Source: Candidatus Thorarchaeota archaeon
GTDB lineage: Archaea; Asgardarchaeota; Thorarchaeia; Thorarchaeales; Thorarchaeaceae
Reading direction: 5' to 3'
Length of the DNA stretch: 26,317 bases
Assembly: GCA_046758445.1 (NCBI GenBank)
Contig: JBHIAE010000040.1
Span: 1-26,317, forward strand
The notes under the pieces: generated by a model
What the model saw: only the letters and a program-made list of their open reading frames with translations
Databases searched by the model: none
What the model was told of the DNA's origin: nothing
In this document: in pieces, positions 1 through 26,317 of the stretch
How the letters are laid out: every line of letters starts with the position of its first letter
How positions within the stretch are numbered: position 1 is the first letter of the stretch
Position numbers and translations under genes: made by a program

Positions 1-358
1 GTGCTTCAGGAGGCTCTTCGACCGCCTTCTTGGGGGGTTTCTTTGCCGGCTTCTTTACGGCCTTCTTGGGAGCTTTCTTCGGAGGCTTCTCAACTGGTTC
101 CTCAACAGCTTCCTTAGGGACTTTTTTGGCTGGCTTCTTGGGGGCTTTCTTGGGAGCCTTCTTAACTGGCTTTTCAGCAGCTTCCTCGGTCTTCTTCTTT
201 GCAGCTTTCTTTGGAGCTTTCTTCGTTGCTTTCTTGGCTGGAGTTTCCTTCTTGGCAGTCGTCTTCTTCGTGGTGGCCTTCTTAGTAGTCTTCTTGGCTG
301 CTTCCTTGGGGGCCTTCTTGGTAGCCTCCTCCGCATCCTTAGTCTTCTTCTTCGACAT
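1..358 (-). CDS. Lys/Ala/Pro-rich histone-H1-like low-complexity protein N-terminus, running off the window edge; possibly an N-terminal extension of uS7
   Basis: Not in the ORF track in this frame. Manual translation from ATG 358 gives MSKKKTKDAEEATKKAPKEAAKKTTKKATTKK...KKPAKKPPKKAVEEPPEA with no stop before base 1. GGTGG SD-like motif upstream. The uS7 assignment rests only on gene order after uS12. Confidence 0.75.
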   Translation of the reverse strand, partial: MSKKKTKDAEEATKKAPKEAAKKTTKKATTKKTTAKKETPAKKATKKAPKKAAKKKTEEAAEKPVKKAPKKAPKKPAKKVPKEAVEEPVEKPPKKAPKKAVKKPAKKPPKKAVEEPPEA

Positions 359-672
359 GACAACCACCTAACGTATCGGCTTCTCCTTCTTGCTGTCGGA
401 AATCACACTCATGAATAGGACTCGTCCTGCTTGATAGTTGATGCGTCACAGAATGGTTTCCTTTTAGAGCTTACGGAGTGGATTCGATTGAGTGTGTTAT
501 GATATCCTGTGTAAGTAGTCCGAATCAGGACAGTCTGCGGTGATTGAGAAGCCAGTTGGAGAGGTTTTACGGACTGGTTCACTCAGACTGAAGTGGATGA
601 TACTACAATCAGTATATGACAAATAAACAGTACAGAGTGCCCCATTATGACACCGTCAAGGAAATCTAGAAA

Positions 673-2295
673 TCAACCCCACTCTTGGAGTATGGCGGTG
701 ATGCGTTTCTGAGTCAACATCTCGTCTGTTAGTCTGAACCACAATCTGAACAGATTCGCTTCCACATAGCGATCTGAACAGTCTATGAAAGGCGGATACA
801 AGGACTCATCTGCAAGGACGGCCTCCAATGGGTTGATATGATGATACAGTTCTGCGGACTTCTCTAGATTCTGTCGTGTAACTGAATTGACCTTTGACAA
901 GGCCTTGTTCTCCATAACATTGCCTATGACACATGTCCTCAGGGCATAGTGGGACAGATAATCAAGGTAGTCGATTGACAACGAAGAGAACTCACCCTTT
1001 TCCCAGCCAAGAAAAACAGACTTCATATTCAGGTCTTTGGCCATGAGGTCATCCCAAATCTGTGTCACCTGTCTAAGCCATTCCTCAAATGGGGGATGTG
1101 AAACTTTAATTTCAGGTCCGGAGTATCTGAACTTCATCATGCAGTACGGGACTTCTTCCTTCGACTCCTTCTCGTGGATTAGGCACATTCCGAGTCCTTT
1201 GAGATGTGCACTAACACTCCCAATCTCGTTTCCAATATCGTCTTCAATAGTTTCTTTGTAGATTATCCTGACCACTTCAAACTCTGGACCTGTCAGTGGA
1301 GTCCTTGCTTCAATGGGAATGCCGAAGGTTTCCCAACTTGGCTCTGCTACTTTTCTCCCCAGAGCTGAGGTGATTCGCTCGTCAATTGTCAATTGCCGTT
1401 CGCCGCGTTCAGTTTGGTCCGCATCAAGGCGGACAAGGGGTGCATGCAGCGGACTCTCTTCCTCGTCCTCCCTCACTTGCCTATTTGTTTGGAACTTAAG
1501 CACCTCGCTCGAGTTCCCAAGAAGCTCCTCGACTTTCTCGGCAAACTCGGAGTCTCTTTTCATGGCGTTGTCCATGGCCTTCTGAGCCTCTTCATGTCGT
1601 TTCTGGCGTCCATACACAAGAAAGAGAAGGTACCACAGAAAACCCTCGTTTGGATGGAGCAATGTTCCTCTGCTGAGTATCTCCTCTGCCTCGGCAAATT
1701 TGCCCTCGTCTATGAGACTGTTACAGACAAGGCCAAACCAGCCAGCAGCTTTCGGATTCTCTGGGTCCAGCTCCAGTGCCCTCCGTGACGGCCCAACTGC
1801 CGCTCTCAGATTGCCGCTTTCCATAATGGCCACACTAAGATTGTGCCATCCTTCCACCCAGTCAGGCTTGAGTACCGTAACTCGTCGGAAACATGTTTCC
1901 GCCTCATCTCGATTGTTGTGCCTGAGATACACCTTTCCAAGAAGATTCCATGTCCTTTCAGACTTCGGGTCTAAATCTGCGCACTCACGGAGCAACTCTT
2001 CCGCCTCGCCGTATTTCTCCTTGTCGTAAAGGACAAGACCGAGGTAGAATAACGTGCGGGTGTTCCTACGATCAATGCTCAAGGACTTGAGGAGAGCTGA
2101 CTCTGCCTTGTCGAGCTCTCCCAGCATATGTCTGGCTATACCCATCAGACCCCAAGCACCCGAGTGAGAGGGTATCTGCTCTATAACAGGGCCAAGCAGT
2201 GCCGCAGCCTTCCCTGGCTCATCCCTTCGAATAAGGAAGATGGCAGCATCGATTAGCTCCTCTCCGGTTACCTCGGGCACCACCAATTCCTCCAT
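673..2295 (-). CDS. Tetratricopeptide-repeat protein (about 7 N-terminal TPRs plus an unknown C-terminal domain)
   Basis: Repeated TPR signatures (AWGLMGIA, TLFYLGLVLY, TWNLLGKVY, GWHNLSVA, ALELDPEN); 540-aa ORF. Confidence 0.85.
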   Translation of the reverse strand: MEELVVPEVTGEELIDAAIFLIRRDEPGKAAALLGPVIEQIPSHSGAWGLMGIARHMLGELDKAESALLKSLSIDRRNTRTLFYLGLVLYDKEKYGEAEELLRECADLDPKSERTWNLLGKVYLRHNNRDEAETCFRRVTVLKPDWVEGWHNLSVAIMESGNLRAAVGPSRRALELDPENPKAAGWFGLVCNSLIDEGKFAEAEEILSRGTLLHPNEGFLWYLLFLVYGRQKRHEEAQKAMDNAMKRDSEFAEKVEELLGNSSEVLKFQTNRQVREDEEESPLHAPLVRLDADQTERGERQLTIDERITSALGRKVAEPSWETFGIPIEARTPLTGPEFEVVRIIYKETIEDDIGNEIGSVSAHLKGLGMCLIHEKESKEEVPYCMMKFRYSGPEIKVSHPPFEEWLRQVTQIWDDLMAKDLNMKSVFLGWEKGEFSSLSIDYLDYLSHYALRTCVIGNVMENKALSKVNSVTRQNLEKSAELYHHINPLEAVLADESLYPPFIDCSDRYVEANLFRLWFRLTDEMLTQKRITAILQEWG

Positions 2296-2552
2296 GGATC
2301 ACCCTAACATACAGAACCATGACTTTTCAGTCTTCACAGAACTACGAATTCCCTTCAGACTCCCGCTTCTCGATTCTTCTGAAAGGACTACCGACAATCC
2401 AATGTGTTCTCCTCCAATCCGATGACTGCGCGACTATGCGTAGATTCAATCGTGAACACACGAATGATATGAGATAACACGGAAACAGAACTGACTTCAT
2501 AGCATCCAAGAGCTGAGGCAATCACTGCTATAACGTGTATCTTGCAGGAAAC

Positions 2553-2996
2553 CTAACGAATGGGTTTCTCTTTCTTGCCGTATATCAGTGACTCCAGAGA
2601 AACTCCGTTGACTTTCCGGACCTGCCACCTTACCCCGGGCAAGTCTCCCATTGCGCCGCCCATTGCACCGCCGATGCCCTCAACAATTACCTCGTCATGC
2701 TCGTCGATGTACTTCAGACCACCATCACCCGGGATAAAAGCAGTGATTTGCTTGCCGTTTTTCGATAATTGGACCCTAACAGCCTTTCTTATCGCCGAAT
2801 TAGGCTGTTTCGACTCGATTCCGACCGTTTCGAGCACTATCCCACGTGCTTGCGGAGCGCCCTCTAGGGGATCGGTCTTTCGTCTGAGTTTGAGAACTCT
2901 TCTCTTATAGGACGCCTTCTTCCAGCGGTGCTTCTTGCGTTTTCTAACAAGAGGCCTTGCTGCGAACTCGCCTAGTGGGCTCTTTCCACGTGCCAA
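2553..2996 (-). CDS. rps12: 30S ribosomal protein uS12 (archaeal S12/S23 type)
   Basis: [27 protein letters not shown] and GDLPGVRW motifs. Start revised to TTG at 2996 ([14 protein letters not shown]), with GAGGT SD upstream; the ORF-track start at 3101 is too long. Confidence 0.97.
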
Positions 2997-3233
2997 AGTA
3001 CTATACCTCTGGTAATGATAACGGGTCCACCATGTATGGTGCTCTCTATTGGTGGCCACGGCTCCGTTCCGTGGTTTCCTTAAAAGCATTGTCAAATGCA
3101 TCGGACCGAGGTAGGTGTTTCGGCCACCTCGAAACAGTCTGAGATATCACGCCTGGTGTGCTGAATCGGTAGTTTCCTCAGCTGCCGCTCTCTTTAGGGG
3201 GATTCGACTCTGGATTCGTTTTGACTTCTGCCG

Positions 3234-3407
3234 CTAACTCCCTCGAGTTCTATAGAGTCCGACCAGATTGAGGATGATTGACATGCCGATTAGTACACCC
3301 ATTATGAAGGAGAGGATCTCATTGTCCGGGAGAAACTGTCCGATGATGAGAGCGGCTGCAAGACAGATACCGCCTATCGGAATCAGCCATTCGTCTTTCA
3401 GAATCAT
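3234..3407 (-). CDS. Small two-TM membrane protein
   Basis: Two hydrophobic helices (WLIPIGGICLAAALIIG; ILSFIMGVLIGMSIILNLVGLY). ATG 3407 lies about 35 nt downstream of a TTATTAA TATA-like box; alternative TTG start at 3428. Confidence 0.7.
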   Translation of the reverse strand: MILKDEWLIPIGGICLAAALIIGQFLPDNEILSFIMGVLIGMSIILNLVGLYRTRGS

Positions 3408-3490
3408 ATAGTGGTCCTCAGAAGGCAACTCTTTGGATGATTAATAAGAAGTCGGCTCGCAGCAGCTCAATCCAAGTGAGGGTTTTACTG

Positions 3491-3940
3491 CTATGCTATG
3501 ACCACATTGCTGAGGTCGAAGTGGCGTCTTGCCAGAATGCGGGCACGTGCAACATTTCTTCCGTCTCGGCCAATGGCAATGCCCCGGTCCTCAGTCTTCA
3601 CAGACACAGAAGCCACTCTGTTGCCATCTCTGTGGACGACTATCTTCACTTCTTCAACGCGTGCGGGAGCTAGTGCGCTCTTCACGAATTCTTCGGCTGT
3701 TTCAGCCATCTCGACAACGTCGATAGTCCTGCCAAACACATCTGCTGCAGCCCTCACATTGGCTCCTCCACGGCCGATTGCCTTGCCAAGCTGTTTGGGT
3801 CTAACGACAAATATGATGCGCTCGCCCTCGTCGTCACGGACCACATCTACAGCGGCCGCTCCGGTTATTCGCTCAAACGAGGCTATGAGCGCCATGTCCT
3901 CCATGGAGAGCCTGACTCGGACCAAGAGAACTCGCCTCAT
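3491..3940 (-). CDS. nusA: Archaeal transcription elongation factor NusA (two KH domains)
   Basis: GKAIGRGGANV and GIAIGRDGRNV KH GxxG motifs; canonical position after eL30; ATGA overlap with eL30 (alternative TTG start at 3925). Confidence 0.95.
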   Translation of the reverse strand: MRRVLLVRVRLSMEDMALIASFERITGAAAVDVVRDDEGERIIFVVRPKQLGKAIGRGGANVRAAADVFGRTIDVVEMAETAEEFVKSALAPARVEEVKIVVHRDGNRVASVSVKTEDRGIAIGRDGRNVARARILARRHFDLSNVVIA

Positions 3941-4230
3941 GCCATCTTCAGAATCTTGGAGTTACCAGGCTCAATCACCGCAATGGCAGACACCATGAAC
4001 GGTTTGCCCACGACCTCTCCCAAGTCCCAGGACGTTCCTTCGAACTCGAGAATCTTTATTCCTGAGAGCTGCGAGAACCTCTCAATATCATTGTATTCGT
4101 TCCGTGGGCAATTGGCTGCAACGACTACCAGCTTTGCCTCGCCAGTCTTGATGGCGTCAATGGACGATTTTGCACCGATTTTGCATTTGCCGGTGCTGAC
4201 CGCACTGGCGATTGGCTGATTTAGGCTCAA
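3937..4230 (-). CDS. rpl30e: 50S ribosomal protein eL30
   Basis: TGKCKIGAK, AKLVVVAANCP, GTSWDLGEVVGKPFMVS, IEPGNSKIL; canonical position after rpoA''. Confidence 0.96.
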   Translation of the reverse strand: MSLNQPIASAVSTGKCKIGAKSSIDAIKTGEAKLVVVAANCPRNEYNDIERFSQLSGIKILEFEGTSWDLGEVVGKPFMVSAIAVIEPGNSKILKMA

Positions 4231-4304
4231 TTGTCATGACCTCGTTGTAGTTGTGCGTCTAAAGGAGTTCTGTTTTAACGTTTCCGTCGTGTGATTGCGT
4301 TCTG

Positions 4305-5708
<1,404 letters not shown>

Positions 5709-8366
5709 CTATTTCACCTTCGCTTTGCCCAGGACCTTTTCGATTGCTATGTCTATATTCACTGACCTTCCGTGATCCGACTTACTCGGGTCGACACCAT
5801 CGTCTCCAAACTTGAACTGCACAATTCGACCTGGAGCCGTTCTGACTGTTCCATCGGTTTCTACCTTCAGGTCTTGCAGCGCAGTCATGAGCCTCCTCTG
5901 CATATACCCAGATGTGGAAGTACGAACTGCAGTGTCCACAAGGCCCTCACGGCCACCTGCCGCATGGAACCAGTACTCTATTGGGTCAAGACCGTCCTTG
6001 TAGCTGGACGTCACGAATCCTCTTGCTCTGGCACCTAGGTCGCCGCTCTCAAAGTGCGGGAGAGTGCGACCGATGTAACCTCGGCTGATACGCTCACCAC
6101 GTACTGCCTGCTGCCCTACGACTGCAGCCATCTGTGACAGGTTCAGTCTTGAGCCCCGTGCCCCAGTCTGAGCCATGATAACTGCAGCATTCTCGAGACC
6201 GAGGTGTTCACCGGCCACAGCGCCGGCGGAGTCTCGAGCCTCAGCTAGTGTGGCCATGATTCGCTGTTCGAGGGTTTCCAAGAGTGTCTGACCAGGGTTC
6301 GGGTCTAGTTCTCCACGCTTGTAGGTTTCAATCAGCTGGTTCACTTTGTGGTCTGCCTCTTCGAGGATGATCTTGATTCGTTGCTCAGCCTCTCTGGGCA
6401 GAGTCACATCGTCAAGACCCATTGTGAAACCTCTGTCAGTGATCAGACGAACAAGAAGTCGACCTACTGAATCCATGAATACACGGGCAGCCGTGGAGCC
6501 CTCTTCCTTGATTATTCGGTGGAACAACGAGTCTGGTTCGCCAGCACCAAAGGCCTTCTCGTCTACTACGCCGAACAAGAGTTCGCCATTTCGGATTACA
6601 ACATAGGAGTCGTATTGGCAGTCATCCTTCTCGCATACGTTGCACTTTCTGCAGACATTAGCCTTGAAGGACATATTGATGCCCTCTGGAATGAACATGC
6701 TGAATATCTGCTTTCCAGTCCATAGCTTCACCGGGCTAAGGATGGTCGGAGGTGGAAGCTCGCCAGTGAATTTACCTGTGGCCAACAGTTGGTTTACCTG
6801 GTTCTCAGTGTATAGACTTGACTTCCTGGTCAGCAAGAAAGCAGCAGAGATGTAGTCCTGAAGTGCGCCAATGATGGGCCCGCCATATCGTGGGGAGAGG
6901 ATCTGCTCCTGCACCCTCATTAGAACTCGGGCCTCTGCACGGGCCTCTTCGGACTGCGGCACATGAAGGTTCATCTCATCGCCATCAAAGTCTGCGTTGT
7001 ACGGCGGGCAGACATAGAGGCTCAGCCTGAAGGTACGGTATGGCATGACACGTACTTCGTGGGCCATTATCGACATTCTATGCAGTGATGGCTGACGGTT
7101 GAACAGTACAATATCACCGTTGTCTAGGTGTCGCTCCACAATGAAACCGGGCTCGATTGTGTCTGAAATGATGGACCGCTCTTTCACGAACCTCAGGTCT
7201 ACTCTGCGGCCGTCTGTACGAATGAGATAGTTTGCACCAGGGTGTCTGTCAGGACCACGAAAGACTAGCTCTTTCATCTCCTCAATGTTCCATTCGGTTA
7301 CTCTCTGTGGAATGGTGAGAATCCTAGCGATCTGCTCCGGAACACCTACCTCGTTCATGCTGAGGTTCGGGTCTGGTGAGATGACTGTACGGGCTGAGAA
7401 GTCGACACGCTTCCCTGACAAGTTCGAGCGGAATCGACCTTCCTTTCCCTTCAGCCTCTGTGCTAGAGTCCTCAGGGCCCGACCGGATCTGTGACGGGCT
7501 GGCGGGATACCGCTGACACCGTTGTCAAAGTAGGTTGTACAGTGGTACTGTAGCAGTTCCCAGAGGTCTTCTACAATCAACTGAGGAGCTCCTGCATCTA
7601 GGTTCTCACGCAGTCGCTGGTTAATTCTGATTATGTCGATCGCCTTGTGGCTCAAGTCGTCCTCTGATCTCACACCAGATTCCAGTGTGATTGATGGACG
7701 AACTGTCACCGGAGGAACTGGTAGCACCGTTAGAATTGCCCACTCCAATCTGGCAGCCTCAGCATTGATGCCGAGTAAGGCGTAGTCCTCGTCGGAGATG
7801 TTTTCCAGACGGGACCTGATGTCGATTGGAGTCAGACGAACTGAACCGGCCTCTCCAACCTCATAGATGGAAGTAGGTTTCTCGAGCTTGAGTTTGAGTT
7901 GTTCCTCACCACAGTGTGGACATGACTTTGCCTTTGCAGCGCGTTTTAGAATGTCCTTTGATAGATTAGCAGTCTTCTGACCAATCTCAGGATATCTCTT
8001 GAATAGACGGTTGTAATGGTCAATCTCCTCTTCGTTTAGCAGGATTCTGTTGCACTCTCTGCAGACACTTCGAAGGACCTTGTGAATGACCTTAGCGTAT
8101 CCCTCGTGCATGATAGGTCTTGCAAGCTCAATGTGACCAAAGTGTCCTGGACAATTCCCGACTCTGTTCCCGCAGGTTCTGCATCTCTGACCAGGATCAA
8201 TGACACCCAACCGTGGGTCCATGATTCCTGACTCGATTGGATAGCCATCTTCGTCATATGTGTCTGCAACGACTATTTGTGCTACAGACATCTTCCTGAT
8301 GTCATCTGGGCTGAGAAGACCAAACTCGATTGCATCGATCTTCTTGGTTGTCAGTCCGGTAATCAT
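5709..8366 (-). CDS. rpoA1: DNA-directed RNA polymerase subunit A' (Rpo1N)
   Basis: YNADFDGDEMN catalytic motif, CRTC..CPGHFGHIEL zinc site, LSGKRVDFSARTVISPDP, bridge helix GGREGLVDTAVRTSTSGYMQRRL. Start revised to ATG 8366, which overlaps the rpoB stop (TAATG). Confidence 0.99.
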   Translation of the reverse strand: MITGLTTKKIDAIEFGLLSPDDIRKMSVAQIVVADTYDEDGYPIESGIMDPRLGVIDPGQRCRTCGNRVGNCPGHFGHIELARPIMHEGYAKVIHKVLRSVCRECNRILLNEEEIDHYNRLFKRYPEIGQKTANLSKDILKRAAKAKSCPHCGEEQLKLKLEKPTSIYEVGEAGSVRLTPIDIRSRLENISDEDYALLGINAEAARLEWAILTVLPVPPVTVRPSITLESGVRSEDDLSHKAIDIIRINQRLRENLDAGAPQLIVEDLWELLQYHCTTYFDNGVSGIPPARHRSGRALRTLAQRLKGKEGRFRSNLSGKRVDFSARTVISPDPNLSMNEVGVPEQIARILTIPQRVTEWNIEEMKELVFRGPDRHPGANYLIRTDGRRVDLRFVKERSIISDTIEPGFIVERHLDNGDIVLFNRQPSLHRMSIMAHEVRVMPYRTFRLSLYVCPPYNADFDGDEMNLHVPQSEEARAEARVLMRVQEQILSPRYGGPIIGALQDYISAAFLLTRKSSLYTENQVNQLLATGKFTGELPPPTILSPVKLWTGKQIFSMFIPEGINMSFKANVCRKCNVCEKDDCQYDSYVVIRNGELLFGVVDEKAFGAGEPDSLFHRIIKEEGSTAARVFMDSVGRLLVRLITDRGFTMGLDDVTLPREAEQRIKIILEEADHKVNQLIETYKRGELDPNPGQTLLETLEQRIMATLAEARDSAGAVAGEHLGLENAAVIMAQTGARGSRLNLSQMAAVVGQQAVRGERISRGYIGRTLPHFESGDLGARARGFVTSSYKDGLDPIEYWFHAAGGREGLVDTAVRTSTSGYMQRRLMTALQDLKVETDGTVRTAPGRIVQFKFGDDGVDPSKSDHGRSVNIDIAIEKVLGKAKVK

Positions 8367-11300
8367 TAGATCATCTCCTTTAAGCGAAGCCTGGCGGCCA
8401 GGCCGAGCGACATCATCTCTTGTATCAGCAACTTGAACGCGTATGATACCACGACGCTGCTGATCTTCGCGTTGGTGCCGCATATCGGGCAGTAGTACTG
8501 GTCCTTGTTTCGGTCGTAGACTCCAATGAGACCGCAGTCCTCGCAGACCAGCATGTTGCTCTTGTCAGACTCATCCAAGAGCCTACCCTTGAGCAGAATG
8601 GCTGCACCGTGACCAATGAGTACGTCCCGCTCCATCTCCCCAAACCTCAGGCCACCCTCACGAGCACGACCCTCGGTGGGCTGGCGGGTGAGAATTTGTA
8701 CTGGTCCTCTGGCTCGAGCGTGAATCTTGTCCGCAACCATGTGATGGAGTTTTTGCATTGCTACGATACCTATAAAAACATTTGATATTAGCTTCTCTCC
8801 TGTTATTCCGGAGTACATGACTTCTCTTCCATTATGCTGGAAGCCGTGCTTCGTAAGTGTTTCAAATAGCTCTTCCTCCTTGACGCCACAGAACGGAGTG
8901 CCATCCTGTTGTTTACCCTCCACGCATGCCGCCTTTCCAGCAATCATCTCAAGGATCTGACCAATAGTCATCCGGCTGGGAATAGCATGTGGATTGATGA
9001 TTAGATCTGGAACAACCCCGCTCTCAGTGAAGGGTACATCCTCCTGTGGGACGATGTAGCCGATAACTCCTTTCTGACCATGTCGTGATGCGTACTTGTC
9101 GCCAAGCTCCGGTATACGGAGGTCGCGGACCTTCACCTTGACCAAACGGTTGCCATCGATGGTTTCGGTCAGGATGACGCTGTCAACTACTCCTGACTCA
9201 CCGTGACGTACTGCTACTGATGTTTCACGACGGTTGGGCGAGGCTATCTCGAACTCGGAGTACTCCTCCAGGAACCTCGGCGGGGAAGTCCTGCCGATGA
9301 GAACATCGCCACCCTGAACCTCTACCTCGGTCTCGATGACGCCGTCCTCTCCGAGATTGCGATAGGACTCGGATGCTCTGTAGCCCCTGACGCTTCGGTC
9401 AGGAATCTCGAATCGGTCCTCTTGTCCTCCAGGGTACTTGCGTTCCTCACTCTCGTAGACTCGTGCAAAGGTACTCCTTCCAAGACCTCTCTCAACTGAG
9501 GCCTTGTTCATGATGAGTGCATCCTCGATGTTGTAACCCTCGAATGAGAGGATTGCAACCACGAAATTCTGCAATGCTGGACGTTCCTCGTAGCCTATGG
9601 AGTCCATAGCCCTTGTCTTTACAAGTGGAATCTGAGGATAATGGAAGAAGTGAGACCGTGTGTCGGCACGGTACCTGAAGTTTGATGCTGGAACTCCCAC
9701 AGACTGCTTGGCCATACCAGCCATGTAGACATTACGAGGTGACTGATTTCTCTCTGGGAATGGAATGAGTGCTGCAGAGATACCAAGAATGGTGGAGGGA
9801 ACTATCTCCATGTGAGTCGTGTTAGGTCCGATCTCGTTCGGGTACATTGCGATGAGAGTGTTCTCCTCTTCCTCGGCGTCAAGGAACTCTACTATCCCGT
9901 TCCTCATCAGGTCTCCGTAACCCCACTCGACGTCCTCAACCATCCTCAGGTGTTCATCAGTCAGTCTACTCTTACCATTCTCGACCACAATTGCTGGGCG
10001 CCGAACTCTGCCGGCATCACAGTTGACTTGGACCTCATTGGTGTTCTCATAGTAAGCGATGTTGGTTTCTTGGTCGATCTCACCAGCACGCCGCTTCTGC
10101 CGCATGGTCTTGGCCAAGACCTGAGGTGCTGGATGGATTCCAACGAGTCGACCATTCAGGAAGACATCGGCCCACTTTGTACCTCGTCTTCCTTTGAGTT
10201 TCTCAATTGGCTCGACCTCGGCCTTGAGAAGGGCCTTCTCCACCGCAGTTTCGTCAGTGCCCACAGAGATGTAGGCCATCATAGCGATGTTCTTGACTAG
10301 ACCGCAGTTAGGACCTTCAGGGGTTTCGTTCGGACATATCTTGCCCCAGTGTGTAGAATGAAGGTCTCGCGCTTCGAAGTGTGGCTGTGACCGTGACAGA
10401 GGTGAAACCACTCTTCTCAGGTGGGAGAGAGATGAGATGTAGTTTGTACGATCGAGTAGTTGTGATACGCCGGCCTTGCCTCCAACCCAGTTACCCGTGG
10501 CAAGAGCGTGTTTGAGTCTCTGAGTGATGACATCAGCTCTGACAGCCGTGCGAATGTTGGGCTTACGACCACGCACTGCAGTGCGCTCTAGCTGATACTT
10601 TATGTCCCGAGTCAGGGAGTAGAGTGCAACTCTGAATAGGGACATGAGAAGGTCTCCAGACAGCTTCAGTCTCTTGTTTGCATAGTGGTCCTTGTCATCT
10701 GCCTGCCTCTTGATCAATACGAGCTCCAGCAGACGTTCCACCATCTGTCCCAGGTAGTATGCCTTCTGGAGTCGATGAACCTCTTCTGTTCCAATATGAG
10801 GAAGGAGATAGCGGTCGAGCACTTTCTCAGCGCGAGCAAGACGGTATTCCTTTGTCTGACCGACTGCTACTCGCTTACCAATGAAGTCTAGAGCATTGTC
10901 CCTTGTCGAGCTATCTTCATCTTCGCGACCAGCATTGATTGGCGCAGACTGTTCGATCGTGACGATCAGCTCATTCCTGATCTCATTGTCATCAGATATG
11001 ACGTCAACGATTTCCTTGTCGGACTCCAGACCAAGGGCCTTCAAGAGTATAGCAAGGGGTATTTTACCAGGCACAGAGGGGAAAGATACACGTAACTCAC
11101 CAGTTCTCTTTCTCTCAATGGTGACCGGGGCACGGAAGCCACGTGACGTTGAGAAGACCTTTGCTATGTGGGTGTAGCTTGAGCTCTTGCTTGCTTCTTC
11201 AATCAGAATCCTATTGGGCGCCAAATCTTCCTGTGTTACAAGAACGCGCTCTGACCCATTGATGATGAAGTAGCCACCGGGATCCTTCGGATCCTCGCCA

Positions 11301-11737
11301 TGCTTTATGAGTTCTTCATTTGACATGCCGTGGAGAAGACACTTCTCGCTTCGAAGCATAATGGGCATATCACCAATGTAGATCCTCATGGTTTCCATAC
11401 GAGTAGAGATGGACCCCTCCTTCCGTACCGGAGTCATGTCAAGGTATAGCTTGCTTGCATAGGTCAGGTTCCTGATCCGTGCCTCATTGGGGTACAGTGG
11501 ATGTTCGCTCCCATCGGCCTCTCTGACTGATGGAGCTTCAACTGCGATGTCCCCAAGCTCTACATGGTACCCCTCGACTTTCGGATTGAGCCTTGCTACA
11601 CTATCGACTACTTCCTGAATCTCCTCCCGAATGAAACGGTTGAATGAGTCCAGATGTTGGCCTACTAGCCCATAATAGTCGAAGAAGGCCTCAATGACAG
11701 GCCAGTACTTCCCCGTATCTTCAGTGTCTGTTGCCAT
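8366..11737 (-). CDS. rpoB: DNA-directed RNA polymerase subunit B (Rpo2, unsplit)
   Basis: GGYFIINGSERV, ETPEGPNCGLVKN, GDKYASRHGQKG, GGLRFGEMERD, C-terminal CxxC..CxxC; single 1123-aa ORF. Confidence 0.99.
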   Translation of the reverse strand: MATDTEDTGKYWPVIEAFFDYYGLVGQHLDSFNRFIREEIQEVVDSVARLNPKVEGYHVELGDIAVEAPSVREADGSEHPLYPNEARIRNLTYASKLYLDMTPVRKEGSISTRMETMRIYIGDMPIMLRSEKCLLHGMSNEELIKHGEDPKDPGGYFIINGSERVLVTQEDLAPNRILIEEASKSSSYTHIAKVFSTSRGFRAPVTIERKRTGELRVSFPSVPGKIPLAILLKALGLESDKEIVDVISDDNEIRNELIVTIEQSAPINAGREDEDSSTRDNALDFIGKRVAVGQTKEYRLARAEKVLDRYLLPHIGTEEVHRLQKAYYLGQMVERLLELVLIKRQADDKDHYANKRLKLSGDLLMSLFRVALYSLTRDIKYQLERTAVRGRKPNIRTAVRADVITQRLKHALATGNWVGGKAGVSQLLDRTNYISSLSHLRRVVSPLSRSQPHFEARDLHSTHWGKICPNETPEGPNCGLVKNIAMMAYISVGTDETAVEKALLKAEVEPIEKLKGRRGTKWADVFLNGRLVGIHPAPQVLAKTMRQKRRAGEIDQETNIAYYENTNEVQVNCDAGRVRRPAIVVENGKSRLTDEHLRMVEDVEWGYGDLMRNGIVEFLDAEEEENTLIAMYPNEIGPNTTHMEIVPSTILGISAALIPFPERNQSPRNVYMAGMAKQSVGVPASNFRYRADTRSHFFHYPQIPLVKTRAMDSIGYEERPALQNFVVAILSFEGYNIEDALIMNKASVERGLGRSTFARVYESEERKYPGGQEDRFEIPDRSVRGYRASESYRNLGEDGVIETEVEVQGGDVLIGRTSPPRFLEEYSEFEIASPNRRETSVAVRHGESGVVDSVILTETIDGNRLVKVKVRDLRIPELGDKYASRHGQKGVIGYIVPQEDVPFTESGVVPDLIINPHAIPSRMTIGQILEMIAGKAACVEGKQQDGTPFCGVKEEELFETLTKHGFQHNGREVMYSGITGEKLISNVFIGIVAMQKLHHMVADKIHARARGPVQILTRQPTEGRAREGGLRFGEMERDVLIGHGAAILLKGRLLDESDKSNMLVCEDCGLIGVYDRNKDQYYCPICGTNAKISSVVVSYAFKLLIQEMMSLGLAARLRLKEMI

Positions 11738-11763
11738 ATCACAACACCATGACTATGTGGGAC

Positions 11764-11879
11764 GGGGGAACCACTGCTAGCATACGCTTCCCTAAGCATG
11801 AACCCAGAAGTCCGAGCTCACCCATTTGCCGCAATAGCCGCCCCGTGTGTTTTTGCTCAAGTTCTGACTGCGTTCCCCC
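11764..11879 (-). ncRNA. Candidate structured RNA (three-way junction) between tRNA-Lys and rpoB
   Basis: Closing helix GGGGGAAC/GTTCCCCC; long arm CAGAA-TTGAGC...GCTCGG-TTCTG; short arm ATGCTT-AGGG-AAGCGT. G-U pairs form only on the minus strand. Folded by eye. Confidence 0.55.
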
Positions 11880-11894
11880 ACTCAGCATGAGATG

Positions 11895-12003
11895 TGGCGG
11901 GCTCGGCGGGATTTGAACCCGCGGCCCTTCCCCGATACAAGAAGAAATCATCTTGTTCTTCAGGTTAAAAGCCTGCTGCGCTACCTAGCTGCGCCACGAG
12001 CCC
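11895..12003 (-). tRNA. tRNA-Lys (UUU) with a ~32-nt non-canonical intron near 43/44; CCA encoded
   Basis: Acceptor GGGCTCG/CGAGCCC, D stem GCGC/GCGC, anticodon arm GCAGG-CTTTTAA-CCTG, T arm GCGGG-TTCAAAT-CCCGC. Extra sequence at about 11928-11959 contains an ACAAGA/TCTTGT hairpin. Confidence 0.93.
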
Positions 12004-12810
12004 TCTACATGTACAGACCAAGCACAACGCATGATGTATTGTAGTGTCGAACTATGTGGAGAGTTGTAAAGCGCGCAATGCGTGGCCATGCATGAGTGGG
12101 AAGCTATCTGCCTGAGCTGTCCGGACGGGATTGTGTAACCATAAAAGGGTTTCCATAAAACGAAAGATGGAGTATCATCTACTTCGGTTTGGGTGAACCA
12201 GTCCATATAGTGCCGTCATTGGTAAAAAGCATTGTGCTGGAACTGTCCAAGTGTAGAGAATCGCTGTCTGATTCAGGGACGTTGGCTGAACCATTTGCGT
12301 AGCTCGGCCTAGCCTGACCTGTTTCGCAGTATCGGTACAAGCACGATTCCACAAAACTCTCATGTTCCACTCATTCCTAGCCCGATGTTACCACCAAACT
12401 CTGGAGCCACCCTGAGTTTGGCTAAAACTTTGTATGAGATCATTGGGACTTTGTCCCTCCTTCAAACCTGGCTTCCTTCCCCTGTCTTGTTACTAGTGTA
12501 TCACTTCCAGAAACAGAAGGACTTCCCATGACTCTTGCCACGGCGGGGTCATTGTCACTCATCTCAGACTCGTCGCCAAGACTGAAAACGCTCATTTGAG
12601 CATGGCGAACAGCCGCGGACTCTCCAAGACTAGATACACAGTCTTTGGAGGAGAGTAAGGACTTCTCTCGAGATGATTGGTTCCTTTGGGCTTTCAGTTG
12701 CGTGTTTCGTCTTCCTTTATGACTACTAGCACACTTACCTAGTCCTATCACGACTATTCGTCAATGCTCGGCCCTTCTTAGCTCATACCGAGAGCATCCC
12801 AAGGACAAGG

Positions 12811-12817
12811 TTTAATA
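12811..12817 (+). promoter_or_regulatory. TATA box of tRNA-Asp
   Basis: TTTAATA preceded by purine-rich sequence, about 50 nt upstream of the mature tRNA. Confidence 0.5.
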
Positions 12818-12864
12818 GAAATCCAGAAGTGGGTCGGTTGCTCAGACTATTTCAGAGTACGTTA

Positions 12865-12972
12865 GCCCCTGTAGTGTAGCTCGGCCAATGCTGTAGATTT
12901 CCCACAGCATCCGAAATAGCATTCAAGACTGTCACTCTTGAGACCCGGGTTCAAATCCCGGCGGGGGCGCCA
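12865..12972 (+). tRNA. tRNA-Asp (GUC) with a 30-nt D-loop intron (20a/20b); CCA encoded
   Basis: Acceptor GCCCCTG/CGGGGGC, anticodon arm CAAGA-CTGTCAC-TCTTG, T arm CCGGG-TTCAAAT-CCCGG. Intron 12887-12916 has a TCGG/CCGA central helix and an ATGCTGT/ACAGCAT stem. Confidence 0.95.
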
Positions 12973-13041
12973 TCTTCTTCTGAATCGGTTTGATTTCTAT
13001 AAAGATACATAGGACGCACGCTTCCGGACTAGCTTGAAGAA

Positions 13042-13924
13042 ATGACCGCATCAGAGATACCGTATAGTGGAGAGGCTATTGCCAAGGTAGGTGATATTGA
13101 GATTGCCTACGACGCTTTCGGAAACTCCTCTGGCTCACCTTTGCTGCTCGTCATGGGGCTAGGAATGCAGATGATCCTCTGGAATGATGCCTTCTGCAAG
13201 CAACTGGCCGCTCAGGGATACTGGGTGATTCGCTTCGATAACCGAGATGTCGGATTGTCAACGAAATTCGATGATGCAGGCCTACCGGATATACTCTCAC
13301 TGATGCAGGGTAAGGCAGTAGAAGTGCCCTACAGAATATCGGACATGGCATCTGATGCCGTGGGTCTACTTGACGCCCTGAAGATCGATGCAGCTCATGT
13401 CGTGGGTGTTTCGATGGGAGGAATGATTGCACAAAGCATAGCAATCCATTATCCTGAACGAATCCGAACTCTGACGTCAATTATGTCCTCAACTGGCAAT
13501 CCCGATCTACCACAGCCAAAGCCAGAAGTAGCATCCATATTGGTGAGCTGACCGTGCGGAGTATATTGAATACTCGCTGAAGACCCAGCGTTTGCTCCAG
13601 GGTCCAGGTTTCCCCCTAGATGAGGAACTCGTCCGTGAGCGTTCTGGACGCGCGCATGACCGTAGCTACTATCCTTACGGAACGGGAAGACAATTGGCGG
13701 CTATTCTCGCCTCTGGTAGCCGGAATGATGCTTTGAAAGATGTTAGAACGCCCACTCTCGTTATTCATGGTGACGCAGACCCCCTTATTCCTGTAGAGGC
13801 CGGAAAAGACACTGCTGAAACCATTCCGGGAGCGGAGCTAATGATTATCGAAGGAATGGGTCATAGTATACCAATTGAAGTGGAGCCACGCATAATCGAG
13901 GCTATAGTACGCCATACTTCATAG
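13042..13924 (+). pseudogene. Alpha/beta-hydrolase (esterase) split by a frameshift at about 13549
   Basis: The N-half has RFDNRDVG and the GVSMGG nucleophile elbow. The C-half in the +1 frame (DRAEYIEY...) carries the catalytic Asp (HGDADPL) and His (GMGH). Confidence 0.8.
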
Positions 13925-14009
13925 ATCTCTCTCTTCCCTCACATGATTTTCTTGCCATACTGAAACATAGAAAAGGAAAACCGATGTCTATTAACTATAG
14001 TGAATCACC

Positions 14010-14297
14010 ATGAATCTTTTGATATTCCTATTCAAATCTGGACTGCCTCTTGAAGAAATAGAGAAGACATCCGAGCAAAGAGCCGATCGTTATCTACAGG
14101 TGAAGGGTCTGATACAGAAGTACTATGTCCTTGACAAGTCGACTGACCGCGCAGGTGGTGTCTTTGTATTTGACTCAGAGGAGAATCTTGCGACGTTTAG
14201 AGAGTCAGAATTGGCAAAGAGTACTGGTGAGGCCTACAAGTTCCTCGAACCGCCTCACACGAGAGTACTTGAGATAGCCAAGGTTCTTCGAGAGTAG
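14010..14297 (+). CDS. YdhR-like dimeric alpha/beta-barrel (putative monooxygenase) protein
   Basis: VKGLIQKYY and GGVFVFDS family-like pattern; 95 aa. Confidence 0.75.
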   Translation: MNLLIFLFKSGLPLEEIEKTSEQRADRYLQVKGLIQKYYVLDKSTDRAGGVFVFDSEENLATFRESELAKSTGEAYKFLEPPHTRVLEIAKVLRE

Positions 14298-14431
14298 TAG
14301 TCATCTAGGCTGGGGACTTCCCGTTCTAACAACTCCTCATCAGAAGCAATGAGCATGGGGAGTACTCTTAAGATAAGAAACCGAATCCCGAAGGAATCGC
14401 CCAACCCGGCACGTTGGTGAGAGGCGGACAG

Positions 14432-15436
14432 ATGACAGACTTCTTGGACGCTTGTTATGAAGCAATCAAGAAACAGGAAACTTCCATTTCTGAAACTGTG
14501 AAGTGCGTAAGTGAGGAAGATGTTGACCTTCTCAAGAACAGGCGGCTTATCATCCTTACCGGGTGTGGCGATTCCTATGCCGTGGCCGAATACGGGAAAT
14601 GGGCCTTTCTTGGGATTGGGCTCAACGCTGTTGCTCTCTCTCCATTGGCAATCTCGCAGGTCCAGCTCGGTGAAGACTCTGTAGTGATTGGAGTGAGTGC
14701 CTCTGGAAGGAGTGTCACTACGATTGACGCGCTCAAGACTGCTAGAGCAGCGAACGCAAGTACTGTCATTCTCACAGACGACCCTAAGGGCAAAGCGACT
14801 GAGAATGCTGGTCGGGTTTGGTTGACCCAATCCGGTGTGAATGATTACAACATTAGCCCTTCGTCAGTCACAACAACAGCAATGGCATATCTTCTCAAAT
14901 TAGCAGTGATGCATGAAGAGTCGCCTGAAAGTCAGATCAGTCATGATCTCCATCAGCTTGGACAGATAGGCAGGAAGATGGTGAAATGGGCCGAAAGAGT
15001 GGGCCAGGGGGTTTCTGAGATTGTATTCCCAGATAGCCCTCTATACGTAATATCAGATGGACCAAATCACGTTGCCGCTCAGGTCGGAATGATGAAGTTC
15101 AATGAATACTCGGTTGTTCAGAGCTTTGCAGCGGAGAGGGAGGACTTCCGGCACTATCATGTTCTATCAGTCAATGAGGGCGATTCTGCCGTATTGGTAT
15201 CCGACAGTCCTCCAGGCGATGATGATCAGCGATACATGCAAGTATTGACGAACAGACTGAGGATGAGAGCTTCTCATCTCTATACACCCAAAAGTCTGGG
15301 TCTTGTGAGCGCTCTTGGACAGGTGATACCGAACTCGATTGCCTTCCAAATGGCTGCGTTCTACAATGTTGTTAGGTACGATAGCGACAAAGCTGGCTGG
15401 AAACGGCCGAATGTTGATGTCTTCAGGATATATTGA
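14432..15436 (+). CDS. SIS-domain sugar-phosphate isomerase/deaminase family protein (GlmS/AgaS/FrlB-like, no glutaminase domain)
   Basis: TGCGDSY, GVSASGRS and MKFNEY motifs; two SIS domains; ATG 14432 follows GGTGA/GAGG (track start 14414 is TTG). Confidence 0.85.
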   Translation: MTDFLDACYEAIKKQETSISETVKCVSEEDVDLLKNRRLIILTGCGDSYAVAEYGKWAFLGIGLNAVALSPLAISQVQLGEDSVVIGVSASGRSVTTIDALKTARAANASTVILTDDPKGKATENAGRVWLTQSGVNDYNISPSSVTTTAMAYLLKLAVMHEESPESQISHDLHQLGQIGRKMVKWAERVGQGVSEIVFPDSPLYVISDGPNHVAAQVGMMKFNEYSVVQSFAAEREDFRHYHVLSVNEGDSAVLVSDSPPGDDDQRYMQVLTNRLRMRASHLYTPKSLGLVSALGQVIPNSIAFQMAAFYNVVRYDSDKAGWKRPNVDVFRIY

Positions 15437-15447
15437 CGCTGATTGGC

Positions 15448-16203
15448 CTACATCATTCCCCGGTATAGCCCTCCATCAATCAACAACAATGCACCGTGAA
15501 CATAGCTGGCCAGAGGGCTCAATAGAAAAGCACAGACTGGGCCAAACTCATCTGGATTGCCCATACGACCGAGCGGAACACTTGCCTCCAAGCTCTCCTT
15601 GGCTGACTTGTTGTTCGCGAGAATCTGTTCCACCCTCGCTGTGTAGATATATCCAGGGCAGACTGCATTCACTCGAATGCCCTCCGGTCCGATCTCGTTC
15701 GCCAGAGTGCGCATCATTCCAATCACAGCCGGTCGAATTGTGTTCGAGAGAAGCAAATTGTCGATTGGCTGTTTTACAGAGATTGAGGTGCTGTAGAGGA
15801 TCGAAGGTGAGTCCGCCTTCTTCAGTAGAGGCAATGACTCTCTTGTGAGCCATATCGCGCTCATCAATGTGAGATTGAGGCCTGCTTTCCAGTCATCATC
15901 AGACACGTCTGAGAACATTCCGGGGGGAGGTCCTCCTGCGTTGACGTAGAGACCATCCAGCTTTAAGCTTCTCTCCTCAGCAAAGCTGACCAGGGTCTTG
16001 ATATCGTCATACTTTGATACATCAGCCACGACATACTCTGCCCTTTGGCCAAGTTTGGAAACAGCCTCTTTGAGTGAGTCCTCTGAGCGGCCACAGATGA
16101 TGACATTGGCACCTTCTTGACTAAGTGCCTTGGCCACTCCGAAACCAAGACCCCGTGATGCAGCAGTCGCTATTATCGTCTTGTCTTCTAGTTGAAGGTC
16201 CAT
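15448..16203 (-). CDS. Short-chain dehydrogenase/reductase (FabG-like, atypical subgroup)
   Basis: TAASRGLG, VNAGGPPPG, SNTIR in place of YxxxK, IRVNAVCPG, IDGG. Confidence 0.92.
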   Translation of the reverse strand: MDLQLEDKTIIATAASRGLGFGVAKALSQEGANVIICGRSEDSLKEAVSKLGQRAEYVVADVSKYDDIKTLVSFAEERSLKLDGLYVNAGGPPPGMFSDVSDDDWKAGLNLTLMSAIWLTRESLPLLKKADSPSILYSTSISVKQPIDNLLLSNTIRPAVIGMMRTLANEIGPEGIRVNAVCPGYIYTARVEQILANNKSAKESLEASVPLGRMGNPDEFGPVCAFLLSPLASYVHGALLLIDGGLYRGMM

Positions 16204-16262
16204 GGCTCCGCCAACACCGACGGGGGCTGTGAATGTCGCAGTATTTCACTCTTGCGAACCGA

Positions 16263-16550
16263 TTACTCGGCTATTGTTGAGATAGCGGCTTCAGTCCTTG
16301 CTCCGAGTCTTACCTCAAGATGCAGGAAAGCTGCACTAAGACGCTGGAAGGTCGGAGGTACACTGAACTCTCCAACTCCAAGTGAGTTCAGCACTCTCTG
16401 AACCTTAATGGGAGTGAGTTTCTGGCTATCTGTTGAACTGAATGCTAATAGAACTCTTGGGTCATCTGGGTCAGGAATCCTGTACACTGATTGGCATCGA
16501 ATTCCCTTGTCTTCAAGTCCGTACTTTATCTTGGCCTCTATTGTCTCCAT
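16263..16550 (-). CDS. Hypothetical protein (95 aa)
   Basis: ATG-initiated ORF with GGTGG upstream and globular alpha/beta composition, filling the gap between fprA and the SDR. Confidence 0.7.
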   Translation of the reverse strand: METIEAKIKYGLEDKGIRCQSVYRIPDPDDPRVLLAFSSTDSQKLTPIKVQRVLNSLGVGEFSVPPTFQRLSAAFLHLEVRLGARTEAAISTIAE

Positions 16551-16683
16551 TTCGACAGTCCACCAAGATGTTGTTCCGTTCTAGGGTACAAAAGCACCTG
16601 TATTAACATCGTAATACAGATGTTTGGCGACATAGAGTACTAGGCTCGTTAGCTACATGCAGTGACTGCGCCGCAGAGTGTTC

Positions 16684-17874
16684 TCATTTCACCTTCTTTG
16701 CGAATTCTTGGCCGTATTCAAATGCATTCTGCAGCTCGTCATCACTTGGCACCCATTTGACCGTGAGGGGTTCCATAACGATGTCCATCTTGCCCCGCTC
16801 CATTGACTCATGAATTCTCTTGACTGCCCCACCGCCCCAGCCATATGAGCCGAATGCGGCACACTTCTTCCCCGCTGGCTTTAGTACCTCCAGATCCGAT
16901 AATAGAGGAGCCATTGTAGGCAGGATGTCATTGTGAAGAGTGGAACATCCAACAAGGATTCCCTTTGCTTCCAGCAGATCAGCTATGATGTCACCGCGGT
17001 CGTTATGTGGAATGAGTCTGAGTAGAGGTGTCAGGCCTTCATCCTGCACCCCTTCAGCAATCGCACGGGCCAGCATTGTTGTACTCTGCCACATTGTGTC
17101 CCATGCTATCACCACTTTGTCGGTTGTTCGTTCTCCCTTCGCCCATTGCAAGTATCTTGTGACAATCTCAAGCGGGTCCTTTCGCCAGATTAGCCCGTGA
17201 GAGGGTGCAATGACCTTAATGGGTAGATCCAACTTGAGAACTTCCTCAATCTTGCGTTGTACCATGCGGCTCAGAGGCCACAGGATATTTGCATAGTACT
17301 TTTCCGTTTCTCTCCAGAGTGTAACTTGGTCTACCTCGTCTGCAAATCGTTTCTCGGTGGCATAATGCTGTCCAAACGCGTCATTTGGCATGAGAAGCTG
17401 TTCCTCTACATAGTAAGTGAACATTGATTCTGGCCAATGCAACATGGGAGCTTCATAGAATCTCAATGTTTTACCGCCAAGATCAATCTCGTTGCCGGTC
17501 TTTACAGTCTGAATCTTCCAACCGTCGCCATAGTGTTTCTTCAGCTGATCTACAGCTTTCGGAGTGCAGACAAGGGTCGCATTCTCTACAATCTTGAGAA
17601 CGTCAGGTACTGCGCCGGAGTGGTCCATCTCAGTGTGATTTGATATCATATAGCCGATATTTTGGAAGTCAACAACCTCCGATATGCGTTCAAACATTTC
17701 ATCTGAGAAAGGGCCGTAGACTGCATCGACCAATGCTGTCTTCTCCCCAACTACTATGTAGGCATTGTATGTGGTTCCATGATGGGTTGTATAGCTATAT
17801 CCATGGAAATGGCGCACATTGTGGTCAATAGCTCCAACCCAGTATACGTCCTTCATGACTTCAATGGGTTTCAT
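16684..17874 (-). CDS. fprA: Flavodiiron protein (FprA family O2/NO reductase)
   Basis: GTTYNAY, HTEMDHSG, LHWPES, NDAFGQH and PSHG diiron ligands; C-terminal flavodoxin (TMWQSTT, FGSYGWGGGA). Confidence 0.96.
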   Translation of the reverse strand: MKPIEVMKDVYWVGAIDHNVRHFHGYSYTTHHGTTYNAYIVVGEKTALVDAVYGPFSDEMFERISEVVDFQNIGYMISNHTEMDHSGAVPDVLKIVENATLVCTPKAVDQLKKHYGDGWKIQTVKTGNEIDLGGKTLRFYEAPMLHWPESMFTYYVEEQLLMPNDAFGQHYATEKRFADEVDQVTLWRETEKYYANILWPLSRMVQRKIEEVLKLDLPIKVIAPSHGLIWRKDPLEIVTRYLQWAKGERTTDKVVIAWDTMWQSTTMLARAIAEGVQDEGLTPLLRLIPHNDRGDIIADLLEAKGILVGCSTLHNDILPTMAPLLSDLEVLKPAGKKCAAFGSYGWGGGAVKRIHESMERGKMDIVMEPLTVKWVPSDDELQNAFEYGQEFAKKVK

Positions 17875-17896
17875 TCTATCACAGACAGGCGAGTAT

Positions 17897-17929
17897 TGAC
17901 AGATGTAATAAATGGATTAGTTACTGTCA
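17897..17929. promoter_or_regulatory. fprA TATA box (minus-strand TTTATTA) flanked by a TGACAG-N21-CTGTCA inverted repeat
   Basis: Read directly; the TATA-like element is 32-38 nt upstream of the fprA ATG. Confidence 0.45.
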
Positions 17930-18133
17930 GACAATGATCTCAGGCACAGACGCTGCGTCATTGGCATTCGCGCTGGTTACGTCAGGGCCTCTTCATCTTC
18001 CGAAGGAGGTTGCGGGTAACACGAATGAACGTTAATGGGTTCAAACTGCGTGAAATGGGCTCTAATAATGCCTAAGATTCAATTCACCAGAATCACGAGC
18101 TAGATAAGGCGTTCTTTTAGATGAGGAACCATC

Positions 18134-18673
18134 ATGACAATGAGTGTCGATGAGGCCATTAGAGAAAGGAGAAGCGTCAGAGCATACGAGGACCGTCCGG
18201 TTTCGGAAAACCTGATCAGACAAATCATCGAAGCTGCAACATTTGCGCCAAGTGCGAAAAACGGTCAGCAATGGAGGTTCACTGTGCTCATTGGAGATTC
18301 AAAGAAACAGTTCACAGACCTCTACAGGCAAGAACTCGACAGACTGAAGTTTGACTTGGGTTCCTCCTATGGATCCTGCAACATGATGGAGAAAGCCCCT
18401 GTGGTGATAATCGTCTGGAACACGAACGAGAGAGGGTGGAGTACCGAGGTCCATAGCGTGGCTGCTGCAATTCAGAACTTGCTCCTCAAGGCATACTCAC
18501 TAGGTCTGGGAACGTGCTGGATTGGAGACATTTTCTATACCCATAACGCCATTATGGACCATTTCAAGAAACCCTGGAATCTTCTGGCGGCTATCACTGT
18601 GGGGTGGCCAGCAGTGAACCCGAAGATGAAACCCAGACTTTCGGTTGACGAAGTGACGGATTTCTTAGATTAG
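18134..18673 (+). CDS. Nitroreductase family protein
   Basis: RRSVRAY, APSAKNGQQWRF, AAIQNLLLKAYSLGLGTCWIG. Confidence 0.95.
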   Translation: MTMSVDEAIRERRSVRAYEDRPVSENLIRQIIEAATFAPSAKNGQQWRFTVLIGDSKKQFTDLYRQELDRLKFDLGSSYGSCNMMEKAPVVIIVWNTNERGWSTEVHSVAAAIQNLLLKAYSLGLGTCWIGDIFYTHNAIMDHFKKPWNLLAAITVGWPAVNPKMKPRLSVDEVTDFLD

Positions 18674-18768
18674 TGAACATCAGGACATCGGATCAAATGA
18701 CAGATTGGTCAATAAGAAGCAGTCAGGACAGCTGCAGAGGAAATCGAGTCAGAAGAAACTGATAAGAC

Positions 18769-20436
18769 TCATTTGAAATGTGATAGGCTCAAAGCTTGTT
18801 CTGGTGAAATCTCCAGACCTAGTCGGTTCAGCCTTGTCATCTCATCGATTGGAGTCTTGTTCTTGGGGTCTATTGCCAAGCATGCGCCATGGACCATCTC
18901 TGTTCTAAGCTGCCCCTTGGCAATTGGATTGTTTCTCAGGTGTGGTGCGTCCAAGATTCCCTTCCCGACTGCTTGCACGTATGTCTTGGGTTCGATGAGA
19001 GGGTCCCGTGAGGTTCCATCACTCAGTGAATGAACGACTGCAACTAGTAGTTTGGCTTCTTTCACAAGCTCGTTCTTCCGTTTCAGAACTTCCTTGTCAC
19101 CAAGGGGATTTGGAGTTCCGAGAAGACAGTCATGAATGACCCTTCGTGCAATCTTGCAACTCTCAATGATCTCTTCTGCAGTTGCAGCGTGATCAGCCTC
19201 ACAGAATCCCACAACGTGTACAATATGCGGATTCAGCAACATTCCAGTATAGATTGAAGATGATAGCTGACCCTTACCCATGTCAAGGTCAGGTGGATAA
19301 GAAAAGAGTCCAGGCCTTACCTGTCTAATAGAGAGAAAACTGTGATCATGCAAGGACTCAACTAGCTCGATCTTTGCAAGCATCTTGGCAAGATCCATCT
19401 TAGGGGAGGTTCCAAGGGGTGTGTTGAGCATGTATTGTGCGACATAGTGCCGGACACCAGCTGCCTTCGCATTGTATGCAGAGAGATATGCCATTGCAAC
19501 TGCAATTGTATCATGAGCGCTTCTCAGGCTCCAATGATGAGGCTCATTGATCTCAACTGGAATGTCGTGTTTTGCATGCCATCGGTGGTTTTGCTGATTC
19601 TCAGTCATTGCTTCCTCAAGAGGCCTCTTGCTCCTCCCATCTAACTCACTGTACCACAACAGAGGAGTTGCACACCATGCGTTGTTTATAGTTTCTTTCA
19701 ATAGCTCTGCCCAGCGTATCAGGTCACGTGTACCACTGTAACATCTTAGGAGAGGGTAGTTACCTCTTCTTGAGGCCTCAAAGAGTCGTTGCAGTTCTTC
19801 GGTTTCTCTGAGTGGGACTCCTCCATCGCCCTCCAGACTCTCGTCCATCTCGGACGGGTGAAAGAATGACTCCTGTGCACTTTGATCTGGGCCGATTGAA
19901 ATCACATCTAGGACTGATGCCCTCGCTATTCGTGCCACACCATGCACTGTTTCTTCAACAGATGATAGACCGAAATGGTGTCTCAAGAGTGGTATCGGGC
20001 TCTTAATGGCGATTCTTGTCATTAGATCTTGAGGATTCTTCTCGCCGGGGTGCATCTGCGTACATCCACGGAGAAATCCTAACGTATCTCCATCAGTGGA
20101 AAAGCCGGTGAAGATCTCCTCAAACAATCCTATACTCTCTGCAATCGGTCTGATTGGTGCTGTGCAGCCAAGTAACCACCTCTTCGTTTCCAGATCGTTT
20201 TTAGCCACGGCTTTCTTCAGGTCCTTGAGGAGCCTTGTCGCACTCACCGCAGTGAGTCTGTAGCTTACGCCAACAACGTCAGGGTCGTGCTTCTTGACTT
20301 GGATTATCAGCTCATCAATGGGGGTTGCAGGTCCCAAGAATAGAGTTTCATGACCTTCTTCCTCTGCCAGAACGAGAAATCGAAGAACCCCGGCCACATG
20401 GACACAGTTTCCAATGGCGGCCCCTAGAATCTTCAC
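18769..20436 (-). CDS. Cobalamin-binding protein: N-terminal B12 Rossmann domain plus a putative mutase-type barrel
   Basis: GNCVHVAG (DxHxxG variant), LFLG..TP and VVGVSY in the N-terminal ~120 aa; ~430-aa C-terminal domain with HVVGFCEADHAAT; GTGA overlap with the upstream gene. Confidence 0.8.
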   Translation of the reverse strand: MKILGAAIGNCVHVAGVLRFLVLAEEEGHETLFLGPATPIDELIIQVKKHDPDVVGVSYRLTAVSATRLLKDLKKAVAKNDLETKRWLLGCTAPIRPIAESIGLFEEIFTGFSTDGDTLGFLRGCTQMHPGEKNPQDLMTRIAIKSPIPLLRHHFGLSSVEETVHGVARIARASVLDVISIGPDQSAQESFFHPSEMDESLEGDGGVPLRETEELQRLFEASRRGNYPLLRCYSGTRDLIRWAELLKETINNAWCATPLLWYSELDGRSKRPLEEAMTENQQNHRWHAKHDIPVEINEPHHWSLRSAHDTIAVAMAYLSAYNAKAAGVRHYVAQYMLNTPLGTSPKMDLAKMLAKIELVESLHDHSFLSIRQVRPGLFSYPPDLDMGKGQLSSSIYTGMLLNPHIVHVVGFCEADHAATAEEIIESCKIARRVIHDCLLGTPNPLGDKEVLKRKNELVKEAKLLVAVVHSLSDGTSRDPLIEPKTYVQAVGKGILDAPHLRNNPIAKGQLRTEMVHGACLAIDPKNKTPIDEMTRLNRLGLEISPEQALSLSHFK

Positions 20437-21626
20437 GTTTCATCCACCTCCAGTCCTGGGATATCCCATACCTCATCGAAGTCTGGATAGTCAACAGGCA
20501 AGCGACCTGTTCGGACGTATTCCTTGACTTCACGAGGGCTCAGACCTTCAAGACCCATGCTCTCTAGATTGCGTCCGCTCTCCCAGAAGTCTATTCCATA
20601 GAGTTGGCATGCAATATTGATTACAGAGTCTATAGCTGGAGTTTCGATTCCGATAAGTTTGCCAAGATTGGAAATGGGCACTAGACCTGTGGGAACATCT
20701 TCCAGTACATAGCGATGTTCCAAGGATGAAGGACTTCCAACTCCATCGTATGCATCAATGCTCTGAATACACTCGCATAATGTGGCTCCTTTCGCGTCAT
20801 ACGTTCTTCTCAGCCATTCTAGTAAAGACAAAGGTTGGGCGCAGAACTCTTGAGCAACACTCATTCTCTCAGCGTCCATCTTCTCTATAAGCTGACCCAC
20901 AGTTTCGGAGATTGCATCATGATAGTGATTATACCCACCTTGCCTTGACTCAAGAAGACCAGCAGATAGGATTGTGGGGGTTGGATGTAGCATGGCGCCA
21001 ACATTGTTGAGACTGGTTTCCATTACGTCATCTGCTAGCTCGAATGGGAGAGGAAGTCGATTCAGACTCTTCAGAAGCCGATGATTGTCGGACGCTGGAA
21101 ATGCACTTATTCTGACGCTATTCTTGATCTTGGAAATCAATACCGAGTTCGGCCCAGTAGTCCTTGACACAAAACTGAAGGTCTGCGCCTCTCCCAATAG
21201 AAGGTCGTCGACGTTGGAGTTTGATCTCAATATTCCGGCAAACTCAAGAACACCACCAGTTCGACCGGGCATTAGAAGCACTGTCTGCCCCGGTTCAAGG
21301 TGAGGACCCATGGTATCGGCGAAGAATGTATGTGCCTGAGCTGGTACTGAAACAACGAGAATATCTCTACCATCAATGGCCTCCTTCATATTGTCTGTGA
21401 CACGCGAGATGTGTGCAAATCCTTCGACAAGACCGTGAGCTTCGATGCCTCCTCTGTCGGATATCCCCTTGACATTCTCGATACTACGGTTGTAGAGAGC
21501 AACATCAAGACCGTTTATGGAGAGATAGCTAGCAAGGCCTCTGCCAGCGTGTCCTGCACCCAGGACAGCAACCCTGACAGGACCTGATGTGTACTTCTCC
21601 GGCTCTTTCCATGGCATGAGGTTCAT
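20433..21626 (-). CDS. NAD(P)-dependent opine (octopine/nopaline) dehydrogenase family protein
   Basis: VLGAGHAG Rossmann fold, PGRTGG, EAQT, LNNVGAMLHP, RYVLEDVPTGLVP; GGAGG SD. Confidence 0.92.
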   Translation of the reverse strand: MNLMPWKEPEKYTSGPVRVAVLGAGHAGRGLASYLSINGLDVALYNRSIENVKGISDRGGIEAHGLVEGFAHISRVTDNMKEAIDGRDILVVSVPAQAHTFFADTMGPHLEPGQTVLLMPGRTGGVLEFAGILRSNSNVDDLLLGEAQTFSFVSRTTGPNSVLISKIKNSVRISAFPASDNHRLLKSLNRLPLPFELADDVMETSLNNVGAMLHPTPTILSAGLLESRQGGYNHYHDAISETVGQLIEKMDAERMSVAQEFCAQPLSLLEWLRRTYDAKGATLCECIQSIDAYDGVGSPSSLEHRYVLEDVPTGLVPISNLGKLIGIETPAIDSVINIACQLYGIDFWESGRNLESMGLEGLSPREVKEYVRTGRLPVDYPDFDEVWDIPGLEVDET

Positions 21627-21639
21627 ACCTCCGCCTCAA

Positions 21640-21799
21640 CTCGCAAACTCGGCCCTTATCAGTCGCCCCGGTGAACGAATACACCATAAGTTGGACCGAC
21701 GTGGTCTAGAAGGACCAAGGCACGTAAATTGTCGATGCGGTCTCTCTATGGACTCTCTTTTGCCATACTTTACCGAGATACCATTATTAGATTTGCGAA
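21640..21799 (-). promoter_or_regulatory. Candidate structured 5' leader of the opine-DH/B12 operon
   Basis: Nested helices TTCGCAAAT/GTTTGCGAG, CTCGGT/ACCGGG, CCATAG/TTATGG, GACCG/CGGTC, ACGTG/CACGT, ending a few nt before the GGAGG SD. Confidence 0.45.
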
Positions 21800-21992
21800 A
21801 TCGACAGTTGCCGAAGCGTGGTACGCATTGTTAAGGGAAGAATGGTCGAAGTAGCAGGATTTAGACGGTATAGGACATGGTCAAGCGGCTCATTCATCGT
21901 TAGGTCAAAGTACGATCCAGGCTATTGTTTCTTGTAAAGAACAAGAGGATTCTGTGATGATCCTTTTGTGTTTTATTGTGAAGAGAGAGCAC

Positions 21993-22003
21993 TCTTATAA
22001 GGG
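21993..22003. promoter_or_regulatory. TATA-like box TCTTATAAGGG in a divergent intergenic region
   Basis: Matches the archaeal YTTAWA on both strands; identical 11-mer at 26234-26244. Confidence 0.5.
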
Positions 22004-22345
22004 CTGACTATGAGTAGAGTGTGTTGAGAGATTAAGTAGGAAGTGAGTCGGCAGCAATCATGTGCTAATTGCACAAGCGACCACAATACTGACTGGCCCA
22101 TAACTAAGTCTACACGGACCCTTCAATTCCGAAATCTCCTACTTTGGCGTCAAGCCATAATGGAAGAAGATGAGTGCAATGACCGAAGACAAGGTCCTAG
22201 ACATCACACTGCAGACCCCAGAATGGAATGATACAGGAGAAAGGGTGGCCATGTTTGTCAAAATGACCGCTGATAGACGTAATTTCAATGGACAAATCGA
22301 AACTGAATCTTCTCAGAGTGTTGCGCCCATGAGGAGAGCCCCTAG

Positions 22346-22867
22346 ATGAGCTTTAACGTGATACGTGCCTCGCCATCTGAAGCGTGGAATAGAGACTTGC
22401 CACCAATCGGTTTCTCAGTAGACAGTTCAGGTACGGCAATGACTGTTTCCAAGTTCCCTGAACCGGACTACTATCTTAGAATGACAAGACCACCAAGAGG
22501 TGTACTAGAGTTTGTCGTCAAGGCATATAGAAATGCGAAACATGATCACAACACACTCAAGAAACTAATCCGCGACTTTTGTGAAGAATCAAGAACTGGT
22601 TGTCATATCAGTAGAACCACCACCACGGAAATCGGTGGGGTGACTCGTAAGTCTCGAGTGTTTCTTGCGGGGCGAAACCTCTCACGGAAGAAGTGGTTAG
22701 CTGCTCTCATTCCCTCCCCTGATGGAGGGCCCTATGGGCTTCTAGTTATGTTTGGTGTATACGTGGGCCCTCACAGAGATAGGAAACAAGCGCGAATCAT
22801 GGAAAGTCCTGTCTTGAAAGGTCTGATGGAGAGCTTCCAGTTGACGAGTGGCCGCTGGAACGGATAG
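22346..22867 (+). CDS. Hypothetical basic protein (173 aa)
   Basis: ATG with GAGGAG SD; ends 13 nt before tfb; no family recognised. Confidence 0.75.
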   Translation: MSFNVIRASPSEAWNRDLPPIGFSVDSSGTAMTVSKFPEPDYYLRMTRPPRGVLEFVVKAYRNAKHDHNTLKKLIRDFCEESRTGCHISRTTTTEIGGVTRKSRVFLAGRNLSRKKWLAALIPSPDGGPYGLLVMFGVYVGPHRDRKQARIMESPVLKGLMESFQLTSGRWNG

Positions 22868-22880
22868 GGAGTAGATTTGT

Positions 22881-23834
22881 ATGGTAAGAGAGTATAGAGG
22901 AAGAAGCAATCGGGAAATTAGCAGAGAAACGTGTCTTAGTTGTGGAGGAAACTTCTTCACAAAGGACCGAACTCGCGGAGAGAGAGTATGCACATCTTGT
23001 GGGCTTATTGCTTCAGACCATAATCTTGATAGGGGACCCGAGTGGAGAGCGTTCACTGCAGAGGATAGAAAAGCACGAGAACGAACTGGGGCGCCGATGA
23101 GGTTTAGATTTGCTGATAAGGGACTCTCCACTACGATTGACTGGCGGAACAAGGACGCTTCGGGTAGATCCATTACGGGACACCGCCGAGCCGCAATCTA
23201 CAGGATGCGAAAATGGCATGTCAGAAGTAGAACCCGTGCTAACGACTATAGGAACTTGATTTCTGCAATGAGCGAGATGGAGAGGCTGGCCTCGCAGCTT
23301 GCAGTTCCACGTGAAACACAAGAAACTGCTGCTTTGATTTATAGAAAAGCTCTGAAGAAGAAACTAGTTAGGGGTAGGAGTATAGACGCTCTTGTAGCCG
23401 CTTCAGTATACCTTGCATGCAGGATGCATCGAATTCCAAGACGACTTGATGAGGTTGCAGTCGAGTCAAGGGCCACCAGAAAGGAGGTCGGTCAATCTGT
23501 ACGGCTTGTCTTGTCCCAATTGAATGTCAGTGTGCCGGTAGCTTCAGCAAGGGACTTGATACCCAGACTATCTTCGGATCTTGGTTTCAAGGGAGAAACT
23601 GTGAAGAAGGCTACGGAGATAATCGTCAAGGCGAGGAAAAAGGGTATCACGATAGGTAAGGACCCAGGGGGCATTGCGGGGGCTGCATTGTACATCGCGG
23701 GTATTCTCGAAGAAGATAAGCGCACCCAGAGAGACGTGGCTAGAGCAGCACATGTAACAGAAGTGACCATTCGCAACCGATACAAGGACCTTGTCCACTC
23801 CCTTGGGATATCATTTGGAATAGATTCTAAGTAA
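22881..23834 (+). CDS. tfb: Transcription initiation factor IIB (TFB), probably a paralogue
   Basis: CLSC..CTSCG Zn ribbon, GPEWRAF B-reader, two cyclin repeats (RGRSIDALVAASVYLACR; GKDPGGIAGAALY), VTEVTIRNRYKDL HTH. Confidence 0.97.
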   Translation: MVREYRGRSNREISRETCLSCGGNFFTKDRTRGERVCTSCGLIASDHNLDRGPEWRAFTAEDRKARERTGAPMRFRFADKGLSTTIDWRNKDASGRSITGHRRAAIYRMRKWHVRSRTRANDYRNLISAMSEMERLASQLAVPRETQETAALIYRKALKKKLVRGRSIDALVAASVYLACRMHRIPRRLDEVAVESRATRKEVGQSVRLVLSQLNVSVPVASARDLIPRLSSDLGFKGETVKKATEIIVKARKKGITIGKDPGGIAGAALYIAGILEEDKRTQRDVARAAHVTEVTIRNRYKDLVHSLGISFGIDSK

Positions 23835-23885
23835 TGACATCGGAGAAAATTCTCAAATATCAGCATTTGATAGAGGTTATCCTGA

Positions 23886-24812
23886 ATGACTCTTCCACTT
23901 GACGATCTCAGTCGACGCTTTGCTGACAGAAGCACAATAGGCTATCTCATGGGATTCTTTCTGGGATTGGTTTTACTCCTAGTTCTATTGTTTCAGAATC
24001 AGTTCGACTTTCTGCTCCTATTTGGCGGCGAGGGGGCACTCTTACTCCTCTCGGTATCCGGGGTTGTGATGAGATTCCTAAGTGGTTTCGGAGTGATGCT
24101 TACCTATGCGTACATTTGCAGCATCGTCCTAAGAAATGTGACAGAGCAAGTAAAGGGTAGTAGGAAACGTATGAGATTGCTGAAACTTGCTCTGATAATC
24201 CCGAGTCTAGTTGTCCTAATCTATGCAGTGTATGCATTCGTCAATGCATATTTCTATTCGCAAAGTCTTACACTGATTGAGAATCTCACCGCAGTCTATG
24301 GGATTTGGTCGCTGATACTTCTAGTCTACATCATTCCGATAGTCAGAGAAGAGTATAGTCCTCAGGTGCATGGAAACTCGGTGGATAGTCTAGATGAAAA
24401 ACTCGGAAACTGGAAACATGCTCTATGGAAAGGATATCAGTTACATGTTTGGAAGGACTATGGTCGAGTCTACTCTGAAGAATTCAAAAGATACCAACAG
24501 AGAATGACTGAGATCCGTGCAATCCTGAGTGGAATTCTTCTTTTGCCAACTGCATTTGTTCTGATGATTCTCCCACCTATCGGGATTCTTGCCATTATGC
24601 TCTGGTTCAGAGTATTCTCAATGGACAACAGACCTTTGACGAGAGGTGAAAGGTTTCTTCTGGTTTTCATTTTAGCAACGGCTCTTCTCGTCGCAACCTA
24701 CTTGTTCTTAGCTATGGACATCTCAGAAACACTTGTCTACTTCAACGCTTCTTACTCGATTGGGGTGTTCTTCAGCATAGCTTTGTTTGGGGTCGTGGTC
24801 TGGCAGGCCTAA
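23886..24812 (+). CDS. Polytopic membrane protein (about 7 TM) of unknown function
   Basis: Multiple hydrophobic segments with a central soluble loop; 308 aa. Confidence 0.8.
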   Translation: MTLPLDDLSRRFADRSTIGYLMGFFLGLVLLLVLLFQNQFDFLLLFGGEGALLLLSVSGVVMRFLSGFGVMLTYAYICSIVLRNVTEQVKGSRKRMRLLKLALIIPSLVVLIYAVYAFVNAYFYSQSLTLIENLTAVYGIWSLILLVYIIPIVREEYSPQVHGNSVDSLDEKLGNWKHALWKGYQLHVWKDYGRVYSEEFKRYQQRMTEIRAILSGILLLPTAFVLMILPPIGILAIMLWFRVFSMDNRPLTRGERFLLVFILATALLVATYLFLAMDISETLVYFNASYSIGVFFSIALFGVVVWQA

Positions 24813-24888
24813 TGATGCTACGCTAGCATACGACTGACAAGGCTTGGATTGACTGATGGATATAATGACTTGAATCCAAGTGTTGCCA

Positions 24889-25383
24889 TCAAAGACCGGA
24901 ATCAGAACCAATAAGATAGGAAATGAAGTTTACAAGTCGGCTCCTGTGTGAAGTATCAATTGCAGAAATCTCTAGTGTAGGAAGATTGGTCATCTTCTCA
25001 ATGCGAGAAGCTGGCAGACGGCGGGGGAGGTCCTGCTTGTTGGCAATGATTGCGAATCTTGCGTCTGGGAATGATTCTCTGAGGAACCTCAAAGAGTACT
25101 TGACTTCATTTAGATTCTCTCTTGTGCTGTCGGTAATGATGAACAAAAAACGCTCAAAGGGTTTGGTACCTCGCAAGAAAGAGAAGCTGAAGACTTCCAG
25201 TTTCGTAGGTTCATAGCTTGAAGTCTGAAGTTCCCAGAATGTGTAGACAGTATCCTTGGCGTCAATTACATAGGTTGTGCCTCGGCTCCTGGCACTCTCA
25301 TCCAATAAGCGTACTATTGATGTCTTGCCCACACCAACCTTGCCGATTGTGGCAATCGCGATGTTTCGTATCTCACCAGTCAT
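24889..25383 (-). CDS. Small GTPase-like protein (Arf/Rab-like) with degenerate G3
   Basis: G1 GKVGVGKTS, G4 ANKQDL, G5 ISA; G3 reads WELQTS instead of WDxxG. Confidence 0.88.
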   Translation of the reverse strand: MTGEIRNIAIATIGKVGVGKTSIVRLLDESARSRGTTYVIDAKDTVYTFWELQTSSYEPTKLEVFSFSFLRGTKPFERFLFIITDSTRENLNEVKYSLRFLRESFPDARFAIIANKQDLPRRLPASRIEKMTNLPTLEISAIDTSHRSRLVNFISYLIGSDSGL

Positions 25384-25528
25384 ATCTCAAAAACCTATAC
25401 TGTGTAATAGTTCTCGAACTCGAGTGATTCTGAGTACTTTAGTTCAAGTTCTTGCATGTGTGAGCAGGTCCAAATAAGGGGCGTCCTATCAGACGATTCG
25501 CTCTTCTGTATGTAAGCTTCACAGTTAG

Positions 25529-26035
25529 CTAGTACCGGCGTCTTCTTCGACGGTTGTCGCGTCTGCTACGTGAGTAGCGCCTGCTATTTCTTCCACCATA
25601 GCCTCTATAACTTCGGCCCGAGGATCCGCCATAGGAGTATCCCTCAAAGTGATGACGGGGACGGCCATAGTACTCTTCGGATTTGTCAACATCGTTATTG
25701 ACTTCCGCAATCTCTTGATCAGCTTCGGCGATTTCGCTCTCACGCCCAATCTTCAGACGTAGATTACCACGGAAAAGACCGGTGTAACAGTTCTTTAGCT
25801 CATATGTCTTGCGAGATTCGACCTCTTGGATCATGTCATTCCATAGGGGCATAGTCACAATTCCCGTTTCGTCTCCAACAACTGCACTTGCTACACGATT
25901 CAGACTTCCGTCACTCCTGGATGTGACTTCCCGTACATCACCCTTCTCAATCACTTTGAAACTGATGTTGATATTGCTCATTCTTGGTTCCAGTTCTGCT
26001 ACTTTAATCTCAGTGCCTTCTACTTCAGAATTCAT
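25529..26035 (-). CDS. ssb: Single-OB-fold ssDNA-binding protein (SSB/RPA-like) with an Arg/Ser/Gly/Tyr-rich tail
   Basis: KVAELEP, VVGDETGIVTMPLWN, GLFRGNLRLKIGR OB-fold pattern; start probably ATG 26035 (alternative 26071). Confidence 0.9.
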   Translation of the reverse strand: MNSEVEGTEIKVAELEPRMSNINISFKVIEKGDVREVTSRSDGSLNRVASAVVGDETGIVTMPLWNDMIQEVESRKTYELKNCYTGLFRGNLRLKIGRESEIAEADQEIAEVNNDVDKSEEYYGRPRHHFEGYSYGGSSGRSYRGYGGRNSRRYSRSRRDNRRRRRRY

Positions 26036-26163
26036 ATGAATCACAACTGTTGCACAAAGATGTACTCCCATTAGACTGAAAAATCAGCACACACACATCC
26101 AATAATATGGGTCAAACAATGACATCCTTTGTGTCAACACTGAATGTTTGATTCTGGGGAGGG

Positions 26164-26244
26164 CTTATAAATCCCAGCATATTGCTTGAAGAGCGAGAAA
26201 CGTGTTTATGAGCTCCAATTGAGGTCTTAGGGGTCTTATAAGGG
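26164..26244. promoter_or_regulatory. Two TATA-like boxes (CTTATAAA, TCTTATAAGGG), probably divergent promoters
   Basis: YTTATAA elements in the non-coding region upstream of ssb. Confidence 0.45.
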
Positions 26245-26317
26245 AGGCCCTGTTGTATAAGTCGTGTAATACTCGGATACAAGGAGAGGGAGGGGTGGGA
26301 CTGCCATTGATCAACCA

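Follow-up and report, generated by a model that had tools for sequence, protein, structure and literature searches.

A conserved structured RNA separating tRNA-Lys from the RNA polymerase operon of Thorarchaeota

The spacer between the tRNA-Lys(UUU) gene and rpoB in this Candidatus Thorarchaeota genome (G000) raises the question of whether it holds an RNA in its own right and, if so, what that RNA does for the RNA polymerase operon behind it. In the window, i.e., the whole stretch of 26,317 nucleotides analysed here, a first-pass annotation had drawn an unrecognised three-way-junction RNA of 116 nt at this place. Comparative folding upholds an undescribed three-way-junction RNA in the tRNA-Lys-rpoB spacer, with a different fold: in Thorarchaeota, a conserved structured RNA separates the tRNA-Lys gene from the RNA polymerase operon, and it is under strong purifying selection. 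The features of the locus are as follows, in the order in which they would be transcribed.

11895..12003, minus strand: tRNA-Lys(UUU) gene, first gene of the presumed transcription unit, with a genome-encoded CCA
11859..11894, minus strand: variable tRNA trailer, containing the G-rich patch GGGGGAAC
11847..11858, minus strand: semi-conserved 5′ flank, GAGC (GAGY) at 11858..11855 and the A-rich linker AAAAACAC at 11854..11847
11827..11846, minus strand: 5′ strand of helix P1, with P1a ACGGGG at 11846..11841, the mismatched C at 11840, P1b GGCUAUUGC at 11839..11831 and P1c GGCA at 11830..11827
11820..11826, minus strand: junction strand J1/2, AAUGGGU, moderately variable, in which an AUG-like triplet recurs
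11800..11819, minus strand: hairpin P2, GAGCUCGG-ACUU-CUGGGUUC, rich in G.U pairs
11784..11799, minus strand: hairpin P3, AUGC(UU)-loop-(AA)GCGU, with the loop GGGAA at 11792..11788
11762..11783, minus strand: J3/1 (A 11783) and the 3′ strand of P1, with P1c UGCU at 11782..11779, the bulged A at 11778, P1b GCAGUGGUU at 11777..11769, the mismatched C at 11768 and P1a CCCCGU at 11767..11762
11738..11761, minus strand: linker CC(C/U)NCA, Shine-Dalgarno sequence (SD) GGUG at 11748..11745, and spacer up to the rpoB ATG at 11737..11735
8366..11737, minus strand: rpoB, unsplit, 1123 aa, with Pfam Rpb2 domains 1-7

The tRNA-Lys(UUU) gene is recovered as an Rfam RF00005 match (58.6 bits, 12003..11898) and contains a non-canonical intron of about 35 nt after the anticodon arm; ARAGORN misses it under default settings and, with introns allowed, reports a Lys(ttt) gene whose end is at 11895. 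Across relatives, the 5′ exon of this gene shows 97% identity, and the sole promoter-like sequence seen before the gene is CTTTAC at about -69. On the other side of the spacer, rpoB is the first ORF of an operon with the order rpoB-rpoA′-rpoA″-rpl30e-nusA-rps12 (Pfam matches were obtained for the downstream ORFs as well), in which rpl30e belongs to the Pfam Ribosomal_L7Ae family. As rpoB is preceded by an SD, its mRNA has a leader. From the tRNA to this SD, the spacer contains neither a T run of at least 5 nor a conserved TATA-like pentamer, the latter result leading us to reject an internal promoter; elsewhere in this genome, a T-rich tract follows 24 of the 36 tRNA genes and a TATA-like pentamer precedes 27 of the 36. 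Over its full extent (11847-11894), the trailer shows 47% identity among 21 relatives; its total length in relatives is 37-53 nt, and its structure is no better than that of shuffles (mean z -0.21). The G and A columns of the 5′ flank are nearly invariant in three alignments. The linker between the element and rpoB shows 69% identity.

The core of the element comprises 85 nt on the minus strand (11846..11762) and forms a three-way junction of P1, P2, and P3. In P1, ACGGGG-C-GGCUAUUGC-GGCA pairs with UGCU-A-GCAGUGGUU-C-CCCCGU; the helix is 15-19 bp long, almost invariant in sequence, and interrupted by a conserved C.C mismatch and a 1-nt bulge; it also contains tandem G.U pairs. The minimum free energy (MFE) of the core is -40.4 kcal/mol (z -3.53), which none of 200 shuffles equalled, against -16.7 kcal/mol (z +0.63) for the opposite strand, and the P1 helix is possible only on the minus-strand transcript, since it includes three conserved G.U pairs. 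P1 is also predicted independently by RNAalifold, and for nearly all of 48 distinct homologous cores the MFE structure is the same three-way junction, the P2 hairpin included. The P2 loop always presents a UUCU-like pyrimidine run, and RNAalifold proposed UUUC/GGGA, from the P2 and P3 loops, as nested pairs.

Identity reaches 82% in the core, compared with 52% at rpoB third codon positions and the 47% of the trailer, and it is concentrated in the helices (P1 and the 5′ strand of P2), whereas the junction strands vary; the helix sequence, the mismatch, and the G.U pairs are kept beyond mere pairing. P1 is paired in 99% of cells among 21 syntenic relatives and in 94-99% on 54 sequences, with double changes of the types A-U>G-C, G-C>A-U, U-A>C-G, and C-G>U-A. 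Its inner segment P1c reads GGCA/UGCU, GCA/UGC, GGAA/UUCC, GUCU/AGAC, or GGC/GCC according to genus, and a swap test on P1c gives a weak difference, own strands averaging 3.65 contiguous pairs versus 3.10 for swapped ones. The covariation in P1 is thin because its sequence hardly varies. Among 32 distinct P2 hairpins, each of the central 5 bp is formed in 94-100%, and G.U, A-U, G-C, and C-G alternate at single positions; in P3, the core G-C and C-G pairs are present in 51-53 of 53 sequences, a U.G pair becomes U-A in 14, and the GGGAA loop is invariant in 53 of 54 sequences; the GGGAAG columns are invariant. Over the whole fold, 92.9% of cells are paired (54 sequences), and changes on both sides occur at seven pairs versus 1.4 in shuffles, a count that none of 500 shuffles reached in a control that ignores kinship.

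These counts bear directly on the 116-nt structure drawn before. Its coordinates (11764-11879, beginning 15 nt past the tRNA CCA and ending 26 nt before the rpoB ATG) are confirmed, and the complementarities it listed, GGGGGAAC/GTTCCCCC, CAGAA/TTCTG, TTGAGC/GCTCGG, CAC/GTG, and ATGCTT/AAGCGT, are all literally present. The drawn borders need correction: the core starts 33 nt inside the drawn 5′ end and ends 2 nt past the drawn 3′ end. The short arm ATGCTT/AAGCGT survives as AUGC/GCGU in P3 and is the sole drawn helix to do so. The closing stem exists in G000 and its close relatives but pairs in only 60% of cells among the 21 syntenic relatives, its 5′ strand varying freely against an invariant 3′ strand and its central positions being broken in 9-12 of 20 sequences without compensation. 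Likewise, the long arm is found in G000 and close relatives, yet 69-75% of its cells are paired, and within the same genus its pairs are disrupted opposite a partner that does not change; the proposed apical hairpin GCGGC-TATT-GCGGC is a direct repeat that forms no hairpin. Some covariation appears for the revised fold, and the folding energy of the 116 nt is marginal (-41.8 kcal/mol, z -1.92, equalled by 8 of 200 shuffles) where that of the corrected core stands out.

It may still be asked whether the drawn fold, i.e., the closing stem GGGGGAAC/GUUCCCCC together with the long arm CAGAA/UUCUG-UUGAGC/GCUCGG-CAC/GUG, is functional or, in a weaker version, is a conformer that competes with P1a and P2. 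Its pairings belong to the MFE structure of the 116-nt stretch in G000, the trailers of relatives contain recurrent G-rich patches for which the C run on the 3′ side of P1 could be a partner, and GAGY/RCUC is paired in 77% of cells. Against this, the TTGAGC/GCTCGG helix, at 76.7% paired on 54 sequences, is matched in pairing by 43 of 500 shuffles and in covariation by 109 of 500, and a pairing of GAGY with the P2 GCUC, as a pseudoknot or a switch, was rejected for the same reason. A trailer helix with the linker or the SD, whether as a P0 helix, an SD sequestrator, or a bulge-helix-bulge (BHB) motif, was likewise discarded, as trailer-to-downstream duplexes are no more stable than shuffled ones (mean z 0.04). 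Comparative counts have therefore largely refuted the drawn fold, and we regard a function for it in either version as highly improbable.

The element matches no described RNA family, in agreement with the first reading of the sequence. A scan with Rfam 15 (4227 models, with riboswitches, r-protein leaders, and small RNAs among the families) finds the tRNA alone in the window at gathering thresholds and nothing overlapping 11762-11879 at E≤10, and eight divergent homologous loci give the tRNA alone at E≤1. Motif counts also bear out the absence of C/D and tRNA motifs noted at the outset: among 54 sequences, RUGAUGA occurs in 2 and CUGA in 19, at positions that are not conserved, and C-box or UGAKGA motifs occur in 2. 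As regards H/ACA RNAs, CCNACA follows P1 in 11 of 54 sequences, and the interior of P1 is a three-way junction rather than a pocket with an upper stem. RF00005 matches only the neighbouring tRNA-Lys, and the element itself has three helices; a GGGUUCA heptamer common to the element and the T arm is the sole resemblance to a tRNA. Inspection of the 54-sequence alignment revealed no 3-nt bulge with tandem sheared G.A pairs at conserved positions, such as a K-turn would show; the irregularities that it conserves are the C.C mismatch, the G.U pairs, and one bulged nucleotide whose identity varies. As for a BHB, the 3-nt bulges are absent from P1, and no conserved pairing of trailer and linker is available to form one. 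A blastn-short search of the spacer against the genome, including its 16S and 23S contigs, returned chance 12-14-mers, and rRNA mimicry by sequence was accordingly rejected. Full-text literature searches and the Asgard r-protein cluster paper (PMC10833476) yielded no mention of such an RNA.

The distribution of the element is narrow and its setting constant. The model built for it has a single match in its own genome (110.8 bits); a single copy occurs in 72 of 85 genomes of one Candidatus Thorarchaeota family, and none was found in 125 genomes from 26 other families of the phylum. Three bacterial matches to a DNA pattern were set aside as chance, having no model match at E≤1. The order tRNA-Lys(UUU)-element-rpoB holds in each of the 54 loci examined, and the element never occurs away from rpoB. 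In the one genus with a strongly diverged spacer (g27, genome G051), the model scores 5.2 bits (E 1.7) and the sequence folds unlike the core (z +0.94). By eye, that spacer retains a UUGGGAAC loop and, in UGUUACAG/CUGUAACA, a stem of some length, a resemblance to which we give no weight as evidence. Other Asgard families have rpoH, or a tRNA followed by rpoH, at the position of the element, and in this genome rpoH is on another contig. The element probably arose upon the departure of rpoH from the operon. That it is a remnant of that gene was rejected: a search of its own genome found no Rpb5_C domain in the window, nor is there any nucleotide similarity to the genome's own rpoH copies.

What, then, is the function of this RNA? 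The two options proposed at first, an RNA freed by tRNA 3′ processing and a cis-regulatory or stabilising leader, remain the leading readings. We favour the latter, to which we assign a probability of roughly 0.55: the element would be a cis-acting untranslated leader of the rpoB-rpoA′-rpoA″-rpl30e-nusA-rps12 mRNA, made by read-through from the tRNA gene and serving as a protein-binding operator, a 5′-end stabiliser, or both. The preference is based on the position of the stem, whose base sits at a fixed distance from the rpoB SD: a GGUG(U)-type SD follows the P1 3′ end by 9-16 nt (median 13) in 53-54 of 54 loci. The distance to the start codon is not always short, since about 85 nt are inserted between element and rpoB in the genus of G023, where the element is still beside the tRNA. 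Co-transcription with the tRNA, the 5′ end, and the processing are inferred. Transcription of the tRNA-Lys gene, which is followed by no T-rich tract, would continue into the element and rpoB, and tRNA 3′ processing would then free an mRNA with the element as its 5′ end. With its unvarying sequence and its motif of mismatch and wobble pairs, P1 could be the docking site of a protein, candidates being the operon products themselves (RNA polymerase, eL30, NusA, and uS12). A protein bound 13 nt from the SD would tune ribosome loading and thereby exert autogenous control, and a stable 5′ fold would shield the processed mRNA end from 5′-to-3′ decay.

Conservation of helix sequence, mismatches, and G.U pairs is a usual mark of sites recognised by proteins or metals, bacterial r-protein operators being one example. 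No motif known to bind proteins, K-turns included, was found in the element. In predicted ensembles, the SD has a mean unpaired probability of 0.42, similar to that of its flanks, and is neither sequestered nor exposed systematically; masking of the SD by the fold was hence rejected, no RNA-only switch is visible, and control would need a further factor. A more specific and distinctly tentative proposal is that P1 is an operator at which RNA polymerase, or the co-encoded NusA or eL30, binds the stem with the C.C mismatch and tandem G.U pairs 13 nt before the rpoB SD and limits how well the operon mRNA is translated or how long it persists, an autogenous RNA polymerase feedback that would have been invented when rpoH left. 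In a bolder variant of this proposal, the excised element may also act in trans on RNA polymerase, in the manner of 6S RNA.

Among the alternatives, the strongest is that the element is a stand-alone stable small RNA, released from a tRNA-Lys/rpoB precursor when RNase Z cleaves at the tRNA 3′ end and a further cleavage falls in the CC(C/U)NCA linker, and acting in trans, with its proximity to rpoB reflecting co-expression only; such an RNA might sequester a protein and could possibly bind RNA polymerase, like bacterial 6S RNA. The compact, very stable fold and the near-invariant helices and loop would suit it, as they do many protein-binding small RNAs, and so would the location directly behind a tRNA gene, as in dicistronic tRNA-sRNA units. 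In addition, the insert in the genus of G023 parts the element from rpoB and not from the tRNA, and the fold does not involve the SD. However, the spacing to the SD is held in nearly every locus, no terminator-like T tract separates the element from rpoB, the element is without exception a neighbour of rpoB, and the genome offers no extended complementarity at other loci beyond the chance matches already described. On balance, a free-standing small RNA seems to us unlikely, though it deserves more weight than the explanations below.

A further alternative, which we consider quite improbable, is a riboswitch-like sensor in which a small molecule or ion bound by the three-way junction, perhaps with a contact between the L2 UUCU and L3 GGGA sequences, would adjust operon expression. 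A P1 stem with two hairpins in 85 nt, placed as a 5′ leader beside an SD, resembles purine-type aptamers, the P2 and P3 loops are complementary (UUUC/GGGA), and the GGGAA loop is nearly invariant. Nevertheless, conserved helices around a variable junction are the reverse of known aptamers, and no expression platform can be recognised: the fold leaves the SD unsequestered, alternative helices lack support, and a terminator is missing. Moreover, no Rfam riboswitch matches at E≤1-10, and the element is limited to one family and one locus.

Only a very slight chance is left for a DNA-level element (an rpoB promoter or operator, or a cruciform), given that a transcription factor could recognise an inverted repeat whose sequence does not vary, or for a small protein gene, given that 52 of 54 sequences have some frame open across the core and G000 has a 49-codon ATG-to-TGA ORF (11888..11739) ending at the rpoB start. 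The former has against it at least seven conserved G.U pairs, which make the helices valid on one strand only and thus argue for a function as RNA and not DNA, covariation that preserves pairing and not sequence, and the lack of a conserved TATA-like motif; the latter was rejected since the frame of the ORF is not conserved among homologues, the open frame differing by species and the invariant P1 bases being read in frames 0, 1, or 2, and core lengths spread over all residues modulo 3 (21, 20, and 13 sequences), so that no protein is conserved.

Archaea have very few known cis-acting regulatory RNAs, and we know of none described for archaeal RNA polymerase genes; if the operator proposal is true, the element would be the first. 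If it is merely a stabilising 5′ hairpin, its interest would be modest. A lineage-specific RNA of near-invariant sequence, placed where the other Asgard genomes examined have rpoH and presumably fused transcriptionally to an intron-bearing tRNA gene, therefore provides a testable handle on three questions: how the level of the transcription machinery is set in an Asgard archaeon, how tRNA-mRNA co-transcripts are resolved, and how leaders evolve after operon rearrangement. The 54 sequences and their structure are a ready seed for a new RNA family.

Several known systems invite comparison. Like the purine-riboswitch aptamers, which are of about 70-90 nt, the element combines a P1 with two adjacent hairpins whose loops are complementary, and is situated in a 5′ leader; unlike them, it has a variable junction, invariant helices, a P1 of 15-19 bp, no recognised expression platform, and no Rfam match. 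Dicistronic tRNA-RNA units include the tRNA-sRNA genes of Nanoarchaeum equitans, plant tRNA-snoRNA genes, the Haloferax 5S t-element, and MALAT1-mascRNA. As in these, a structured RNA lies just 3′ of a tRNA gene without a terminator between them, and RNase Z/RNase P-type processing would therefore define one end of the element; in contrast to them, the element continues into a large protein-coding operon, its processing is deduced, and it is not of the C/D, H/ACA, or tRNA-like type.

In Escherichia coli, the L10 (rplJ) leader before rplJL-rpoBC and the rplL-rpoB attenuator/RNase III hairpin are likewise conserved structured untranslated RNAs upstream of RNA polymerase genes. The operon again mixes RNA polymerase and translation genes, the element again lies near a ribosome-binding site, and the conserved helix sequence suggests recognition by a protein here too. 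The differences are that the element has no sequence or model similarity to these leaders in the Rfam scan, among whose models the L10 leader should be; that it is archaeal, belongs to one family, and is preceded by a tRNA gene and not by r-protein genes; and that it has no identified terminator or RNase III-type site. Finally, proteins of the L7Ae family act on K-turn operators, namely the archaeal L7Ae 5′-UTR K-turn and the site of yeast L30 on RPL30 pre-mRNA. Unlike these operators, the element has no K-turn, the irregularities of P1 being a 1x1 C.C mismatch and a 1-nt bulge; rpl30e is encoded behind the element, and a feedback loop through eL30 is therefore conceivable.

The rpoB operon, on the minus strand of the contig, is preceded by a tRNA-Lys(UUU) gene and a spacer that contains an 85-nt structured RNA. 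The features of the locus, followed by those of the RNA itself, are:

12003..11895 (-), tRNA-Lys(UUU) gene, Rfam 58.6 bits; intron non-canonical, CCA encoded
between tRNA-Lys(UUU) and rpoB (-), spacer of 157 nt
11846..11762 (-), structured core, 85 nt
ATG at 11737 (-), rpoB (Pfam), then rpoA', rpoA'', rpl30e, nusA and rps12
P1a, helix of 6 bp
C.C mismatch after P1a, conserved
P1b, helix of 9 bp, among them three conserved G.U pairs
P1c, helix of 3-4 bp interrupted by a single bulged nucleotide, whose identity varies
J1/2, junction strand between P1c and P2
P2, hairpin GAGCUCGG/CUGGGUUC with a pyrimidine-rich loop
P3, hairpin AUGC/GCGU with a loop ending in a nearly invariant GGGAA

BLAST found 20 relatives in which the same order of tRNA-Lys, spacer and rpoB is kept. 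Default ARAGORN missed the tRNAs of the window, which were detected by aragorn with introns allowed and by Rfam. In this tRNA-Lys the intron (~35 nt) follows the anticodon arm. The tRNA-Lys genes of relatives (alignment A1, L003-L022) have that intron, a ~42-nt intron within the T-loop, the two together, or neither; in every tRNA-Lys of that alignment the CCA is encoded by the genome. Upstream of tRNA-Lys lies a 103-codon ORF (12440-12751, -) that is without a Pfam match and is possibly not a real gene. A second intron-bearing tRNA gene (~12865-12972, +) diverges from tRNA-Lys; the Rfam alignment, with the anticodon loop CUGUCAC and an insertion in the D-arm region, identifies it as tRNA-Asp(GUC), and the aragorn -i label 'tRNA-Stop (tta)', which would make it a suppressor, is a miscall.

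In the alignment of relatives, ACGGGG-C-GGCUAUUGC pairs with GCAGUGGUU-C-CCCCGU in 99% of cells, a pairing (P1) also predicted independently by RNAalifold. The 85-nt core has a minimum free energy of -40.4 kcal/mol (z -3.53, 0/200 shuffles equal), with identical MFE and centroid structures. Its complementary strand reaches only -16.7 kcal/mol (z +0.63) because many pairs are G.U, and the structure therefore exists only on the rpoB sense strand. The same three-way junction appears in the individual folds of nearly all 48 distinct cores.

The conserved block is sharply bounded within the variable spacer of syntenic relatives, pairwise identity being 47% in the trailer (tRNA-Lys 3' end to core), 82% in the core and 69% in the linker that leads to the rpoB ATG; in rpoB itself, third codon positions reach 52% and first positions 83%. 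When 54 homologues were aligned with R1, a covariance model derived from this structure, 92.9% of cells were paired, falling to 37-58% in slid controls. Both-sided changes occur at seven pairs, against 1.4 in column shuffles (0/500 reaching the observed value), a statistic that ignores kinship among relatives, which are non-independent samples. The case for a real structured RNA therefore rests not on the shuffles alone but on the sum of five lines: the folding energy, its dependence on the strand, the folds of individual sequences, compensatory changes, and a conservation that far exceeds that of synonymous sites. In P1a and P1b, covariation (A-U to G-C, G-C to A-U, U-A to C-G, C-G to U-A) is real but sparse, since these helices are conserved in their very sequence; that of P1c varies among genera with its complementarity kept. 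The pair count for P2 is an underestimate, as R1 put an additional junction C of one genus in the wrong place. Anchored on the gap-free P2 5' strand, the five central pairs form in 94-100% of 32 distinct hairpins; one position has G.U, A-U, G-C and C-G, and a second has U.G, U-A and C-G.

The element is present as a single copy in the genome of the window (110.8 bits), in 72 of the 85 family genomes of the class sample, normally once each, and in 23 of 26 in the phylum-wide sample. It was not found in the sister family's only genome of the class sample or, under strict filters, in 125 genomes of 26 other families of the phylum, these all being MAGs, in which failure to detect does not equal absence where the genome is incomplete. 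Matches to the DNA pattern come almost exclusively from Candidatus Thorarchaeota; three bacterial matches are due to chance. All 54 loci place the element between the tRNA and rpoB, with a trailer of 37-53 nt and a GGUG-type Shine-Dalgarno (SD) sequence 9-16 nt (median 13) after the 3' end of P1. In one genus (L018, genome G023), an insertion of ~85 nt separates the element from the rpoB start; the SD-like AAGGGUGG is kept directly 3' of the element, a second GGUG precedes the ATG, and the insert may contain a short ORF.

In other Asgard families, rpoH precedes rpoB in two and the order tRNA-rpoH-rpoB is found in a third, and the genome of the window carries rpoH on a separate contig from rpoB; the element thus fills the vacated rpoH slot. 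Locus L096, from genome G025 (sister family, same order), has tRNA-Lys, a ~250-nt AT-rich spacer with a TATA-like TTTTTACTTAA ~30 nt before the SD, and rpoB; because tRNA-Lys precedes rpoB there without the element, the linkage is probably older than the element. Contig C31 of the window's genome carries two tandem long RpoH/Rpb5 paralogues (L032:794-1411 and 1489-2058, both -; 205 and 189 aa), which show at their N-termini a weak match (E 7.6e-6 and 1.1e-4) to the Mrr_cat restriction-endonuclease fold and at their C-termini an Rpb5_C domain (89-90 bits), a two-domain layout that may parallel full-length eukaryotic Rpb5.

We infer, with a probability of about 0.55, that the element is a cis-acting leader of the RNA polymerase mRNA. 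T-rich tracts follow 24 of the 36 tRNA genes of this genome, and TATA-like pentamers precede 27. No T tract follows its tRNA-Lys, and between tRNA and SD the relatives have no T run of at least 5 and no positionally conserved TATA-like motif; the sole TATA-like motifs that might drive the tRNA-Lys/rpoB unit (CCTTTTAT, GCTTTAC) lie at 12060-12170. The simplest reading would be a single transcript of tRNA-Lys, element, rpoB and onward, resolved by tRNA 3' processing, so that the polymerase mRNA would then start with a short A-rich segment and a very stable three-way junction. That the element acts as a stand-alone small RNA is unlikely. As for known RNA classes, the 54-sequence alignment has no conserved C/D, H/ACA, K-turn or BHB features and gives no support to a K-turn bound by eL30. 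No sequence mimicry of the genome's own rRNA was found.

The helix sequence is invariant, the C.C mismatch is fixed beside tandem G.U pairs, the GGGAA loop is nearly invariant and the junction strands vary. Such conservation is typical where a protein reads a helix, as in bacterial r-protein operators, and is the opposite of that of metabolite aptamers, which makes a riboswitch quite improbable. For a cis-acting leader, the fixed SD distance suggests that a bound factor could hinder 30S loading, candidate factors being the operon's own products, and the fold may also shield the processed mRNA 5' end. The predicted fold does not sequester the SD, and neither structure within the trailer nor a conserved trailer-downstream helix was found.

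It is very doubtful that the fold of the first-pass annotation, a 116-nt three-way junction at 11764-11879 (-), is functional. Its coordinates and literal pairings are correct. Rfam returned no match to the spacer at thresholds as loose as E<=10, nor any hit in eight divergent members of the element. The 116-nt fold is better than shuffled controls only marginally (z -1.92, 8/200 equal), against z -3.53 for the 85-nt core, and it fails the comparative counts: the closing stem pairs in 60% of cells, its 3' strand GTTCCCCC being invariant while GGGGGAAC, on the 5' side, is free to vary; in the long arm 69-75% of cells pair; TTGAGC/GCTCGG lacks statistical support even as an alternative conformer; and the supposed apical GCGGC-TATT-GCGGC hairpin is a direct repeat. 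In the conserved fold, the partner of that 3' strand is a more internal 5' strand, which is just as invariant. Nearly all of the otherwise variable trailers carry a G-rich patch (GUGGGGGAAC at 11866-11879, -; GGUGGCGGAG, AUGGGUGUGGG and GGGUGGGGGUGG in relatives) whose complement is the C run in the 3' strand of P1 or that strand's CCC tail, and this is why a closing stem was seen there; this complementarity does not exceed composition-matched shuffles.

A DNA-level or coding element is scarcely credible: most homologues have an open frame, but the frame differs by species and lengths spread over all residues modulo 3, so that the 49-codon ORF of this genome is fortuitous.

The element is a new RNA family of a general kind already known. 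Its closest functional analogues, though it is homologous to neither, are tRNA-linked dicistronic RNAs and, in bacteria, the leaders and attenuators that precede rplJL-rpoBC.

Follow-up and report, generated by a model that had tools for sequence, protein, structure and literature searches.

To our knowledge, AdoCbl-dependent isomerases are known to catalyse no more than a handful of reactions, and hardly any have been added for decades. Glutamate mutase of Clostridium cochlearium (GlmS/GlmE, also MutS/MutE; EC 5.4.99.1; structures 1cb7, 1i9c and 6h9e) has a canonical role in catabolism, in clostridial glutamate fermentation, and the lysine 5,6- and ornithine 4,5-aminomutases (KamDE and OraSE) have their PLP lysine within the Rossmann module that binds B12. 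Zhang, Rodionov, Gelfand and Gladyshev (2009; BMC Genomics 10:78, PMC2667541) predicted a new family of B12-dependent proteins from 11 bacterial genomes, with a distant B12-binding domain in N-terminal position, a gene 'always adjacent' to a pfam02317 opine dehydrogenase (ODH) gene, and Ddl and asparagine synthase genes near family members; that study reported no archaeal members, GlmE fold assignment, ODH specificity or riboswitch link, and left the function open. Here, we describe a pair of the same family, the B12-binding protein P0001 and the ODH P0002, from a Thorarchaeota-like (Asgard) archaeon (contig JBHIAE010000040.1, positions 1 to 26,317, called the window below). Because both the B12 family and the ODH gene that constantly accompanies it were predicted in 2009, the pair is not newly noticed; a full-text literature search for opine or octopine dehydrogenase with cobalamin, mutase or c-di-AMP returned nothing on it beyond that paper, and no functional paper. 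On balance we favor, at a probability of roughly 0.55, a conserved biosynthetic module in which a small acidic solute is the joint product of an AdoCbl isomerase and an opine synthase.

The locus and its opine dehydrogenase

Both genes lie on the minus strand (Table 1) and occur once each in the host genome, which is 92.7% complete. The two-gene operon with a GTGA overlap that had been proposed from the sequence was recovered: both ORFs are present, the ODH gene ends in GAA ACG TGA, and the P0001 gene begins, GTG AAG ATT, within ACG TGA, so that the overlap is real. P0001 homologues begin with MKILGAAIG in the family alignment, which supports the GTG start, and GGAGGTG is found ~10 nt 5' of this codon. 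Upstream of the ODH gene, CGCAAATCTAATAAT is conserved in the window and in three other loci (L013, L001 and L012) and is a candidate promoter, whose position would imply a leader of ~130 nt. The leader sequence is kept in close Thorarchaeota relatives, and an Rfam search of the window gave no match in it; a structured conserved leader RNA was considered and rejected, as the consensus of six sequences was no more than a hairpin of 7 pairs (-0.34 kcal/mol).

Table 1. Positions, on the minus strand of the window, of the gene pair, the domains and motifs of P0001, and the candidate signals upstream
Feature	Position	Strand	Details or basis
P0002, opine dehydrogenase (ODH) gene	20433..21626	-	397 aa, ATG start; predicted acidic-amino-acid/NADPH type
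P0001, single-chain B12-binding and GlmE-like barrel protein	18769..20436	-	555 aa, GTG start
GTGA start/stop overlap, ODH/P0001	20433..20436	-	translational coupling
B12-binding Rossmann domain, ~residues 1-128, without helical cap domain	20053..20436	-	PF02310, family profile, fold
CVHVAG, variant of base-off/His-on DxHxxG motif (C11, H13, G16)	20389..20406	-	family alignment
GlmE-like TIM barrel and C-terminal subdomain, residues 130-555	18772..20049	-	VIA, hhalign
R152-H153-H154, barrel strand 1; H154 aligns with GlmE R66	19975..19983	-	hhalign
HVVGFCEADHAAT, strand 8; E413-A414 align with GlmE E330-A331	19180..19218	-	hhalign
GGAGG, Shine-Dalgarno-like, before ODH ATG	21628..21632	-	alignment reading
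CGCAAATCTAATAAT, BRE/TATA-like promoter candidate, ~160 nt 5' of ODH ATG	21783..21797	-	conserved in relatives

P0002 matches PF02317 (E 9e-43; 146.3 bits, cut-off 30), carries the GxGxxG Rossmann motif as GAGHAG at residues 23-28, and can be aligned over its full length with the N-(1-D-carboxyethyl)-L-norvaline dehydrogenase of Arthrobacter (CENDH/ArODH, 1bg6; E 7.7e-71), with which it shares the catalytic His (H214, ArODH H202). ODH specificity determinants have been placed at ArODH A111, N198, H202 and D34/D36 (Telek et al., 2024; PMC10787698), which align with R122, G210, H214 and N46/S48 of P0002. Whereas ArODH favors hydrophobic amino acids and NADH, P0002 has the signature of hot-spring mODHs, with Arg and Gly at ArODH positions 111 and 198 and neither Asp34 nor Asp36; by mutagenesis, the Arg/Gly pair shifts preference to L-Asp and L-Glu with pyruvate (Telek et al., 2024). 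This pair is present in all 67 distinct mutase-adjacent ODHs, P0002 included, and judged by these residues P0002 is predicted to be an opine dehydrogenase of the acidic-amino-acid, NADPH type. The characterised mODHs are slow on L-Asp (kcat 0.1-1.6 per s, KM 0.5-25 mM; PMC10787698), so aspartate and glutamate may be surrogate substrates.

Pairing, neighbors and regulation

The ODH and mutase-like genes are adjacent in 76 of 80 species loci (84 of 88 loci), with a gap of -4 or -1 nt in 41 of the loci analysed. The pairing is near-obligate and recurs in hundreds of anaerobes, and the original prediction mentioned similar pairs in anaerobic bacteria; the two genes co-occur well outside this archaeon, adjacent almost without exception. 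At least 595 species matches to the P0001 family were found in a one-genome-per-species collection, and a sample of 151 Asgard genomes included 56 with a mutase-like gene. Apparent ODH::mutase fusions (ORFs of 927-961 aa at L037 and L049) were rejected as ORF-calling artefacts, with the ODH match in another frame.

In 14 loci an AsnB-like gene follows directly downstream of the pair; ATP-grasp genes of the Ddl-like kind occur in 13 loci, and one relative (P0139) carries an ATP-grasp fusion. Among the 151 Asgard genomes, an AsnB-like gene is present in 10, every one of them mutase-positive. The host genome has a Cys-less AsnB-like gene that is unlinked to the pair, on contig C72; a match on this same contig in the first genome search with the family alignment (A1) was a short C-terminal look-alike and not a second mutase.

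A c-di-AMP riboswitch (RF00379) is located directly 5' of the pair in 9 of 18 bacterial loci (85-117 bits) and, judged by coordinates, in ~20 of 40 further ones, or about half of 58 in total. Neither the window nor 10 archaeal loci contain the RF00379 aptamer, and no salt-related neighbors were found in the archaeal loci or within the window, so for these the link to stress is carried over from bacteria. The lithium/sodium riboswitch nhaA-I (RF03057) was searched for in 50 carrier genomes, under stricter large-batch filters, and gave no match.

These surroundings also bear on a catabolic reading, in which the ODH would act oxidatively or the mutase would feed fermentation, so that an opine or unusual amino acid would be rearranged and then split into pyruvate and an amino acid for energy. 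Such a role would suit the canonical function of GlmE, and in ~11 Tissierellia/Clostridia loci the pair lies 3' of genes for 2-oxoacid:ferredoxin oxidoreductase, phosphotransbutyrylase (Ptb) and butyrate kinase (Buk) on the same strand. Where this was tested, however (e.g. L024), a c-di-AMP riboswitch separates those genes from the ODH gene and marks the pair as a separate transcription unit. The ODH signature (N46/S48) is of the NADPH type, the partners that recur are enzymes that form amides at the expense of ATP, neither a transporter nor a lyase is a recurring neighbor, and there are no catabolic neighbors within the window, all of which make a catabolic module unlikely.

Architecture and active site of the B12 protein

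As had been predicted, P0001 joins an N-terminal B12 domain to a second domain, given as ~430 aa and found here to span ~425 aa. The Rossmann domain is confirmed by its fold, residues 1-126 matching 4jgi, 2yxb and 1y80 at VIA Z ~16, and by the family profile, which finds the solved corrinoid domains 4jgi (E 1.2e-8) and 2yxb (E 4.9e-6); the PF02310 match to residues 2-74 scores 31.8 bits, 0.3 below the cut-off of 32.1. Within the base-off/His-on motif and beyond it, H13 is nearly invariant and G16 and S58-x-x-L61 (SYRL) are conserved (alignment A1). Two positions before the His, 78 of the 83 locus proteins have Cys and the other 5 have Asp, which is also the residue in distant relatives. This replacement of the DxHxxG Asp and the sub-cut-off PF02310 score weigh against an assured cobalamin-binding mode or cofactor form, and use of AdoCbl is therefore a prediction. 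P0001 has no match to the four-helix cap domain PF02607 and opens directly with the Rossmann strand. The host genome encodes a PduO-type adenosyltransferase.

The remainder of P0001 was modelled with AF2 as part of the full protein (pLDDT 93.1, pTM 0.90) and compared, as the original prediction had suggested, with GlmE, MCM and lysine 5,6-aminomutase. It has the barrel of an AdoCbl isomerase and matches GlmE best (1cb7_B; VIA Z 32.3 over 377 aa at 3.1 A, superposing residues 130-538 of the model on 40-444; Foldseek E 3e-14), followed by KamD (Z 30.8), OraE (Z 27.5) and then MCM. By hhalign, the family aligns with authentic GlmE at 96.3% and E 1.7e-9 over 361 columns, and language-model neighbors of P0001 are methylaspartate mutases (0.93). 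PF06368 (Met_asp_mut_E) matches the C-terminal part weakly (E 6e-4, 18.8 bits, below the cut-off of 26.6); the relative P0139 exceeds this cut-off (27.5 bits). An HMM of the C-domain alone, run against PDB sequences, found no mutase and returned noise (E >0.6), so that profile-profile and fold comparison were needed to detect the homology. Weak PF06368 matches in two bacterial genomes (L089 and L090) were rejected as family members after tblastn with P0001 found nothing there.

Both motifs quoted in the original prediction, RHH and HVVGFCEADHAAT, are present in the translation (LLRHHFG at residues 150-156; HVVGFCEADHAAT at 407-419), and the resemblance noted to the last barrel strand of glutamate mutase is borne out by the alignment, which sets E330-A331 of GlmE against the EA of HVVGFCEA. 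E330 and K326, the adenosyl-ribose contacts of GlmE, align with the nearly invariant E413 and with V409. The substrate site differs: GlmE R66, R100 and R149 (the arginine claw) and E171, the glutamate-binding residues of the C. cochlearium enzyme, align with H154, Q188, Y233 and C255 in this remote hhalign alignment. R152 is invariant and H154 nearly so, and the P0001 family conserves arginines of its own (R152, R231, R268, R305 and R374), two of which fall two residues upstream of GlmE substrate positions; given a remote profile alignment and this recurring offset, the site may resemble that of GlmE more closely than the mapping suggests.

P0001 thus shares with glutamate mutase a B12 Rossmann domain with a putative His ligand and SxL, a barrel and C-terminal subdomain that superpose on GlmE, and the E330-A331 match, and some relatives (P0157, P0160 and P0162) are fused to a MutL/GlmL reactivase domain (PF13941), GlmL/MutL being an accessory of glutamate mutase. 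It differs in having S and E in one chain, CxHxxG in place of DxHxxG, and H, Q, Y, C and V at R66, R100, R149, E171 and K326; it has an opine dehydrogenase rather than a methylaspartase as its neighbor, and no MutL was found in the host genome at its present completeness. On the strength of its residues P0001 is not a glutamate mutase, and as a family that combines a full mutase architecture with a remodelled substrate site and an atypical Cys in the cobalamin motif, it very likely catalyses an undescribed rearrangement.

Alternatively, the B12 domain might be degenerate, with P0001 performing no AdoCbl radical chemistry or serving as a methyl-corrinoid protein. The Cys in the motif and the low PF02310 score would fit, the best sequence matches of the domain are corrinoid proteins of methyltransferases (4jgi and 7xcn), and several sources label homologues 'methionine synthase'. 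We regard this as very improbable, because the PF02607 cap is absent, the barrel scores Z 22-32 to AdoCbl isomerases versus ~16 to pterin-binding, methyltransferase-type barrels, the presumed ribose-contact Glu is retained, H13, G16, S58 and L61 are conserved, and MutL fusions occur in relatives. The C-domain is accordingly not of the methyltransferase type.

There is also little to recommend a PLP-dependent aminomutase (lysine 5,6- or ornithine 4,5-type) that would shift an amino group before the ODH step. KamDE and OraSE likewise combine an AdoCbl barrel with a Rossmann domain (Z 27-31), and the barrels of KamD and OraE come close to GlmE in fold score, but these enzymes need PLP on a Rossmann-module Lys, and no invariant or nearly invariant Lys occurs in residues 1-130 of alignment A1; profile homology is to GlmE, and Pfam and language-model neighbors name methylaspartate mutase.

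A proposed route to an acidic solute

In the biosynthetic reading that we prefer, P0002 would reductively condense pyruvate with an acidic L-amino acid (likeliest glutamate or aspartate) using NADPH, to give an N-(1-carboxyethyl) amino acid. P0001 would act as a single-chain AdoCbl radical isomerase of the same ancestry as glutamate mutase, with S and E fused, in which Co-C homolysis yields a 5'-deoxyadenosyl radical that takes a substrate hydrogen, followed by a 1,2 carbon-skeleton shift. The substrate that we favor is the opine, N-(1-carboxyethyl)-L-glutamate being converted in glutamate-mutase style to a 3-methylaspartate-type isomer; the reverse order, with an unusual acidic amino acid formed by the mutase and then trapped by the dehydrogenase, is nearly as likely. 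In a subset of carriers that includes the host genome, the Cys-less AsnB-like enzyme (contig C72) may amidate one carboxylate with ATP and ammonia in a third step. The product would be a small solute, acidic or zwitterionic and metabolically inert, made in many bacteria at low c-di-AMP, which points to osmotic or potassium stress.

Among the roles offered in the original prediction, osmolyte-like biosynthesis best fits the regulatory evidence and a metallophore fits it poorest. CntM-type metallophore enzymes belong to the ODH family, and ArsR/MarR regulators and CDF efflux genes (L004 and L006) or CorA (after the pair in L001) do occur nearby, but synthesis of a staphylopine- or pseudopaline-like opine metallophore, with the B12 protein modifying the chelator, is most improbable when no nicotianamine-synthase-like (CntL) gene or dedicated exporter or importer is found among the recurring neighbors, these metal genes do not recur from one phylum to another, and c-di-AMP control does not suggest metal limitation.

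The solute pathway proposed here has a functional analogy in the AblA/AblB pathway to N-epsilon-acetyl-beta-lysine of methanogens, in which a radical isomerase acts and a charged group is then capped by a second enzyme, so that an inert solute results. Both follow one logic, from a common amino acid through a non-proteinogenic isomer to a capped solute; AblA, however, is a radical-SAM/PLP enzyme of unrelated sequence, and the solute role demonstrated for AblA/AblB is one that we infer for P0001 and P0002. More tentatively, P0001 could represent a new class of AdoCbl radical isomerase with a Cys-x-His motif and an N-alkylated opine substrate in place of free amino acids or acyl-CoAs. With its dehydrogenase it might then make a new family of opine-derived compatible solutes or potassium counter-ions, in use from Asgard archaea through to Firmicutes and under c-di-AMP control in bacteria.

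The obligate ODH partner narrows the search for substrates to acidic amino acids and pyruvate, and the bacterial c-di-AMP riboswitch points to osmotic or potassium stress as a physiological setting that can be tested. Along with cultured thermophiles that carry the pair (among them Caldanaerobacter subterraneus, Thermoanaerobacter and Tepidanaerobacter), these leads make a question that has stood since 2009 directly testable.

Operon layout and the opine dehydrogenase

The original prediction described a two-gene operon with a GTGA overlap, and both ORFs and the overlap were found on the minus strand: the GTG start of the B12 protein gene (product P0001) sits within the ACG TGA end of the opine dehydrogenase (ODH) gene (product P0002), with GGAGGTG ~10 nt 5' of it. 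The motifs that it quoted are present in the P0001 translation. Both genes are single-copy in the genome, and the window is archaeal, given its TFIIB gene and best homologues named Candidatus Thorarchaeota. A nitroreductase gene, syntenic in related Thorarchaeota, directly follows the mutase gene, and a flavodiiron gene also lies on this downstream side; both are oxidative/nitrosative stress genes common among anaerobes. The length of a tRNA match elsewhere in the window suggests an intron.

Coordinates of features, in the window unless a locus is named (C72, contig of the same genome; L numbers, related loci, L096 being C72; G284, a related genome)
Feature	Location	Strand	Remarks
ODH gene (P0002)	20433-21626	minus	ATG ORF, 397 aa
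B12 protein gene (P0001)	18769-20436	minus	GTG ORF, 555 aa; after ODH gene
ODH leader	21640-21810	minus
BRE/TATA-like box CGCAAATCTAATAAT	21783-21797	minus	~160 nt upstream of ODH ATG; kept in close relatives
TFIIB gene	22881-23834
Nitroreductase gene	18134-18673	plus
Flavodiiron gene	16684-17874	minus	flavorubredoxin-like, NF008887 E 1e-138
tRNA match	11898-12003	minus	covers 106 nt vs 71-position model
AsnB-like gene	C72:1761-3113		unlinked to mutase operon
153-aa ORF	C72:1303-1764 (L096:578-1039)	plus	4-nt overlap with start of AsnB-like gene
Mutase orthologue	G284:C1:128887-130545		76% identity; one in-frame TAG
Metal genes adjoining the pair	L001:9851-10903; L004:1376-2512, 6646-6900; L006:4453-6623
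c-di-GMP-I-GGC riboswitch	L046:3234-3317		Tepidanaerobacteraceae

By sequence, P0002 is clearly identifiable as an ODH, with a PF02317 score of 146 bits and a full-length match (E 7.7e-71) to Arthrobacter carboxyethyl-norvaline dehydrogenase (ArODH; 1bg6). A set of hot-spring ODHs, which lack Asp34/Asp36, favour L-Asp and L-Glu as partners for pyruvate and in most cases use NADPH, and double mutants showed that Arg at ArODH position 111 and Gly at 198 jointly switch preference; the paper makes no mention of a B12 partner (Telek et al. 2024, PMC10787698). HMMER alignment to 1bg6 places R122, G210, N46/S48 and the catalytic H214 of P0002 at the corresponding positions. Among 68 distinct ODHs from related loci, the Arg/Gly pair is present in all 67 that are mutase-adjacent, and the sole ODH without it is a second copy (in L006) that is not.

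Fold and active site of the B12 protein

Residues 1 to ~128 of P0001 are a B12-binding Rossmann domain (PF02310, 31.8 bits vs a cut-off of 32.1), for which the family profile matches 4jgi (E 1.2e-8) and the Aeropyrum mutase domain 2yxb (4.9e-6); the cap domain is absent. The cobalamin motif CxHxxG occurs in 78 of 83 locus proteins, and DxHxxG in divergent relatives. The C-domain HMM had no match among PDB sequences. An AF2 model from 35 sequences was confident (pLDDT 93.1, pTM 0.90), and comparing it with GlmE, MCM and lysine 5,6-aminomutase, as originally proposed, put mutase barrels at the top. The best Foldseek match was GlmE, the glutamate mutase E subunit (E 3e-14), followed by lysine 5,6-aminomutase, ornithine 4,5-aminomutase, MCM, IcmF and HCM. 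VIA-align likewise ranked GlmE first (1cb7; Z 32.3 over 377 aa at 3.1 A), then KamD (30.8), OraE (27.5) and MCM (~22). Alignment of the C-domain by hhalign with four authentic GlmE sequences taken from Clostridia genomes gave 96.3%, E 1.7e-9 over 361 columns, one relative exceeds the Pfam cut-off for PF06368, and the language-model neighbours of P0001 are methylaspartate mutases. The fold matches and GlmE homology bear out the predicted mutase barrel and rule out a methyltransferase. Pterin-binding and other barrels reach Z 16-18 by VIA-align.

The predicted AdoCbl chemistry is supported by P0157, P0160 and P0162, distant relatives with a C-terminal domain (PF13941) of the MutL/GlmL type, glutamate mutase's accessory protein, and by a PduO-type adenosyltransferase encoded in the window's genome (92.7% complete), in which MutL was not found. 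A further relative (P0139) has an ATP-grasp domain.

Residues were mapped from the hhalign alignment with the GlmE of locus L091 as reference, since its numbering equals that of C. cochlearium. The EA motif previously likened to glutamate mutase, E413-A414, aligns with GlmE E330-A331. In GlmE, R66, R100 and R149 grip both carboxylates, E171 touches the amino group and E330 the adenosyl ribose; R66, R100, R149, E171 and K326 align with H154, Q188, Y233, C255 and V409 of P0001, and R152, R231, R268, R305 and R374 are (nearly) invariant in its family. P0001 is thus predicted to retain the cofactor-side residue, with a substrate site rebuilt relative to GlmE, and is not a strict-sense glutamate mutase because the defining substrate residues differ. 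With more positive charge conserved than in GlmE, and a small residue at the GlmE free-amine position, the site would suit an N-substituted, tricarboxylic substrate, to judge by this remote alignment.

Distribution and neighbouring genes

Relatives occur in at least 595 species (one genome scanned per species), and the best 80 loci span archaea (Asgard archaea, Theionarchaea, Bathyarchaeia and Thermoplasmata) and bacteria (many Firmicutes, Aminicenantes, Armatimonadota, Melioribacteraceae, Chloroflexi and Actinomycetota). The predicted co-occurrence holds: tblastn places an ODH gene beside the mutase at 84 of the 88 loci, or 76 of the 80 from the species scan; of the four others, three are at contig ends. 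The ODH gene usually lies directly upstream on the same strand (gap -4 in 23 loci, -1 in 18), with the order reversed in L029 and L032. The mutase is an accessory trait, being carried by 56 of 151 sampled genomes of the phylum and 11 of 26 within the family. The in-frame TAG in one orthologue from this family may mark a pseudogene, stem from a sequencing error or be read through. As a module, the pair is uncharacterised but was flagged before: Zhang et al. (2009, PMC2667541) predicted this B12 protein family, found it "always adjacent" to pfam02317, noted Ddl and asparagine synthase genes in the vicinity and asked for experiments; our literature search turned up nothing later about the pair.

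Neighbours recurring across phyla are genes for a Cys-less AsnB-like enzyme, immediately downstream in 14 loci, for a Ddl-like ATP-grasp ligase in 13 and, in Theionarchaea, for a PP-loop NAD-synthase-like protein. Other neighbours are specific to a lineage, namely 2-oxoacid:ferredoxin oxidoreductase together with Ptb and Buk in Tissierellia, TldD/PmbA in Aminicenantes, and Lgt. The AsnB-like gene on C72, whose protein starts MTGIVG rather than the MCG of AsnB, shares 68% identity with a Thorarchaeota gene directly after the mutase gene (L011) and equally with a copy so placed in the related genome G219. All 10 carriers among 151 Asgard genomes also have the mutase, often on one contig, which is only suggestive because related genomes are not independent. 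Residues 87-139 of the 153-aa ORF preceding it match P0001 485-539, in the C-terminal subdomain (42% identity, E 1e-11); this ORF may be the relic 3' end of a former mutase gene, preserved to couple translation, or else a free-standing copy of the subdomain. A hydantoinase B/oxoprolinase gene follows these two genes. Metal genes adjoin the pair in several archaeal loci: one Thorarchaeote has CorA immediately after it, and Theionarchaea and another archaeon have genes for CDF efflux and ArsR/MarR regulators beside it; the window is without them.

Regulation and proposed pathway

Of 18 bacterial loci scanned with Rfam cmscan, 9 have a c-di-AMP riboswitch (RF00379, 85-117 bits) immediately 5' of the ODH gene. 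A genome-wide search, with aptamers placed by hand from coordinates, found one within a few hundred bases 5' of the ODH start in ~20 of 40 further carriers, in several of which it is the sole copy or one of two. The riboswitch was not found in 10 archaeal loci or the window, nor nhaA-I in 50 genomes. In one bacterial locus a c-di-GMP-I-GGC riboswitch lies ~3.3 kb upstream of the pair's c-di-AMP riboswitch. The window's ODH leader has no Rfam match; the ~200 nt leading up to the ATG show conservation among close relatives in the Thorarchaeota (L013, L001), and no consensus structure was supported with six sequences.

The original reading of an ODH and B12 mutase-like pair holds, supported by fold and co-occurrence, and the module would couple an opine synthase for acidic amino acids to an AdoCbl isomerase of the glutamate mutase type. 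At somewhat better than even odds (about 0.55), the ODH would form an opine, a radical rearrangement would follow (perhaps with these two steps in the reverse order), and optional amidation would yield a small solute; catabolic, metallophore, non-radical and PLP-aminomutase readings are less likely. The c-di-AMP riboswitch turns genes off when c-di-AMP is high, and the genes in its regulon mainly concern potassium uptake, osmolyte uptake and cell-wall remodelling. In bacteria this link argues for a stress-solute role, which would extend to the archaeon by homology only.
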